From NCBI GenBank assembly GCA_016235825.1, contig JACRIL010000184.1, positions 1 to 61,213 on the forward strand: DNA of 61,213 bases, in the 5' to 3' direction. The translations under genes and the position numbers were made by a program. The notes below the pieces were generated by a model. The model ran no database searches. It saw only the letters and a program-made list of their open reading frames with translations, and had not been told where the DNA came from. This DNA is from Planctomycetota bacterium. GTDB taxonomy: Bacteria > Planctomycetota > Phycisphaerae > SM23-33. Shown here piece after piece: positions 1 to 61,213 of this stretch (position 1 is the stretch's first letter; every line of letters begins with the position of its first letter).

Positions 1-27
1 CAACTGCTGAATCTGTTTGACATCCAT
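1..27 (-). CDS. 5-prime end of the next tail-module gene (partial, runs off window)
   Basis: ATG at 25-27 with AAGGAG about 7 nt upstream. Only 9 codons (MDVKQIQQL) are visible. Its position after the tail tube gene suggests a tail assembly chaperone, but this is untestable here. Confidence 0.25.
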
Positions 28-142
28 GCCGTAGCTCCTTTGCTGTCAAGGCGTCCTGTAAGGAACCATCGGATGGCTGGATGAATTTTCTTGAGCTAAA
101 GTCTCGTTGTAGTGATAGTGACATTCCAATATCCCTTGCCTG

Positions 143-586
143 TCAGGCGATCTCTTTCCACTGGGGCGCGTTGGCGCTATAGGTCGGCTTGGCCGTTACC
201 TTCACGCTGATGGCCTCCTCGAGCGCCTCGTCCCTGCTGAAATTGGTAATCATGCAGTCGGCCCACAAGCCTTGGCTGCCGGCCTGTGCGATGGGACCAT
301 CCATCACCGCTATGCCGATGATCAAATTGCCGAAGTAGGCGTCCTTGATGGCGGCAAATCCCTCGTCCTCGGTATCCCATATCATCTCGAACTCGATGGA
401 CCCTTCCTTGAGCGTCGCGGCCGTGGCCTTCCAGCCGTGATTGGCCCGTGTGGTAACATCCGCCTCGCCGGTCTGGAGGTTGAGCGTCACGTTCTTGACG
501 TTGGAAAGCTCCGTCCAGACGGGCGTGCCTCCGATCCCGGCCTCGCAAAAGTATAATTTGGCTTCCATGCCCAGTTTTATGCTCAT
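143..586 (-). CDS. Phage major tail (tube) protein, TP901-1/phi13-like
   Basis: 147-aa ORF with AAGGAG upstream of the ATG. The sequence pattern (GEADVTTRANHGWK..., C-terminal ITNFSRDEALEEAISVKVTAKP) is typical of this small tail tube family. It follows the head-tail joining genes. Confidence 0.6.
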   Translation of the reverse strand: MSIKLGMEAKLYFCEAGIGGTPVWTELSNVKNVTLNLQTGEADVTTRANHGWKATAATLKEGSIEFEMIWDTEDEGFAAIKDAYFGNLIIGIAVMDGPIAQAGSQGLWADCMITNFSRDEALEEAISVKVTAKPTYSANAPQWKEIA

Positions 587-598
587 TTTTGTTTCTCC

Positions 599-1027
599 TT
601 ATCGAATCGAATTCTTCCACATGTCGGGAAGTTTTTTCTTCTCTTCATCGAAGGCGGGAGTCATAAAAGGCCTCGCCTGGTAGGTCGCTATCACGTTCTT
701 GCCCTTGCGGTTCTTCCGCCTGGCTCGTCCGCCATATTCCAGCAAAGGCGGGGCTTCAACCTCGCTCCGCAGCGGCGCCGGGCCGATGACCACGGACTTT
801 TTCCCGGCGTCATATCCGAAGTAGATAAGCCTTTTCAGCAGCCCCGTGTGGCTGCTTGGCGGCTGGCCAGGCTGCGAAACGGACTTACGTTTACGGATGC
901 TGCTGCGTGCAGCGGTTCGCACGAAGGCGCCGAACTTCGCCAGGACTTTTCGCACACCGACATCCACCGCGTTCATGATTTTCTTGCGGTCGAAGAACAT
1001 CGACTTGTCGATCTTGATGCCGATCAT
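599..1027 (-). CDS. HK97 gp10-like head-tail joining / tail completion protein
   Basis: Internal ATG at 1027 overlaps the stop of the upstream gene (ATGA). The segment VRKVLAKFGAFVRTAARSSI...SHTGLLKRLIYFGYD resembles the gp10 family. Confidence 0.5.
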   Translation of the reverse strand: MIGIKIDKSMFFDRKKIMNAVDVGVRKVLAKFGAFVRTAARSSIRKRKSVSQPGQPPSSHTGLLKRLIYFGYDAGKKSVVIGPAPLRSEVEAPPLLEYGGRARRKNRKGKNVIATYQARPFMTPAFDEEKKKLPDMWKNSIR

Positions 1028-1470
1028 GCTGTTTCCTGAAAAACCCGAAATGTCAGCGTCAGCACGCTGGTGAACTGGCTTAACTGGCTCAGATGCTCCA
1101 CGACGTATAGGTGCGAATACTCCGTCTTCACCCACGCGGCATCCGGATATGCCGACAGCCGCCTCTGCCGGAAAAAACCCGCGATCTCCTCCACAAGCAC
1201 GATCAGGGCGTCGATCTCGGCTTTTTCCATGCCATTATTTATGGTCAGTTTCTTCTGGACGCCTGCATCGACGCTGTATTCGTACTGGCAGACCTTTCGG
1301 CCGGCAGGTTGGACAGACACGCCCTTGGGCACGACAGTCACGTGCAGGTCCTTCAGATCAACAAGATCGAACCGCGGCAGCCATGCCCGCTGGGCAGTAA
1401 ACGTCTGGCTGAACGCCCCGGCGTTCAGTTCGCTCACCACCGCATCGGCAATGTCGACAATTACGGGCAT
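1024..1470 (-). CDS. Head-tail adaptor-like hypothetical protein
   Basis: 148 aa counted from the ATG at 1470, which shares one nt with the upstream stop (TGATG). The call rests on position in the head-tail joining block only. Confidence 0.4.
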   Translation of the reverse strand: MPVIVDIADAVVSELNAGAFSQTFTAQRAWLPRFDLVDLKDLHVTVVPKGVSVQPAGRKVCQYEYSVDAGVQKKLTINNGMEKAEIDALIVLVEEIAGFFRQRRLSAYPDAAWVKTEYSHLYVVEHLSQLSQFTSVLTLTFRVFQETA

Positions 1471-1733
1471 CAGACTGGCTGCTCCCTGGCCGCTATGCAC
1501 GGCCGTGAGATGATCTTGTCATGCAGCGAGCGGTTGAGTTTAAGCAGGTCGCTGGTCATGCAGGTCAGGTCGCGTATGGCCTCGGTATTGGCCGCGATTA
1601 TGTGGTTATTCATGTGAAGCAGTTCCAGCAGCCGCCGTATCAGCCAGACCACGACGCCCAGCAGCACGGCGGAAAATCCCAGAAAACCGTACTGCACGAC
1701 CGGCTGCGTTATGATGTTGTCCATGATTTTCAT
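1470..1733 (-). CDS. Small membrane protein (one predicted TM helix)
   Basis: 87-aa ORF with hydrophobic stretch VVQYGFLGFSAVLLGVVVWLI. ATGA overlap with the upstream gene. Confidence 0.4.
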   Translation of the reverse strand: MKIMDNIITQPVVQYGFLGFSAVLLGVVVWLIRRLLELLHMNNHIIAANTEAIRDLTCMTSDLLKLNRSLHDKIISRPCIAAREQPV

Positions 1734-2110
1734 CCTTCCGTGCCGACCAGCTTGGTATGGATTCTAAAAACTTTTCGGAACCTGTCGGAAAACCGCCAGC
1801 AGTCTTCCTTGCCCGGGGCCATGACTTCATAGACCAGCACCTTGGCTCCGACTGCTTCCCTGAAAAAATCGCCGGGCTTTGGTTCGACCTGCACGCCATT
1901 GAGAACCAGCGTCTGGACCGGTACCAGAAAATCCCGGCTCTCGAACCGTTCGATCGCGCCGTAGCCGTTGTCGATCTCGAATATGGTCCTGCCGACAGTG
2001 GCGCCGACCTCCACGGCATCGCTGCCCCGGCAGTAAAGGACCGGACGCGAGAGGTTTTTTGACCTCATCGCGTCCAGCCAGTCGGATGCCTGTTCGAGCA
2101 TGTCGGCCAT
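1730..2110 (-). CDS. Head-tail connector / head closure-like protein
   Basis: 126-aa ORF directly downstream of the capsid decoration gene. The call is positional. Confidence 0.4.
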   Translation of the reverse strand: MADMLEQASDWLDAMRSKNLSRPVLYCRGSDAVEVGATVGRTIFEIDNGYGAIERFESRDFLVPVQTLVLNGVQVEPKPGDFFREAVGAKVLVYEVMAPGKEDCWRFSDRFRKVFRIHTKLVGTEG

Positions 2111-2171
2111 TTTTCACCTATCCATCCGGCTTCGCTCTTCGAGCTACGCCAGGATGACCCTTTCAATAGGG

Positions 2172-2507
2172 TCACTGATCCAGCCTGATCCGGACCGTCA
2201 GGTCGCTGTCAGTGGCGGCCCTGGTGCATTTGCCGATCAGCTTGTTGCCGCCGGCCGTGGTCGCGGCCCTGCCGTTGGCGTCATCCCAGTAGCAGGTGGC
2301 CCCGGCCGCGATCGCCTTGCCGGCCCCAGTCGCCTTCGGGAAGTCATAGACGCCCGCGACCGCCAGGCTGCCGAGTGTGTTGGCGGCGATGGCCGTCTTG
2401 GCCACGGCCACCAGGTCGCCCTGGAGCACCACGGTCCCGGCCGGGACATAGGCCGTCGGCGTGTAGTCGATTGCATCTCCGTCATGTACAAAGATTGCAG
2501 TAGCCAT
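2172..2507 (-). CDS. DUF2190-type capsid decoration (cement) protein
   Basis: 111 aa, Ala/Gly/Thr-rich, with DGDAIDYTP...G.VV..G.LV.VA......G..G.LAV.GV..F.K motif typical of DUF2190. AAAGGAAG lies upstream of the ATG. Confidence 0.6.
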   Translation of the reverse strand: MATAIFVHDGDAIDYTPTAYVPAGTVVLQGDLVAVAKTAIAANTLGSLAVAGVYDFPKATGAGKAIAAGATCYWDDANGRAATTAGGNKLIGKCTRAATDSDLTVRIRLDQ

Positions 2508-2519
2508 TGTTTCTTCCTT

Positions 2520-3062
2520 TCATTGGACAAGTAGAAGCGCATAACGCTTTCCATGATGGATCAGACTGACCGTGGCGCAGCTCACGCCAAACTGCCGGGC
2601 AATGTCTCTCTGGGTAGCCCTGCCCTTGAGCGATGCGATCTGACGAACTTGCTCGCAGCCGAGCTTGCTACCGACCGGTCCACGCAGGCCGGTTCGGTAG
2701 GCGTGGCGATGATTCTCCCCACGGCTAAGGTATTCAAGATTCTGCAGGCGGTTGTCGTGTTTGTCGCCGTTCTTGTGGTTCACATCACGGCCGTGGGCCT
2801 CTCCTAGAAATGCCGCCGCAACCAGTCGATGCACACTTCGGGCGACATATCTGCCGCCCACACGAGGACTGACGACGAGATAGCCGGTTTTTGAGTGCGG
2901 GGTAGCCTGCAACATCTGCCATGCTCCAGACTTGCGACTGCGAATGCGTCCCAGGTCACTGGCCTGATAGTCCTGGAAGCCCGGGATATCCCGCCAGACC
3001 TCCTCGGCAGTGCTGCAGCAGCACCTCGGCAGACCACAATTGGGGGAAAGTAGATCGATCAT
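2520..3062 (-). CDS. HNH homing endonuclease (NUMOD4-like N-terminus, HNH core, C-terminal HTH)
   Basis: WRDIPGFQDYQASDLGRIRS (NUMOD4-like), VNHKNGDKHDNRLQNLEY (HNH), QRDIARQFGVSCATVSLI (HTH). The ATG at 3062 overlaps the capsid gene stop (ATGA). Confidence 0.8.
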   Translation of the reverse strand: MIDLLSPNCGLPRCCCSTAEEVWRDIPGFQDYQASDLGRIRSRKSGAWQMLQATPHSKTGYLVVSPRVGGRYVARSVHRLVAAAFLGEAHGRDVNHKNGDKHDNRLQNLEYLSRGENHRHAYRTGLRGPVGSKLGCEQVRQIASLKGRATQRDIARQFGVSCATVSLIHHGKRYALLLVQ

Positions 3063-5263
3063 ATTTCCCCTTTCGACTTCACGCCGCCCCGGGAATCCTG
3101 CAAGGCACAACCGAAGTCATGGTAACCCCTCATCTGTATCCCCAGGACGTTGAAGTCCGCCTCGGCCGTCTCGATGGTCGGCGACTCGTTGCCGTTGAGG
3201 AACGCCGCCTCGATCACCGGCAGGTCCGACGGATCGGCCAGGAGGTACCACGCCTTGTCGCTATTGCCCGCATATGCGGAGCTGGACAGGTAGCGGCTGA
3301 CCTCGACCCGATACTTGCCCTGGTGCGGGTTGCTGGTCGGATAAGCGCCCTTGCCCGTGGTGTTGTCCCGAAGCTCTGTGGCCTTGTAGAGCTGCGTGGC
3401 TATGGCCGACAGGGCAGTCGGGACCAGCAGCACCGCCGGCATGATCCCGATGGGCTTGCCGTCGGAGTCCTTCATGTCCATAAAGGTTTTTTCAGCCCGG
3501 CTGAGCGACTCTATCGCCAGGGCCGTGTCGGCGCCGGTGAGGTAGTTGGCGTTGCCTGCGGTGAAGAACGAGGCGTTGTTCATGAAGATGGTCCAGAAGA
3601 TGTCGTTGATCTTCAGACCCGAACCTCTTCCCAGCTTGCGGGGCACCGTGGTGATCGCGCCCAGATCGTCGTTGATGATGTCCCGGCGGTCTATGGCCAG
3701 CAGGAGCCCGTAGGTGTCGGCCCTGTTGGTGTAGCTCTCGTTGCCGAGCGTCCCGTGCTTGAGTTGCCCGCCGGGCGCCACGATCTCGTACTGGTCTTTT
3801 CCGATAAGACGGTAGCTGGTGACCGTCTTGAAGTCCGAGACGTTCCTTATGGCGCAGATATTCCGCCAGGTCCCCTCAACGCTGAAGAAACCTTCCAGCA
3901 GGAATTTGTTAGATACATTCGACAGGATTCCTCCGATATCCACCGTTGAAAAACCGGCCTGCACATCTTGGCCAAACGCAAATCGGAGAACCTCCCGGCT
4001 GTCCCTGAAATTCTTTCCCGAAAAACCGTTGGCCCAGGCCGCCTCCAGCAAAAGCTCCTGCAGGCCCAACCCGCCCCTGAATTTTTTGGCTGCAAGTTCC
4101 AGCGTTTTTTCGTCGTAAAGCTTTTCTGCGTCGGCGTGGCGGCCGGTGAGCATGCAGGCTGCCTCAAGCACGTTCTGGCCGACGTAATTATCCGGAATCT
4201 GCACGGCCGGCGGCTTGGGCCTGTCCGCCCGCAGGACCTCCAGCTCGGTCCTGGTCACATCCCAGCCCTCGGCGATGGCCTTCGCCGCGATATCGGCGTG
4301 CGAATCGCCGCAGACCTTTTTGACCGCGTTGATCCGATCCTGCTCGGCGGCAACCGCCGCCCTCATCTCCGCGACTGTCCGGGCCGCGGCCGAAGGTTCG
4401 GCCGGTGCATCCGCGGCCTGGATTTTGAGGGCAGGCGGCTGGGCCTGCGCCGGCTGCGGCGTTTGTGGAACCTGCGCCTGAGGAGGCTGCATGGCCGGCG
4501 ACCTCGGAGGCGCAATGCCAGGCCCGCCGGCGTCCGTGCCGGCGGTCGCCTGACTTTTTACAACAGGACCGGAACCGGAGGGTTGCCCACGGTCGGACCC
4601 GGCTGCGACGTGGACTTCCCTGTCCGCGTCATTTTCGGCAAAAAGTTTGCCCTGTTCAACGTTTTCCCTGTCATCCATGATGTTTTTCTCCCTGGCCGTA
4701 GCGGCCACGCTGGCCGACGTGTTTCCGTCGGCGCCAAGATCCACGAAGCTGATTTCCCCCAGCGTCGCCTTCCTGACGACGTTCAGGGGGCCTGTAAATT
4801 TATTGCCATTGACTAAGACCATCTGCTCGGCCTTGACGAACTCGAACTCGTCCACCGACGCCCCTATCGAGGCCTGCCACGGAAATCCGTTTTTGGCCGA
4901 TGCGACGATCTCCTTGGCTGCCGACGTATCGCGCGAGACGACGCCTGTGGCGACGAGCATGCCCTCCTGAACACGGATGGAATCGCTGTGCCCCACGCCG
5001 CTGTTTGCATCGTGGCCGAACCGGATGGGACGGGATTGCGAGGGGATGGCCAGCCCGGCCAGGTCCACGACCACCGGATATCGCCAGCCTGCTATCCGCA
5101 TCGGCCCGCCTGTATACGCGACCATGCTGAATCGCGGCAGTTTTCCGCCACCATTCTGGTCCGTGGTTGGCGATCCCGCGTTTTCAGCCGTCAGATCGAT
5201 CTCCACGGCGGCTGTCAGTTCAAAATTCTCAGGCGGCCTGGAATTATTCTTCGTCATTGTCAT
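3059..5263 (-). CDS. Prohead protease (HK97/S78-like) - scaffold-like linker - HK97-fold major capsid protein, single ORF
   Basis: 734 aa. The N-terminal ~190 aa carry protease-like motifs (IRFGHDANSGVGH, WQASIGASV, EISFVDLGADGNTSA). A Pro/Ala/Gln-rich and helical linker follows. The C-terminal ~400 aa are capsid-like. The ORF overlaps the portal gene by 20 nt. Confidence 0.7.
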   Translation of the reverse strand: MTMTKNNSRPPENFELTAAVEIDLTAENAGSPTTDQNGGGKLPRFSMVAYTGGPMRIAGWRYPVVVDLAGLAIPSQSRPIRFGHDANSGVGHSDSIRVQEGMLVATGVVSRDTSAAKEIVASAKNGFPWQASIGASVDEFEFVKAEQMVLVNGNKFTGPLNVVRKATLGEISFVDLGADGNTSASVAATAREKNIMDDRENVEQGKLFAENDADREVHVAAGSDRGQPSGSGPVVKSQATAGTDAGGPGIAPPRSPAMQPPQAQVPQTPQPAQAQPPALKIQAADAPAEPSAAARTVAEMRAAVAAEQDRINAVKKVCGDSHADIAAKAIAEGWDVTRTELEVLRADRPKPPAVQIPDNYVGQNVLEAACMLTGRHADAEKLYDEKTLELAAKKFRGGLGLQELLLEAAWANGFSGKNFRDSREVLRFAFGQDVQAGFSTVDIGGILSNVSNKFLLEGFFSVEGTWRNICAIRNVSDFKTVTSYRLIGKDQYEIVAPGGQLKHGTLGNESYTNRADTYGLLLAIDRRDIINDDLGAITTVPRKLGRGSGLKINDIFWTIFMNNASFFTAGNANYLTGADTALAIESLSRAEKTFMDMKDSDGKPIGIMPAVLLVPTALSAIATQLYKATELRDNTTGKGAYPTSNPHQGKYRVEVSRYLSSSAYAGNSDKAWYLLADPSDLPVIEAAFLNGNESPTIETAEADFNVLGIQMRGYHDFGCALQDSRGGVKSKGEI

Positions 5264-6740
5264 TTCCTTCCGAATTGTCCTGCTGCTGTGGATCGTCCAC
5301 GGGTTTTTCGGGGACTGGCGGGGTGGCCTGGTCGGCCACAGTCAGTCCCAGTTCCTTGCAGAGAAGCACTTCCCTGGCCCGCTGGCGGAGCTCCGTCTCC
5401 CAGTCCTTGCCCTGGCGGGCGAATTCGTTTGCCAGCGTGGTGGTGTTGTTTGCCAGCCGCGTCGCCTGTGCGTTGGCCTCCTTGGCCGGGTCCACATGCT
5501 CGTGCCCGTCCCAGAACCATTGGTGCCCGGCTCCGCTTTGCTGCGCCGTGGCAAGGGACCCATCAGGCCCGCTGATTTCCGGGATAACTTTGACCGCCTC
5601 GGCCAGCCATGCGCTGAAAATCCGATCCAGGACAACGGATTCGCACTGCGACTGCTCCACGCGGATGGATTTGTAATAGGTCTGGTGATCGAGCCTGCCC
5701 GATGCGTAGTTGTAGCCCGAGGAGTTGCAGGCGGCGATATTGTAGGGCATGTTCAGGCAGCGGGCGATCTCGTTGAGGATCTCACGCTTGAACATGTCGT
5801 AGGTCGTCGCCGGCTGCTCGGCCTTGATCTGCGACGGTTCCCACCCTTCGGGCGTGAAGACGGCCATGTTGGGCGAGAACTCCATCTCAGTCATCGGCTC
5901 GACATCGGCCGCCTCGCCCCCGGCCGGTGAATTGGTCTTCATCAGCACGGCGATGTTGGCCGCAGATTCGGCGGCAGTGATTACGGCCAGCGTATATCTC
6001 CGCAGCTGGGCAAACAGAGGCAGCGATGACAGGATGTCCGGCAGGCCGCGGGACTGGCCCGGCCTGTCCGCCCGGACCCAGTGGATGACGTATTTTGCGG
6101 GGATGCGGTCGAAGTTGGCGGCGTCGGCAAGCTTTCCGCTTCCGGGATGGTTTTTCAGGATGATATATTCCACCGGGTTGCCCAGTTCGTCGAAGATGAT
6201 CCCGTCAACGGCATTGGTCGCGTCAGACCCGCCGCGGCGGAACGCAACGGAGCCGGGCGTCGCCACCTGTTCAGCCTCGATGAGTTTGAGGTCCAGCTTT
6301 ACGGGCGAATTGAGATTGGGATTGTTGAACAGGACCGCAAAGGCCTCGCCGTCCTGCGCCCTTGCCTGGCGCATCGTGCGAAGTTTTTCAGACAGGTTTA
6401 TCGCTCTGGCCCAGTTCGCAAATTCCGATTCAATGGTCCTATTGGCCTTGTCGCTATCTAAAAGCATCTGGAGGCGCGGGCCCGTGCCGATCACGTCGTT
6501 GGCCAGCGTCAGCACGATGCCGCGCGCATATGAATTATTCGCCACCTCGTAGCGGGAGCGGTTGCGGAGTATCCGCCTGACCTCCGGCGAGGCGGCGGCA
6601 TTGGCCGAAAAGCCGTCCGCGTTGGCCCAGTGCCTGCGGTTGTCTGGCGTGGTTTGGGCGGAATCGAACTTCGCGCGGATGAACCGCACCGCGGTCCGCA
6701 CTGTCGCCTTCGCTCGCCTTGTCCAGGGCCACAGTTTCAT
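5244..6740 (-). CDS. Portal protein, lambda gpB family
   Basis: RRHWANADGFSANAAASPEVRRILRNRSRYEVANNSYARGI is typical of lambda-family portals. The first ATG after the upstream stop (6745) was chosen. The ORF track extends it to 6995. Confidence 0.8.
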   Translation of the reverse strand: MKLWPWTRRAKATVRTAVRFIRAKFDSAQTTPDNRRHWANADGFSANAAASPEVRRILRNRSRYEVANNSYARGIVLTLANDVIGTGPRLQMLLDSDKANRTIESEFANWARAINLSEKLRTMRQARAQDGEAFAVLFNNPNLNSPVKLDLKLIEAEQVATPGSVAFRRGGSDATNAVDGIIFDELGNPVEYIILKNHPGSGKLADAANFDRIPAKYVIHWVRADRPGQSRGLPDILSSLPLFAQLRRYTLAVITAAESAANIAVLMKTNSPAGGEAADVEPMTEMEFSPNMAVFTPEGWEPSQIKAEQPATTYDMFKREILNEIARCLNMPYNIAACNSSGYNYASGRLDHQTYYKSIRVEQSQCESVVLDRIFSAWLAEAVKVIPEISGPDGSLATAQQSGAGHQWFWDGHEHVDPAKEANAQATRLANNTTTLANEFARQGKDWETELRQRAREVLLCKELGLTVADQATPPVPEKPVDDPQQQDNSEGNDNDEE

Positions 6741-6744
6741 TTTC

Positions 6745-6942
6745 TTACACCGTCCCGGGCGGCACGATCTTCGCCCGCGTAAATGCCTTGGCCGGATTCT
6801 TGCCGGCCCGCTTGCTCGCAAGGTACTTGTCGGCCTCGATCTGGTCGCGGAGGTTGTGCTGTGACATCCGAACTCCGTCCACGTCGGCGGAGGCCGGACC
6901 TCTTGCGTTCCTGCGAATAACGTTATCCAGTTCTTCAGCCAC
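6745..6942 (-). CDS. gpW-like head-tail joining protein
   Basis: Located between terminase and portal, as lambda W is. ...ADVDGVRMSQHNLRDQIEADKYL... parallels the lambda W core. In-frame GTG at 6942 with AGGGAA upstream gives 65 aa. The ORF is open up to 7089 (TTG), so the start is uncertain. Confidence 0.45.
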   Translation of the reverse strand: MAEELDNVIRRNARGPASADVDGVRMSQHNLRDQIEADKYLASKRAGKNPAKAFTRAKIVPPGTV

Positions 6943-7200
6943 AGATCCGTTCCCTGAAATCCCTGAAAGGCCCAAAGAAAAAGCCCCACCTCCACACCCG
7001 ATCAGGTGAAGGTGGGGCTTTAGCTTCGTCTCCGAAGGCTCGGGGCCGGCCGGCCCCGTTCCCTGGGCAATATTCGATTTTCCGTTCAATGTGCTGCGCT
7101 ACTGGTTGCCTATCCCGCTTTTACCGGCAAGTTCGACTCGAACAAGCACATTGTCCAAAAACAATGCGGATTGTTACGCATATGTACCACCCATGTGGTT

Positions 7201-7431
7201 TCAAGGGTCGATTTGCCGCCCTGGATCCGCCGGGGCCGCATTTCCTCCCATGCTTTCCCATGTAGTGACCCGCCTGCCGCAGTGCCGGCACTCCCGGCGG
7301 CGGGCAAGCCGCTGGCCGCATACGGGCCGCGTGTAGATCACCCGAAAATGCCTGCAGCCGCAGGAGCGGCACTCCAGGCCGCGTTTGTTTTCAGCAGGAT
7401 CCCATCTCTTTCGGAAAGTTTCCTCGACCAT
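7201..7431 (-). CDS. Stand-alone NrdR-type zinc-ribbon protein (no ATP-cone)
   Basis: 76 aa counted from the ATG at 7431, 5 nt after the terminase stop. CRSCGCRHFRVIYTRPVCGQRLARRRECRHCGRRVTTWE matches the CxxC...RRRReCxxCgxRfTTfE ribbon of NrdR. Confidence 0.5.
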   Translation of the reverse strand: MVEETFRKRWDPAENKRGLECRSCGCRHFRVIYTRPVCGQRLARRRECRHCGRRVTTWESMGGNAAPADPGRQIDP

Positions 7432-7435
7432 CGAT

Positions 7436-9505
7436 TCATCTCCTTGAAAAATCTTCCTGAGTGTATCGCTTCCGTCTGCGATTCGGGGCGGCCTGGCCCT
7501 GCAACCTGACTCCGAGCATCGAGGCAGCCACCGCGCAGCCGACCAAGCAATCCAGCCAGTGGTTGTCCGGCCTGCCGGGCAGCGGCGTCCACTCGAGGAC
7601 CGTCCGCCCATGCCCCTGCGTGGCAGTCCAGGTCTCGCTGGCCGCGATGTGCCGGGCAAAAAGCTCATGCTCGCCCGCCTGTCCGAAGATAGTCATGCTG
7701 CCCGGGTCGCCCGCCGGAGCGGCCAGGGCGCCATGCAAAAAAGTTTTCCAATAATTTACATCCGACGCCACGTGTGGGAATTCCGCGGTCCGGCTGACGT
7801 TGGGTATATACCAGTAATGGCCGAGTGTCTGGCCGACCCGCCTGGCATAGCCGCTCATGGGCCTGGATCCGGCCCGGATGCCCAGTCCCTTGCAGAGCAT
7901 CATCGCCGATCCGCCGACCTTGTGCCTCACGGCCGCCACAGTCCCCGGCTTGTACCCCATGTCCACGAGCAGTCGGTCGATCCGCATGAGACCCGAGCCG
8001 CGCCGGAAGTCCGTGTCCAGATATTTTGAGACAAGTTTCTCAAGGCCCGCCTGGATGGCCCCGTCCGGCCCGGCGCCCGGGAATGTTCTGCCCAGCGTCC
8101 TGCGGGCTCCGTCCATAGCAAAAGTCCGCTCCGTCTGCTCCGGATACGTGCCGTAATCGACGATAAAGCCGGTAAAATCCTCCTGCCAGGCGCAGAGGCA
8201 GTAGTACAGCAACTTGTTGTGCACATCCACGAACATGGTCAGCCTGTTGCATGACAGGGGCACTTCACGTCTGGTGCGGCCATTGGCCTTTTCGCAAACC
8301 ATCTGCACGGTGAGCGACTCGCTCGGCAGTTGGCTGGGCTTGAGCGGCTCGTTCTGATATTCGGCATAAAATGCCCGCTCGTTTTCCAGCTTGAGGTTCA
8401 TCGCGTGCTGGATTGCGGATATCTCACCCCGCGAGGCGAGATACCGCTGCGGCCAGGCCACAACTACACCAGTGTCCATCTCCTGGCGGTGCGCGGCATA
8501 AAACTCCGTCGCCTCCCGGCCGTCGCCGTCGGCCCTGAGCGATTCATCCCTGATCCGGGCATATTCAGACCAGAGCCTCTCATTCGTCGGAAAACTATAT
8601 ACCAGCCTGGTCCGCTCCCCATGCCAGGACGGGTTCTTCTGGCGGTCGAGGAGCTGGTCGGCCAGGTCGCCGCCCTGGATCACCGTGCATGGTATGATGA
8701 TCGCCGTCCGCTGGCCCGGGCCGGCCAGGCCCTTGACGGCGCCGTTGATGATCGAGAGCCGCTCGGCTGTCTGGAGCAGCGAGTGGGCTGACTGATCCGT
8801 CTGAGGGTCGTCGCAGACCACGAGCGTCGGGCGGATCTGGCTGCCGTCGGCCCGGACGTGCAGCGCTCCACGGATGTTGCCTGTTATGCCGCTGACGCGG
8901 ATGATCGAGCCGGAGCAGCGGCTGCCGGGGATCGTGGGCATCACGATCTCATCGGCTCCCCAGCCGACCCGGGTCGGTATCCCGTAATACCGCTGGCCCG
9001 TGCAGCGTCTGGCCTCGCCCTCCAGGCAGCGGATCGGCCAGACTGCCTCGGGATAGTCGGCCAGGAGCAGATCATTGCCCAGGATATGGCTCTTTATGTT
9101 GGCCAGCATCGCAAGGGCCGCCTCCTGGGCGTTGGCGATCAGGAACACGAACTCGTGCCGGCCCGACAGCACGGCCCAGAGCACGGCCACCAGGCATAAA
9201 GTTGTCTTGCCGCTCCCGCGGGGCATGGCCACAGCCAGTGTCTCGCGGTACCGGACCACGCGTTCGATCTTGGCGATCACGCGGAGGTGGTCCTGGCTCC
9301 AGGCCAGCGTGAACAAATGCGAAAAGTACGTCTCGCAGAAGAATTTTAGATCTCTATCAGCGTTTGCCCTTCGAACTTGGTTGGCGGGCATCGGGATCGG
9401 CGCGATGTCCTGGCCGGCCATCGTGATCGCGGCGGACCTGGCCTTGGCCCGTTCCCTGGCCTTCTGGTACGCCTGCCTGCCGTGTCTGATCACCGTCCCT
9501 GGCAT
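7436..9505 (-). CDS. terL: Terminase large subunit
   Basis: Walker A AMPRGSGKTT, Walker B-like LVVCDDPQTD, and a C-terminal nuclease-like region. ATG at 9505 lies just after the ParB-like stop; an upstream TTG at 9574 is less likely. Confidence 0.85.
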   Translation of the reverse strand: MPGTVIRHGRQAYQKARERAKARSAAITMAGQDIAPIPMPANQVRRANADRDLKFFCETYFSHLFTLAWSQDHLRVIAKIERVVRYRETLAVAMPRGSGKTTLCLVAVLWAVLSGRHEFVFLIANAQEAALAMLANIKSHILGNDLLLADYPEAVWPIRCLEGEARRCTGQRYYGIPTRVGWGADEIVMPTIPGSRCSGSIIRVSGITGNIRGALHVRADGSQIRPTLVVCDDPQTDQSAHSLLQTAERLSIINGAVKGLAGPGQRTAIIIPCTVIQGGDLADQLLDRQKNPSWHGERTRLVYSFPTNERLWSEYARIRDESLRADGDGREATEFYAAHRQEMDTGVVVAWPQRYLASRGEISAIQHAMNLKLENERAFYAEYQNEPLKPSQLPSESLTVQMVCEKANGRTRREVPLSCNRLTMFVDVHNKLLYYCLCAWQEDFTGFIVDYGTYPEQTERTFAMDGARRTLGRTFPGAGPDGAIQAGLEKLVSKYLDTDFRRGSGLMRIDRLLVDMGYKPGTVAAVRHKVGGSAMMLCKGLGIRAGSRPMSGYARRVGQTLGHYWYIPNVSRTAEFPHVASDVNYWKTFLHGALAAPAGDPGSMTIFGQAGEHELFARHIAASETWTATQGHGRTVLEWTPLPGRPDNHWLDCLVGCAVAASMLGVRLQGQAAPNRRRKRYTQEDFSRR

Positions 9506-9512
9506 TTTTTGC

Positions 9513-10268
9513 CTACTTGTTGCTGCCCTTGGCCGATTCCGGGCCGGGAATTTCGTCAAGGTGTTTTTCGGCAAGGTCGAGCAGCAGCCCGAAGGCCGTG
9601 GCCGTGTTCTTCACGCCGGCCCGCTCCCTTGCGACGGCCAGGGCGTCCAGCATCCGATCGTATTCAGCCCGCCGATTGATCCATGTCGCATCCCCCGTCG
9701 CCTGTTCCATGATTTTTGCGAAAAGTTTTTCTGCCCGTTCCACCTCGTCGGGCAGAAACGCGATTGAAACGATGCGGTATTCCAGGCCCTTCTCTGATAG
9801 CGGATCCAGCTCGGGCGGATTGAGCTGGCCGAGCACCACGTCGTCGAGACCGGAATACTCCTTCAGGGCCACGTCGTTTATCTCGTCGTACAAGTCGCGT
9901 AGAATCGCCAGGTCGTCCTGGCCGGCAATCGCATTATGGGCGAGCTGGATCGCCACCTGCCTGGCCCTGCTCAATTCCTGGTCGGTGTAAAGCACCATGA
10001 TCTCCGCCAGGCCCGCGTCCCTGGCCGCCCTGACGCGATGGTTGCCCGACAGGATCGTGTAGCGATCCCCGCTCTTGACCGCGAACGGAACGCTCGTCAG
10101 GCAGCCGTCGCGGCGAATGTTGTCCACAAGCCGCCTGTATTGCTCGACCCGCATGAACCGGGCATTCTTCTCCAGCAGATCGCATTGATCCATCCGGATC
10201 GTGGCTACCCGCAGACTCGATGCAGAAAGTTTTTCATTCACTTTGCCGAGTGATTGGTTTTCCACCAT
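9513..10268 (-). CDS. ParB/Srx-like nuclease domain protein
   Basis: LLEKNARFM...YRRLVDNIRRDGCLTSVPF...YTILSGNHRVRAARDAGL is a ParB N-terminal domain. Alternative GTG start at 10241 forms a GTGA overlap with the upstream stop. Confidence 0.7.
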   Translation of the reverse strand: MVENQSLGKVNEKLSASSLRVATIRMDQCDLLEKNARFMRVEQYRRLVDNIRRDGCLTSVPFAVKSGDRYTILSGNHRVRAARDAGLAEIMVLYTDQELSRARQVAIQLAHNAIAGQDDLAILRDLYDEINDVALKEYSGLDDVVLGQLNPPELDPLSEKGLEYRIVSIAFLPDEVERAEKLFAKIMEQATGDATWINRRAEYDRMLDALAVARERAGVKNTATAFGLLLDLAEKHLDEIPGPESAKGSNK

Positions 10269-11530
10269 GCGAATCCTTCCTTCAGGGACCATTTGCCGGC
10301 CGGGCCGAGGTAATTGACCTTGCCCTCCGATCGGCTGTGGACGTCGAACAGGCCGCGATATTTCATGGAGACTGGATTGTCGGTGAAAGCTGTTGTGCCG
10401 ATCACTTTGATCCGCGTGCAGAGCCATTGCTCCAGGTCGTCCCGGACTTCCCGGCTGGCCACACAGGCCAGGATCAACTTGCTCAGTCGCCTGTGCGGAG
10501 ACGGCCTGACCGCGAAATCAGATAGCAGGTAAAGGTCGCAGGGCAGCGGACCCCGCGGCAGCGCAAAAGAAAAAGCCCCGACAATCCTGCCGGCCGAAAG
10601 GATGGCATAATTGCGGGGCGCATCGCAGACAGTAATATGCTGAGCCAGGTACATGCTGCGTATTGCGTTCATAGTCTTTGAGTCTATGCGTGCGATCTGG
10701 ATCGGCTCGACAACTTCATCCGTTCGGGGATGCCAGGGATTGCTGCTCATGGATTGCCTCGCCGTCGCCAGCCTGGGGGGCGCCGAATCGCAATACATGA
10801 AAACCGGCTTCGACAGCAGCGTCGTCTGCACCGTGGCAACGTGCTGGCCGGCCAGGGCGGGTTGTTCGGCGTCGCTGGAGATCATCCAGTGCCTAAAGCT
10901 CCGAACAGTCTTGCTGAATTGCTCAAAATCCTCGGGACTGAAGACTTGGTAACTGGGCTTGGGCCAGTCAAAGACGGCGTCGAGTTTTTTGAAAAGCCGC
11001 TCATAGCCGCCCTTGTAGGTCGGAGGAAAGCTGATGCAGACCGACTCGCGGTCGGCGCCTGTCAGAAAATCCCGGCAGTCGCCGGCGAAGTATGAGGAAA
11101 GTTTGATTCCGGCGACCGCCTTCGACACCCGCTCGACCGTCCTGGCGTGCAGCTCCGGCCAGCGGAGGCGATATTCCTCTCTCATTCGCCGGGCGTAAGC
11201 ATTGTCCCCGGAAACCTTGAGCATCTCGCCCGTCAGCAGCAGCGTGGCGATCGTGGCAGGGCCCGGCTCCAGGTAGTCTGCCAGCCAGGAGAATTCGCCG
11301 GCCTGGTCCTTAACTTTGTAGGGCACAGCCTGACTGGTCAAATGCCAGCCCAAGGCGCAAGAATAGATCGAGACGTCATTGGAATGGATCGCCCCCGCTC
11401 CGCAGCGGGCCAGAATCCGCTCGACGGTAAAGTTGCCAGAGCAGGCGACGTAGACCGGCAAACCCTTCCACTGGGCCCCGGCCGTCTCCAGAACCGCTCG
11501 CATGTATCTGTTTATGCTTCCGATGAACAT
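10238..11530 (-). CDS. Putative DNA (adenine) methyltransferase-like protein with ~150-aa C-terminal extension
   Basis: N-terminal VYVACSGNFTVE (SAM-binding-like) and SFPPTYKGGYERLF (degenerate DPPY-like motif). The C-terminal third (LSAGRIVGAFSF...LYLLSDFAV) is of unknown fold. Assignment is tentative. Confidence 0.4.
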   Translation of the reverse strand: MFIGSINRYMRAVLETAGAQWKGLPVYVACSGNFTVERILARCGAGAIHSNDVSIYSCALGWHLTSQAVPYKVKDQAGEFSWLADYLEPGPATIATLLLTGEMLKVSGDNAYARRMREEYRLRWPELHARTVERVSKAVAGIKLSSYFAGDCRDFLTGADRESVCISFPPTYKGGYERLFKKLDAVFDWPKPSYQVFSPEDFEQFSKTVRSFRHWMISSDAEQPALAGQHVATVQTTLLSKPVFMYCDSAPPRLATARQSMSSNPWHPRTDEVVEPIQIARIDSKTMNAIRSMYLAQHITVCDAPRNYAILSAGRIVGAFSFALPRGPLPCDLYLLSDFAVRPSPHRRLSKLILACVASREVRDDLEQWLCTRIKVIGTTAFTDNPVSMKYRGLFDVHSRSEGKVNYLGPAGKWSLKEGFAWWKTNHSAK

Positions 11531-11726
11531 TTTTTCCCTGCCTGATTTTTTGAGCCTTGCCGAAGCTAAATGCTAAAAAGCGCCGCCCTGGCAGCGAGCC
11601 AGATCCTCCGGCCTGGTGGGCCGGCGTGCGCAAAAAACACCTGCGGCGCGGTACATCTCCAGTATCCACCCACTGTCAAGTTTTTTCAGGGATTTTCAGG
11701 GAAGCAATCGGGCGATATGGCGCGAT

Positions 11727-12167
11727 TCAGAAAAGCTTCGGCGGGGCGCGTCTGCGGGAACCATCGTCCTTGCCTGAAGCCGGCGTGGATAGGTGCATCA
11801 CCTGTACCTTCCAGAGCCTAGCCAGACGTTCGGCCAGCACCTTGCGATGGCAGACTTCCACATCCCGGCAGCCGCACATCAGCACGATCGACCTGCCATT
11901 GCGGACAAGCCCCTCAATGGCCATCCGACCGGTCGCAAAATCCACGATCTCGATCTGCTCGAATGTGCCCTTGTAGTTGCGGTTCCCGAAATCCTTCAGC
12001 CAGAGATATCGCTCGCCAAGGAGTTTCTGGAGCGGACCGGCATTGAAAAAACTCATCCGGCTGCGCGGCGCCATCCTGACATCGACCAGGATGGCGTCGA
12101 GTTTTTCCAGCATCGCCTGAATCTCTTCAACCTTCCAGCCGCTGTAACCCAGTGTGTAAATGTTCAT
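11727..12167 (-). CDS. DUF488 family protein
   Basis: MNIYTLGYSGW...LVDVR...LVRNGRSIVLMCGCRDVEVCHR matches the DUF488 pattern. ATGA overlap with the upstream gene. Confidence 0.65.
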   Translation of the reverse strand: MNIYTLGYSGWKVEEIQAMLEKLDAILVDVRMAPRSRMSFFNAGPLQKLLGERYLWLKDFGNRNYKGTFEQIEIVDFATGRMAIEGLVRNGRSIVLMCGCRDVEVCHRKVLAERLARLWKVQVMHLSTPASGKDDGSRRRAPPKLF

Positions 12168-12676
12168 TGCACGTCTCCTGTCTTTAAAGGTTTTTCCGAA
12201 TCGGTCAGTTCGCAGGCAGCTCCAGCATCCATCTCGGCTATCCGCCGGGCAGCCAGCCGGGCATGTTCTCGCAATGGATAATTCTCCGAGGTCAGACGCA
12301 GCGGCAGCAAATATTCGCCCACAGCCGCCAGTTCGTCGGACGCCTCGGAATCACCCTGGCCTGCCGCCGGCAGGCCGTACTGGCGGTAGAGCCCGGTTAG
12401 TCTGTTGATCTCCCTCTGCACGTCCAGGGCCTTGGCCTCGTTCTGCGTGCGGATGCACCGGCTGTAGAGGTCATTGAGCCGAGTCAGGGCCGTGCCCAAA
12501 AGCTCGTCGCGGTTGTACTCCGCCGCCAGCGTCAGACGCTTGCGGGCCTCGGCGATGACAGACCCGACCTGCGAGGGGTCCACATCCAGCTTGGCGATAC
12601 AGGCCGTCTCAAGATCGGCGCCCGCCAATCCGCTGACCATCCAGAGAAGGACACGTTCTATCGTCGAATCATTCAT
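12164..12676 (-). CDS. Hypothetical helical protein (possible DNA-binding / small terminase-like)
   Basis: 170 aa from the ATG at 12676 (GTG at 12682 also possible). Helical, with an acidic C-terminal part. No diagnostic motif. Confidence 0.35.
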   Translation of the reverse strand: MNDSTIERVLLWMVSGLAGADLETACIAKLDVDPSQVGSVIAEARKRLTLAAEYNRDELLGTALTRLNDLYSRCIRTQNEAKALDVQREINRLTGLYRQYGLPAAGQGDSEASDELAAVGEYLLPLRLTSENYPLREHARLAARRIAEMDAGAACELTDSEKPLKTGDVQ

Positions 12677-12686
12677 GGCCACACTT

Positions 12687-12833
12687 CTATCCTAAAGCCA
12701 CTGTCAAGGCCTGAATCAGCCCGCGGAAGCTGATTTGCCCATCCTGCTCCGTGGACTTGATGATCTCCTGGAGTTTGCTGGCGTCGGGCTTGATGCCATC
12801 AAACAAGTCGAATTGTTTTCTTGTCGTGGTCAT
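12687..12833 (-). CDS. 48-aa microprotein homologous to the C-terminal lid segment of the RFC-like ATPase
   Basis: My own translation: MTTTRKQFDLFDGIKPDASKLQEIIKSTEQDGQISFRGLIQALTVALG. The ATG overlaps the ligase stop (ATGA). STEQDGQISFRGLIQALTVALG aligns with ATENGRLSFRRAVQLLATELG of ORF 14176..14532. Confidence 0.3.
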   Translation of the reverse strand: MTTTRKQFDLFDGIKPDASKLQEIIKSTEQDGQISFRGLIQALTVALG

Positions 12834-13945
12834 GCGGCACCGCCTTCCCGGGCCGATTCCTCCTCGTCCTCGCCGCCGGCCCTGTACTTCAGTTGGCCGA
12901 TGATACAGGCCCGGGGATCGATGTCGTCCCGCTGGCCCAGATAGACGGGCTGGAACAGGCTGCCGCCCGGATAGGCATAGAGGTAACGAACCTCCACGAC
13001 GCTCCCGGACTGGGGGATCTGCTGGCTTGGCGGGATGGTCACGTTTCCGACCGCGATGCGTTCGCCGCCTTCCAGCAGTTCCAGGGCGACGCTGCGCTTT
13101 GTGCCGTTGGCCTTGGCCACAATGCAGGAGGCCGTGGCGGTGAACTTCAATTTAAGCTGGTCGCCGCCGCTGGAGGGCCGGCCCGGTGTATACTGTGCGG
13201 AGAATCGTTTGAACACGACGCCTTCACGATTGTCGCCGCGGCACTGGGCCAGTTTCGACCGTTTCGAGGCAGCGTCTTTGGCCGTATCCGCTAACCGAAT
13301 GACGCAGACGGACTGGGATACCAGGTCGCCCAGAGCCGCCAATCGCAGGTTGTAAGGCTCCGCCCGCAAGTCCATGCCGCCGCGCTCCAGCAGGTCGAAG
13401 GCGATGTAGATATCTCCGATGGCCTCTCCGTCCATCAGCCACTGCCGGTCGCTGATGGCTAATGCCTGCTCGGCGATGGGCTGCGGCAAGGCAACCGCCA
13501 AACCCTTGCGGTTGATGCCGACTACCTGCCCGCCGTCTTTGCGAATCAGGATGCGCTTGCCGTCGAACTTCTCCTGCATCCACCAGCCGTCATCGGATAC
13601 CAATTGCTCCGCCTGGCCCTGGTCGATGGAGTTGAGAAGCTGCGGAAAGACGCCCGTGACGGCATCTTCCCGCTTCGTGCCCTGGTACGGCGCGCCGTCG
13701 GCGCCCGGCGCGTAGCCCTTGGCCATCTTCTCCCGCACCAGCTTGTCGTAGACCTTGACGGCGGCCTGATAATCCACGGGAATGGCGGTTTTTGTGCCGG
13801 TCTGAAGCGTGCTGCCCCGCCGGCCAAAGGCGAAGTTGACGACAAAGCCAGCCTCCTTGGGCTGGACGCCGGCCTGATAAACCTTGTCGGAGCCGCCGTC
13901 ACGAAAGTACAGGGTAATGCTCTTGTTTTGCGTATCTGTTGACAT
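12830..13945 (-). CDS. WGR domain - ATP-dependent DNA ligase fusion
   Basis: N-terminal WGR (GSDKVYQAGV...FAFGRRGSTLQTGTK...KMAKGY). Ligase motif I at MQEKFDGKR, then EGVVFKR and LKLKF motifs. Confidence 0.8.
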   Translation of the reverse strand: MSTDTQNKSITLYFRDGGSDKVYQAGVQPKEAGFVVNFAFGRRGSTLQTGTKTAIPVDYQAAVKVYDKLVREKMAKGYAPGADGAPYQGTKREDAVTGVFPQLLNSIDQGQAEQLVSDDGWWMQEKFDGKRILIRKDGGQVVGINRKGLAVALPQPIAEQALAISDRQWLMDGEAIGDIYIAFDLLERGGMDLRAEPYNLRLAALGDLVSQSVCVIRLADTAKDAASKRSKLAQCRGDNREGVVFKRFSAQYTPGRPSSGGDQLKLKFTATASCIVAKANGTKRSVALELLEGGERIAVGNVTIPPSQQIPQSGSVVEVRYLYAYPGGSLFQPVYLGQRDDIDPRACIIGQLKYRAGGEDEEESAREGGAA

Positions 13946-14060
13946 TGGAGTAATCCTTTCTGATTGGGTTTGAGTTTGCCGCCTGCAGCAACCCTTCGGG
14001 GTCGCCTCTGGGGCTGACGAACGACAAAGCGAAATTTTTCATGCAGTTCCGGTTTCACGG

Positions 14061-14159
14061 TCAATCCTCCCCTTCGAGCATCAGATTAAGCGCCGGTTCG
14101 CCTTCATAGCCCGGCCCGCAGTGACACCAGGCGGCAACGTCGCCCAGAGCAGCACATGT
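14061..14159 (-). pseudogene. Orphan 3-prime fragment paralogous to the C-terminus of ORF 16178..16657
   Basis: VAAWCHCGPGYEGEPALNLMLEGED versus VKLWALIGPGDEGEAVLTLMLENED. No usable start codon. Upstream in the same frame it overlaps the RFC-like gene. Confidence 0.3.
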
Positions 14160-14175
14160 TCGATCGTCTGGTCGT

Positions 14176-15003
14176 TCACGGCCTGATCTCCTTACCCAGT
14201 TCGGTTGCCAGCAGCTGGACCGCCCGGCGGAAGCTGAGCCTGCCATTCTCCGTCGCCTTGTCCACAAGGTGGCTGAAGGATGACGGAGCTACGGTCTTGC
14301 CCGTCTCCCTCTTCCAGATCGCTGATAAAAGTTTTCGGGCGGCGCGGGCCAGTTTTCCGGAATCGCTCTCAAAATCCAGCCTCATGCAGCGGTCCCGAAA
14401 TCGGGGCGAAAGTTTTTCGGGCATGTTTGTGGTGAACACGAACACCGTCTTGGGCGGCAGTTGCTCCAGCCTGTCAAGCCAGACCGTCTCGGCCGCCGCG
14501 TGCATCCGGTCGGCCTCGTTGACGATCACCACCTTCCACCCGCTGCCGGAGAATGGTTAGCGGAACATGAGCTCATACATGCCCCGGACCGCGTCGGCCG
14601 TCTGCTCGCCGCTGGCTATCACATGCAGCCCCCCGAACTCCGGGGGTTTTTGGGACAGGTCGCACCCCAGCCCGGCCGCCAGCGCCATGGCGGCTGAGGT
14701 CTTTCCCGTGCCCGTGTCGCCCTCGAACATAAAGGCCGCCGGGTAGGGTTCGGCCAAAAATTTACGAAGCGATTCCACCACGCTCTCCTGCCCCCTGATC
14801 GCCTCAAGGCTCAGTGGTCTGTACCTTTCAGTAAGCGGACCGGAGCCGCGCGGCGCCGGACCCGGCTTGCATCCATTTGGATATATCAGCGACCAGAGCC
14901 GCTGCCAGCTCATGCCGACCTCGCGGGCGAGCTCGCCAACGCTCTCGCCCGCGGACCGGCGCCGACGCATTTTTTCCAGCATGATCTCATTCAAGGCCGT
15001 CAT
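14176..15003 (-). pseudogene. RFC/clamp-loader-like AAA+ ATPase with N-terminal HTH, interrupted by one in-frame TAA (14557-14559)
   Basis: TERYRPLSLEAIRGQ, Walker A GDTGTGKTS, then TAA, then Walker B VVIVNEAD, sensor-1 FVFTTN and an SRC-like FRDRC. ORFs 14557..15039 and 14176..14532 are in the same frame, separated by 8 sense codons. Confidence 0.65.
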
Positions 15004-15114
15004 GACGCACCTCCTGCGCCATGCCGTGCGCCGCTGCAAAAAAATCGTGTTTCACTTCTTCTATTTTCCACCATTGTCAATACCTTTCAGTTATTGGGGT
15101 TTTTGAGAAATAAG

Positions 15115-15285
15115 TCAGAGTACTTCGTACATGTCCCGCTCGACCTGACGCAGTTCACGGGTCATCTGTTCGGCTGAGACCTCGGACTCTCTGGCGTCAT
15201 CAAAATCGAGCACTTTTACGTCCTCATCGGGTGCGTCGGAATAGACCGACTGAACTACTCCACCGCTAACTATGACCACGATCAT
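15115..15285 (-). CDS. 56-aa hypothetical protein
   Basis: My own translation: MIVVIVSGGVVQSVYSDAPDEDVKVLDFDDARESEVSAEQMTRELRQVERDMYEVL. GGAG lies 7 nt upstream. Not in the ORF track because it is under 60 aa. Confidence 0.4.
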   Translation of the reverse strand: MIVVIVSGGVVQSVYSDAPDEDVKVLDFDDARESEVSAEQMTRELRQVERDMYEVL

Positions 15286-15697
15286 TGTTCGCTCCTTTCA
15301 CTTTTTTGGTTCCTTTGAGTTCACCCGCACAACGCCGGCCTCTCAAGGCCGGCGGTTGGGCCATAGCTATGGCGTCGCGCAACTGGCAAGGCGTGCACAG
15401 GCCGCAATGATCGTGGCAGTTGACTATCATGTATTCCTGCGCCGCCTCCTTGCACGCTGCCAGCAGCACCGGCGCCGCGGCCAGGACATATGCGTCGGCC
15501 AGCAAGGTCTCGTCATCGCCCATCGACCCGCCTGACTGGTCGGTGGCGTCCAGCACGGCCACAACATCGCCGTCGGCATCCACGATCTGGAGGTAATGTG
15601 GCCGTGAAGTACGCTGTATCCGCCACGGCCCCTTGCTGTGCCGGGGCTGGGGGTTCAAATCGTTCCCAAGGCCCTTATGTTTTCTGCGTTTTTTCAT
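15266..15697 (-). CDS. Hypothetical phage protein
   Basis: 143 aa from the internal ATG at 15697. SKGPWRIQ...VVAVLDA...LLADAYVLAAAPVLLAACKEA resembles a recurrent phage small-protein pattern of unknown function. Confidence 0.45.
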   Translation of the reverse strand: MKKRRKHKGLGNDLNPQPRHSKGPWRIQRTSRPHYLQIVDADGDVVAVLDATDQSGGSMGDDETLLADAYVLAAAPVLLAACKEAAQEYMIVNCHDHCGLCTPCQLRDAIAMAQPPALRGRRCAGELKGTKKVKGANNDRGHS

Positions 15698-15914
15698 GTT
15701 GAACCTCGACTTTCGTATCTCCGATGATTTCGTGGTGGCTGAACAGGACTTCGTGGCACTCTTTCCCGCGTAGGCCGCACTTGCAGGTCCACGGCCAGTA
15801 GAGGCAGTCGTCGTCGAAGTCATGTATGCCGAGATATTCCACGTATTCGCCACAGCCCGGGCAGATCGCGGCGCCATGTTTGGAGGGAGGATCGATTTCC
15901 TTTATTTCGTTCAT
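15675..15914 (-). CDS. Small zinc-ribbon protein
   Basis: 79 aa with CPGC...C...CKC...C cysteines. ATGA overlap with the upstream gene. Confidence 0.5.
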   Translation of the reverse strand: MNEIKEIDPPSKHGAAICPGCGEYVEYLGIHDFDDDCLYWPWTCKCGLRGKECHEVLFSHHEIIGDTKVEVQHEKTQKT

Positions 15915-16174
15915 GGTTCACCTGCCTTTTCGTCGTGCAACTCCCAGTCGAAATGGTCTCGGCCTATGCTGTCGGCGGACTCAAAGTCGAGTCCGGCCCG
16001 ATACGCCCAGTGCCGCAGGTCCGTCAGCAGATCGACCATGGCTTCCTGTGGGTGCTCGCTCTCAAAGTCCCAGATGTCCGTGCCATTATTTATCTTGGCC
16101 ATGGCGTAAGCCTTTACAGCCTCTGATGCGCACTTCGCCCGCTCGCTGTTGAATAACTCGTTTATGTTTTTCAT
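15911..16174 (-). CDS. Hypothetical acidic protein
   Basis: 87-aa ORF, tightly packed (4 nt after the upstream stop). Confidence 0.45.
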   Translation of the reverse strand: MKNINELFNSERAKCASEAVKAYAMAKINNGTDIWDFESEHPQEAMVDLLTDLRHWAYRAGLDFESADSIGRDHFDWELHDEKAGEP

Positions 16175-16177
16175 GGT

Positions 16178-16657
16178 TCAATCCTCGTTTTCTAACATCA
16201 AGGTAAGAACTGCTTCGCCCTCGTCGCCCGGTCCGATCAACGCCCACAGTTTGACCGGACTGCCGTCGAGGCCCTTTATCTCAAAGTAAACCCGGTCAGT
16301 CTGTTTGTCCTTTGACAAGGCCTCACGGAACGCGGCCAGGACGATGCTGAATCGGCTCAACTGGTTAAAAGGGTCTTTGCGGTTCTGCTCGCCCGCGACG
16401 GTCTTCGCAAACGACGCGGACGTCATCACCGTATGGGCGATTATCCCGAGCATTTCCAGAACCCGCTGCCATGGATGGTCGGTCATGTCAACAAGCACGC
16501 CATCTTCAATCGCCTGTTTTCGCGTATATGAAAAAATCACCGGGCCCTGCGGCTGGTCCTTCAGCAAGTCTTCCTCGCTAAAACCCGTCTTCTTCAAAGC
16601 TTCCCAGGTTTCGAGATCGAGCAGCTTGCCCGATTTGATAGGTTTGGGGTTATACAT
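16178..16657 (-). CDS. Conserved phage/plasmid-type hypothetical protein ending GPGDEGEAVLTLMLENED
   Basis: 159 aa from the ATG at 16657, with an 8-nt overlap with the upstream gene. AIEDGVLVDMT and the C-terminal GPGD.GE...LML..ED are reminiscent of a mobile-element family that I cannot name with confidence. Confidence 0.45.
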   Translation of the reverse strand: MYNPKPIKSGKLLDLETWEALKKTGFSEEDLLKDQPQGPVIFSYTRKQAIEDGVLVDMTDHPWQRVLEMLGIIAHTVMTSASFAKTVAGEQNRKDPFNQLSRFSIVLAAFREALSKDKQTDRVYFEIKGLDGSPVKLWALIGPGDEGEAVLTLMLENED

Positions 16658-17690
16658 GCAGCACCTCTCCTTCCTGCCGGCTGGCGGAGGTTTTGAGCCA
16701 GTTCTCCGCCGCCGTGCGATTTGTGATATTCGATTCCGCCAGATAGTCGATTCCGGACCTGTCCTGTGCCGGGAGCGTCTCGCAGACGCCCATGCTCTCA
16801 TCCAGTTTGCCCGGGACGTGCCGGGCCAGGCCGTACAGGGCGACAAGACGAGCATATGCGATCTCCGCCAGTGCGACCGCGACGCTGCCGAGGTCCAATG
16901 GCATGTCCGCCCGTTTGATGACGTAGCGGCTGACCACCATCCTGCTCATTGAACTCATCTTTCCGATGGTCCAGAAGGCGACGATTTCGACGTTGACGCC
17001 TCGCTGGGTGAGGATGTCGGCCAAGGCAGCGGCCGCAGCACCGCGCCACAGCAGGTCTTCGGCCCGCTGGCGGCAGTGGACAGTCAGATTCACGCCGATC
17101 GTCACAGACCGCCGGGGCTGCGCCTCCCGCGTCATGCGGTCCCATGGCGTAAAGCTGCGGGTCAGAACTTTTTCTGCCTCCAGCTCGTCGCCCCATTCCT
17201 GATTGCGGCGGATACGCCTGCGGCTGGCCACTGGCGGATTGGCTTCATCCATCAGCGACTGCCGCATCTCGTCCACCGCATCCATCAGGTGCTTTGGGGG
17301 ATTCTGCACCGCGTCCAGCAGTTTCTTGCGGGTATAACGGTTAGCCCATGAATCGCGGCCGGTCGTATGGCGGTCGAGGCTCTGGGCGATCAGCTTGCGG
17401 TTGCCCTCGTTCTGGGCGTAATCGGCCATCGCATCGACCACGGATTGACCTATCGAATCAAAGGTGATTCGGTCAATCCCATCGGAGTCACGGACAATCG
17501 CGTTGCCAGTCTTCTGCTGGCGATCTTCATCCTTCGGTTGGCTCTCATCTTTGGGCTGATTCTGCTTGCGGTCATTCAGCAAACCCCACAGCCGCTGCCA
17601 TGGAATCCCCGCCTCTTTGGCCAGCGAGGTAACTTTTTCGCCGGCCATGTAGCGGACAAAAAGCTTCTGGAAAAGGTCATTGTCCATCAT
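16650..17690 (-). CDS. HTH-containing partner of the AAA+ ATPase (CobT/VWA-like by context only)
   Basis: 346 aa from the ATG at 17690. The N-terminal HTH module (LAKEAGIPWQRLWGLL) is followed by a Lys/Asp/Gln-rich linker. The C-terminal alpha/beta region (SVTIGVNLTVH...VNVEIVAFW) has no visible MIDAS motif. Confidence 0.35.
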   Translation of the reverse strand: MMDNDLFQKLFVRYMAGEKVTSLAKEAGIPWQRLWGLLNDRKQNQPKDESQPKDEDRQQKTGNAIVRDSDGIDRITFDSIGQSVVDAMADYAQNEGNRKLIAQSLDRHTTGRDSWANRYTRKKLLDAVQNPPKHLMDAVDEMRQSLMDEANPPVASRRRIRRNQEWGDELEAEKVLTRSFTPWDRMTREAQPRRSVTIGVNLTVHCRQRAEDLLWRGAAAAALADILTQRGVNVEIVAFWTIGKMSSMSRMVVSRYVIKRADMPLDLGSVAVALAEIAYARLVALYGLARHVPGKLDESMGVCETLPAQDRSGIDYLAESNITNRTAAENWLKTSASRQEGEVLHV

Positions 17691-17692
17691 GG

Positions 17693-18670
17693 TTATTCTC
17701 CCTCTCCGACCTTGGCCTTTTCGTCGTTGGTCCAATCCTGAAAGTACCTGGCCTTCACGTCGTCCAGCGTCTTGCCGGATTTCAGGGCCTTGACGGCCTG
17801 CTCGATGAGCCGGGTTGACGCGATACGGCGGAGACGGTTTCGGTCGATGCCATCCCGGAGCTTTTTGACCCAATTCAGCAGCGTCCGCGTCTGCTCGGCA
17901 TCGAGGGCGCCACGAGCGATGTTGTGCTCCAGCACCGTGTCGTACCCGACGTGCAGCTTGGCCAGTACGAACCTGTCCAAAGTGGCGCCGTCAAGTGCGT
18001 TGCGGCCAACGTACACCATGTCGCCGCCGCGACCGTAGGTGTTGGCAGCCGTAACAATCAGGCAATCAGGATGACGCTCGATCACCTCGCCGGTAACCGG
18101 ATTGCAGAGAACCCCATTGGCAAGGGCCGCGTTGATGCTGACCATCACGTTGCCGTCGGCGGCGTCAACTTCGTCGAACAGGAACAGGCCGCCGTTGCGG
18201 TAAATCTTGATGAACGGCGATTCGACATATGCCCAGGTCCCGTCAGCCGTGGGCAGCATACGGCCGAAGATATGCGTCTCGGTTACGCCGGCCGACAGGC
18301 TGATGAACGCGAACTTGCGACCGATCGCCTTGGCAATGTGCTTGACCAGCGTGGTCTTGCCAGTGCCGGCCGGACCCACCAGCATTATGTTCTGGTGACC
18401 CTCGGAGACCAGTGACAAAAGCTCGTCGAATTGCTTGTGCGGCGTCTCCGACAGCTTGTTCACCGCACCGGCAATGTGCACCTCCAGCGTCCGGGGCAGC
18501 ATGGCGCCGGCAATGGCGCTATCAACGATATCCCGCACCTTGGGCTCATCGACCAGGCCGGTCAGCTCCAGATGCTCCTGAATGGCGCCGGCCAGCTTTC
18601 TGAAAACTTCTTGCGGCTCAACTGCGGTTTTACTATCATCGGTTGCGATCATGGAAGGTTCCTCTTTCAT
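17693..18670 (-). CDS. AAA_5 (MoxR/CobS-like) ATPase
   Basis: Walker A LVGPAGTGKTT, Walker B LFLFDEVDAA, sensor TAANT, and LDGATLDRF arginine region. ATG at 18670; the track start at 18676 is TTG. Confidence 0.8.
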   Translation of the reverse strand: MKEEPSMIATDDSKTAVEPQEVFRKLAGAIQEHLELTGLVDEPKVRDIVDSAIAGAMLPRTLEVHIAGAVNKLSETPHKQFDELLSLVSEGHQNIMLVGPAGTGKTTLVKHIAKAIGRKFAFISLSAGVTETHIFGRMLPTADGTWAYVESPFIKIYRNGGLFLFDEVDAADGNVMVSINAALANGVLCNPVTGEVIERHPDCLIVTAANTYGRGGDMVYVGRNALDGATLDRFVLAKLHVGYDTVLEHNIARGALDAEQTRTLLNWVKKLRDGIDRNRLRRIASTRLIEQAVKALKSGKTLDDVKARYFQDWTNDEKAKVGEGE

Positions 18671-18676
18671 GGTCAA

Positions 18677-18707
18677 GGCCGGCAGGTGTCCGAAGCACCT
18701 GCCGGCC
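18677..18707 (-). promoter_or_regulatory. Perfect 12-bp GC-rich hairpin with cUUCGg-type loop immediately 5-prime of the AAA_5 gene
   Basis: GGCCGGCAGGTG / CACCTGCCGGCC (18677-18688 / 18696-18707). The minus-strand loop is CUUCGGA. No U tract follows. Confidence 0.5.
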
Positions 18708-18803
18708 GGCTTCGTTTATGGCCCGGACCACCCGGACCAGTTTGCATCAAGGCCCTGACCCGGAGTTGCACCGGGCGACACTGATAGGGCCGACTTTTTT
18801 GGT

Positions 18804-19016
18804 TCACTTGCTCTTCACGATGGTTATCTGGAATTCGGTTCCGTCGTCCATCGTCAGCACCAACCCCTTGTTGGTTGTCAACATTCCGACCTCCTCGAAA
18901 GTGCTTATCCGATGAATGCAATCGGGCAGCATTCCTGAATCCGGGTCGATGCTTTGGATTACTTCCCGAATCCCGTGCGCCACGATGTTTTCTGTGGTTT
19001 TCTCGTTCGTAATCAT
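18804..19016 (-). CDS. 70-aa hypothetical protein
   Basis: ATG at 19016 with AAGGGA upstream. Protein-like composition. It is the first ORF after the long leader. Confidence 0.45.
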   Translation of the reverse strand: MITNEKTTENIVAHGIREVIQSIDPDSGMLPDCIHRISTFEEVGMLTTNKGLVLTMDDGTEFQITIVKSK

Positions 19017-19019
19017 GGT

Positions 19020-19735
19020 TGCTAATCCCTTTCGTAATGGGCGGTATTGCCCAAAGCCCGCCGGGGCTTATTTACCCCGGCGGACGAATACCAAAGGGCG
19101 GGCGGGCTTATAGGTTCTTGTTGCTGGCACGCAGCCAGCGAACGTCGTCCGTGCCGCCCTTTGCCCTTTGGAGGTTTTAGGCCGTTCCGCGGCCGAACTG
19201 ATTTGCTACCTGGCGGCGTGGAGCAGGGCGATGGCCCAAACGACCACAGCGGATAGAGGTATGATGATCCACATCTTGCACACCCTTTCGGTTGGATTGC
19301 CACTATTGGCAAGGCCCGTTCACGGAGTCGAACCGTGAAACACCACCGGGCCGGAATTTCATTTAACGGTTGCTTGCTTCCCGCGTACTTGTCTTGCCGC
19401 CAGGCTGCGTGCCTGTCCTGTGTCTTCCAGCGCGTTGCCGGGTTCTTTCTGTTTCCGATCGGGTCGTCCACCGGACTGAGCCGGTTTCCCGCATATTGGA
19501 AGGTTGCGTGCAAGGGGCCGCGTTCTTTGCTTCCGGTATAACCTGAGAGGCGGACATAACTCCCGGCCACGCTGACAACGCCTGCTAACAGCCTGTCAGC
19601 CAGCCAACCTCTTTATTCCCGGCCACATTCATCAAGAGGGCGTCTTGACCGCTGACAGACCTGCCTTTATTCGGCGTCCAGCCTGCCCGCGGGCACACGT
19701 TTTTCCTGATTCAATTTTAAGTTTCCTGTGCTTCT
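19020..19735 (-). ncRNA. Candidate long structured leader / large ncRNA (class unknown)
   Basis: ORF-free stretch downstream of the promoter at 19742-19770. Multiple perfect helices: 19058-19083, 19091-19171, 19180-19194, 19313-19352, 19471-19484, 19593-19658. A 10-mer is duplicated at 19561-19570 and 19617-19626. Confidence 0.35.
19297..19352 (-). other. tRNA-like acceptor/T-arm minihelix followed by a short hairpin
   Basis: Minus strand reads GGCCCG-GTGGTGT-TTCACGG-TTCGACT-CCGTGAA-CGGGCC, then TTGCCA-ATAG-TGGCAA. GGTTCGACTCC is identical to the T-arm 11-mer of the host tRNA-Gly (29608-29618). No D or anticodon arm. Confidence 0.4.
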
Positions 19736-19741
19736 ATCATA

Positions 19742-19770
19742 ATTATAGTATCCACAAGCACTTATGTAAA
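19742..19770 (-). promoter_or_regulatory. Near-consensus sigma70-type promoter TTTACA-N17-TATAAT
   Basis: Minus strand: TTTACA (19770-19765), 17-nt spacer, TATAAT (19747-19742). It lies in an AT-rich island and points into the structured leader. Confidence 0.5.
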
Positions 19771-19813
19771 CTTAATAGCGGCAACGACTTAAGATTATTT
19801 GCGGTTCTAAGCG

Positions 19814-19836
19814 GATGTAAGTAATTGATTTACATC
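19814..19836. promoter_or_regulatory. Operator-like inverted repeat GATGTAA-N9-TTACATC
   Basis: 7-bp perfect arms at 19814-19820 and 19830-19836 in the AT-rich island. Nearby repeats: ACTTGCAAA twice and GCGG(G)AATTTT twice. Confidence 0.3.
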
Positions 19837-20332
19837 GACTTGCAAAGATTGTTGCGGAATTTTGCGGGAATTTTGTTGATAGGCCAGTTGGTCTACGATA
19901 CAAACACTTGCAAATAAGCGACTTGTGAGTCGAAGGCAGCTGTCTTATGACGCAGCCGCCCTCTGTGACCTGTCTATAATTTACGAGATATCACTCCGAA
20001 ATTTGCGAGATGCCGCTCTTGTCCTGTCGCAAAAACCTCTCAAAGCATCCCGGCAATCCAGAACCACCCGTGCGGCCGTACGGCACGCGACCATACTCCG
20101 GCTGTTCCGAGGCATGACTGTGCACGGGCCAAAACATAACCTTTGAAATATCAATCGCTTACGCACTCACAGGCTCTCACTGCCACAGCTTTTTTTTGCG
20201 AAAGAAAGAAACAAAAGTAACGTTCCCGGGTGTTCCCCCCAAGGTGCATTTCTTTCGCTCGCTCTCGGAGGACCCTACGCCATCTCACTTTTTTTATCTC
20301 ATCGTGTCTCATTGCATATCGAATTGGCCCTA

Positions 20333-20716
20333 TTATCCCAAAGTCACGCTTTTCTTCAATACCAAGATATCCTTGCTTACTCCCGGCCCGTCATAGCCCA
20401 AGCAGTAGTGCCATGCATCGGCTGGCGGATCGCACTGACGCCTGCCTGAAGACCATTCGACCTTCGTCCCGCCAATCCCGTCCAGGCAGAAATACTCGCG
20501 ATATGCGTCAAGGCGGAACTTCCGGCAGTCTCGGCATCGGCAATGCCTCAAAATGGTCGCATTCAGAGGGGGTGGAGGGCGGTTTTGCGAGTCTAGCGAG
20601 TCTAGCGAGTCTATTTCAGCCCGTAATATATTTTTTATATTGTATCTCTTCAAAATTGTTTTAAGGGGTTGAAACTGACTCGCTAGACTCGCTTCATTTA
20701 TTGCGTGGCATTTCAT
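20333..20716 (-). CDS. Possible small Cys-rich protein (start uncertain)
   Basis: The C-terminal 70 aa (CRCRDCRKFRLDAYREYFCLDG...CDPPADAWHYCLGYDGPG) look protein-like. The N-terminal 55 aa are encoded by the iterons and AT-rich tract, so a TTG start at 20551 (72 aa) is an alternative. Confidence 0.35.
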   Translation of the reverse strand: MKCHAINEASLASQFQPLKTILKRYNIKNILRAEIDSLDSLDSQNRPPPPLNATILRHCRCRDCRKFRLDAYREYFCLDGIGGTKVEWSSGRRQCDPPADAWHYCLGYDGPGVSKDILVLKKSVTLG

Positions 20717-20826
20717 GTGTTTGCATTGCCCTCATATTGATTTCACCCGCTTTTATTCCTTGCAATCTTTGCATGCATGCCAACTTCCCCCATCATCCCG
20801 TCGCGCATGGACCAGAATAGACTCGC
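20587..20826. repeat. Iteron cluster flanking an AT-rich tract: candidate phage replication origin
   Basis: GCGAGTCTA three times in tandem (20587-20613), then an AT-rich 60 nt, then inverted copies at 20677-20692 and 20818-20826. The 12-mer GGCATTTCATGT is repeated at 20707 and 20850. The cluster lies directly 3-prime of the primase-helicase gene. Confidence 0.5.
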
Positions 20827-20855
20827 TGGACTCCCAAGGTCTCTTTCATGGCATT

Positions 20856-23270
20856 TCATGTTTTGTATATCTTCCACACTACTCCCGCCCGGTTGTACTT
20901 GCTGGAATCAAAGTCCAGATAGGCGGATCGTATGACTTGACGCCGTAACCGCCTGAATTTGTTCCCCACCTGCTTGGGAGTCGGGGCCCTGCCCGGGGGA
21001 CAACCCACCAGGTTTTCCAGGGCTGCACGCATCGCTACAGCCGTCTGGTCCTTGGGAGAATACTGCATCTGCACCGGGTATAGCCTGCCGATCATCTCCG
21101 AAACAACCACGCCCTGGTCAAAGGGGTCATATTCTTTCCATGCCGTAAGCAACTGGCCAAGGGCATCGGTTGACGTATCGGACGTTTCGGCCAGCCTTAT
21201 CCGCGTCAGGCATGGATCTGGCAGCCCCACCCAGACGACCGCCTGCCTCACCAGGTCCGACCAACCCTCAAAACTCCCAAAAGGCTTCAGACCCTGCGCC
21301 GGCCTGCCGGACCCGCAATAGGCCGACAGGATAGTCATGGCCGAAGACAGCAACCGACCGCGATTGGCGCCGATCCATCCCAGCAGATCGGGATGCCTGA
21401 AGCCGGTCCGCTCCTCTGGTTTTTCATCCATCACGTCCAACCTGATATGTATCACCCGCCTGGCAGTGTCCGCCGCGACCGCCACGTTGTTCCCGGTTGC
21501 GTACCAGACCGGCAGGAGCGGCAGGTCGATCTCCTCGCTGCGGCCCAGTATTCGATCCTTCCAGCGTGTGCTGGTCAGTGCACGGTCGAGGGCGTCATTG
21601 CCGAATGCACCCTCCAGGTTATCCATCAAAACCATCCGGTCGCCCGCGATGGCTATGGCCGTGATCCGCTTGCGCATCTCGTCAGGATCGTGGGCATAGC
21701 TGCTGACCGGCATCTCCCTGCCCAGCAGGATTCGCCCGATGACCTGGGCCAGCAAACCCTTGCCCGCCCCGCGTATGTTGGCGTCGATCAGGAACAATGG
21801 CGACGGGCCCATAAACGCGAACCGGCCCAGCGGGGTCAGCAATGCCGCCAGCCATGCCGCCCTGTGCTCCTGGGCCTCGAACCTGAAGTCGCAGACCACT
21901 TCCATCAGGTCGTCCAGGGCCGCAACCGCATCATCTATATTGACCTCGTGGTGCACTGTCGGGAAAACCCCCTCGCTCTCGAAAAGCACACCGGTCTGCC
22001 CGTCATAGCCCGGATCCTGCCAGACGCTGCCGTCGGCCCTCAGCACCGGCGAGTCCGACACGCCCGAAAGATGTCTTATCCCCGGCCATTCGGCCCGGGC
22101 CTCAATAGCCGACACCAGCCATGGCGCCGGATGGGCCGGAGCAGTTTGGCCTTTTTTACAGGCCTTGATAAATGATGCAAAGCGGGTCATCCGCTCCCGC
22201 AGGTTCGCCGCCGGCACGCTCTGGATCGTCGGCGAGCCGATCGGCCGCCTGATCCCGTCCATGGGCTGCAAATCCCGGATAACTCGTACAAGTATTCCGC
22301 CCCTCTGGTAGAGGTCCGGATCGGCCCGCAGCGCGACTATCGTATCGGCGACCACGCGGTGCTCTTCGGTATCGATCAGGATTTCCGGAAGGGTGCCGCC
22401 ATCCCTGTCACCTCGCGCCGACAAGGCCTCGCCCCGGGTGCACTTTCCCTCCGCGTCACGCAGGCGTTTGGTTATCTGCCCTTTGGACCACTCCTTCGGG
22501 AACGGACGCTGTGCAGCGTATTGGCACATACACGCTAACGCCTCATCTACGGACAGATCATGCTCCACACACCTGCAGCACGCCGAAAATAGCCGGAATG
22601 ATCCGTCAAAATTGTCCACGATATTCATCGCCAGCATAGACTTGAGACACCAGGCCATACGCTCATCCATCGACATGGCCGGCTGGACCATGGGTTTGGC
22701 GGGTTGTATTTGTTTGCCAGGCCAGAGGACCTGGCATAATTCATCCAGCTCGATCTGCCGATCTTCCACATTCCGGCTGGTCGCAGTCCACAGCCTGCCC
22801 GTGACCGTGAAGTAGCGTTCCTTGTCAAATATCTCCAGCCTGCCGGATTTGCCCGGCCCCCGGCCGCGGACTGTGCACTGTGCAAAGTCCGGCTTGCAGC
22901 CCCTGAAGAAAAGTTTCAACCCTTTGCCCGACGGACTGATCTCGCTGTACGTGTTGAAGTGCTCGATCACTTCTTTTGCCCAGTCCTGCAGGTTGCCGCT
23001 ATCATCCAGGCAATTGTCCAGGTCAATGCCGCAGAATCCATCATCGTCGCTGAAGACGAAGCCGATCCCGTCATATTTGCCGGCAGCGGCCACGGCGTCT
23101 TCAAAATCGCACCAGGTGGCCATGTCAGTGCTGCTGGCCTTCCTGCCGGTTCGGGCGGCATACGGAATCTTTCGGGATTCGCCTTTCTCCCCCGGCTCGT
23201 ATCGCCAGCAGACCCATTGGTCGAGTTCCTTGAGGCATGAAGGAATGTTTTCGACAAGCAGCTGTGCCAT
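20856..23270 (-). CDS. Primase-polymerase (Prim-Pol) / P4-D5-type SF3 helicase
   Basis: N-terminus WVCWRYEP...GIGFVFSDDDGFCGIDLDNC...EISPSGKGLKLFF. C-terminal Walker A NIRGAGKGLL. ATG at 23270, just after the upstream stop. Confidence 0.85.
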   Translation of the reverse strand: MAQLLVENIPSCLKELDQWVCWRYEPGEKGESRKIPYAARTGRKASSTDMATWCDFEDAVAAAGKYDGIGFVFSDDDGFCGIDLDNCLDDSGNLQDWAKEVIEHFNTYSEISPSGKGLKLFFRGCKPDFAQCTVRGRGPGKSGRLEIFDKERYFTVTGRLWTATSRNVEDRQIELDELCQVLWPGKQIQPAKPMVQPAMSMDERMAWCLKSMLAMNIVDNFDGSFRLFSACCRCVEHDLSVDEALACMCQYAAQRPFPKEWSKGQITKRLRDAEGKCTRGEALSARGDRDGGTLPEILIDTEEHRVVADTIVALRADPDLYQRGGILVRVIRDLQPMDGIRRPIGSPTIQSVPAANLRERMTRFASFIKACKKGQTAPAHPAPWLVSAIEARAEWPGIRHLSGVSDSPVLRADGSVWQDPGYDGQTGVLFESEGVFPTVHHEVNIDDAVAALDDLMEVVCDFRFEAQEHRAAWLAALLTPLGRFAFMGPSPLFLIDANIRGAGKGLLAQVIGRILLGREMPVSSYAHDPDEMRKRITAIAIAGDRMVLMDNLEGAFGNDALDRALTSTRWKDRILGRSEEIDLPLLPVWYATGNNVAVAADTARRVIHIRLDVMDEKPEERTGFRHPDLLGWIGANRGRLLSSAMTILSAYCGSGRPAQGLKPFGSFEGWSDLVRQAVVWVGLPDPCLTRIRLAETSDTSTDALGQLLTAWKEYDPFDQGVVVSEMIGRLYPVQMQYSPKDQTAVAMRAALENLVGCPPGRAPTPKQVGNKFRRLRRQVIRSAYLDFDSSKYNRAGVVWKIYKT

Positions 23271-23275
23271 TGGAA

Positions 23276-23824
23276 TCACCTCGAACCTGTCTTGAGGCCA
23301 AAATCCAAACCGCCAAGCTGAACCCGGCCGTCCCGATATGCCCGCAGCACCGTCAATTCGCCGCACTGGAACTTGATCGCGTCACGATCCGGGAATGCGG
23401 TGCCGACATGCTGGTGAGACATTACGCTTGCCAGCGGACCATGCTGCTTGATCGCCGGTAAAATAAATCCAAACGACGGTATGACGCTGCCACCAGGAAG
23501 ACGCCATGCCGCATTCATGTAGTCCAGAAGTTGGCTTATCCCGGGACCTATCTTCTCACCCGAACGCTTTATCTCGACAACTATGCAGCCGCTTGCCCAT
23601 CCTGCAGCCGCAAGCTTGGCGCTCGGGAACAGAAGAACGTCAGCCCTGAGCCCGTTATACTTCTGGAAATGGTGCTTCCAGAGTGCCACACCCTCAATCT
23701 GCCTGTAGACTCCGAACAAACCGGTCGCGTTCACAAACTCGATGAAAAATTGCTCAGCCTGCTCCTCTGTCTGCCAATTACCGCAGGTAAGCGCCTCATG
23801 GATATCTTCTTCATTGCCAATCAT
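23276..23824 (-). CDS. PD-(D/E)xK-like nuclease-fold protein
   Basis: ADVLLFP...GCIVVEIKRSGEK gives a D...ExK arrangement. ATGA overlap with the upstream gene. Assignment is tentative. Confidence 0.4.
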   Translation of the reverse strand: MIGNEEDIHEALTCGNWQTEEQAEQFFIEFVNATGLFGVYRQIEGVALWKHHFQKYNGLRADVLLFPSAKLAAAGWASGCIVVEIKRSGEKIGPGISQLLDYMNAAWRLPGGSVIPSFGFILPAIKQHGPLASVMSHQHVGTAFPDRDAIKFQCGELTVLRAYRDGRVQLGGLDFGLKTGSR

Positions 23825-24207
23825 GGCTTCTCCAAGTCAGCGTTTATCGTCCCTGTGCTTGCGATCCCTTTTTCAACATCCTCAACACCCCTGGCCAGGA
23901 TGTATATCCCGTTGCGGAGCTTTATCTCGCAGGCCATGCGGATCTGGGCCGGCGACTGCCTGCCCGATTCAGATTTGCACTCCACGCCGATAAACCTGCC
24001 ACCGGGCAGCAGGCCCGTGATATCCGGCCAGCCCTTCGGGATCGCGTCCCCTAAAAACGCCCCGGCCTTGTACGCGGCCCCCGCGTCCGTAACAGCCACC
24101 AGGCAACCCATGGCCCGTAAATGAGCAAGGATGGATTTCTGGATGGCGAGTTCCGGCTTCTTGCGCCTGCGGCGAGGTGAAAACACATCTTCTGCTCGAA
24201 GGCTCAT
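23821..24207 (-). CDS. VRR-NUC domain nuclease
   Basis: ELAIQKSILAHLRAMGCLV...GWPDITGLLPGGRFIGVECKSESGRQSPAQ matches the VRR-NUC pattern. The ATG at 24207 overlaps the upstream stop. Confidence 0.7.
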   Translation of the reverse strand: MSLRAEDVFSPRRRRKKPELAIQKSILAHLRAMGCLVAVTDAGAAYKAGAFLGDAIPKGWPDITGLLPGGRFIGVECKSESGRQSPAQIRMACEIKLRNGIYILARGVEDVEKGIASTGTINADLEKP

Positions 24208-24398
24208 GGCTCGTCTCCCGCATATTTCCAGCCGATCTCCCAGTAGGCTGCTTCCTTGCTGCCCGGCGGATAGGGATTTTCTAAACTCGACCTGCCGGCC
24301 CTGCAGTCCTTGAAGCCGTGGTAAAAAGCCGCGTACCGCCTGCCTTCGCGTGCGGCCCTGCTGCGATCCATCAATCTTCGCCTGCGATGCCAGTCCAT
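24204..24398 (-). CDS. Rmf/CrpP-like small protein
   Basis: 64 aa. AFYHGFKDCRAGRSSLENPYPPGSKEAAYWEIGWKYA follows the G..aGr...nPY......W..GW pattern of Rmf/CrpP-fold proteins. Confidence 0.5.
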   Translation of the reverse strand: MDWHRRRRLMDRSRAAREGRRYAAFYHGFKDCRAGRSSLENPYPPGSKEAAYWEIGWKYAGDEP

Positions 24399-24401
24399 GG
24401 C

Positions 24402-24605
24402 TCATTCACCGCTTCCTCGATACGGCAGCCAGGTAAAGTAGCCCTTCATGGCCACCTGCTCCGCGTAGATATTCACACGCCTCTCGATCTCCACCTGGAC
24501 CACCGGATTGCGGAACCGCCGGCCAGGCGGGATGGGCTTATCAGCCACAGGCCGACCGCCCTTGATCGGCTCAATCATCTTTTGTTCACCCTGTTCACGA
24601 AGCAT
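24402..24605 (-). CDS. 67-aa hypothetical protein
   Basis: ATG with GGAGG upstream. No recognisable motif. Confidence 0.4.
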   Translation of the reverse strand: MLREQGEQKMIEPIKGGRPVADKPIPPGRRFRNPVVQVEIERRVNIYAEQVAMKGYFTWLPYRGSGE

Positions 24606-24699
24606 TTTGGAAAAACCTCCGTGTCAAAAAGCAGCCGGCCGGGCGGGGGCGTCCATGCCACCTCGCCCGGTCAGACTGCTGGAGCCAGTCCTTAGATGC

Positions 24700-25482
24700 T
24701 CAGAACGGAATGATCTTGCCCGGACCCTGTTCCAGCATGATCGCCCAGTCAGCGCCGTTGAGCTGGTCAGGCTGTTTGCCCGGGAACAGTTCCGCCAGGA
24801 TGCGGAACCACTCCTTTTCGGTGGCTTCCTGGTTCCACTTGGGCGGCTGACAGTGCTTGATGAACTCCGTCCACGCCTGCTCCATGGTGGCCGGGGCCGG
24901 AGGCTCAGCCGTTGCGATCGGCGCCGCGGGTGCTGCCTGTTTGGCCGCGGGTTTTGGCGGCGCGGATTTTGGAGGCGTCGGTTTGCCCGCCGGCTTGGGC
25001 GTCTGGACCGACGTCCCGCCTGCTATGGCCCGAAACTTCGAGCCCAGGCGATTGGCGATATTGCGGCGCAGCTCGTCGTCGGCCTTTGGCACCCCGCCGT
25101 AATTGCTCCCGTAGGGATTGAGGTACTGGACCTTGATTGCCCGCTGCCCCTCGTACTCCTCGGCGATAAGCTTGACCTGCACCAGCTTCTCGGCCAGCAG
25201 TTCGGCGTTGTCCTGCAGCCAGAATGGATCCGACCCGTCCCACCCCAACGAAGCCTTCAGGGACTCGATGGCGTTCTCGTTGAGGCTGTGGTCCCGCTTC
25301 TCAAGGATATGGTAGCCCGTGATCTCCAGGCTCTCGCCCGAGCAGTCTACCCACTGCCCGTCCGCCAGTTCCTCGACCAGCCTGTACTGGATCACCGCCT
25401 GCAGCAGCTTGTTCTGGCGGCTCTGACCAATCCCGATCGCCACGGGATACGCGTTGAAACATCCTTCTCGATTCGCAAACAT
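24700..25482 (-). CDS. Putative ssDNA-binding protein (DUF669-like) of a Sak4-type recombination module
   Basis: 260 aa with an N-terminal OB-like region, a Pro/Ala/Lys-rich linker and an acidic/aromatic tail ending KIIPF. It lies immediately downstream of the Sak4-like ATPase. Context-based call. Confidence 0.4.
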   Translation of the reverse strand: MFANREGCFNAYPVAIGIGQSRQNKLLQAVIQYRLVEELADGQWVDCSGESLEITGYHILEKRDHSLNENAIESLKASLGWDGSDPFWLQDNAELLAEKLVQVKLIAEEYEGQRAIKVQYLNPYGSNYGGVPKADDELRRNIANRLGSKFRAIAGGTSVQTPKPAGKPTPPKSAPPKPAAKQAAPAAPIATAEPPAPATMEQAWTEFIKHCQPPKWNQEATEKEWFRILAELFPGKQPDQLNGADWAIMLEQGPGKIIPF

Positions 25483-25515
25483 TTTTAAAACCTTCCTTTC
25501 TTTCTGTTGGTTTTT

Positions 25516-26370
25516 TCAAACCGTTATGATCTTCTGCCATACAGATGCGTCGTTTCTTGCCACGGGCATGGCCGTGTCGCACGTGCGGCTCTTGGCCATG
25601 CAGTGGGGCATTTCCAGGGGATAAATCGTCCGGGTCTCGCAGCCGCGGGTCATCTTGCCGTCCTTGAACTCCCCGCCGTCGTAGCCGAAGTACAGCACGT
25701 GGTCGGACCATTCCCGGACCCGCAGCCGGATCGAATATTTACCGCTGCCGGGCGCCTGCAGACGGGGCTCGTATCTCAGCCAGTTCGGGCCGCCCGGATT
25801 GGGCACCTCGGTGGTGCAATCATGGGCGATCAGGATTACGTGCCTGCCCGCCCGAACGTGGGCATCCAGGTCGCCCAGCAGCGACAGGAACGTATCGTAG
25901 ATGTAGCTGAACTGCCTGCCCCAGCCGTAGTCCTCCAGGCGCTGAGGCCTTTTTCCATTATCCAGCGGGATGTTCTCCAGCACCCACTGGGCGGCCATCT
26001 CCTCGGCCCTGGTCACTGAATCGACCACGATCGTTCGGATCTCATCCCAGCCTTCCATATGCAGCGTCTGGCGGAGTTCATTCCAGGAGCCAACTACGAT
26101 GCGGTTGACCTGGTCGTTGTTGGACAACTGCGATCTCAGCACGGGCAGCGATTCGTCCAGATCGAAGATCGCCACCGGCCCAGGTGCATGGCAGGACATC
26201 GTCGTCTTGCCTATCCCGCCCGGCCCGTACAGCACGATCCTGTGTCCCTGCGGCTGAATCGGGCCGAACGCCACCTTCCTGCGGGCAGGGGGCGAACTGC
26301 CCTGCGATGCGGACCGGCCCTGTTTTACTGAAGGGCCGCACTGCGGAACATTTGATGTTGCTGTCGTCAT
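25516..26370 (-). CDS. Sak4-like (AAA_24, RecA-core) ATPase
   Basis: Walker A LYGPGGIGKTT, Walker B TIVVDSVT. Its size and its position between the Cas4-like nuclease and the SSB-like gene fit. Confidence 0.7.
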   Translation of the reverse strand: MTTATSNVPQCGPSVKQGRSASQGSSPPARRKVAFGPIQPQGHRIVLYGPGGIGKTTMSCHAPGPVAIFDLDESLPVLRSQLSNNDQVNRIVVGSWNELRQTLHMEGWDEIRTIVVDSVTRAEEMAAQWVLENIPLDNGKRPQRLEDYGWGRQFSYIYDTFLSLLGDLDAHVRAGRHVILIAHDCTTEVPNPGGPNWLRYEPRLQAPGSGKYSIRLRVREWSDHVLYFGYDGGEFKDGKMTRGCETRTIYPLEMPHCMAKSRTCDTAMPVARNDASVWQKIITV

Positions 26371-26410
26371 GGTACTGCTCCTTTCAGTTTAAAAGATTCC
26401 GGATGGTTTT

Positions 26411-26623
26411 TCAGTCTCGTGGGCCGTTGTCGCCGTGGTACCGGATATCCACAGCGGCGGCCCGATCCGGCCTTCCAGCCCGCGACTGGATCGGCGGGCC
26501 GATAAGACCGTGGATGATTTCGTCGTGGCATTCCTGGCAGGCGTGAAAGATCGGCCGCCTGCTGCGGCATGCCCTGCATCGGTATGGCTCATACTCCTCG
26601 CGGCAATGTCGGCAGACGCTCAT
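26411..26623 (-). CDS. Small multi-CxxC zinc-finger protein
   Basis: MSVCRHCREEYEPYRCRACRSRRPIFHACQECHDE. ATGA overlap with the upstream nuclease gene. Confidence 0.5.
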   Translation of the reverse strand: MSVCRHCREEYEPYRCRACRSRRPIFHACQECHDEIIHGLIGPPIQSRAGRPDRAAAVDIRYHGDNGPRD

Positions 26624-27579
26624 GACATCGCATCCTGTTTTGCCTGTTCGGAATTTGGTCTTTGCAGGATTTCAAAGCCCGACGGGGGCGGCTGGCCTTC
26701 GCGGATTCTTATCCCGCTGAGGCACAGGTCCGCGAACTCGCATCCCCCACAGGCCGTCTTCCCCACGTTGCGGTAAAACGCGATCGATGGATCGGCGAGT
26801 TTGCTGGATCTATGCAGGAGTTCCAGAAGGTGGCGGGATTGCTGCCACAGCTCGGCTCGATATTCCGCCAGATCGTCCTCCAGGCGCGGAACCTCCCGAC
26901 GCTGGAAGTAATAATCAGGACGCTCGCCAATATCTTCCAGCAGTCGTTGGCCGTACTGCTCGGGCGTCTCATTCTGCCTCAGCCGGATCGTCGGCTTGCG
27001 TGTCACGTCGTAAAGGACGGTCGACACGTCGTAGCCGATGGTCCTGGCCGCAAGGACGTACAGGCTTATCTGCGCGTCGTATCGTAGCCGCTGCCAGTAG
27101 TCGGAGCCAGGCGCTATGTCCTCGCCGGCCGTCTTGTACTCCAGCACCGCCAGCCTGCCATCGGATAATTTGACTATCGCGTCGATCCGCCCAATGAGCC
27201 TGAACCGACGGCTGGGATATTTTCCGAAGGGGTTGGCCAGCGGGATATCGAACTCCTCTTCCGCGGCCGCCAGCTCGACATCCTTCTCGTACCGCCAGAA
27301 GTGGCCGGCCAGGAGTGCGGCCAGGGTCTCGCGCTCGACCGCCCATTCCGTGGCGTCGGCCCACTCAGGCGTGGTTTGATAAGTCTCCGACGCGGCCTGG
27401 ATTGCCTCGTCCCGGCCCTTGCCATCGTTAAAGAGTTCAAGACCGTAATGGAACGCGTGGCCAAGCCGCAGCGGCTGGGCCTGCCTGGTTCGGGTCAGTC
27501 CCAGCACGTACCTGTAATAATACGATCGAAGGCATTTCCGCAACGCGGACAGTCTCGATGCCGACAGGCCGGTCTTCAT
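26620..27579 (-). CDS. Cas4/RecB-like PD-(D/E)xK exonuclease with Cys cluster
   Basis: GRIDAIV...LAVLEYKT (D...ExK), QISLY, N-terminal Cys plus C-terminal CGGCEFADLC. Confidence 0.75.
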   Translation of the reverse strand: MKTGLSASRLSALRKCLRSYYYRYVLGLTRTRQAQPLRLGHAFHYGLELFNDGKGRDEAIQAASETYQTTPEWADATEWAVERETLAALLAGHFWRYEKDVELAAAEEEFDIPLANPFGKYPSRRFRLIGRIDAIVKLSDGRLAVLEYKTAGEDIAPGSDYWQRLRYDAQISLYVLAARTIGYDVSTVLYDVTRKPTIRLRQNETPEQYGQRLLEDIGERPDYYFQRREVPRLEDDLAEYRAELWQQSRHLLELLHRSSKLADPSIAFYRNVGKTACGGCEFADLCLSGIRIREGQPPPSGFEILQRPNSEQAKQDAMS

Positions 27580-27914
27580 ATTCCGGCCTCCGTCAGCTCG
27601 CGTTCAACCTGGGCGAGCCGCTCCTGGCGACGCGACTGTGAGACGGTTTTTCGTCTTCCAGTCGACGGCTGTTCAATCTCGGGCTGGCTGAAATGCTCCG
27701 CATCAGCCTGGGCCAGCCTGCGGCCGAACTCCTCCAGCCATGCAAGCTTCGTGTAGATCACCCCACCGATGCGGACGTGCTCCAGGTTGACCCGCCCGCC
27801 ACTGCGGGACTTGACGCCCTTGCGGCACCATCGCCAGACACAGTTCGGCGATACGCTGCGGGGCAACGACCTGGCCGCCTCGGCCAACGTCAGATGTTCG
27901 GTTGTTTCAGGCAT
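27576..27914 (-). CDS. HTH DNA-binding protein (DUF1580/excisionase-like)
   Basis: LTLAEAARSL...SPNCVWRWCRKGVKSRSGGRVNLEHVRIGGVIYT. It is the first gene after the integrase-proximal repeat region. Confidence 0.5.
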   Translation of the reverse strand: MPETTEHLTLAEAARSLPRSVSPNCVWRWCRKGVKSRSGGRVNLEHVRIGGVIYTKLAWLEEFGRRLAQADAEHFSQPEIEQPSTGRRKTVSQSRRQERLAQVERELTEAGI

Positions 27915-27963
27915 AGTCTTGTCCTTTCGTTCGCGACAACTTCGACCATGCCTGCGTTATAGG

Positions 27964-28120
27964 GGTGGTAACTGCGAGGTAACTCGGTAGCCGCCGGTAA
28001 CCGGAGTTACCAACAGGTCTTTTCAGAAAAGCCCCGAAAAAATCGCGAAAAAAATATTTAAAAAAAATTGAGTTACCGAGTTTTGGTAACTCGGTAACTC
28101 AGTTACCACCCTGGTTACCA
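27964..28120. repeat. Array of nine GGTAAC/GTTACC sites around an A/T tract (candidate arm-type integrase/excisionase or operator sites)
   Basis: Hexamers start at 27967, 27978, 27996, 28006, 28072, 28085, 28093, 28102 and 28114. Seven of them fit (G/C)AGTTACC. Central tract: AAAAAATCGCGAAAAAAATATTTAAAAAAAATT. Confidence 0.6.
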
Positions 28121-28126
28121 GTCCGC

Positions 28127-29497
28127 CTAGCCAACCTGCTTCATGACGTCGATGAGTTTTTGGAGGTCCCGCTCGGCGTACACCGCATCAGTTATCTGGG
28201 CGCTGGAATGCCCCAGCACCAGTTGGGCCGCCTCCAGCCCGAACTGCTTTCGCAGCTCAGTCCCCGCAACATGGCGCAGCTGGTGCGGATGCCAGCGGTG
28301 AGTTTTGTGCCATGACTTCAGGTCGGCACGATCATTGGGGCTGAGGCGATTGCGGAATACGACCTTGCTCTCGCGCCTGCCGCCTGGCAACAATCGAGGC
28401 CTCAGATGCTCAGGCGGCGGAAACGCCTGCTGGCAGGCGTACTGGATCGCCCTGTGATAGGTATTAGACGTGTAATATTCTCCCGGTTTTCTCTCTGGAT
28501 TGTCCGCTCGGTTTGTGCCGGGACCATTACCGCATGATGCCGGGGTCTTCCTGCTCTCGTGGAGCCTGGCGCGCCTTTCCGCATCCGCCTCCCTGGGGCT
28601 GAACAGATACGCATCCACGGCCCGGCCCTCCAGGAAACGCTTTATGACATCCTGGGCCCGCGGCCCGAAGATTATCACACGCTCCTTCTGACGGTACGCC
28701 GTCTTGTGCTCCAGGGGTTTGTACGTCCAGACCCCGGTCTTGCGATCCATGGCAATATCGATCGGTCTCATCTTCAGGAGTTCCCCGCCCCTTGCGCCCG
28801 TCAGGATCTGCAGATCGATAAGAGCGTCAATCTGCCGACACAGGTAGGGTCGAACCGCATCAACCATCTCCAATGAGACAGGTTTCACGGGCCGGCCCTC
28901 GCGAGCCTGGCATCTGCCGTACTTGAGGGACTCGACCGTGGCAAGACGCTGGTGAACCTCCACCGGGATCATCTCCTGGGCCGACGCCCACTTGAATACC
29001 CGGCGGATCCGCTTGACCTGCTGGTTGCAATAAACCCTTGACCAGGATTGACGGGGCGGGGTTTCCTTCAAATCGCCCTTGATCATCTGTTCGCGGAGAA
29101 AACAGAGCTTCTTCGGACCGAACTCCGTCACGTGGAGCGATCCGAAGAATTTTTTGAGGAGGCGCAGGACAACCTTGATGCAGTCCCTCTCGTGGGGCCT
29201 GTAATACGACTCGGCAAATCGCCAGTAAGCCAGGATCACTTCCCCGACATTAGTTGACGAAACGCCGCAACCCAGCTGTTGTTCCGAGAGATCGAGCAGG
29301 CATTTGCCGTTTGCCTGCCATTCGGCAAGGATCCGGTGATATCGCTCCCAGCTTTCGGGACTGTCGTATTCCCCAAGCCAGTAGTCCCGGCGAATCCTGG
29401 TCCGGGCGTCAGTCAGGGTTACAACGGCCTGATGCGACCCCTTGCGTCTTCGGTACGAAGGCATCTTTTTAGGCATGAGCGGTGCTCCTTTCGGCAT
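28127..29497 (-). CDS. int: Tyrosine recombinase / phage integrase
   Basis: C-terminal HQLRHVAGTELRKQ...LVLGHSSAQITDAVYAERD (R-H-R-Y family) and an upstream LTGARGGELLKMR box. ATGs at 29497, 29476 and 29464 are all possible starts. Confidence 0.85.
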   Translation of the reverse strand: MPKGAPLMPKKMPSYRRRKGSHQAVVTLTDARTRIRRDYWLGEYDSPESWERYHRILAEWQANGKCLLDLSEQQLGCGVSSTNVGEVILAYWRFAESYYRPHERDCIKVVLRLLKKFFGSLHVTEFGPKKLCFLREQMIKGDLKETPPRQSWSRVYCNQQVKRIRRVFKWASAQEMIPVEVHQRLATVESLKYGRCQAREGRPVKPVSLEMVDAVRPYLCRQIDALIDLQILTGARGGELLKMRPIDIAMDRKTGVWTYKPLEHKTAYRQKERVIIFGPRAQDVIKRFLEGRAVDAYLFSPREADAERRARLHESRKTPASCGNGPGTNRADNPERKPGEYYTSNTYHRAIQYACQQAFPPPEHLRPRLLPGGRRESKVVFRNRLSPNDRADLKSWHKTHRWHPHQLRHVAGTELRKQFGLEAAQLVLGHSSAQITDAVYAERDLQKLIDVMKQVG

Positions 29498-29596
29498 TTT
29501 GCGCGGTGTCAAACCGCGCAAATTTGTGCTTCAGGCCGCACCACCCAACACAGGTGGGTGTTCCGAGTCCTCGGAACCAGCTTGAGTTACATCAAA

Positions 29597-29669
29597 AGCG
29601 GGCGAAGGGAGTCGAACCCTCAACGTCCAGCTTGGAAGGCTGGAGCTCTAGCCATTGAGCTACGCCCGC
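29597..29669 (-). tRNA. tRNA-Gly (anticodon UCC)
   Basis: Hand-folded cloverleaf: GCGGGCG-TA-GCTC-AATGGCTA-GAGC-T-CCAGC-CTTCCAA-GCTGG-ACGTT-GAGGG-TTCGACT-CCCTT-CGCCCGC-T. CCA is not encoded. Confidence 0.9.
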
Positions 29670-29762
29670 GTCGGTCGCGATACGTCGGACACGCCACATA
29701 TGTTAATTATCTGTTTTGGGCGAAGAAAATCAAGAAAAGGCCGGGCGTTTGTTGTAATGGGT

Positions 29763-29880
29763 CAGTTACAGGGGGATTGTGGTGCGGGCATCCTGCCTGC
29801 AACTCCATGAATAAAAAATGCAGGCGAGACGCCCGCACCACAAGATGGCGAAACATTGTTTGGTTTTCCCCTGTAACTGC
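29763..29880. repeat. Nested palindromic REP/MITE-like element
   Basis: Outer 12-bp arms CAGTTACAGGGG / CCCCTGTAACTG (29763-29774 / 29868-29879). Inner arms GTGGTGCGGGCATCCTGCCTGCA ... TGCAGGCGAGACGCCCGCACCAC. Confidence 0.6.
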
Positions 29881-29953
29881 CCCATTACCGTTTGTTGCGG
29901 TCTTCGGTCAAGGAAAGCCGGCGGGCAGGATGGGGCATCGAGTCGGGTCCGAT

Positions 29954-30244
29954 TTATCTGTTCGTTTCTTCGACGAATTCGTTGATCATCCTTGTTACGG
30001 CCAAGTCCAGCTTGCGGGGGGTGTCGTAATTTCCGGCCTGTATCTGCAAACGGGTTCTGTCCACCAGATCGGCCCTGATGTCCGGGATTTCGGCGATTTG
30101 TCCGGCAAGCCTGCCGGCCATATTCCGGTCGATCACGTCGGGCATCGGCGGCTGTCCGGCCGGACGGTCGTGCGGCTCGCCGCGCCTTTCAGCCCCGGTC
30201 TGATCCGGGCGAATCGGAAAACGGACGCCTGAATTTTCCTTCAT
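29954..30244 (-). CDS. flgM: Anti-sigma-28 factor FlgM
   Basis: 96 aa from the ATG at 30244. The C-terminus IRADLVDRTRLQIQAGNYDTPRKLDLAVTRMINEF is typical of FlgM. Confidence 0.6.
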   Translation of the reverse strand: MKENSGVRFPIRPDQTGAERRGEPHDRPAGQPPMPDVIDRNMAGRLAGQIAEIPDIRADLVDRTRLQIQAGNYDTPRKLDLAVTRMINEFVEETNR

Positions 30245-30429
30245 CAATAACCTCACGCAGATAATCGGGCATCGTCCGGTTTCCACCTGGGCGCCTCTCT
30301 GGCGGTTTTCAGCGTCCGTGACATGCGTTCCGCGATGCCCGTATCGACGCCCAGACCTGGATTCAGTTTCACGCCGGAAGTCCGGCCGGCTCCTCCATGA
30401 TCGGCCCGCATCCATCCGTGCTTAGAAGT

Positions 30430-30458
30430 TTATCGGCATAGCAACAACGCAACATTAG
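30430..30458 (-). promoter_or_regulatory. Possible sigma-28 (FliA) promoter upstream of flgM
   Basis: Minus strand has GCCGATAA (30437-30430), an exact -10 consensus, preceded 16 nt upstream by TAAT (consensus TAAA). About 185 nt upstream of the flgM ATG. Confidence 0.35.
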
Positions 30459-30776
30459 CGGATAGAGGCTTTTTCACGAATCTAACTTATTTTTCCAAAA
30501 TATGTTATGGTTTTATCGGACCTTCGCCCAAAAGGTTCGCCAAGGGTCGCATTCCGTTCGGATACAAGGCGCAAACCGCCGCCGAAACGATTGACCCAAG
30601 GCGGAAATAATTGCCGGATTACGGGAATGCGGGGTAATGCTTTCCAGATCATCGTCGACAATAAGATTAACGCGCGATAGCGCGCCAATGTCAGGAAAGC
30701 CGGATTACAAGCGCCTGTGCCGTCAGCGGCCGGACGCTTGTCGTTTAACATCGCATATGAGGTGCTCCGAGCGCAT

Positions 30777-31748
30777 ATGTCGCAGGGTTCGCCAATGTAC
30801 ATGCTGGCTCGCGAGGTCAAAGACCTTAATCCGCCCGCGGATTGGGAGGTCTTCAACCTGAAATTGGACATCCTGGGCGGCCCTCTGCACGCCCAGCTCG
30901 CCGTGGCCGATCATGCAATGCGGCTTGGCGACGTCATTCCTCTGGCCCGCCGGATATGCGACGAGATGGTGGACGCGGTAAAACGCCACCTGAAGGTTCA
31001 TGACAAACGCCTGACGTGCAAGATCGGGTGCAGTTACTGCTGCCGGCATCTCCTGCCGATATCCGTGCCCGAGGCGATGAGGCTCCTGACGGAAATCAGC
31101 CTGCTTCCTCCGGACAGGCAGTCGATGGTGATGAAGTCTTTCGGGGAATCGGCGATGAAGATAATGGAATCCCGGCCTGACGAGATCGGGCGGGAGATAC
31201 TTGCCATGAGCCGGTCGGACAACGACGCGGCGGCGAAGGCTCTTTGCCGATGGTATCATTCACTGCATCTGGATTGCCCGTTCCTTTACGACGGGGCATG
31301 CGCCATCTATTCCGCCCGCCCGCTGACCTGCCGGGAGTTCATGTCGGTCAATCCTGCCGAAAACTGCCGCGATCCCAATCCGGATCGTGGCGGATGCGTC
31401 GCCGTGCCGTTCAGCATGGCCGACGTCATGATGACTCTCACGGCCGAATTGACCGGCCGCAGGGCCGACACCGTCCTGATGGCCCTTTGGCAGAACTGGC
31501 ACCACGAAAACAGGGACGCGTACGACCTCAGTTGGCCCGGCCCGATGATCTGCGCGAAATTTTTCGATATCCTCGCGGTCCACTCGCGGCAGGCCGGCCC
31601 GTGCTTCGCCTGCCCCCTGGACCTGTCCGGAAAGACCTATCGGGGCCAGCCCGATTGCATGCCGGAAAAGGGCCGGCAGCCGTCGGTCCAGGGCATTATT
31701 CCGGTCGTAGCCGTCGCCGCAACCGCCCCGGCGCAGACGCCGGCATGA
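30777..31748 (+). CDS. YkgJ-family (CxxCxxCC) zinc/iron cysteine-cluster protein with C-terminal extension
   Basis: CKIGCSYCCRH and CPFLYDGACAIYSARPLTCREF. Start uncertain: GTG 30717, or ATG 30777, 30795 or 30801. Confidence 0.6.
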   Translation: MSQGSPMYMLAREVKDLNPPADWEVFNLKLDILGGPLHAQLAVADHAMRLGDVIPLARRICDEMVDAVKRHLKVHDKRLTCKIGCSYCCRHLLPISVPEAMRLLTEISLLPPDRQSMVMKSFGESAMKIMESRPDEIGREILAMSRSDNDAAAKALCRWYHSLHLDCPFLYDGACAIYSARPLTCREFMSVNPAENCRDPNPDRGGCVAVPFSMADVMMTLTAELTGRRADTVLMALWQNWHHENRDAYDLSWPGPMICAKFFDILAVHSRQAGPCFACPLDLSGKTYRGQPDCMPEKGRQPSVQGIIPVVAVAATAPAQTPA

Positions 31749-31778
31749 ATCATTCCCTCTGTTGCAGCAGCGGCGCTG

Positions 31779-33230
31779 TTATCGTGAAGAATGAATTATA
31801 ATCGTGCCGGCCTGGCCGTGGATGTCGCGGGCGGCGATAGTTATTTTAGCCAGGCGAGAGTTGCCGTCGAACGACCAATTTTTAATCTGAATGCCGGCGG
31901 TGTCGGCGGAGATGTTTGAGGGCGCGAACGGAAGGCGGATGGAAACCGTCTGCGTACCGTACATCCGCACATGGACCTGCACCTGCGAGGATTCCTGGCG
32001 GAGGTCGAGTGTGTCGAAGGTGCCGCTGCGCATCACGACCAGCGGCAGAGGCGGCGAGCCGAACTGGATGTTGAAGGTCGCGGGGCATGATTGGTCGAAC
32101 TTCAGGCGGAGAAAGCCGAAGCCTCCGTGTTCCCAATATGCGATCGTCCGGCAATCGTCGGATTGAACTGCGGCCACATGGGCGCCGGCCGGCAGGCGTA
32201 TCTTCAGGATCGGCGATTCGGCAAAAGGCAAGGCCCTGGCCGGCAGGCGAGTCGCGTCCAGAATCCACCTGCCGTTCTCCCGCCGGATGGACGCAAAATT
32301 GCGATAGACCCACTGCGACCACGCCTCGGCCGTATTCGCAGCCAGCATCAGATCATCCTGCGAGGCGACTCTGGAAAGATATTCCGTCCACATCGCAACG
32401 GATTCGTTGTTGCGGGCCGGGTCGGGCATAAGCAGGTTTGGCCAGTGCAGGCCGCAGATGGATGTCGCCGGCATCGATTCAGGCACGGACGCAAAAGCCT
32501 GCCATGCCACGGTATTGTCGCGGTCCAGCACGAGCAGGCCGTGGTCGAATCCGCCGTCGGGCTTTTCCGGCGGCCCGCCCGCGAACGTGCAGAACCCTTT
32601 GAAAACCAGCGAGGCGTATCGCACGCCGGCGGTTTCCATCAGTGCACCGGTGGATTGCGGGTCGGCGTCGTCCCAGTAGTAGGCGTAAGCGCAGGGGACG
32701 AATGCCGGTGGAAACGACATGCCGGAGGCCGGATCAAGCCCGTATTGTGCGAGGATTTTGCGGTAGCATTCGATATGAGCATCGAGGACTTCCCGCGGCC
32801 AGCGCCTGCCGCCGCGCCCGTGCCACTCGGCCCGTGAAACCACGCCGTTGTCCCAGTGCTCGTGTCCGACGCCGTGAAGGGCGAATTCGATGTTCGCGGC
32901 CCGGTTTATGAAGACGTCCCTTGCGCGAAAGGCCCAGTCGCCGACGCGGGCGGAGTTGTCCCACTTTGCCCCGGCCGGCGTGGTCGTGGGGTACTGTGCG
33001 CAGACATTTTGCCGGTCCCACTCGCACAGGATCATCGCGCACTGCGGCCGGATATTCAGGCGCTCGCCAAGTTCGACAACTGCCAGATAATCGGCTTCGT
33101 CGAAGATGCGGTCGACGCCGGCCCGGTACGGCCCGCCCGTGTCCGAGAGGTTCCCGCCCTCGCGCCAGCCGACGTCGTCGAGCACGACATGCACCGGTCG
33201 CGGAATTGTGATGTCCGCTGATTCGCTCAT
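31779..33230 (-). CDS. Hypothetical protein, possibly DUF2334/CE4-like metal-dependent deacetylase fold
   Basis: 483 aa from the ATG at 33230, sharing one nt with the upstream stop (TAATG). HVVLDDVGW and FALHGVGHEHW suggest a deacetylase-like metal site. Weak call. Confidence 0.35.
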   Translation of the reverse strand: MSESADITIPRPVHVVLDDVGWREGGNLSDTGGPYRAGVDRIFDEADYLAVVELGERLNIRPQCAMILCEWDRQNVCAQYPTTTPAGAKWDNSARVGDWAFRARDVFINRAANIEFALHGVGHEHWDNGVVSRAEWHGRGGRRWPREVLDAHIECYRKILAQYGLDPASGMSFPPAFVPCAYAYYWDDADPQSTGALMETAGVRYASLVFKGFCTFAGGPPEKPDGGFDHGLLVLDRDNTVAWQAFASVPESMPATSICGLHWPNLLMPDPARNNESVAMWTEYLSRVASQDDLMLAANTAEAWSQWVYRNFASIRRENGRWILDATRLPARALPFAESPILKIRLPAGAHVAAVQSDDCRTIAYWEHGGFGFLRLKFDQSCPATFNIQFGSPPLPLVVMRSGTFDTLDLRQESSQVQVHVRMYGTQTVSIRLPFAPSNISADTAGIQIKNWSFDGNSRLAKITIAARDIHGQAGTIIIHSSR

Positions 33231-34336
33231 TATCCGTTTTCCCTCGACTGCCGGCGGAAGGAGAAATAAAAGTTCCTGCCCTCTTCCAGCCCGTAGCGGT
33301 ACGCGATGTCCTGGGGCGATTCGTGCGCCTTTTCCGACCGCCGGATCAGGTCCAGTTCGTCGATTTCGTATATGATCCGGATGAAGCCGTCCTCGTACAC
33401 GTCTATGGTGTCGAACCCGCATTCGTAGTGGACCACCTGCGGGCTGAGCACGTGCGCCACGCCGTCCACCACGGAAAGAGTCGGCATGTTTTTGTGACCC
33501 GCGAAGGCGGCGTGCACCTGCGGCCAGCCGCGAATGGCTGCCTGTATTTCTTCGACGTTATCCACGGCACAGTCCGGGTCGTAAACCAGGGTTTCGTGCC
33601 GGTGAAGCGAGAAATGGCTGAACAGAAAGGTCGGTGAGTCCCGATTTGCGGCCAGATCGGCTGTAAGCCATCGGAACTGCTCCGAGTCGGCGTGAAGCTC
33701 GTCCGGCGTGAACGTCCGCAGCCGGACGAAATGGAACCCGTGATGGTCGGAGGATTGCCAGCCTTTTCCCAGGCCGAACGCTTTCAGGAACAACTCCGGC
33801 TGGAACTCATGGTTGCCGATCAGGACCTGGCAGGGGATCGGCGAGGCGGCGACTATCTTGCGAACCGCCTCGACCTCATCCGGCGTGCCATTGTCGGTCA
33901 GGTCGCCGGGCAGGACCGCGAATTCCGCGCCCAAATCGGCCAGGCGGCCAAGATATTTTTCCGTGAGGGCCAGCGAGTGCCAGAACAGCCGCGGCGAGCC
34001 GGGCTTGTCGCGAAAGGCGCAGTGCGAGTCGGCGAGAATACCGAACCGGAACAGCCGCTTTCCCGGCGGCGCGGGCAAGGTCCGGAAGGTCCGGTTCATG
34101 CCGCCTGCTTCCGCGTCGCGGGCCGAGACCTCGTATTGAGTCGCCGGCGACAGGCCGTCGATGCCGGCCGCGAATAGAAATTCGTCCTTATATGGAATCG
34201 GTTTTTCGCATCGTAGGAACTGCGTCTTGCCGTCCGGCGAGCGGAACGAAAGTTCTTCTTCGTCCGGCCGGTCGGAAATCCATCGAATGCCGGCGAAGTC
34301 CGTTCCGATGGTCGGGATCGCCATCTCGCGGATCAT
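33230..34336 (-). CDS. Calcineurin-like metallophosphoesterase with N-terminal beta-sandwich
   Basis: FGILADSH, LPGDLTDNG, IGNHEF, FSHFSLH and AGHKNMP motifs. Confidence 0.75.
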   Translation of the reverse strand: MIREMAIPTIGTDFAGIRWISDRPDEEELSFRSPDGKTQFLRCEKPIPYKDEFLFAAGIDGLSPATQYEVSARDAEAGGMNRTFRTLPAPPGKRLFRFGILADSHCAFRDKPGSPRLFWHSLALTEKYLGRLADLGAEFAVLPGDLTDNGTPDEVEAVRKIVAASPIPCQVLIGNHEFQPELFLKAFGLGKGWQSSDHHGFHFVRLRTFTPDELHADSEQFRWLTADLAANRDSPTFLFSHFSLHRHETLVYDPDCAVDNVEEIQAAIRGWPQVHAAFAGHKNMPTLSVVDGVAHVLSPQVVHYECGFDTIDVYEDGFIRIIYEIDELDLIRRSEKAHESPQDIAYRYGLEEGRNFYFSFRRQSRENG

Positions 34337-36162
34337 GCGTCCTCCCGCACGCGGACCCAGACCGGGCTGGTCCAGATTTTTCTGCCGTCCCGCAGCGCGG
34401 TCCGCGAAAAATAATATGTCCCGTCGGCTATTGCATCGGAATCGACGAATTCGATTTCCGTTTCGGCCTTTCCCAGCCGGAAAGTTTTTACCGTCCTGCC
34501 GCCCCGGACGATCTCAATCGTGTCGATCTCCTCGTTTCCGGCGATTCTCATGGCGATCCTGCGCGGCGCCGTGCGGTCGATCAAAATATCCTCGCCCATG
34601 AGATGGCCGTCGAGTTCGAAATGCACCAGGTGCCGCGTTCCCATGGTCGCGTAGCATCTGCGATTCCGCAGCGCCTCGAAAAGCCCTTCCCGCGTAAGTT
34701 CCTTTGCGATTACGCCCGTCAGCGCGGCCTGTCCGTTGCGGGCAAGGCCCGGTTCGACCTGGGCCGGCACTCCGAAATGGCTGTCCGTGCCGCCGAAAAA
34801 TCCGACGCGGTCTCCGCGCGCCAGGAACAGTTCGCTGCCGATCTCCGGCGGGCGGTTGCCGTGAGCGACCTGGAGAAGATGGACCGGGACCGGCATGCAG
34901 GTTTCCCGCATTTCTTCCAGCCGGTGGTAGCCGGTCAGCCAGTTTTCCCTTTTCGTCAACTCCGCGATCCGCTTCTGGATTTCGGCGTCAGTCTTCTCGA
35001 TCCATGGGAAAAAATCCGGCGCGGGAAACTCGGCGTACTCGCGGTTGAAGCAGAACAGGTTCGTGTAGCTGCGGAACTCGAACCCGCCGATGGTAACGAA
35101 CCGGCCGGGCTCGTAGAACCGCTCGTAATTGTCCGTCATTGCGGCCCATTTTTCGCCCGTCCACTCGCGCCAGGCCAGACCATTCTCCACATGCTCGTTG
35201 AGGGCGATAAAGTCCAGCCGCTTCCAGTCCCGCGCCATGGCGAGAATTTCCCCGGGATCGCCCAGCCCGTCGGAAAAATTGCTGTGCAGGTGCATGTCGC
35301 CGAAGAAGATTTTAAATCCCGGCGGCGCGAAGGCGGCGGAAACCGGCTCGCTCATGGCCCGCCAGCCGTTAGCCTCGTCCCTCGCCTCGATCCGGACAGT
35401 CTGGCCGGCGGGCAGCGGGTCGCCTTCAAACCGGAAAAGCCCTGCGTCCGCTTTTGTAAATGCGTGGCGGATGGTCCGGCCGGGCAGTTTTATTTCCACG
35501 GTTCCCCGATAGCCGGCGTCCGGCATGTAGTGGCGAACCGCCGGCCCTTCCGCCGCAATTGTAACGGCGGGCTTCCCATCAGGCGATGCGGCAGTGGCGT
35601 ATACCTGGATCGATTCGGCCCGGCCCGGCAGCGACTCAAGCGAGATGGCCGAACCGGCCGGCGCGAAATCTCCGCCCGGCAGGCGGACGAAGACATCGCC
35701 GGCGTATCGCCCGGCACGACGGCGAAACCGGACGGACGGTATCAATATTAAAAACGAGCCGTTGGCGGGAAGGTCTGCTTCGAGAATAAATTCCAGGACA
35801 GATAAATCCGGCCCGCACTCGGCTACATGGGTGCGGACGTTCTGGCCGGCGATTTCATCCATCCTGATCAATTTCGGAAAACCAACGATCACTACGGAAG
35901 TCGCCTCTGTTTTTTTAACCTCATATCCTTCCAGCCCTGCCGGCAGGTGCACGAGTATATGCGTCCCGGCCGGAAGGCTTTTGCTGCTTGCCGAAAAAAT
36001 CATCCGCAGATCGGCCGGGACATCCGGGTCGGCCCGGTCGGGCAGGATTTCAACATTCATCGCGGACGGACGGTTCCGCCGCCAGCCGTGCATCAGCAGC
36101 CTCAAATTAAATGTATTGGCCGAGCCGGGAAAAACAAAATCGGATTTATTGCCTGTATCCAT
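34333..36162 (-). CDS. PHP-domain (CehA/McbA-like) metallohydrolase with N-terminal beta-rich region
   Basis: FFGDMHLHSNFSDG, IALNEH and FFGGTDSHFG. Its stop overlaps the next ATG (ATGA). Confidence 0.65.
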   Translation of the reverse strand: MDTGNKSDFVFPGSANTFNLRLLMHGWRRNRPSAMNVEILPDRADPDVPADLRMIFSASSKSLPAGTHILVHLPAGLEGYEVKKTEATSVVIVGFPKLIRMDEIAGQNVRTHVAECGPDLSVLEFILEADLPANGSFLILIPSVRFRRRAGRYAGDVFVRLPGGDFAPAGSAISLESLPGRAESIQVYATAASPDGKPAVTIAAEGPAVRHYMPDAGYRGTVEIKLPGRTIRHAFTKADAGLFRFEGDPLPAGQTVRIEARDEANGWRAMSEPVSAAFAPPGFKIFFGDMHLHSNFSDGLGDPGEILAMARDWKRLDFIALNEHVENGLAWREWTGEKWAAMTDNYERFYEPGRFVTIGGFEFRSYTNLFCFNREYAEFPAPDFFPWIEKTDAEIQKRIAELTKRENWLTGYHRLEEMRETCMPVPVHLLQVAHGNRPPEIGSELFLARGDRVGFFGGTDSHFGVPAQVEPGLARNGQAALTGVIAKELTREGLFEALRNRRCYATMGTRHLVHFELDGHLMGEDILIDRTAPRRIAMRIAGNEEIDTIEIVRGGRTVKTFRLGKAETEIEFVDSDAIADGTYYFSRTALRDGRKIWTSPVWVRVREDA

Positions 36163-36276
36163 TCAGCTTACGGATGATACATCGGCCCGGGCCGCAAAAT
36201 CAACGACTGGCGGGAACATGCCGGCAAGATGAGATTGTGGATCGACGTGGTGCGGCGCGCGGCGCCACTGCCCGGG

Positions 36277-37623
36277 TCAATTCGGCAGGTCGGAGATGAC
36301 CTTGTCTGGCTGGAATTTTCCGCCCAATCGGAGGAGCAGGCCTGGCATTCGGAGGTTTCGGGCGAGTTTGCAAATATCCTTGTCGCGTGGGGCCAGCAGC
36401 AGGGCCCGCGAGGCGTATCTGCGAGCCCGGCGGATCTGCCCCAGGCGCCTGTGCGCTACGGCCAGGTTGTACAGCGCCAGTGCGTAGTCGGGTTTTAGCT
36501 TGATGGCCTTGCGGCAGTGGCGGATTCCGTGATCGACCTTGCGAAGGCGGAAATAGCTGACGGCCAGGTCGTGCTGTGCCTGCGGGTCCTGCGGCATGAG
36601 GGTTACCAGCCGCGAAAGGGCCTCGTTGGCGAGTTTGAGCCTGCCGGCCTGGAGCAGGAGCTGACCGGCCTGGTGGAGGATATGCGGGTCGTCGCAGTGC
36701 CGTCTGATCTCCGCCCGCAGGAGCCTGACGGCCTGCCGCATGTTCGACCGGCCAATCATGACCCTGGCCATGTTCATCCGCACGCCGGGGAACGCCGGTT
36801 CCAGCCGCGCAACAGCGGCGAACTGGGCCTCGGCCAGGTCCAGGTCGTTCCGCATGAGGGCGATCTGGCCGAGATAGAAATTGGCCGGGGCGTGGTCGGG
36901 ATGGCCGGCGAGGGCCTTTTGCAGCATTCCCTGTGCCTGCTCCATCCGCCCCATCTCCATCAGCAGCTCGACTGCATCGAGGACCGTCTCGATGTCGCCG
37001 CCGTCGAATTCCATTTCCGCCCGGTAGCGTTCGAGCGCCTCGTCCAGCATCCCTTTTGCCCAGTACGCGTCGGCGATTCGCGCGTTGACCTGGAGCCGCC
37101 CCGGCTCCAACCGGAGCGTCTCCTTCCAGCATCCGATGGCCCGGTCGTACTGCCCGCGAAGATAGAAGCTGTCGCCTATGTTGAAATTGCAGGCCGGGCA
37201 TTCCGCGGTGATCTGCCTGGCCAGGTAGAACATCAGTTCGGCGTCCTCGTGCCTGCCCATCTCGGTGAAGGTGATTATCCGCGAGCAGTAGGACGGCTCG
37301 AATGACGGGTCGAGCCGGTCGATGCGGGCATAGCATTTCAGCGATTCGGCGAACCTGCCCAGCCGCGTGAGATTCACCGCCAGGCAGTTGAGCGTCTCGA
37401 GGTCGTCGGGTTCCAGCCTCAGCGAGGCCTTGAACGCCCGGACGGCCGGGGCGTATTCCTCCATCGCCTCGAGCGTCATGCCGAGGTTGAAGTACCACGA
37501 GGCGTTGTCGGGATTTACCTCGATGGCGGCCCGCAGCTCGGCGGCGGCCTCCACCCACCGCCCCTGGTCGTACAACTCGTGCGCCCGTTCCACTCGCGAC
37601 TCCGCATCCGACCATTCATTCAT
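36277..37623 (-). CDS. TPR repeat protein
   Basis: 448 aa with repeated W..LG......Y..A...F..AL.L.P units throughout. Confidence 0.8.
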   Translation of the reverse strand: MNEWSDAESRVERAHELYDQGRWVEAAAELRAAIEVNPDNASWYFNLGMTLEAMEEYAPAVRAFKASLRLEPDDLETLNCLAVNLTRLGRFAESLKCYARIDRLDPSFEPSYCSRIITFTEMGRHEDAELMFYLARQITAECPACNFNIGDSFYLRGQYDRAIGCWKETLRLEPGRLQVNARIADAYWAKGMLDEALERYRAEMEFDGGDIETVLDAVELLMEMGRMEQAQGMLQKALAGHPDHAPANFYLGQIALMRNDLDLAEAQFAAVARLEPAFPGVRMNMARVMIGRSNMRQAVRLLRAEIRRHCDDPHILHQAGQLLLQAGRLKLANEALSRLVTLMPQDPQAQHDLAVSYFRLRKVDHGIRHCRKAIKLKPDYALALYNLAVAHRRLGQIRRARRYASRALLLAPRDKDICKLARNLRMPGLLLRLGGKFQPDKVISDLPN

Positions 37624-37900
37624 TTTTCATGGTATCCCGCACGGGCCTTTTCAGAATGAACAACCCGGTGAATCGCACGGCGCAGGCCGCGGGTCGTTCC
37701 CTGAACCTGTCTGACCTGAATACATTCTACCCAAAAGCCGGCGGGCGATTCAATACCCGCGGCGAATTTTACCGGATGCCGCAAAAATCTGCCGGGAAAT
37801 GCGTTGTAGGGTTTGACATTTTACCCGCCTGATCTTAGACTGAAGCACCCAGACTGAACAAGGCGTCCAGGGCTCTGAAACCGCAGAAAAGGAGCAGTCT

Positions 37901-38938
37901 ATGGCAGACGTGGAACGGCGCTATGATTGGATCACCAAATCCGCCCGCAGCGCGCTGATAGTTACGATGGTTCTGGTGGGCATATCCGTCATCATGACGG
38001 TCGCCACGATGGGCATAACCTTCCTGGAAGAGAGAAACTGGGAGAAGTTCGCGATCTTCTCGGCCGTTATAATCGGCGAGGTAGTCGCCGCGGCCTGGCT
38101 GGTCGTGCTGTACGGGCTGATATCGATGTTCGTCTCGGCCGAGACCAACCTGGAGGACACGGTGGCCAAGCTCAACCGCCACGAGGCCCTCCTGGAAAAC
38201 ATGTCGGACTCCAGCAAGAAGATCGTGGAGCTTTCCGGCCTGCCCGATCAGGCCAAGAGCCTGATCTTCCGCGACCGCGAGATGGAGGCCTTCCGCGAGA
38301 ACATCAACGCCAACATAGTCAGCCGCAACTACGAGTCGGCCATGTCGCTGATCGAGCAGTTCGAGAAGAAATTCGGCCTTGCCGACGAGGCGTCCAAGAT
38401 GCGGTCCGAGATCGACGCGTCCAGACGGGCCACGGTCGACGAGCGGATCGACAAGGCCGTCGCCAAGGTCATGGAAATCATCCAACAGCGGGACTACACA
38501 AGGTCGATGCGCGAGATACAGCGAATTCAGAAGATGTTCCCTGGCCATCCCAAGGCGGTGAATCTGCCCAAGGCCCTGGAGGCCGAGCGCACCAAACAGA
38601 AGCGAGAGCTTCTCCAGGAATACGGCGAGGCGGTCAGGCGCAACGACGTGGATCGCGGCATAGACCTGCTGAGGGAACTGGACAAATACCTGACGCCGCA
38701 GGAAGGCGCCGCGCTGCAGGAATCGGCCAGGGGCGTCTTCAAGGCCCGCCTGCACAACCTGGGCGTGCAGTTCTCGATCTCGGTCGCCGAAGGCCAGTGG
38801 AAGAACGCGATAGACGCCGGCACAAGCATCGTGAAGGAATTCCCGAACAGCAAGATGGCACAGGAAGTCCGCGAGAAACTGGAGCTGGTCAAGGCAAAAA
38901 TGGCCGGGCCGGGCCAGCCGCAGCCTGGCAGGAAGTAG
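37901..38938 (+). CDS. Membrane-anchored helical/coiled-coil protein
   Basis: GGAG 9 nt upstream of the ATG. Two N-terminal TM helices, then a long helical TPR-like region. Confidence 0.6.
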   Translation: MADVERRYDWITKSARSALIVTMVLVGISVIMTVATMGITFLEERNWEKFAIFSAVIIGEVVAAAWLVVLYGLISMFVSAETNLEDTVAKLNRHEALLENMSDSSKKIVELSGLPDQAKSLIFRDREMEAFRENINANIVSRNYESAMSLIEQFEKKFGLADEASKMRSEIDASRRATVDERIDKAVAKVMEIIQQRDYTRSMREIQRIQKMFPGHPKAVNLPKALEAERTKQKRELLQEYGEAVRRNDVDRGIDLLRELDKYLTPQEGAALQESARGVFKARLHNLGVQFSISVAEGQWKNAIDAGTSIVKEFPNSKMAQEVREKLELVKAKMAGPGQPQPGRK

Positions 38939-39130
38939 TTTTACGGAGCACCAGGCATGGACGCCGTTGGCAGTTGCACGGACAAAACAGCGATTTCAGC
39001 ACACAGCCGGCAGACGCGGGGTTTCGCGGGGTCGGCAATTTGCATTTAGCGACTTGAAACCGCCGGCAGCTTGAATTATTAATGCCGATTTCATCGGCCG
39101 CGCGGCGGCGATGAAAGATTGAGGATTTAA

Positions 39131-39421
39131 ATGGTGTTTTTGCGGTTCAGGATCATAACGAAGGACATCTGCATGGGACCGATCGACAGATGGGTCTTCA
39201 TCGACGCCCGGCAGGTGTCCGAGGTTGCGGTCGCAGCGGGGGGATGCATCGTCAAATTCGTGGACGGAACCAATCTGAACCTTCGCGAACAGGCCGACGA
39301 CGTGATAAATCGCGTCCAACTGGAACTGGCAAGGCCCATTCAGAATCTGCCGCCACACACCATCCGCCACCCGCCTCGCCTGCCGGCCTATCTGTTCTTC
39401 GACGACCCGCTGTGCGTCTGA
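39131..39421 (+). CDS. Hypothetical small protein
   Basis: GAGGA 7 nt upstream of the ATG. The central part is protein-like. No motif. Confidence 0.35.
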   Translation: MVFLRFRIITKDICMGPIDRWVFIDARQVSEVAVAAGGCIVKFVDGTNLNLREQADDVINRVQLELARPIQNLPPHTIRHPPRLPAYLFFDDPLCV

Positions 39422-39583
39422 CCTGACGGCCGGCTCACGCCGCCGCCATTTCATTTAGTTATCGCAAGCCTGTTCAATCAGCCGATCAAAACCGGTATAA
39501 TGTCGCAATCCCGTTTTTCCATGCGCCGCGGAAAGACAGGCCGGCATACTTGACGGCGAGTCTTTTTCAAGGATCAAACGACC

Positions 39584-39961
39584 ATGTGGACTATCGTGCT
39601 TCTGACCGTCTCGAACGTCTTCATGACCTTCGCCTGGTACGGGCACCTCAAGAACCTCAAAAGCGCCCCGCTGTGGCTGGCCGTCCTGGCAAGCTGGGGG
39701 ATAGCCTTCTTCGAGTACTGCTTCCAGGTGCCAGCCAACCGGCTTGGCTACGGGACGCTCGGCGGCAGGTTCAACCTGGCACAATTGAAAACCATCCAGG
39801 AGGTCATCACGCTGGCGGTCTTCTGCGTGTTCTCGATTTTATACATGAACCAGGGAATCAGGTGGAATTACCTGGTCGGGTTCGCGCTGATAGTCGCGGC
39901 GGTGTTCTTCGTGTTCATGGCAGACGGCGGCGGACAGGAACTCGCCGGCGCAGGCAAATAA
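39584..39961 (+). CDS. DMT-superfamily small membrane protein (DUF486 type)
   Basis: MWTIVLLTVSNVFMTFAWYGHLK...FEYCFQVPANR...LKTIQEVITL matches this family closely. Confidence 0.8.
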   Translation: MWTIVLLTVSNVFMTFAWYGHLKNLKSAPLWLAVLASWGIAFFEYCFQVPANRLGYGTLGGRFNLAQLKTIQEVITLAVFCVFSILYMNQGIRWNYLVGFALIVAAVFFVFMADGGGQELAGAGK

Positions 39962-41097
39962 TGGCACAGGCGATGAAAAAGGGCATACTCTCAATCGCGT
40001 CGCGTATCGGCCTGGCGCTCCTGCTCGTGCTGGCATTCCTGGCCGTGATGGAATTCATCCGCGCCTGCCAGACCCTTTACGCGGTGCATCCCTGGGCGGG
40101 TTATGCCCTTCTGGGCCTGGGCGGACTGGTCGTGCTGTGGATTTTATGGGTGCTGATCCGGCTGATGTTCGTTACCAGGCCGGTGCTCAAGCCGCCAAAG
40201 ATCGCCGATCACGACAGCGCAGCCCCGCGCGAGCTTCGCCATTATTCGGCCTATCTGGTCAAATATCTCCGCCGGCTGGCGGACAATCCCAACCTCGCCC
40301 AGGACAGTCCCGCGGCCCGGCAGTGGGCCGAGGAGCTTCGCCGGTCGGCAGCGTCTGCCGGCGGCAGGGGAGAACTGCTGACTGCGATACGCAAGGCCGA
40401 GACGCAGGCGGTCGAGCCGCTGCTTGCAAAGCTTGACCAGCAGGCCGAGACGGAAATCCGCGACTGCATGGCCACCGTCATGGTTTGGGTGGCCATGAGC
40501 CCCTGGAACCAGATCGACATGCTCGTCGTGCTGGCGAAAAACGCCTCGCTGGTCGTGCGGGTAACCGGGATATACCGCGGCCGGCCAGGCTGGCGGGAAC
40601 AGGCACTTATCTTCGCCAACGTCATCGCAACCATCTCGGCAATCAAGCTCGGCTCGCTGGCGAAAACGTTCATGCAGAACGTGCTTGGCTCCCTGCCCGG
40701 GACGGCAAAGGTGGTCGAGTCGCTCACCCAGCTCGTCGGCGTGGGATACCTGACCTCGGTGGTCGGGCACATGACGCTCCACCGCTGCCGGGCGTTCCGC
40801 GGCTGGGGAAAGCAGGAGGCACAGCAGTATTTCATCGCCCATATGGGCAACTTCGCCAAAGACTGCTGGAGCATCGCAAAGGACATCGTCATGCCCCGCG
40901 TGCAGGGCGTCTGCCGCTGGGTCGTTGACCTGCCGGGCAGCGTCTGGGACGGCCTGAAAAACGCCTTCTCATTCCTCACCGGCGAGCAGTCCGGCCAACC
41001 CGCCGGCCCGCAGCAGAATTTCACGCAGCCAAATTACCCGCGGCAGCAGCCCCTCGTCGCCAAACTCCTCGACGACCCGTCGCAACAGCAGAGATAG
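39961..41097 (+). CDS. DUF697/YcjF-like membrane protein
   Basis: The ATG shares one nt with the upstream stop (TAATG). N-terminal TM pair. VAMSPWNQIDMLVVLAKNASLVVRVTGIYRG resembles the YcjF family core. Confidence 0.6.
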   Translation: MAQAMKKGILSIASRIGLALLLVLAFLAVMEFIRACQTLYAVHPWAGYALLGLGGLVVLWILWVLIRLMFVTRPVLKPPKIADHDSAAPRELRHYSAYLVKYLRRLADNPNLAQDSPAARQWAEELRRSAASAGGRGELLTAIRKAETQAVEPLLAKLDQQAETEIRDCMATVMVWVAMSPWNQIDMLVVLAKNASLVVRVTGIYRGRPGWREQALIFANVIATISAIKLGSLAKTFMQNVLGSLPGTAKVVESLTQLVGVGYLTSVVGHMTLHRCRAFRGWGKQEAQQYFIAHMGNFAKDCWSIAKDIVMPRVQGVCRWVVDLPGSVWDGLKNAFSFLTGEQSGQPAGPQQNFTQPNYPRQQPLVAKLLDDPSQQQR

Positions 41098-41162
41098 AAA
41101 GTTAGTCTTTACTCTCCTTTTGCCATCTTGGCAATCCACAAATTACCCAATGCGGTAGGCGT

Positions 41163-43268
41163 TCAATCGTCCCAAAAAGTGTATTTCTTTCGGAAGTCGT
41201 CGCCTTTCCAGGCGGCGGCCAGAAGGCCGGGGCGTTCAAACTGCTTGCGGCATTTCTCCAGAGACACAAGGTCTAGGGTGCCGGCGACGCGGTAACTGAC
41301 GAAATTAACCCCTTTCTCCGAGCCGTCGAAGTAGCCGTCGGGCGTTACAACGAGCCATTCCTTGCCGGCATCCAAAGAAATCAGGGAGCAAAGTTCCTTA
41401 CCCGTCTGCGTATCCCAGATCCGCGTTGTCCCGTCGTCGGATGCGGTCAGAACGCGCCGGACGTCTCCGCTTATCGCCACGCTGTTGACGCTCCCCGTGT
41501 GCCCCTCGAATGTATGAATTTTCTTTCCGGTCTTAACATCCCACAAGATCGCTGTTTTGTCATCAGAACCAGTCAAAATGTTATTACCATCGTCGCTAAT
41601 CACCACACTCTTGACTCTTTCCTTATGTTCGGAAAAGATCCGAAGTTCTTTCCCTGTCTTTGCATCCCAAAGGATCACCGTCTTATCCCCAGAAGCAGAC
41701 AATAAAAGACTGCCATCCTTATTTATGGCAACTCCGTAGACTGGTTCCTTGTGCCCTTTGAAAACTTGGAGCTGCCCGCCCGTATGGGCGTCCCACAAGA
41801 TGGCATTTTTGTCCCAAGAACCTGTCAGAACGCGGTTACCATCTTCGCTCATCGCCACGCAGAAGACGCCGCTTGTGTGCCCTTCAAATGTGCAGTTTTG
41901 CTTACCTGTCTTGGCATCCCAAAGGATCGTTGTATGGTCCATAGAACCTGTCAGGGCGTTCTTGCCGTCTCTGCTCAAAGATGAACTGATAATCCAGTCC
42001 TTGTGCCCTTCAAAGGTCTGAATTTTCTTGCCGGTTTGTGCGTCCCACAGGATTCCTGTTTTGTCGGCAGAACCAGTTAAGATGCAGTTACCATCTCCGC
42101 TCATCGCCATAGTGGTTATTCTGTCCGTATGACCGGAAAAGGCCTGGATTTCTTTGCCAGCTTTGACATTCCATAAGACTGCTGCCTTATCTTCAGAACC
42201 AGTCATGACACGACTGCTATCTGTGCTTATCGCAACACTTTCAACTGGATCTGTGTTTCCTTCAAAGTTATGAATACTTTTACCTGTCTGGACGTCCCAT
42301 AAAATCGCTGTCTTGTCATCTGAGCCAGTCAAAACATACCGGCCATTTGCACTCAAAAATACGCTGGTTACAACGCCCTTATGTCTTTCAAAACTCTTGA
42401 TTATTTTGCCTGTCTGCACATCCCATAGAATTGCTGTCTTGTCATAAGAACCGGTCAGAACTTGCTTTCCGTCTATACTCAACGCAACACTGTGGATTGA
42501 GTTCTTGTGCCCTTCAAAAGTTTGGATTTCTTTACCTGTCGTTGTGTCCCACAAGATTGCTGTGCAATCCCAAGAACCTGTCAGGGCACATTTGCCATCA
42601 TCGCTGATCGCGCCGCTAACAATCCGGTTTATGTGTCCGCCAAAGGTCCATATTTTATTGCCTGTCTGCGTATCCCATAAAACTGCTGTCTTGTCCGCAG
42701 ATCCGGTTAATATACGATTGCCATCTACGCCAATTGATACCGTAGTAACCGTGTCGGAGTGCCCTTCAAACATTTTGTTTTTTTTACCTGATTTGACATC
42801 CCACAGAATTGCCGTCTTGTCTTCCGATCCTGTTACGACATACTTCCCATCTTTGCTTATCACTACGCTTTCAATCGATCCCTTATGCCCAGCGAAAATC
42901 TGTTTTTTTTCCCCGGTCTGTGCGTCCCACAGGATTGCTTTGTTGTCCCCGGAACCAGTCAGAACACGCTGTCCATCTCCGCTCATGGCCACACTTCAAA
43001 CACCGAACGCGTGACCAGTGAAGGTCCGAAGTTTCTTGCCTGTCTGCGCGTCCCACAAAATCGCTGTATTGTCCCAAGAGCCAGTCAGTATGCGTTTAGC
43101 ATCTTCGCTCATCGCCAAACTGGTGATTCCACGAGTATGCCCAATTTGAACGACAAGTTCCAGTCGGTTTGTTTCCTGAGTTGCCGCCGGTCCGGACCGG
43201 ATCATCAAAACAATGAATGCCACGCCTAACGCCATGGTCACTCTTTGTTTCATGTCTGCATTCTCCAA
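41163..43268 (-). pseudogene. Signal-anchored 14-repeat WD40 protein interrupted by one in-frame TGA (42996-42998)
   Basis: ORFs 42996..43268 and 41163..42992 are in the same frame: ...FTGHAFGV-TGA-SVAMSGDGQRVL. There are 14 units of the type GH....V.SVA.S.DG..ILTGS.DKTAILWD. G+C is visibly lower than in the neighbours. Confidence 0.7.
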
Positions 43269-43336
43269 ATTTCCGTCGTTTTCCCATACTTTTACGGCGT
43301 CCGATCAACACGATGATGTCATAGTGGAACTCATTT

Positions 43337-44782
43337 TTATGACGGCGTCGAGGCGGGTGAGGATTGCGGCTGGGAGGCCGGCACAGCGGCCGGCGTTGTG
43401 GCGGGGCTGGGGGTCGGCTGGATTTTTGGCACAGGCCGCGGCACGGGTTTGGGCGGGGCCGCCTGGATCGGCAGGACGATTTTGCCCGTGCAGACCTGTA
43501 TCTGGAAGAGCGAGAGGTGGCCGGCCAGACCCGTCAGCGCCAGCAGGATGAAGAACGCTGCCGCCGATTTCCGCAGAACCTTTACCGGCAGGGCCAGCAA
43601 TCCGGCCAAAAAGGTAAGCGCGCCAGACAGGCCTATCAGCACTCGCCAGTCGGTCAGGGCTGCATCGAGTCCGCCGGACAATTCCCGTTCGATCGCCGAG
43701 CGGTAATTTTCCAGGACCGACTGATTTGCCGCACCAGCCGGGCCGATATACGCCGCCGTGCCGGCCTGGGATGCAAAATAGAAGACCGCTCCGGCCGGCG
43801 CCGCCGAGAGCAGGCCGATCGCGCACGCCGCCAGCGCAAGGCCGATGCCGGGCCTGGCCGGTCCGGCCGGATGATCCGGAATTTCGGCCGACAGCTTAGT
43901 TGTCGGATCCGGTTTTTTGGCGCCGGCCGGTTTGCCAGCCGATTGCGGCGACTGCCCGGCCGTATCCGACGGGAAAAGGTCCTTTTCCGAAAGGGCCGCC
44001 CCGGCTTGCCCGACCGGTCCAGCCTGTCCGTCCGGCCCGGCCTGGCCGGCATCCTGCAATGTTTTCTCAGGGGCCTGCCCGATATCCCTGTCGGCATCCG
44101 CCCGCGCGAGTTCTTCGGCGGCCTGGCGTGCTTTCGCGCCGGCCGTCTCATCCTTGACGCCGGCCAGAAAATCATCTTCCTCGTCCGGTTCCACGTTGAC
44201 CGGTTCTTCCTCCGCATCCGGAACAGGCGATTCAATCGGTGCAATCTGCCTGACGGCGGACCTGGCGGGAGATGCGGGCGCGGCTGCTTCCCGCGCCGGC
44301 GGTTTGTCCGGAGCGGCCGGTTGTTCGGTCGGCGGCAGCGGCGGAGGCTCATAAGGTTTTTCCGCACTCGCCGGCGACGCCGTCCGCTGCGGCTGAGAGA
44401 TCGTTACCTTATGCCCCCCGCCGATCGGTTTGGCCATCACGGTCGGCAGCCTTGACGCCTGAATCGGAGGCGCCTCGAAAATCTCGATCACCGGCAGTCC
44501 CTGGCCGGACGGCCTGATCGGGGCGGCCTTGGGCGGAGGAATCGGCGTTTTGGCCGGCATGCCTTGACGATGCATCGGCTCCTGAATCGTCGCCATCGCC
44601 GATACGCCTTCGCTGGCGGGGAAAAGACCTTTAATCCTGCTGGCTGGAACCCAATCCTTCAGGCCGTCGCGCCAGACAGGATCGGACGGCCCAAGCATGC
44701 CGTCGCGGGCGACCTGCCGCATCTGGGCGTCGTTCAGCGGGCCGACCTTCTGATCGTTCTTCTTGAAATACCATTGGGCCAT
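43337..44782 (-). CDS. GYF_2 (DUF4339) domain - Pro-rich linker - multi-TM membrane protein
   Basis: MAQWYFKKNDQKVGPLNDAQMRQVARDGMLGPSDPVWRDGLKDWVPA, then a long P/A/E-rich region and a C-terminal hydrophobic segment. ATG at 44782. Confidence 0.65.
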   Translation of the reverse strand: MAQWYFKKNDQKVGPLNDAQMRQVARDGMLGPSDPVWRDGLKDWVPASRIKGLFPASEGVSAMATIQEPMHRQGMPAKTPIPPPKAAPIRPSGQGLPVIEIFEAPPIQASRLPTVMAKPIGGGHKVTISQPQRTASPASAEKPYEPPPLPPTEQPAAPDKPPAREAAAPASPARSAVRQIAPIESPVPDAEEEPVNVEPDEEDDFLAGVKDETAGAKARQAAEELARADADRDIGQAPEKTLQDAGQAGPDGQAGPVGQAGAALSEKDLFPSDTAGQSPQSAGKPAGAKKPDPTTKLSAEIPDHPAGPARPGIGLALAACAIGLLSAAPAGAVFYFASQAGTAAYIGPAGAANQSVLENYRSAIERELSGGLDAALTDWRVLIGLSGALTFLAGLLALPVKVLRKSAAAFFILLALTGLAGHLSLFQIQVCTGKIVLPIQAAPPKPVPRPVPKIQPTPSPATTPAAVPASQPQSSPASTPS

Positions 44783-44984
44783 GTATGTAGCTCCTGGCGG
44801 AAAACCGCCTGCTCCTGAAGAGCAGTATATTACCCCACGGCCGCCCGTTGACAAAGGCTTTTTTGTGCCGCAGGCGTCTCGCTTGCGGTAAATTCCAGTG
44901 CATGCACCAATCTGCTAATAATCTTGATGCAAGACCAAACAGCGATAGAATAATTCCGGAACGTATGTTTCCTGGGAGAGATTT

Positions 44985-46601
44985 ATGATCGGACAAACAC
45001 TGCTCATCCTGGAGTTCCTTGTCGCGACGCTGTTGCTCACCGCGATCCTGACGGCATGCAGCGCCAGGACAACGAGCTTCTTTATTGAACTTGTCATCTG
45101 GCCGGCGTTTCTGATATTTGCCGTGCTGCCGTGGGCGGCGGCAATCTTCGGGATAATATGGTTTTACTGCACATATCCCATTTACGGTTTTTTGCTGACA
45201 GCTTTCTGCTCCGCCGGTGCGATATTTCTGATCGCTACAGTCTGGATCATGCGGCGCGGCTTCAAAAGGCCGGACGCATCCTCAAAGGAAAGACGCGGAG
45301 CCAGGTGGAATTTATTGCGATTGGCCATTTTCTGGATTGCGGCGTGCATCTGCCTTTTTTTTACCTTTATTCTTCTGGATGTGATTCAACAGGACAAGAC
45401 GGATTCTTTGAAGGCCGAGGCCTGCCGGATTGCGGAGGAATTGTCTCCCAAATCGGTGCCGGACGAGAAAAACGCGGCTTTGTTATGTCAAAAAGCGATA
45501 AGCCTGTTGGATGAACAGGATAAGAAAAACCATGTAACCAAGGATAAATATAAGTGGTCATCGAGAGTAACAGATTGGCAGCAACAATTGAGTGATGGGG
45601 CCAAACCTGACAACAAAGACATGCTGGCCTTCCTGGAAAACAATGCCCATATTATCGATCTGATCAGAAAAGCTGGAGCTTTCGGTCAATCCAATTGGGG
45701 CATCACGTACAACCCGCCAAGAATCGATTTGCCTTTGCCAATGTTTGGGATTTTGAGATCACTTAACCGCATCCTGTGCCTGTCAGCATGGGTAAATGCG
45801 TACAATAATCGACCCAAAGAGGCGATCACCGACCTGAACGCGGCTTTATCCATTTCAAATAGTATTTTGTCGGAACCTCCATTAATTGCTTTATTGGTTT
45901 CCAGAGCATGCAAGACGGTCATACTTGACGCGATTAAAGTATTATTGTCCCAAAATCTTTTGAAAAGTGACGACTTTTGCGGACTGGAAGTCGATCCGCA
46001 ATTGAACTATTGGAAATATTTTCGTCGAGGCATTCGGATGGAATTTGCTTTCCCATTATATGGAATGGGTAGCGGCCTTGGAGAATATGTTTCATCGGAT
46101 AATCGCAGATCGGGTGTTTCCTCGATTTATCGCGTATTTTTGTTCGGCGAGGATTATGCGTGTTATCAACGATTGCTTCAGGACGGAATTCGGCCGGATA
46201 AAATGGACAACTATCTGTCCTATCTGCCCATTGCAAAATCGATTCAAAATACGCAAGGCGATTCAAGAGGGTTGTTTTCTTCTCTAATGCTCAGCTTCGG
46301 AGAGCAAACCACGGAGATGCTCGCTGAATCAGACGCCGGGCACGGCGTGCTTCTTCTGCTCAAGGCGGCGTGTCAGTATAAACGCAAGTATGGCGATTTT
46401 TCGGAGACGTTGGGGAAATTGCTCACGGAATTCCTGCCAACCCTGCCGACCGACCCGTTTACCGGCCAGGATTTTAAATATGTCCGTACAGAGGGCGGCC
46501 AAATCATTATTTACAGTCTTGGTCCCGACCAGACTGACGACAGGGGGGCTGCATTGGATGACAAAACCCGCAAAGGGGATATATCCCTGACAATCCGGTG
46601 A
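44985..46601 (+). CDS. Membrane protein with pseudopilin-like C-terminal motif
   Basis: About 4 N-terminal TM helices. The C-terminus DPFTGQDFKYVRTEGGQIIIYSLGPDQTDDRG resembles the GspG-type tail. Lower G+C than the surroundings. Confidence 0.5.
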   Translation: MIGQTLLILEFLVATLLLTAILTACSARTTSFFIELVIWPAFLIFAVLPWAAAIFGIIWFYCTYPIYGFLLTAFCSAGAIFLIATVWIMRRGFKRPDASSKERRGARWNLLRLAIFWIAACICLFFTFILLDVIQQDKTDSLKAEACRIAEELSPKSVPDEKNAALLCQKAISLLDEQDKKNHVTKDKYKWSSRVTDWQQQLSDGAKPDNKDMLAFLENNAHIIDLIRKAGAFGQSNWGITYNPPRIDLPLPMFGILRSLNRILCLSAWVNAYNNRPKEAITDLNAALSISNSILSEPPLIALLVSRACKTVILDAIKVLLSQNLLKSDDFCGLEVDPQLNYWKYFRRGIRMEFAFPLYGMGSGLGEYVSSDNRRSGVSSIYRVFLFGEDYACYQRLLQDGIRPDKMDNYLSYLPIAKSIQNTQGDSRGLFSSLMLSFGEQTTEMLAESDAGHGVLLLLKAACQYKRKYGDFSETLGKLLTEFLPTLPTDPFTGQDFKYVRTEGGQIIIYSLGPDQTDDRGAALDDKTRKGDISLTIR

Positions 46602-46656
46602 AAAGGTGGCACAAAAGGCAGTTTCTTTAATAAACGAAGGTTGCTTCAGGCCCGGA

Positions 46657-49600
46657 TTATTTGACCACGATATTGACCATCTTGCCGGGCACGACGATCT
46701 TTTTGACGATCTGCTTGCCTTCGAGCGCGGCGGCGATCTTCGGGTCGTCCAGCGCGGCCTTGACGATCTCTTCCTGATCGGCAGAGACAGGCACGTTGAT
46801 CCGCGAGCGGAGCTTGCCGTTTATCTGCACGGGCAGCTCGACGGCGCTTTCGGCCACCATGGCCGGGTTGAATCGCGGCCAGTCCTCGTAGGCGAGCGAA
46901 TCGGTGTTGCCCAGGACGTGCCACAGCTCCTCGGCGACGTGCGGCGCGAATGGCCCCAGCACCAGCACAAACCGCTCGGCCTGGCCGCGGTCTATCGCGC
47001 CGGCGCGGTAGACGGCGTTGATGAACTCCATCATCGCGGCGATGGCGGTGTTGAACTTCATCGCCTCGATGTCCTCGGAAGCCTTTTTGATGAGTTTGTG
47101 CAGTTCCTTTTCGACAGCCGGGTCGGCGGCCTGGGAAAGCAGCGGCTTTTGGTCCTCGTCGCCGACGATCATCCGCCAGACCCGCTGGAGGAATCGGTGC
47201 ACGCCCGAGATGTCACGGGTATTCCAGGGCTTGGACGCATCCAGCGGCCCCATGAACATCTCGTACAGCCGGAACGTGTCGGCCCCGTATTGGGCGATAA
47301 TATCATCGGGATTGACCACGTTCTTGAGGCCCTTGGACATCTTCTCGACGCTCTCGGAGAGTTTCTCGCCGGTGGTCTTGTGATACGCCCCGTCGTCGCG
47401 GAAGTCGATATCGCCATAGCCGATGTACACGCCGCGCTTGTCGCGGTAGGCGAACGAGCGGATCATCCCCTGGTTGAACAGCTTGCCGAACGGTTCGGGC
47501 GTGCTGACGTGCCCAAGATCGAACAGCACCTTGTGCCAGAACCGCGAGTAGAGCAGGTGCAGCACGGCGTGCTCGGCCCCGCCGACGTAGAGGTCCGCGC
47601 CGTCCTTGCCCATCCAGTATTCTTCGGCGGTCGCGTCGCAGAAGCATTTTTCATTTTCCGGGTCCAGATACCGCAGGTAATACCAGCAGCTTCCGGCCCA
47701 CTGGGGCATGGTGTTGAGTTCGCGTTTGGCAGGCCCGCCGCAGCATGGGCATTTTGTGTTAAGCCAATCGGCGGCCTTGCCCAGCGGCGGACGGGGCGGG
47801 GCGCCGGGGTCGTCGCTGCTGGCGGGTGTGAAGTCGGCCATCTCCGGCAGCAGCACGGGCAGGGCCTTTTCCGGCAGGCCGACCGTTCCGCACTTGTCGC
47901 AGTGGATAATGGGGAACGGCTCGCCCCAGTATCGCTGCCGGCTGAACAGCCAGTCGCGGAGCTTGTAATTCACCTGCCCTTGGCCGATGCCGCGCTCTTC
48001 CAGCCAGACGGTTATCTGCCTTATGAATTCATCCGTCGCCAAGCCGTCGAACTGCCCGGAATTGACCGCGATGCCGTCGCCCACGAAACCGCGCCAATCA
48101 ACGCCGTCTGGCGGCTTGACGACCTGGATGATCGGCAGGTTGAACTTGTTGGCGAACTCGAAGTCGCGCGTGTCGTGCGCCGGCACGGCCATGATCGCGC
48201 CGGTTCCGTAGCCCGTCAGAACATAATCGGCCACCCAGATGGGTATCGGCTTTTCGTTGACCGGATTGATCGCATATGCGCCGGTAAAGACGCCGGTCTT
48301 TTCCTTCGTGTCGGCTGTCCGCTCCATGTCGGACTTGTTTCTGGCGGCCCCCACGTATGCGACAACCTCGCGGCGCTGTTCGGACGTCGTGATTCTGTCG
48401 ACCAGCGGATGTTCGGGGGCTAAGACCATGTATGTGGCGCCGAATAGCGTGTCCGGCCGCGTGGTGAAGACGCGGATAACGTCGGAACCATCAGCCAGTC
48501 TGAAATCCACCTCCGCGCCTTCGCTGCGGCCGATCCAATTCCGCTGCATGAGTTTGATCGGCTCGGGCCAGTCGACGAGCGACAGGTCATCCAGCAGACG
48601 CTCGGAGTAGGCGGTTATGCGGAGCATCCACTGGTTGAGCGCCCGGCGGAAGACGGGATGATCGCCGCGATCGCTGCGGCCTTCGTTGGTAACTTCCTCG
48701 TTGGCCAGCACCGTGCCGAGTTTCGGGCACCAGTTGACGGGCACCTCGGCCATGTAGGCCAGTCGATGATTGTCGATTATCTGCCGCTGCTCCTTTTCGG
48801 CGAGATCGGAAAATTTTCTCATGGCCGTCGGCGCCGCGCCGCCGGTCGAACGGACATCAACAAACTGGCCGGTCGGGGCGATAACCAATTGGCCGTCTTC
48901 GAGCATCGCCTTTATGTCTTCGATCGCCTGTTTCTGCTCCGTCTGGGACAGTTCGGAAAAACTGATGTAGCCGCCCTGCATGCCCGTTATGGACGCGGCA
49001 ACGTCGTCGCCGGGCCTGGGAACCGGCCGGCCGTCCAGAGTGAGGTAAAGCTGGCGGCTCTCCAGCCGGCGGACGATGTCGGAAAGCAGTTTTTTCTGAT
49101 CGGCCTGATCGAGCTGGTCGAACCTGGCGCAGCCGGGCGGCAGTTCCGAAGGTTCATCGGATTGGCCGGCCCGCTCGTCGTCGCCTTCTTTGGCCGGCAC
49201 CGCGTTGCCGGCCTGGTCGATCAGCAGGTCGCCGGAGTGAAGGTCCTCGATAAGTTCGTCAATGGGCCTGGCGGCGTCGGCCTGCCCGTCATACCAACTG
49301 TTGAACATCTGGAGGAATATCCACTGCGTCCAGCGGTAATATTCCGGATCGGTCGTCGAGACCCGCCGCGACCAGTCGTACGAGAAGCCGAACATCTTTA
49401 TCTGCCGCTCGATGTTGGCGATGTTCTTTTGGGTGGTTACGGCCGGGTGAACGCCGTGCTCGACGGCGTACTGCTCGGCCGGCAGGCCGAACGCGTCGTA
49501 GCCCATCGGGTGCAGGACGTTAAAGCCCCGCATCCGCTTGTACCGGGCGATTATGTCCGTCGCCGTGTAGCCTTCCGGATGGCCCACGTGCAGCCCGGCC

Positions 49601-49749
49601 CCGCTTGGATACGGGAACATGTCCAGCACGTAAAATTTAGGGCCGTCCGAAAACTTGCTCTCGCCCGGATTCGGCTGGAGGAACGTCTGGTTCTTCTCCC
49701 AGTATTCCTGCCATTTCTTTTCTATCGCGGCAAAATCGTAACCTGCCAT
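46657..49749 (-). CDS. leuS: Leucyl-tRNA synthetase
   Basis: HIGH region PYPSGAGLHVGHPEGY, VNWCP, and KMSK-type loop VEKMSKGLKN. ATG at 49749 (MAGYDFAAIEKKWQ). Confidence 0.95.
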   Translation of the reverse strand: MAGYDFAAIEKKWQEYWEKNQTFLQPNPGESKFSDGPKFYVLDMFPYPSGAGLHVGHPEGYTATDIIARYKRMRGFNVLHPMGYDAFGLPAEQYAVEHGVHPAVTTQKNIANIERQIKMFGFSYDWSRRVSTTDPEYYRWTQWIFLQMFNSWYDGQADAARPIDELIEDLHSGDLLIDQAGNAVPAKEGDDERAGQSDEPSELPPGCARFDQLDQADQKKLLSDIVRRLESRQLYLTLDGRPVPRPGDDVAASITGMQGGYISFSELSQTEQKQAIEDIKAMLEDGQLVIAPTGQFVDVRSTGGAAPTAMRKFSDLAEKEQRQIIDNHRLAYMAEVPVNWCPKLGTVLANEEVTNEGRSDRGDHPVFRRALNQWMLRITAYSERLLDDLSLVDWPEPIKLMQRNWIGRSEGAEVDFRLADGSDVIRVFTTRPDTLFGATYMVLAPEHPLVDRITTSEQRREVVAYVGAARNKSDMERTADTKEKTGVFTGAYAINPVNEKPIPIWVADYVLTGYGTGAIMAVPAHDTRDFEFANKFNLPIIQVVKPPDGVDWRGFVGDGIAVNSGQFDGLATDEFIRQITVWLEERGIGQGQVNYKLRDWLFSRQRYWGEPFPIIHCDKCGTVGLPEKALPVLLPEMADFTPASSDDPGAPPRPPLGKAADWLNTKCPCCGGPAKRELNTMPQWAGSCWYYLRYLDPENEKCFCDATAEEYWMGKDGADLYVGGAEHAVLHLLYSRFWHKVLFDLGHVSTPEPFGKLFNQGMIRSFAYRDKRGVYIGYGDIDFRDDGAYHKTTGEKLSESVEKMSKGLKNVVNPDDIIAQYGADTFRLYEMFMGPLDASKPWNTRDISGVHRFLQRVWRMIVGDEDQKPLLSQAADPAVEKELHKLIKKASEDIEAMKFNTAIAAMMEFINAVYRAGAIDRGQAERFVLVLGPFAPHVAEELWHVLGNTDSLAYEDWPRFNPAMVAESAVELPVQINGKLRSRINVPVSADQEEIVKAALDDPKIAAALEGKQIVKKIVVPGKMVNIVVK

Positions 49750-49904
49750 CTGCGCCCTTTCCGAGGCCTCGCCGGACAGTTTCACAAATGCACGCCGGCT
49801 CGGCCGATAGAACTTTCAACTTTGTAAAATCCTTTTTATGCCTGCCGGACCGGCAAGTCAAGCCGGCGGCGAAACGCGGACGGGCAGCCAAACACGCAGC
49901 CCGA

Positions 49905-50783
49905 TCAGCACGCGTCGCCGCGGCGGCTGCGAAACTCGGCCGGCGAGCAGCCGTAATGCTGCCGGAACAGGTGGTTCAGGTGGCTGTTGTCGACGAACCC
50001 GAACAAAGAGGCGATAGCCTTGATCGGCCTGTCCGTGCGCATCAGCTCGGATGCGGCCTGGCTGAGACGGTGGCGAAGCGAAAATCTGGCGAAGCTCATT
50101 CCGACCGTCTGACGGAACTGGCGGGCGAAGTTGCTGCGGCTCAAACCGCATGAGGCGGCGGCGCGATCCACCGCCACCCGGCGGCTGACGCCGAACACCA
50201 TATCGAGGGCCGGCCCGACCCTGCGACAAAACCGCGGCGTTTCCGCCGGCATCTCAGCCGGCGGCCGCCAGCGTTCCGTCAGCAGCAACAGAGTTTCCAT
50301 CAAAATCAGGCGAAGCCACACCCCTTCGCGGGCCGGATGACCGGCCAATACCCGCGCAATTCGGCGGCCCAGATCGAGCATTCGTCCGGCATTTGCGGCA
50401 GATACCTGCGGCCGGCGCGGAGGCGGCGCCAGAAACGGCGACATACAGTGCAGGTCCGGCGCCTCGTCGAAACGGGCTGAGGCCAGCATCGGCGGATGAA
50501 TCACCAGCACCGCCACGCTGCACGGCGCCCGCGCAACCGCCATTCCGTGCGGCTCCCACACGCCGCACAGCCAGACCTGCCCCGGCCGCAGGTCCGTCTG
50601 CCACCCGTGGCAGTATCGCCTCATGCGGCCCGATAAAACCAGCCCCAATTCCAGCGGATAGTGCATGTCGAACCGTGCCTCGATGGTCCGGCGATGATTT
50701 TGCAGAAATCCGATTATGGGCTGCCGCTCGGAAAGTTCAAAAGCCATCCGGTTGATCGCGTCGGCTGACAAATCGGCTGCCAT
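49905..50783 (-). CDS. AraC-family transcriptional regulator
   Basis: C-terminal double HTH: SNFARQFRQTVGMSF...IASLFGFVDNSHLNHLFRQHYGCSPAEFR. Cupin-like N-terminus. Confidence 0.85.
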   Translation of the reverse strand: MAADLSADAINRMAFELSERQPIIGFLQNHRRTIEARFDMHYPLELGLVLSGRMRRYCHGWQTDLRPGQVWLCGVWEPHGMAVARAPCSVAVLVIHPPMLASARFDEAPDLHCMSPFLAPPPRRPQVSAANAGRMLDLGRRIARVLAGHPAREGVWLRLILMETLLLLTERWRPPAEMPAETPRFCRRVGPALDMVFGVSRRVAVDRAAASCGLSRSNFARQFRQTVGMSFARFSLRHRLSQAASELMRTDRPIKAIASLFGFVDNSHLNHLFRQHYGCSPAEFRSRRGDAC

Positions 50784-51020
50784 GCGAGTTTATTCTCCAT
50801 GCCGGCAAAGGATACAAGTATTTTACACCGATTATACAACTGCTTGCCGTCATCCTCAAGGCCGAGCCATAGTATAATTTGCGGTGAAATAACAGTTATA
50901 GGCCGCCGGCGGGGCCGATGGATTTACCGCATAAAAGCGATTTATTGGTCTGAATCTACAGGTTGCCTCCGGCCGCATGTAGTCCCGGCTGCCGGGATGC
51001 CGGCTGAAAGGAATTCGAAA

Positions 51021-52451
51021 ATGAAACTTCAGGTACTGGGCAGCGAAGGCGTGGCGGCGGTCGATAAGGCGGCCCATCAGATTCTCGAAAAGACCGGCGT
51101 GCTGGTCCCGCACGAGCGGATGCTGGACCTTTTCGCCAGGGCAGGCGCCAAGGTGGACGAGTCCGCCCAGCGAGTCCGCATCCCCGGAAAACTGCTGGAC
51201 GAGTGCATCGCGCAGGCGGGCAAGAGCTTCACGATCTACGGCCGCGACCGTTCCATCACCGCCCCGTTCGGCCAGGGCAAACGGAATTACAATTCCATCG
51301 CCGGCGAGGCGAGCTGGCTGGACATGGACGGCAGCCGGCGCTTCGCGACGCTCGCCGACGTGGTCCAGGCGGCAAAGGTCGGCCAGATGCTGCCAAGGCT
51401 GAACATCGTCGGTGCGATGAGCGACCCGCACGAGCTGGACGCGGCATACCGCGTCGTGGAGGTCGTGGCGGCCCAACTGCGGACCACTACCAAGCCCATC
51501 ACATTCTGGTTCCACGACGGGCCTAGCGCCAAGTTCGTGGTCGAGGTAATGTCCGCCGTCGCCGGCGGGCCGGACCAGTTGGCGAAATTCCCGCTGGCGT
51601 ATCCGTTTCTCGAGCCGATCAGCCCCCTGCGGTTCGCGCGGTGGGGCTTCGACGTGCTGTTCGAGACCTCGAAAGTTCCGCTGCCGGTCTCGATCGGCCC
51701 GATGGCCCAGACGGGCATGTCGGCCCCGGTTACGCTGGCCGGAACCGTCGCTCAGGAAACTGCCGAGGTGCTCGCGGGCCTGTGCGCGGTGCAGTTGATC
51801 CGGCCGGGCACGCCGGTCTGTTTCGGCGGCATCTGCCACGCCTTCGACATGCGGACGACCCAGATGATCTTCTCGGGGCCCGAGCAGGGCCTGATGGCCG
51901 TCGCGACGACCGAGATGGGCAAGCATTACGGCCTGCCGGTCTACATCAACGTGGGGCTGACCGACAGCAAGACCGTGGATGCACAGGCCGGGATGGAGTC
52001 GGCCGCGACTCTGCTGATGGGCGTGCTGGCGGGGGCCGACATCTTCGGGCACATGGGAATCAGCGGCGTCGATCAGGCCACGAGCCTGGACATGCTCGTC
52101 TTCCAGCACGAGGTCATCGACTATATCGAACGCGTCGCCCGCGGCTTTGAAGTCGATGCCGAGCATCTTGCGCTGGATGTGATCGACGAGGTCGGGCCGG
52201 GCGGGATGTTCATCGACCACGATCACACGGTCAAACATTTCCGGAATGAAATCTGGATTCCGACGATCCTCGACCGCGAATACTGGCAGCAGTGGGAAGC
52301 CGCCGGCCGGCCCGACGCCGCACGCAGAACGCGGGAAAAGCTGCTCTCGCTTCTGAAGGCCTATCAACCCTGCCCACTACCCGATTCAGTCGAAAAGGAT
52401 GTCAGTAAAATCATCGCCGACGCGAAAAAGCATTTGGCTGCCATGGTTTAA
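51021..52451 (+). CDS. MttB-superfamily methyltransferase (non-pyrrolysine type)
   Basis: 476 aa from the ATG at 51021. GMSAPVTLAGTVAQETAEVLAGL...RPGTPVCFGG is typical of the MttB family. No in-frame TAG. Confidence 0.8.
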   Translation: MKLQVLGSEGVAAVDKAAHQILEKTGVLVPHERMLDLFARAGAKVDESAQRVRIPGKLLDECIAQAGKSFTIYGRDRSITAPFGQGKRNYNSIAGEASWLDMDGSRRFATLADVVQAAKVGQMLPRLNIVGAMSDPHELDAAYRVVEVVAAQLRTTTKPITFWFHDGPSAKFVVEVMSAVAGGPDQLAKFPLAYPFLEPISPLRFARWGFDVLFETSKVPLPVSIGPMAQTGMSAPVTLAGTVAQETAEVLAGLCAVQLIRPGTPVCFGGICHAFDMRTTQMIFSGPEQGLMAVATTEMGKHYGLPVYINVGLTDSKTVDAQAGMESAATLLMGVLAGADIFGHMGISGVDQATSLDMLVFQHEVIDYIERVARGFEVDAEHLALDVIDEVGPGGMFIDHDHTVKHFRNEIWIPTILDREYWQQWEAAGRPDAARRTREKLLSLLKAYQPCPLPDSVEKDVSKIIADAKKHLAAMV

Positions 52452-52482
52452 TCGTACTTGGCCGACAAACAGCCTCAATCGT

Positions 52483-52545
52483 CCCGCTTGAGCGGGTCCT
52501 GCCTGCACAAAAAATAAAATTGCAGGCGGGACGCCCGCACCACAA
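52483..52545. repeat. REP-like hairpin pair related to 29763-29880
   Basis: CCCGC-TTGA-GCGGG, then TCCTGCCTGCA-(A-rich loop)-TGCAGGCGGGA, followed by CGCCCGCACCACAA. Confidence 0.5.
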
Positions 52546-52683
52546 AAGGACAGTCATACACCGACCAGCCGGTCCATCGCCGGCCAAAGGTTTGCATCCC
52601 CGAAAGGTTCATGCCGGCTTGCGTTTTGGCGTCATCGGCCATAACATCGGCCTTTCCGGAAAAGCCGGACGCGAGAAAACCCG

Positions 52684-54855
52684 ATGAAGAACTTTTACAG
52701 ATCGCTGCGATACCTGTGGCCTTACAAGGGCCGGCTGGGCGTTGCCGTCGTATGCGTCATAATCATAAGCGTGCTTTGGGGCGGCGGAATCGGCATGATG
52801 CTGCCCGGCGCGAAGGTTCTGCTTGCGCCTGAGGGTCTGCACGGATGGGCGTGGCTGTCGATGACGCAGGATCGGCTCAACGCGACGATCGTGCGGCAGG
52901 AGGTTCCGCCGGGATCGAGCGTGGACGGCCAGCCGATCGTGATAGTGCTCAACGTGGTAGACGTGTCCAAGGACGGCAAGGCGGACAGGGCCGGCCTGCC
53001 CAAAGGTTGGTGGCTTGTCGGTCGCGGCCGGGCGGGCAACGCCGGACCAGCCGATTCGCGGCCCGCCGTGGCGGGCAGTGTGGAGCTTGTCCGCGGCGAC
53101 GTGCTGGCCAAGGAAATAGCGCACGCAGCCGACTCGTCATTCCTGAACCTGGCTGTATACGACCCCGGTTCAAAAACTCTCAAGGCGATAACCGTCAAGA
53201 TGGACGAGCCTTCGCTGGTCTCGCACTGGCTGGGGCGTGCAGCGGATACGCTGGCCGAGCCGAAGGATTTTCCCGAACGTTTTACCTTGTTCGTATACCT
53301 GCTGCTGGCCGTCCTGGGCCTGACCGTGGTGCGGGCCGTCTTCACGTACATCCAGGAATACCTGATAGGCACGGTCATCTGGCAGGGAATTATGGACCTG
53401 CGGAACGACAATTACAACGTGGTGCTGCAACTGCCGCTTACGTTCTTCGCCGAGAACATCAACGACACCACCAGCCGGTTCATCGCCGACACCGGCGAAC
53501 TGGCCCGCGGCCAGAACACCCTGCTGGGCAAGACGCTCATCGAGCCGGCCAAGGCGCTGAGCTGCCTTGCGATAGCCCTGCTGTGCTCCTGGAAGCTGAC
53601 GCTGCTTGCGATGGTGGCCGGGCCGCCGGCGTTCTTCCTGATTCAGCGGTTCGGCAAGAGCATGCACAAGGCCTCCAAGCGGGCGCTGGAGAGCTGGTCG
53701 ACGATGCTGGCCACGCTCAACGAGACGCTCAGCGGCATCCGGGTCGTCAAGGCCTACACGATGGAAGGCTCGGAACGAAAGCGGTTCTTCCGCGTGAACC
53801 GGCAGCTCTACAAGCAACAATCCAAGATGGAGCGTCTGGACGCGCTTACCGGCCCGGTGGTCGAGGTGCTTGGCATGATCGCCGGGATGCTTGCGGCGGG
53901 CATTGCCGGATTCATGGTCTTCAACCGCCAGATGGACACCGAGGTGTTTCTCACCTGGATGGTGGCCCTGTTCGCCCTGTTTGACCCTGTCCGCAAGCTG
54001 GCAAAGGTTGCGATGCGGTTCGAGCAGGCCGACGCGGCGGCAAAGCGGATTTTCGATTTGCAGGACATGCCGCAGCAGAAGCGGGTCGCCAACGCCCCCA
54101 CCCTACCCCGTCATTCCAAAAGTCTGGAATTCCGCGGCGTGAGCTACCGCTATCCGAACGCCGGGACGGACTCGCTGAAGAACATCAATCTTTCGATCCG
54201 CGCCGGCCAGACGGTTGCGATAGTCGGGCCAAACGGCTCGGGCAAGACCACAATGGTCTCGCTCGTGCCGCGCCTGCTCGACCCGACCCAGGGGGCCGTT
54301 TTCCTCGACGCCCTGGACATCGCCGGATATTCCGTCCGTTCGCTGCGAAGGCAGATCGGGCTGGTTACGCAGGAGACCGTGCTGTTCCACGCGACGATCG
54401 CCGAGAACATTTCCTACGGCCTGCGGCGGCCCAGGCGGGAAAAAGTGATCGAGGCATCCCGCAAGGCCTTCGTCGACGAGTTCGTCCGCGATCTGCCCGA
54501 AGGTTATGAGACGATGGTCGGGGAGTTCGGGGCGACGCTCTCGGGCGGGCAGAAGCAGCGGATATCCATCGCGCGGGCCATCCTGCGCGACCCGGCCATC
54601 CTCATCTTCGACGAGGCCATGAGCCAGGTCGATTCCGATTCCGAACGCCGGATTCACGAGGTCATGCAGGAATTCTCGAAGGGCAGGACCACGCTGCTGA
54701 TCGCCCACCGGTTCGCGACGGTGCTGTCGGCCGACATGATCGTCGTGCTCGACGACGGCAGGATCATCGGCACGGGCACGCACGACGAACTGCTCAAAAG
54801 CTGCCAGTTGTACCACCACCTCTACCAGACCCAGTTCACGGACAGCGGCGGATGA
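52684..54855 (+). CDS. MsbA-like ABC exporter (TMD-NBD) with large insertion in the first outside loop
   Basis: Walker A GPNGSGKTT, signature LSGGQKQR, Walker B ILIFDEAMS. About 160 aa lie between TM1 and TM2. Confidence 0.85.
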   Translation: MKNFYRSLRYLWPYKGRLGVAVVCVIIISVLWGGGIGMMLPGAKVLLAPEGLHGWAWLSMTQDRLNATIVRQEVPPGSSVDGQPIVIVLNVVDVSKDGKADRAGLPKGWWLVGRGRAGNAGPADSRPAVAGSVELVRGDVLAKEIAHAADSSFLNLAVYDPGSKTLKAITVKMDEPSLVSHWLGRAADTLAEPKDFPERFTLFVYLLLAVLGLTVVRAVFTYIQEYLIGTVIWQGIMDLRNDNYNVVLQLPLTFFAENINDTTSRFIADTGELARGQNTLLGKTLIEPAKALSCLAIALLCSWKLTLLAMVAGPPAFFLIQRFGKSMHKASKRALESWSTMLATLNETLSGIRVVKAYTMEGSERKRFFRVNRQLYKQQSKMERLDALTGPVVEVLGMIAGMLAAGIAGFMVFNRQMDTEVFLTWMVALFALFDPVRKLAKVAMRFEQADAAAKRIFDLQDMPQQKRVANAPTLPRHSKSLEFRGVSYRYPNAGTDSLKNINLSIRAGQTVAIVGPNGSGKTTMVSLVPRLLDPTQGAVFLDALDIAGYSVRSLRRQIGLVTQETVLFHATIAENISYGLRRPRREKVIEASRKAFVDEFVRDLPEGYETMVGEFGATLSGGQKQRISIARAILRDPAILIFDEAMSQVDSDSERRIHEVMQEFSKGRTTLLIAHRFATVLSADMIVVLDDGRIIGTGTHDELLKSCQLYHHLYQTQFTDSGG

Positions 54856-57140
54856 GCGACGGAACGCCGGAAAATTCAGGCCTGGCCGGGGGGCTTTCGG
54901 GCAGGGCGCTGATCGCCATGTCGGCGGTCTGCGGGTTTCTCTGCCTGGCGATCTTTACCGGCGATCTGAGGATCGCCCTGGCCGTGATTCTAAACGGGAT
55001 AATGGAACTGTCTGCCGCGATAATGATTCTCGTCGCGGCGGGCGGATACGGACACCTGGCTGTCGGCAGGCTCATCCCGCGCGACGCGCAGGCGAGCCTG
55101 CGGGCCATCACCGCGTGCGGCGCGGGGCTGAGCCTGCTGGCGGCGGCGGTGCTTGTGGCCGGCACGTTTATCGGCGGGCTTCAGAACCGCTGGCTGTGGT
55201 GGCTGGTGATAATCGCCGGGGCGTTTCTGGCGGTCTTTCAGGGCAGAAAGAGCCTGCACCTGCTCCGCCCGTCCGGGCAGACGGACGGCAGGTCGCTTGT
55301 CTGGCTGGTTCTGGCGGCGGCGATCGGCATCTGGCTGGCGGGAGTCATGCGCATGCCTGCAAGTCTCGGCGTGCCGGAGGGGGACGCCTACGACATCCTT
55401 GAATATCATCTCCAGGTTCCCCGCGAATATTACGACGCCGGCAGAATTACAGAGCTTAGGCATAACTGTTACAGCTACTATCCGATGGGCGTCGAGATGC
55501 TCTTTCTACTGGCGATGTCGCTTCGCGGCGGCCCCTTTGACGGGGCGTACCTGGCACAGGTTATGCACGGGATGTTCGGCGTTCTGGCGGCGGCGACTTT
55601 GCTGCTGGGGCTTCGCAAAGACGACGACGGCCGGGCGCGTTTCTCCGCCGGCCTGCTGGCGACCACGCCTGCAATTCTGTACCTCGGCTGGCTGGCCATG
55701 TCCGAACTGGCGATGGTTTTCTACCTCGCGGTCGCGGCGGTCTGGCTGCGGCAGTGGCTTAAAACCGGCCAGATCGGCGCCGCGGCATGTATAGGCCTGA
55801 TGGCCGGCTGCGCGTGCGCGACAAAATATCTGGCCATCCTGTTTGTGGCCGCGCCGCTGCTGGCTGTCATGCTCCCGGCCGCAATTCTGAGCAAAAAGAA
55901 AATTCTCGGCTTGGCGTTCGGTGTGGTCCTGGGCTGTCTGCCTGCGGCGCCCTGGCTTGTCCGCAACGCCGCGCTGACCGGCAACCCGGTGTTTCCACTG
56001 GCGACAAAGATATTCGGCGCCGGCCACTGGTCGGCGGAATCCGCCCAACGATGGGACGACGGCCACGGGCCGCAGGACAAACCGCCCGTTCCAATCCCGC
56101 CCGCATGGAAGACGCCGCCGGGCAATACGCAGCTTGACTGTTTCATCCAGAATTTCCTGTCGCCAGAGAAGCCGTATCTGGGTTTATTGACGATCATCCT
56201 GGCCGGGCTGGGCATCTGCGCCATGATCGCCTCGACCAAAGAGACGTTCGACCCGTGGGAACTGTGCCTGGCGGGGATACTCGCCGTGCAGCTTGTGCTG
56301 TGGATATTTATGACCCATCAGATGCCGTGGCGATTCATAGTCCCGGCCACGGTTCCGCTCTCGCTGCTTGCCGGCGGAGTGCTCAAGAAACTGGCGGGGG
56401 CGAAATTGGACTGGTTTCGCCGCAAGACGCCGGACGGACAGTCTTCGCAGCCTGCCGCCCAGCCGCCGGGCAGGATGCTTGCGGTCGCAATTTTCATGTC
56501 TGTGGCGTTGACCAGCGCAATAGCTTCCTACAACATCATGGGCTACTCCAGCAGGGGTTTATCCTCTCCGCCGCTGAGCATCCGCGAACTGGCGGAAAAG
56601 GGATGGCAGTTGCAGGAGGGAAAGTGGCTGCTGATCGGCGACAGCAACGTTTATTATTTCAAGCCGGGCACCGTCTATGCGACGGTCTTTGACGCCCAAC
56701 TTCTCGATGAGATGATCCGCAAAGGCCATGAACCCGCCCGGATAGTTGAAGAATTGAGGGCAATGGGAATCACTCACATTGACGCAAATTGGATAAGGAT
56801 CTGGTGGATGGCCAGGACGTACGGCTTTCCCGCCTCGCTGAGCACGGAACTCTTCGACCGCAGCCTCGCCGGCGAAAACCCCGGCCTGAAAATTCTGGAT
56901 GCGATGAGGCCTTTCGGGCTGGAGGCCGTGGATGAAATTCCACAGCCGGCCAGACAATCGCCGCAGCCGGAAACGGCTGCCGCCCCGGCCGCAAGCCAAT
57001 CCGCGTCGGGACCGACCGGCAATGACGATCAGCGAACGGCGAGGCCATTCAGATATCCGTACAACTGGCCAATGGCAACAATATACAAACTGGCGCCGGC
57101 CGCAAACGCATCGCCTGTTCCGGCATCCCGGCCGAAGTAA
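54852..57140 (+). CDS. Polytopic membrane protein, GT39/ArnT-like glycosyltransferase candidate
   Basis: More than 10 TM helices and an early loop GDAYDILEYHLQVPREYY. ATGA overlap with the ABC exporter gene. The C-terminal soluble region is Pro/Ala-rich. Confidence 0.5.
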   Translation: MSDGTPENSGLAGGLSGRALIAMSAVCGFLCLAIFTGDLRIALAVILNGIMELSAAIMILVAAGGYGHLAVGRLIPRDAQASLRAITACGAGLSLLAAAVLVAGTFIGGLQNRWLWWLVIIAGAFLAVFQGRKSLHLLRPSGQTDGRSLVWLVLAAAIGIWLAGVMRMPASLGVPEGDAYDILEYHLQVPREYYDAGRITELRHNCYSYYPMGVEMLFLLAMSLRGGPFDGAYLAQVMHGMFGVLAAATLLLGLRKDDDGRARFSAGLLATTPAILYLGWLAMSELAMVFYLAVAAVWLRQWLKTGQIGAAACIGLMAGCACATKYLAILFVAAPLLAVMLPAAILSKKKILGLAFGVVLGCLPAAPWLVRNAALTGNPVFPLATKIFGAGHWSAESAQRWDDGHGPQDKPPVPIPPAWKTPPGNTQLDCFIQNFLSPEKPYLGLLTIILAGLGICAMIASTKETFDPWELCLAGILAVQLVLWIFMTHQMPWRFIVPATVPLSLLAGGVLKKLAGAKLDWFRRKTPDGQSSQPAAQPPGRMLAVAIFMSVALTSAIASYNIMGYSSRGLSSPPLSIRELAEKGWQLQEGKWLLIGDSNVYYFKPGTVYATVFDAQLLDEMIRKGHEPARIVEELRAMGITHIDANWIRIWWMARTYGFPASLSTELFDRSLAGENPGLKILDAMRPFGLEAVDEIPQPARQSPQPETAAAPAASQSASGPTGNDDQRTARPFRYPYNWPMATIYKLAPAANASPVPASRPK

Positions 57141-57212
57141 CGGCTCGGCCAAATTCAGCGAATTCGACAACCCGCATTTCGCCATACAAACTCGCGCGGT
57201 ATAATCTCACTC

Positions 57213-58250
57213 ATGTCACGGATGCGAAAAATAATCTGGCTTGTCGCCATTCTGCTCCTGACCGGCGGATTCGGCGGATGTTCCGGGGATGAGCATTCTG
57301 CCGACTTGAACAAAAAGGTTCGTAAATTGGTCTATGAGCACGCTGGAAGTCTGGACCCACAAAACGAAAATCTGAAGTACAGGCGAAAAGATATTGTCGA
57401 AAAGGAACTGTGTGCAATAGGCAATACCGCCACACCAGGGCTTGTCGCTCTGCTGAATGAGGAGAATATTCACGTCCGTTTTCATGCGATCACATTTATT
57501 GGCAAACTCGCTGATACAAGGGCTGTTGAGCCATTAATCGTTTTGCTGAAAGATGAAAATTACGAAATACGCTTACATGTAGTTTACATTCTTCGCAAGC
57601 TTGGAGATAAAAGGGCAGTTGAGCCTCTGATTCAGGCAATGCAAAATGATGAAAATGAGGGCATTCTTGCTAGTGCAGCGTATGCCCTTGGCGGACTGGG
57701 GGACAAAAGAGCCGTCGAGCCTCTGATACTTGCCTTGCAGAAAACAGATGAATATGGATTGGTTCGTTCAAGTGCGGCAAGAGCCCTTGTCGAACTGGGG
57801 GACAAGAGGGCGATTGAACCCCTAATACAGGCGTTGCTGGGAGATCAGGATTGGGGAGTTCAAAAGAATTCGGCGGAATGCCTCGGCCAACTGGGGGATA
57901 AACGAGCGGTTGAACCCTTGATGCAGGCTTTGCAACTAGACAAAGAAGGCTCTGTTCGCGATGCCTCGGCGGCCGCCCTTGGTAAATTTGGCGATAAAAG
58001 AGCCATTGAACCCCTGTTGCAGGCTTTACAAAGTGATGAAAAAGCATGGGTTTGCAAAGCAGCGGCAACAGCCCTTGGCGAACTGGGCGATCCACAGGTG
58101 ATAAGCACCCTCGAAGAATCGATGAGGAATGACAATGACCCCGAAGTTAGGGAAAGCTGCAATAGAGCGATAGAGAAGCTCAAGGCCATCGCGGCGACGC
58201 GTCCGGGCGGGATATCGCCGGCGACGAAACCGGAATCTTTTACGCCGTGA
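57213..58250 (+). CDS. HEAT-repeat (PBS-lyase type) lipoprotein
   Basis: Lipobox LLLTGGFGGCSG. Six strong and two degenerate 31-aa repeats centred on LGDKRAVEPLIQAL. Confidence 0.8.
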   Translation: MSRMRKIIWLVAILLLTGGFGGCSGDEHSADLNKKVRKLVYEHAGSLDPQNENLKYRRKDIVEKELCAIGNTATPGLVALLNEENIHVRFHAITFIGKLADTRAVEPLIVLLKDENYEIRLHVVYILRKLGDKRAVEPLIQAMQNDENEGILASAAYALGGLGDKRAVEPLILALQKTDEYGLVRSSAARALVELGDKRAIEPLIQALLGDQDWGVQKNSAECLGQLGDKRAVEPLMQALQLDKEGSVRDASAAALGKFGDKRAIEPLLQALQSDEKAWVCKAAATALGELGDPQVISTLEESMRNDNDPEVRESCNRAIEKLKAIAATRPGGISPATKPESFTP

Positions 58251-58302
58251 AAAAGGCTGTTTTTCGTGGAACACACGGGTGAGCCTGTTCGGCGAAACTG
58301 GA

Positions 58303-58352
58303 ACGCCCGCACCATAAAGGGCAAATCACTGTTTGATTCTCCCAGGCAACTG
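58303..58352. repeat. Half-copy of the 29829-29879 repeat arm
   Basis: ACGCCCGCACCATAAAGGGCAAATCACTGTTTGATTCTCCCAGGCAACTG aligns with ACGCCCGCACCACAAGATGGCGAAACATTGTTTGGTTTTCCCCTGTAACTG. Confidence 0.4.
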
Positions 58353-58459
58353 ACCTATTACAAAAAATCCCGGAACCCGCTTGACACGACGATCCTCCGC
58401 AAACTATACTAAATAGTCGATAAAAAATTATCAAAATTTATCGCGAAAGGAGAACGATC

Positions 58460-60730
58460 ATGGCGTCAACAGGCATTCTGTCGGGCACGGCCGGCGTATT
58501 GGCGGCGATCATCGTCTTGACCCTGGCATCGGCTTGCTGGGCGCAGGATGGCGAGGGCGGGCGATGGGCGTTCCAGCCGCCCAAGGACGAATTCAGCCCG
58601 GACGCGATGTTTGATCTGCGATCAATGAACGAAAAAGTCGCCGGCGAGAGCGGCTTTATAACCCGCTCAAAGGATGGCGACGACTTTGTTCTGGGCAACG
58701 GCAAGCCGATCCGCTTCTGGGCGCTGTGCGACGACGCGTCGAAAAAGCACCCGAAGTTCACCGCTCCCGACCTCGCCCGCCACGCGCGGTTCCTCGCCAA
58801 GCGCGGGGTCAATCTGGTGCGGTACTTCGGCGACATCCCCGCCGGCGGCAACCTCAACGACGTCGACACCGAGGACCGGGACAGGCTGTGGAGGACGGTG
58901 GCCGCGATGAAGAAGGAAGGCATCTACACCCTGTTCACGCCGATCTGGATCGGCCATTCCAAAATCAAGCCTGGCATGGGCTTCCTCGACGACGGCGGAA
59001 ACAGCAACTGGGGCCTGCTCTTTTTCGACAAAAAACTCCAGGACGCCTATAAAAGCTGGATGAAGCAGGTCTTCACCGAGAAGAATCCCCACACGGGCAT
59101 CCCGCTGAAGGACGATCCGGCGCTGGCAATCATCCAGATACAGAACGAGGACTCGCTTTTGTTCTGGACCAACCAGCGTCTCAAAGGCGCGGCCAAGACG
59201 GAATTTCGCCGGCAGTTCGGGGAGTTCCTCAAGAAAAAATACGGTTCGCTGGACAAGGCCAAGGCGGCCTGGGGCGCCGGCAGCGACGTTCCGGCCGACC
59301 AGGACAGCGCGGATAATTTTGAGAATGGCGAGGCGGCGCTGTTCATAATATGGGAGATGACGCAGCGGCGCGAGGGCGACGGCCGGCAGAAGAGGCTCAA
59401 CGACCAGCTCGAGTTCTACTGCAAGACCATGTACGACTTCAACAAGATGGTCGAGGACTATCTGAAGAAGGAACTGGGCTGCAAGCTGCTCATCAACGCC
59501 GGCAACTGGCGCACGGCCGACAACGTCATACTGCTCGACGGGGAGCGGTGGAGTTATTCGGCCAACGAGGTGATGGCCGTCAACCGCTACTACACGGGCA
59601 TCCACATGGGCAAGAACAAGGGCTGGGCGATCTGCAACGGCGACAAATTCACCGACGAGTCGGTGCTGCTTCAGCCGCGACAGCTTTCCATCAACCTCAA
59701 ACAGGTCGCCGGCTGCCCCATGCTCGTTACGGAGAGCAACTGGGTTCCGCCGCTGGGCTACCAGTCGGAGGGGCCGTTCCTGATCGCGGCTTACCAGTCC
59801 CTCAACGGCATGGACGCGTACTTCTGGTTCGCCATGCGCGAGGAGGCCTGGGCCGACTGGACGGTCAACAGCGCAAACGGCTATCTGCCCTCGCAGGGCA
59901 AATGGATATGCAACACGCCGATGATAATGGGCCAGTGGCCGGCCGCGGCGCTGATGTACCGGATGGGCTACATCGCAAAGGGCGAGCCGGCCGTCCATGA
60001 GGAGCGGGCGCTGACGGATATCTTCGGTCGAAGCATGCCGATCATCGCCGAGGACGAGGGATACGACCCCAACCGCGACAAGGGGCTTATCCCCAAAGAG
60101 TCAAACGTCAAGGACGGCGTAAATCCGCTGGCGTATCTGGTCGGGCCGGTCCAGGTCAAGTACGGCGGCGACCCGGCAAAGAGCAAGGTGCTCGATATGG
60201 CCAGGTACATCGACTCTGACAAGAAGACCGTCAAGTCCGTCACGGGCGAACTGATGATGGATTACGGCACGGGGCTGTGCACGCTCAACGCCCCGAAAGC
60301 CCAGGGCGTAACGGGCTTCCTGAAAAAGACCGGGACCTTCAAGCTGGCTGACGTGGAGATAAAATCCGGCAACGAGTACGCCACGGTCCTTGCGGTCTCG
60401 ATGGACGACAAGCCGCTCAAGGCCTCCGGCAAGGTGCTGGTCCAGGTCGGCACGACGGCCCGCTCCACCGGCTGGAAGACCCAGCCGTGCAAAATCGAGG
60501 GCAAGGAAGGCCAGCCGGGCAAAGACGGCGAGGAAATTGTCAACGTCGGCAAGGCCCCCTGGCGGATAGTCAACGCCGATGTTACCATCACGATAGCCAA
60601 CCCGGCCCTGACCAAGGCGATTGTGCTCGATGTAAACGGCATGCAGACAAAGGAACTGCCGCTCGAGGCGGCCGGCGGGGCCAAGACGCTGAAATTCCCG
60701 CCCGACGCCATGTATGTCGTCCTGAAATAA
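58460..60730 (+). CDS. Secreted glycoside hydrolase candidate (clan GH-A TIM-barrel-like)
   Basis: Signal peptide with AGGAG upstream. RGVNLVRYFGD and IQIQNEDSLLFW (an NE acid/base-like motif). The GH family is not assignable by eye. Confidence 0.5.
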   Translation: MASTGILSGTAGVLAAIIVLTLASACWAQDGEGGRWAFQPPKDEFSPDAMFDLRSMNEKVAGESGFITRSKDGDDFVLGNGKPIRFWALCDDASKKHPKFTAPDLARHARFLAKRGVNLVRYFGDIPAGGNLNDVDTEDRDRLWRTVAAMKKEGIYTLFTPIWIGHSKIKPGMGFLDDGGNSNWGLLFFDKKLQDAYKSWMKQVFTEKNPHTGIPLKDDPALAIIQIQNEDSLLFWTNQRLKGAAKTEFRRQFGEFLKKKYGSLDKAKAAWGAGSDVPADQDSADNFENGEAALFIIWEMTQRREGDGRQKRLNDQLEFYCKTMYDFNKMVEDYLKKELGCKLLINAGNWRTADNVILLDGERWSYSANEVMAVNRYYTGIHMGKNKGWAICNGDKFTDESVLLQPRQLSINLKQVAGCPMLVTESNWVPPLGYQSEGPFLIAAYQSLNGMDAYFWFAMREEAWADWTVNSANGYLPSQGKWICNTPMIMGQWPAAALMYRMGYIAKGEPAVHEERALTDIFGRSMPIIAEDEGYDPNRDKGLIPKESNVKDGVNPLAYLVGPVQVKYGGDPAKSKVLDMARYIDSDKKTVKSVTGELMMDYGTGLCTLNAPKAQGVTGFLKKTGTFKLADVEIKSGNEYATVLAVSMDDKPLKASGKVLVQVGTTARSTGWKTQPCKIEGKEGQPGKDGEEIVNVGKAPWRIVNADVTITIANPALTKAIVLDVNGMQTKELPLEAAGGAKTLKFPPDAMYVVLK

Positions 60731-60742
60731 TTTTGGCAGGCG

Positions 60743-60880
60743 CCTGTTGAAAAAGTCTCTTTACAGTAGCATGAGTATCAGGGGCATCTTGCCCCTGAAA
60801 TGCCTGGAAAACAGCAAAATCCACGGCCGGGACGGCCGTGATACTCATGGGCGAGATGCCCATGCTACTTTTTCAACGGG
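60743..60880. repeat. Composite palindromic element with three internal perfect hairpins
   Basis: Arms CCTGTTGAAAAAGT...AGTAGCATGAGTATCA / TGATACT...CATGCTACTTTTTCAACGGG. Hairpins at 60779-60797, 60822-60840 and 60846-60864. Confidence 0.55.
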
Positions 60881-61213
60881 CTGATAGCAAGGGGTTTTGT
60901 CTCGCTTTCGCAGGATGGCAAACTGGCCCTCATTAGCGGAGTAGACCAGGGCGAGGCCGCCGGAAAGCAGAGGTTTTGCAGTGTCATAGACCTGGCCTCG
61001 GAAAAAACCATCCAGTCTCTGCCTTGTTTGCAGGAAGGGGCGGGCGAATGGACCAGGGATTTATACGTGTTCATGCTTGCCGACGGGAAACGGGCGATAG
61101 GTTATGTCAGTCGCGCAGGTCTGACAATCTGGGACATTCGCAACGGCAAAATACTGTCAGAATTCAAAAAAACGGCGGATGGTTACGCCTTCACTCCGGA
61201 CGGCAAAAAGCTG
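60881..61213 (+). CDS. WD40/beta-propeller-like ORF, partial at window end, start unresolved
   Basis: My own translation: ...SQDGKLALISGVDQ...GLTIWDIRNGKILSEFKKTADGYAFTPDGKKL. The frame opens after the TGA at 60839-60841. The first in-frame TTG is at 61028 and the first ATG at 61073. Confidence 0.3.
   Translation, partial: MIARGFVSLSQDGKLALISGVDQGEAAGKQRFCSVIDLASEKTIQSLPCLQEGAGEWTRDLYVFMLADGKRAIGYVSRAGLTIWDIRNGKILSEFKKTADGYAFTPDGKKL

Follow-up and report, generated by a model that had tools for sequence, protein, structure and literature searches.

The region downstream of a sigma-70-type promoter in a Planctomycetota prophage, which lies within the 61,213-nt stretch of DNA analysed here (in the following the window), is probably the untranslated 5′ leader of a prophage operon that is conserved. 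We give this reading, in which the region is a member of an undescribed family with a lineage-specific insertion and acts as a cis-regulatory leader of unspecified kind and not as a GOLLD/ROOL-like free RNA, a probability of roughly 0.6. The region is homologous to the leaders of related prophages, does not encode a protein, shows covariation and is interrupted by an insertion (Table 1). The operon downstream is best read as the second long operon of the prophage, comprising a 70-aa gene, an AAA/CobS-like gene, DUF7192, DUF6573, terminase, portal and head genes; the literature search returned no papers mentioning DUF7192 or DUF6573. The leader is presumably transcribed and would act in cis and respond to an effector. 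The operon would be transcribed from the conserved promoter with the 365 nt of the structured ancestral part first, and this part would be a divergent member of a modular family of structured-leader RNAs with covarying helices and a near-invariant 27-nt junction. The distal part of about 350 nt together with the 70-aa gene would be a moron-like cassette inserted into the leader, and its perfect hairpins would most simply be its own terminator, processing or stability signals. Acting on the nascent transcript, the leader would most likely adjust the amount of transcription or translation in the operon, through protein or ligand binding at the conserved junction or through altered elongation or termination of RNA polymerase. 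With its conserved promoter and a covarying multi-helix leader that contains an invariant junction, the locus offers a concrete, testable candidate for a new RNA-based control element of a phage operon, one that is absent from Rfam; should the leader bind a ligand or act on RNA polymerase, it would represent a new riboswitch-like or antitermination RNA class.

Table 1. Features of the leader region and its flanks in the window.
Feature	Position	Strand	Remarks
Conserved dyad TGTAAATCAATTACTTACA	19816-19834	−	about 90 nt upstream of the expected start site; block in alignment A2
Sigma-70-type promoter	19742-19770	−	-35 TTTACA at 19770-19765, -10 TATAAT at 19747-19742
Ancestral leader part	19371-19735	−	about 365 nt; homologous to leaders of related prophages
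Window-specific helix CUGUCAGC/GCUGACAG	19593-19658	−	read directly from the sequence
Helix H4, hairpin with apex GGGAGUUAUGUCC	19546-19572	−	covaries in the family
Block-B domain	19421-19510	−	closing helix, inner stem, hairpin, 27-mer
Closing helix P_a/H5	19502-19496 with 19430-19424	−	encloses the rest of block B
Inner stem H6	19492-19488 with 19463-19459	−	inside P_a
Hairpin and 27-mer CGGAAACAGAAAGAACCCGGCAACGCG	19484-19471 and 19457-19431	−	inside P_a
Lineage-specific cassette	18796-19370	−	between ancestral leader and conserved 3′ segment
tRNA-like minihelix	19313-19352	−	5′ edge of cassette; 6-7 bp acceptor-like stem and T-arm TCACGG-TTCGACT-CCGTGA
22-codon ORF, hydrophobic peptide MWIIIPLSAVVVWAIALLHAAR	19206-19274	−	ATG start
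Perfect GC-rich hairpin cluster	19058-19194	−	19194-19180, 19171-19091, 19083-19058
70-aa gene	18804-19016	−	coding signature +0.22; carried by cassette
Block C, conserved 3′ segment	18653-18795	−	directly upstream of AAA/CobS-like gene, ATG at 18652
Terminal hairpin	18677-18707	+	22-27 nt upstream of AAA start codon; tail GGCTTCGTTT at 18708-18717

A promoter and leader family without coding content

About 15 related Planctomycetota prophage loci share the conserved promoter, which lies in each of them 220-530 nt ahead of the same AAA/CobS-like gene, with a gene-free leader in between. Its -35 and -10 elements and an upstream CCGCTATT block are conserved in eight aligned relatives (alignment A2) and were also found in L208-L212 and L214, and gene callers placed no genes in the leaders of L046, L048, L208, L209, and L210. 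The leader family was defined by this promoter (CCGCTATT, -35 TTGNCA, -10 TATACT-like) upstream of an AAA_5 gene and an ORF-free leader between both, and the window shows promoter as well as ORF-free leader according to alignment A2, nhmmer and the gene tables. It comprises about 16 loci, several of them close relatives, with about five independent versions per helix. The dyad TGTAAATCAATTACTTACA upstream of the promoter is a candidate regulator binding site. A pattern scan with the 27-mer gave mostly chance matches in addition to the true member L056, and the pattern GCTGGTAAC...GGCTAATCC had 21 viral and at least 120 genome matches, nearly all by chance; among the matches listed, only L097, L056, L071 (L007 contig) and L145 (L002 contig) are true members. 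The modules of the leader vary among the relatives, and block B is present in only 7 of the 16 loci, which is unusual for one conserved mechanism and a point against the main reading. With regard to leader evolution, modules are swapped between relatives, and genes were inserted into the leader more than once.

In the window, the promoter TTTACA-N17-TATAAT matches 11 of 12 consensus positions in the promoter scan, and from its position transcription is expected to start at about 19735 on the minus strand. An initial annotation made from the sequence had already placed a promoter at 19770-19742, where it is confirmed and now found conserved in relatives, and had named 19016 as the next credible ATG, which is correct. 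Its further statement that no protein-like ORF lies in between is borne out by codon statistics, Pfam, the homologue search and a frameshifted copy, with the caveat of one 22-codon ATG ORF (19274-19206) in the region. The sole long ORF of the region (19022-19570, 182 aa) has a GC content of 0.58/0.58/0.60 at codon positions 1/2/3 compared to about 0.6/0.45/0.75 in the prophage genes, and a codon log-likelihood of -0.10 compared to +0.08 to +0.32. Pfam gave no match for the 182-aa product. Its single relative among 5.8 billion proteins is 97% identical and is encoded by a DNA copy of 98% identity, in which a 1-nt deletion breaks the frame. By the coding test, ORF 19022-19570 is not a protein-coding gene. 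Moreover, a tblastx comparison of the leader with all loci and with the remainder of the window revealed no pseudogene remnant, and BLASTN with 18800-20900 as query found no match among phages and plasmids.

The suggestion that the element may be new stands, since no Rfam family matches it in cmscan. Among the Rfam 15 covariance models, only a tRNA-Gly at 29597-29669 passes the gathering threshold in the window, and at E up to 10 there is no relevant match in 18500-21000; likewise, no match was obtained in eight related loci, and nothing relevant at E up to 10 in the L208 leader. A cobalamin riboswitch, prompted by GGTGGCTAATCC upstream of the CobS-like gene, was rejected with no Rfam match in the relatives. 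With Pfam and PHROGs, neither an antiterminator nor an RNA-binding regulator was recognised among the prophage proteins. A survey of 224 motifs (PMC5737381) makes no mention of Planctomycetes, and the literature and databases searched gave no account of the regulation of gene expression in Planctomycetota phages.

Covariation in the ancestral part and the block-B domain

Alignments obtained with nhmmer that include the promoter reach 19371-19430 in L097, L056, L208, L047, and L214, and a search with only the transcribed part gives matches to one common block, 19486-19426, in six loci. The 5′ motif GAAUCAGGAAAAACG, which occurs family-wide, is located at 19712-19698 in the window. A full-length MAFFT alignment of nine sequences was too gappy for RNAalifold, and the modules were then analysed singly. 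In alignment A4 (8 sequences, 32 pairs, 6 helices) 89.7% of the cells are paired compared to 72.8% in shuffles, and double changes occur in 23 pairs compared to 11.3, a number that 0 of 500 shuffles reach, the tested structure being predicted from the same alignment. Sliding of the partner leaves only 24-46% paired. Compensatory base changes among homologues, which the initial annotation had named as the test of its RNA, were found in the six helices of the family to which about 19735-19371 belongs. On the sense strand of A4, about 24 G-U pairs stand against 7 A-C oppositions, which indicates a sense-strand RNA.

Three of the six family helices are retained in the window, H4 with 7 of 8, H5 with 6 of 7 and H6 with 4 of 5 pairs, whereas H1 (3/5), H2 (2/5) and H3 (0/2) are missing, and the 5′-domain motifs GCUGGUAAC, GGUGGCUAAUCC, and GGGCCGAA are absent or degenerate. 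Across the family, H4 shows double changes in 7 of its 8 pairs, and its apex GGGAGUUAUGUCC is common to L097 and L046 with a variant form in L209. The six helices listed in the initial annotation (19058-19083, 19091-19171, 19180-19194, 19313-19352, 19471-19484, and 19593-19658) are all correctly placed on the minus strand, as is the duplicated decamer GTGGCCGGGA at 19561-19570 and 19617-19626. Among these helices, only 19471-19484 matches the position of a hairpin in the relatives, where it varies in length, whereas 19593-19658 lies in a local, window-specific duplication (UGUCAGCG...GUGGCCGGGA, 19657-19617 and 19576-19560), where H1-H3 do not form in the window, and is outside the family consensus.

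Block B also speaks for the family membership of the window. A covariance model (R1) built from five relatives with the window left out scores 45.9 bits at 19510-19421 (E = 2.4e-9) and therefore recognises part of the region that was originally singled out. This is the sole strong match in 61 kb on both strands, and over 550 kb of the other loci R1 matches family leaders only. The closing helix P_a exists in five sequence versions, every one of which pairs, and the window keeps 6 of its 7 pairs by compensatory changes. The 27-mer enclosed by it is almost invariant across the family. With H1-H3 as well as GCUGGUAAC and GGUGGCUAAUCC missing, the window copy could be decaying and not functional. 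A rather unlikely alternative is that the leader has no RNA function in this phage and its ancestral part is a decaying remnant, with hairpins that are terminators, recombination scars or moron palindromes. The local duplication and the missing thermodynamic signal of the ancestral part fit this idea as well, but the closing helix kept by compensatory changes and the nearly unchanged 27-mer are not expected of neutral decay.

Near-invariance of the 27-mer in sequence, as well as the neighbourhood of the replication module and an origin-like palindrome, would also suit DNA-level sites, namely an operator, an origin, a packaging site or a second promoter. This is highly improbable, as the helices around the 27-mer covary with all five versions pairing, which points to single-strand folding, and the G-U pairs show a strong bias towards the sense strand. 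The form of the 27-mer, GGAAC-N16-CGC, may resemble that of ECF sigma factor promoters.

The inserted cassette

The conserved blocks flanking the cassette are 60-120 nt apart in relatives (L208, L097), whereas they are separated by about 575 nt in the window. No match of its non-coding part was found in the leader family with nhmmer, and the cassette has no homologue apart from near-identical copies. The original proposal of one RNA unit of about 700 nt is therefore not borne out, as insertion and ancestral part have separate origins. Four of the six helices mentioned above (19058-19352) belong to the cassette and have neither homologues nor comparative support. Compared with shuffles, the whole region shows a modest excess of folding stability on both strands (z = -2.5 and -2.3). 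This excess is confined to 19040-19360 (z = -4.66 sense, -3.56 antisense), with no better folding than shuffles at 19415-19735 (z = -0.17). It is thus counted as support for the insertion, whereas the ancestral part has covariation support instead. The hairpin 19083-19058 consists of a 12-bp GC-rich stem followed by the tail GCUUUGGGC with three U, for which the consensus scan makes no call; it appears terminator-like with a weak U tract. In the variant L028 both altered stem positions become G-U, and 19083-19058 keeps its stem with a loop altered at 7 of 8 positions, a difference located near the contig end. For the idea of a decaying remnant, these data cut both ways: the stems of the insertion are perfect Watson-Crick helices that fold nearly as well on the opposite strand, like DNA palindromes, and the insertion site is recurrent (L211), but in the 98% variant the stem substitutions both lead to G-U and two loops are altered while their stems are kept.

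The 70-aa gene is absent from the leaders of related prophages. Relatives of its product occur in fifteen metagenome loci with unrelated gene contexts and no leader-like sequence; the gene is therefore not linked to the leader. In L211, another gene (114 aa) is inserted independently within the leader, ahead of the terminal hairpin.

The 22-codon ORF of the cassette encodes a candidate small membrane peptide. It ranks third in hydrophobicity among 260 small ATG ORFs of the window and has a GC content by codon position of 0.57/0.43/0.74, with a log-likelihood of +0.02 that is hardly informative at a length too short for codon statistics. The only substitution that the 98% variant has within this ORF is synonymous. 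The cassette might hence be a type I toxin-antitoxin-like module, with this hydrophobic product and with hairpins that form a structured mRNA or an antisense partner. The position of the ORF between strong hairpins, its hydrophobicity, the gene-like GC distribution and the synonymous change are in line with such a module. We consider it quite improbable, since the 22-aa ORF has no homologues, 22 codons do not suffice for codon statistics, the promoter scan found no antisense promoter in 19020-19735 and a single synonymous change carries no weight.

The motif GGTTCGANTCC of the minihelix is found, among 47 loci and the window, only in tRNA or tRNA-like sequences and in the minihelix itself, and its 22-mer occurred nowhere else in exact and degenerate DNA pattern scans. 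A tRNA gene was rejected: with default settings ARAGORN finds nothing at 19313-19405, nor does the Rfam tRNA model, and with relaxed settings ARAGORN proposes only a poor 93-nt pseudo-tRNA with a 4-nt "anticodon". Of a full cloverleaf with acceptor, D, anticodon and T arms, just the T arm and an acceptor-like stem are present. Likewise, no tmRNA was called at default, and relaxed thresholds produced many implausible permuted calls over the whole region. An att site was also discarded, as the 3′ end of the tRNA-Gly at the prophage end, GAGGGTTCGACTCCCTTCGCCCGC, shares just the T-loop 11-mer with the minihelix and the acceptor differs. Minihelix and terminal hairpin of the family have GAAATTC-GGCC...GGTGTT in common and were not aligned with each other by MAFFT; the minihelix might, on this weak indication, be a diverged duplicate of the terminal hairpin.

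The minihelix, directly after the ancestral leader, also bears on the idea of a free-standing large ncRNA, GOLLD/ROOL-like or a stable processed RNA, which acts in trans and uses the minihelix as RNase P/Z or CCA-adding 3′-end site. Strong promoter, ORF-free sequence, a conserved structured domain and terminator-like hairpins before the next gene would agree with this, and GOLLD and ROOL, which are free-standing RNA genes, commonly reside in prophages and close to tRNAs (PMC5737381). Like these, the element is large, structured and prophage-borne with tRNA-related sequence nearby. We nevertheless regard a free RNA as unlikely. No Rfam family, large phage RNAs included, matches at the gathering score or at E up to 10, the minihelix is present in the window lineage only, and the leader of every relative runs into the AAA gene without minihelix or sense-strand terminator, so that the family looks like a 5′ UTR and not like a separate gene. 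In contrast to GOLLD and ROOL, for which cmscan gave no matches, the element without exception occupies the 5′ leader position between one and the same promoter and gene. The likeness to these RNAs and to HK022 put that had been noted initially is one of context and nothing else.

Related phage systems and the terminal hairpin

Among known systems, the late leader of lambda (PR′-qut-tR′, 6S RNA) and the nut sites likewise combine a strong, constitutive-looking promoter and an untranslated leader with hairpins with a very long operon containing structural genes. Here, however, none of the prophage proteins was recognised as Q- or N-like, the relatives have no sense-strand U-tract terminator in their leaders, and the leader is much longer, with multi-helix domains that covary. 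HK022 put, an RNA of processive antitermination that acts in cis and makes RNA polymerase resistant to terminators, consists of two short stem-loops of about 70 nt. The leader would resemble it as a promoter-proximal structured RNA that acts in cis without a phage protein ahead of long operons, and a mechanism of this kind would fit, whereas the conserved part here has 300-450 nt, is modular and differs between close relatives. The immunity RNAs P1 c4 and P4 CI are embedded in an operon leader and matured by RNase P with tRNA-like features. The tRNA-like minihelix in the leader resembles this, but there is no Rfam match, no repeated target sites with complementarity to a processed RNA were identified, and the minihelix is lineage-specific and outside the conserved family. 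It is conceivable, if doubtful, that the prophage leaders form a new class of large multi-domain cis-acting structured RNAs of about 300-450 nt with at least six covarying helices and an invariant 27-nt junction, which sense a protein or small molecule or modify RNA polymerase and thereby gate an operon of ~19 kb, with a minihelix captured in the lineage of the window. RNase P/Z, directed by this minihelix, could then process the leader off the mRNA.

Block C aligns locally to L046, L048, L002, and L044 and has nhmmer matches in nine loci. Its terminal hairpin covaries across the family and is present in 13 of 13 loci with differing stem sequences, and in 12 of these it is more stable on the antisense strand. 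Furthermore, 21 G-U pairs on the antisense strand are opposed by 6 on the sense strand, the U-rich tail is found on the antisense side only, and the scan calls the hairpin a plus-strand terminator. The most fitting reading is an intrinsic terminator of plus-strand (antisense) transcription. The candidate antisense promoter passes the scan threshold in no more than 5 of the 13 loci; in the window it scores 8 of 12. With regard to this hairpin alone, P22 sar and lambda OOP are comparable: a candidate antisense RNA of ~70 nt would span the start codon and the ribosome binding site of the gene that opens the operon and end at the conserved U-tract hairpin, which lies outside the coordinates of the leader finding. 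The antisense terminator over the ribosome binding site of the first gene hints at a second, antisense layer of control.

Coding status and prophage setting

The hairpin-dense stretch at 19020-19735, read on the minus strand, is best filed as part of a hitherto undescribed family of leader RNAs, itself of a familiar general type, of which the window carries a divergent, interrupted member. The proposed promoter TTTACA-N17-TATAAT indeed lies at 19770-19742 (minus) and matches 11 of 12 consensus positions, and the six helices, the duplicated decamer and the ATG at 19016 described in the initial annotation are all correctly placed on the minus strand. The ORF 19022-19570 (182 aa) had been dismissed as a gene, and codon statistics, Pfam and the frame in a related copy agree with this: GC content by codon position is flat (0.58/0.58/0.60, prophage genes having about 0.6/0.45/0.75), the codon log-likelihood is -0.10 versus +0.08 to +0.32 in prophage genes, no frame on either strand of the leader reaches a positive value, and a Pfam search of the ORF gave no match. 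Its sole relative among 5.8 billion proteins is the product of a 98%-identical DNA copy (L028, the variant), in which a 1-nt deletion shifts the frame.

The prophage makes up the left half of the window. In minus-strand order, about 1.8 kb sparse in coding separate the primase/helicase from the 70-aa gene, and the ATPase is followed by DUF7192, DUF6573, a ligase-like protein and DUF488, then by terminase, portal and head genes. Assemblies of Phycisphaerae and other Planctomycetota, as well as viral contigs, contain relatives of the ATPase. A near-perfect AT-rich palindrome of about 105 nt (20590-20694), lying between primase gene and promoter, attracts spurious microRNA-precursor matches and, together with flanking GACTCGCTAGACTCGC repeats (20677-20721, 20820-20864), is a possible replication origin. 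A small Cys-rich protein without Pfam match (…RHCRCRDCRKF…CDPPADAWHYCLGYDG…; 20333-20560, minus) may be a zinc-binding regulator; it is kept upstream of the promoter region in the related loci L001 (2940-3269) and L044 (1294-1623), with DNA homology in L047.

Coordinates of features (window unless a related locus is named)
Feature	Position	Strand	Remark
H1	19651-19647 with 19618-19614		3/5 standard pairs in window
H2	19586-19582 with 19536-19532		2/5 standard pairs in window
H3	19578-19577 with 19541-19540		0/2 standard pairs in window
H4	19572-19562 with 19554-19546		7/8 standard pairs in window
H5 (P_a)	19502-19496 with 19430-19424		6/7 standard pairs in window
H6	19492-19488 with 19463-19459		4/5 standard pairs in window
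tRNA-like minihelix	19352-19313	minus	acceptor-like stem and T arm TCACGG-TTCGACT-CCGTGA; 5' edge of insertion
22-codon ORF, MWIIIPLSAVVVWAIALLHAAR	19206-19274	minus	between minihelix and hairpin cluster
70-aa gene	19016-18804	minus	
Terminal hairpin	18707-18677		with tail to 18717 on plus; outside 19020-19735
AAA_5/CobS-like ATPase	17693-18676	minus	listed ORF, from TTG; likely ATG start 18652
PD-(D/E)XK nuclease, AAA_24 protein, primase/helicase	20856-23366	minus	
Tyrosine integrase	28127-29521	minus	adjoins tRNA-Gly
tRNA-Gly	29597-29669		next to integrase
AbiEi/AbiEii cargo	L044 2529-4057	reverse	
HTH-peptidase M78 protein cargo	L047 2427-3599	reverse	
636-aa protein cargo	L001 3546-5456	reverse	

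The leader family and its covarying helices

Via the ATPase and DNA patterns, about 15 related loci were recovered (L001, L002, L007, L044/L045, L046, L047, L048, L056, L097, L208-L212, L214). All have the same promoter 220-530 nt upstream of the ATPase gene, composed of a block CCGCTATT, a -35 TTGNCA and a TATACT-like -10 hexamer, and gene callers placed no gene between it and the ATPase in L046, L048, L208, L209 and L210. The stretch from the Cys-rich gene to this promoter is a hot spot for cargo, which lies on the opposite strand and differs among relatives; the window counterpart of this stretch, 560 nt at 19770-20333, is without a gene.

The consensus, 32 pairs in six helices (H1-H6), was predicted and tested on the same MAFFT alignment of eight leaders. 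Paired cells amount to 89.7% versus 72.8% after shuffling, and when the 3' partners were shifted one to three columns, only 24-46% stayed paired. Compensatory base changes, whose absence from homologs was named beforehand as the outcome speaking against an RNA element, were found at 23 pairs versus 11.3 in shuffled alignments, all in the ancestral leader and in a small family with several close relatives; none of 500 shuffles reached either value. On the sense strand, these helices contain about 24 G-U pairs versus 7 A-C oppositions, and since G-U is so far in excess, the folded strand is the transcript of the conserved promoter. Three family helices are kept in the window and three are lost.

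P_a closes block B, the domain at 19421-19510, and occurs in five sequence versions, every one of which pairs: CUUCCA/UGGAAG in the window, and CGAUGAC/GUCAUCG, CAAUCGC/GCGGUUG, CUGCCAG/CUGGCGG and CGGCCAG/CUGGCCG outside it. Inside it lie a hairpin whose length varies and a nearly invariant 27-mer, CGGAAaCAGAnAGAACCCGGCAaCGCG (19457-19431). A covariance model seeded with five relatives, the window being left out, matches 19510-19421 with 45.9 bits (E ~2e-9, calibration rough) as its only strong match in the 61 kb; over 550 kb of other loci it matches in family leaders only, including L056, which is not in the seed. Since only 7 of 16 leaders contain block B, the family is modular. A strongly conserved domain, missing from the window, occupies the 5' part of the leader in most relatives (L056, L047, L208, L210, L007, L002, L209, L097; e.g., L047 3850-4060) and runs GCUGGUAAC ... 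GGUGGCUAAUCC ... GGGCCGAA ... ACGCCCCGACGAUA ... AGGAACA-hairpin-CAACCA; its riboswitch-like look is not backed by any Rfam match.

The leader is non-coding, follows a conserved promoter, keeps its sense-strand helices by compensation, carries an invariant junction sequence and in the window is interrupted by an insertion. It would act in cis on operon expression, at elongation or translation: a protein- or ligand-binding site, or an RNA acting on the polymerase, would be expected to have such an invariant junction under a covarying closing helix, which a simple terminator would not require. No effector was recognised among the prophage proteins. The suggestion that the element matches no known class held up in cmscan against Rfam, where no family matched the region either at gathering score or with E up to 10, and in BLASTN against phage and plasmid collections, likewise without match; eight related loci had no Rfam matches, and the leader of the best-conserved relative yielded nothing relevant. 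The proposed likeness to GOLLD and ROOL was not borne out, as membership tests failed for these as well as for tRNA, tmRNA and other Rfam families. The leader would work most like phage late-operon leaders (lambda PR'-tR', HK022 put), but no membership test places it in those systems. Nothing was found in the literature on this leader family.

An inserted cassette within the leader

Two window blocks align to every relative, from the promoter to 19371-19430 and at 18795-18605. Their spacing is 60-120 nt in L208 and L097 versus about 575 nt in the window, and the intervening non-coding 19370-19020 has no family match; the stretch therefore combines an ancestral leader (19735 to ~19371) with the non-coding part of an inserted cassette (~19370-18796), and the 70-aa gene arrived with this cassette. 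Relatives of the 70-aa protein occur in unrelated contexts without such a leader. Independently, the leader of L211 contains a separate 114-aa gene ahead of the terminal hairpin; a ~12-nt tandem repeat (GTGACYGTGTAT; L211 1811-1875) immediately follows this gene.

Treating the six helices as one unit did not stand. Four (19058-19352) lie inside the insertion without comparative support, and 19593-19658 belongs, with the duplicated decamer, to a local duplication of UGUCAGCG...GUGGCCGGGA that is peculiar to the window and outside the family consensus. The hairpin 19471-19484 does occupy a family hairpin position, within H6, where the relatives' hairpin varies in length and sequence; in the variant its loop is altered with a 1-nt deletion and the stem is kept. 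Folding z is -4.66 in the insertion (19040-19360; other strand -3.56) versus -0.17 in the ancestral part, placing the thermodynamic signal in the insertion.

The T-loop 11-mer of the minihelix occurs elsewhere in the loci compared only in tRNA or tRNA-like sequences; a tRNA, a tmRNA and a duplicate of the 3' end of tRNA-Gly were each rejected as readings, and the minihelix may have arisen as a recombination scar or serve as an RNase P/Z site. A 6-bp hairpin follows. The 22-codon ORF encodes a very hydrophobic peptide (third of 260 small ORFs in the window), its sole substitution in the variant being synonymous. Three GC-rich hairpins close the non-coding insertion, the final one (19083-19058) being terminator-like with a weak U tract. 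Both stem substitutions of the variant in the insertion lead to G-U pairs, and at L028 840-861 (window 19075-19058) 7 of 8 loop positions of this final, 12-bp hairpin have changed with the stem kept, which could be either a real loop swap or, being near the contig end, an assembly artefact. The simplest reading of the insertion's hairpins is that they are signals serving the cassette itself, in termination, processing or stability.

Terminal hairpin, candidate antisense RNA and other repeats

Each of the 13 complete leaders ends, 22-27 nt short of the start codon of the ATPase, in a covarying hairpin, GGCC-N4-5-GGUG...CACC-N4-5-GGCC. In 12 of 13 loci its antisense-strand form is the more stable; it has 21 G-U pairs on that strand versus 6 on the sense strand, and a U-rich tract follows it on the antisense side only; judged from sequence, it behaves as a putative antisense-strand intrinsic terminator. 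An antisense promoter-like site stands at a fixed position, the last base of its -10 falling at +13 of the ATPase gene, and attains the threshold of the scan in 5 of 13 loci (window 8/12, read by inspection). Antisense-side stability, the U tract and this fixed site together suggest a candidate cis-antisense RNA of about 70 nt (~18646-18716, plus) over the AAA ribosome-binding site.

Elsewhere in the window, at least 13 tandem copies with a 126-nt period (41499-43142) lie within a minus-strand ORF of low GC (41163-42992; 0.46-0.53), which looks like a propeller-like repeat protein of foreign composition. A 30-nt repeat containing a hairpin, AAAAATGCAGGCG(A/G)GACGCCCGCACCACAA, has three copies in the host part (29814-29843, 52516-52545, 58300-58328), one of them just past tRNA-Gly.
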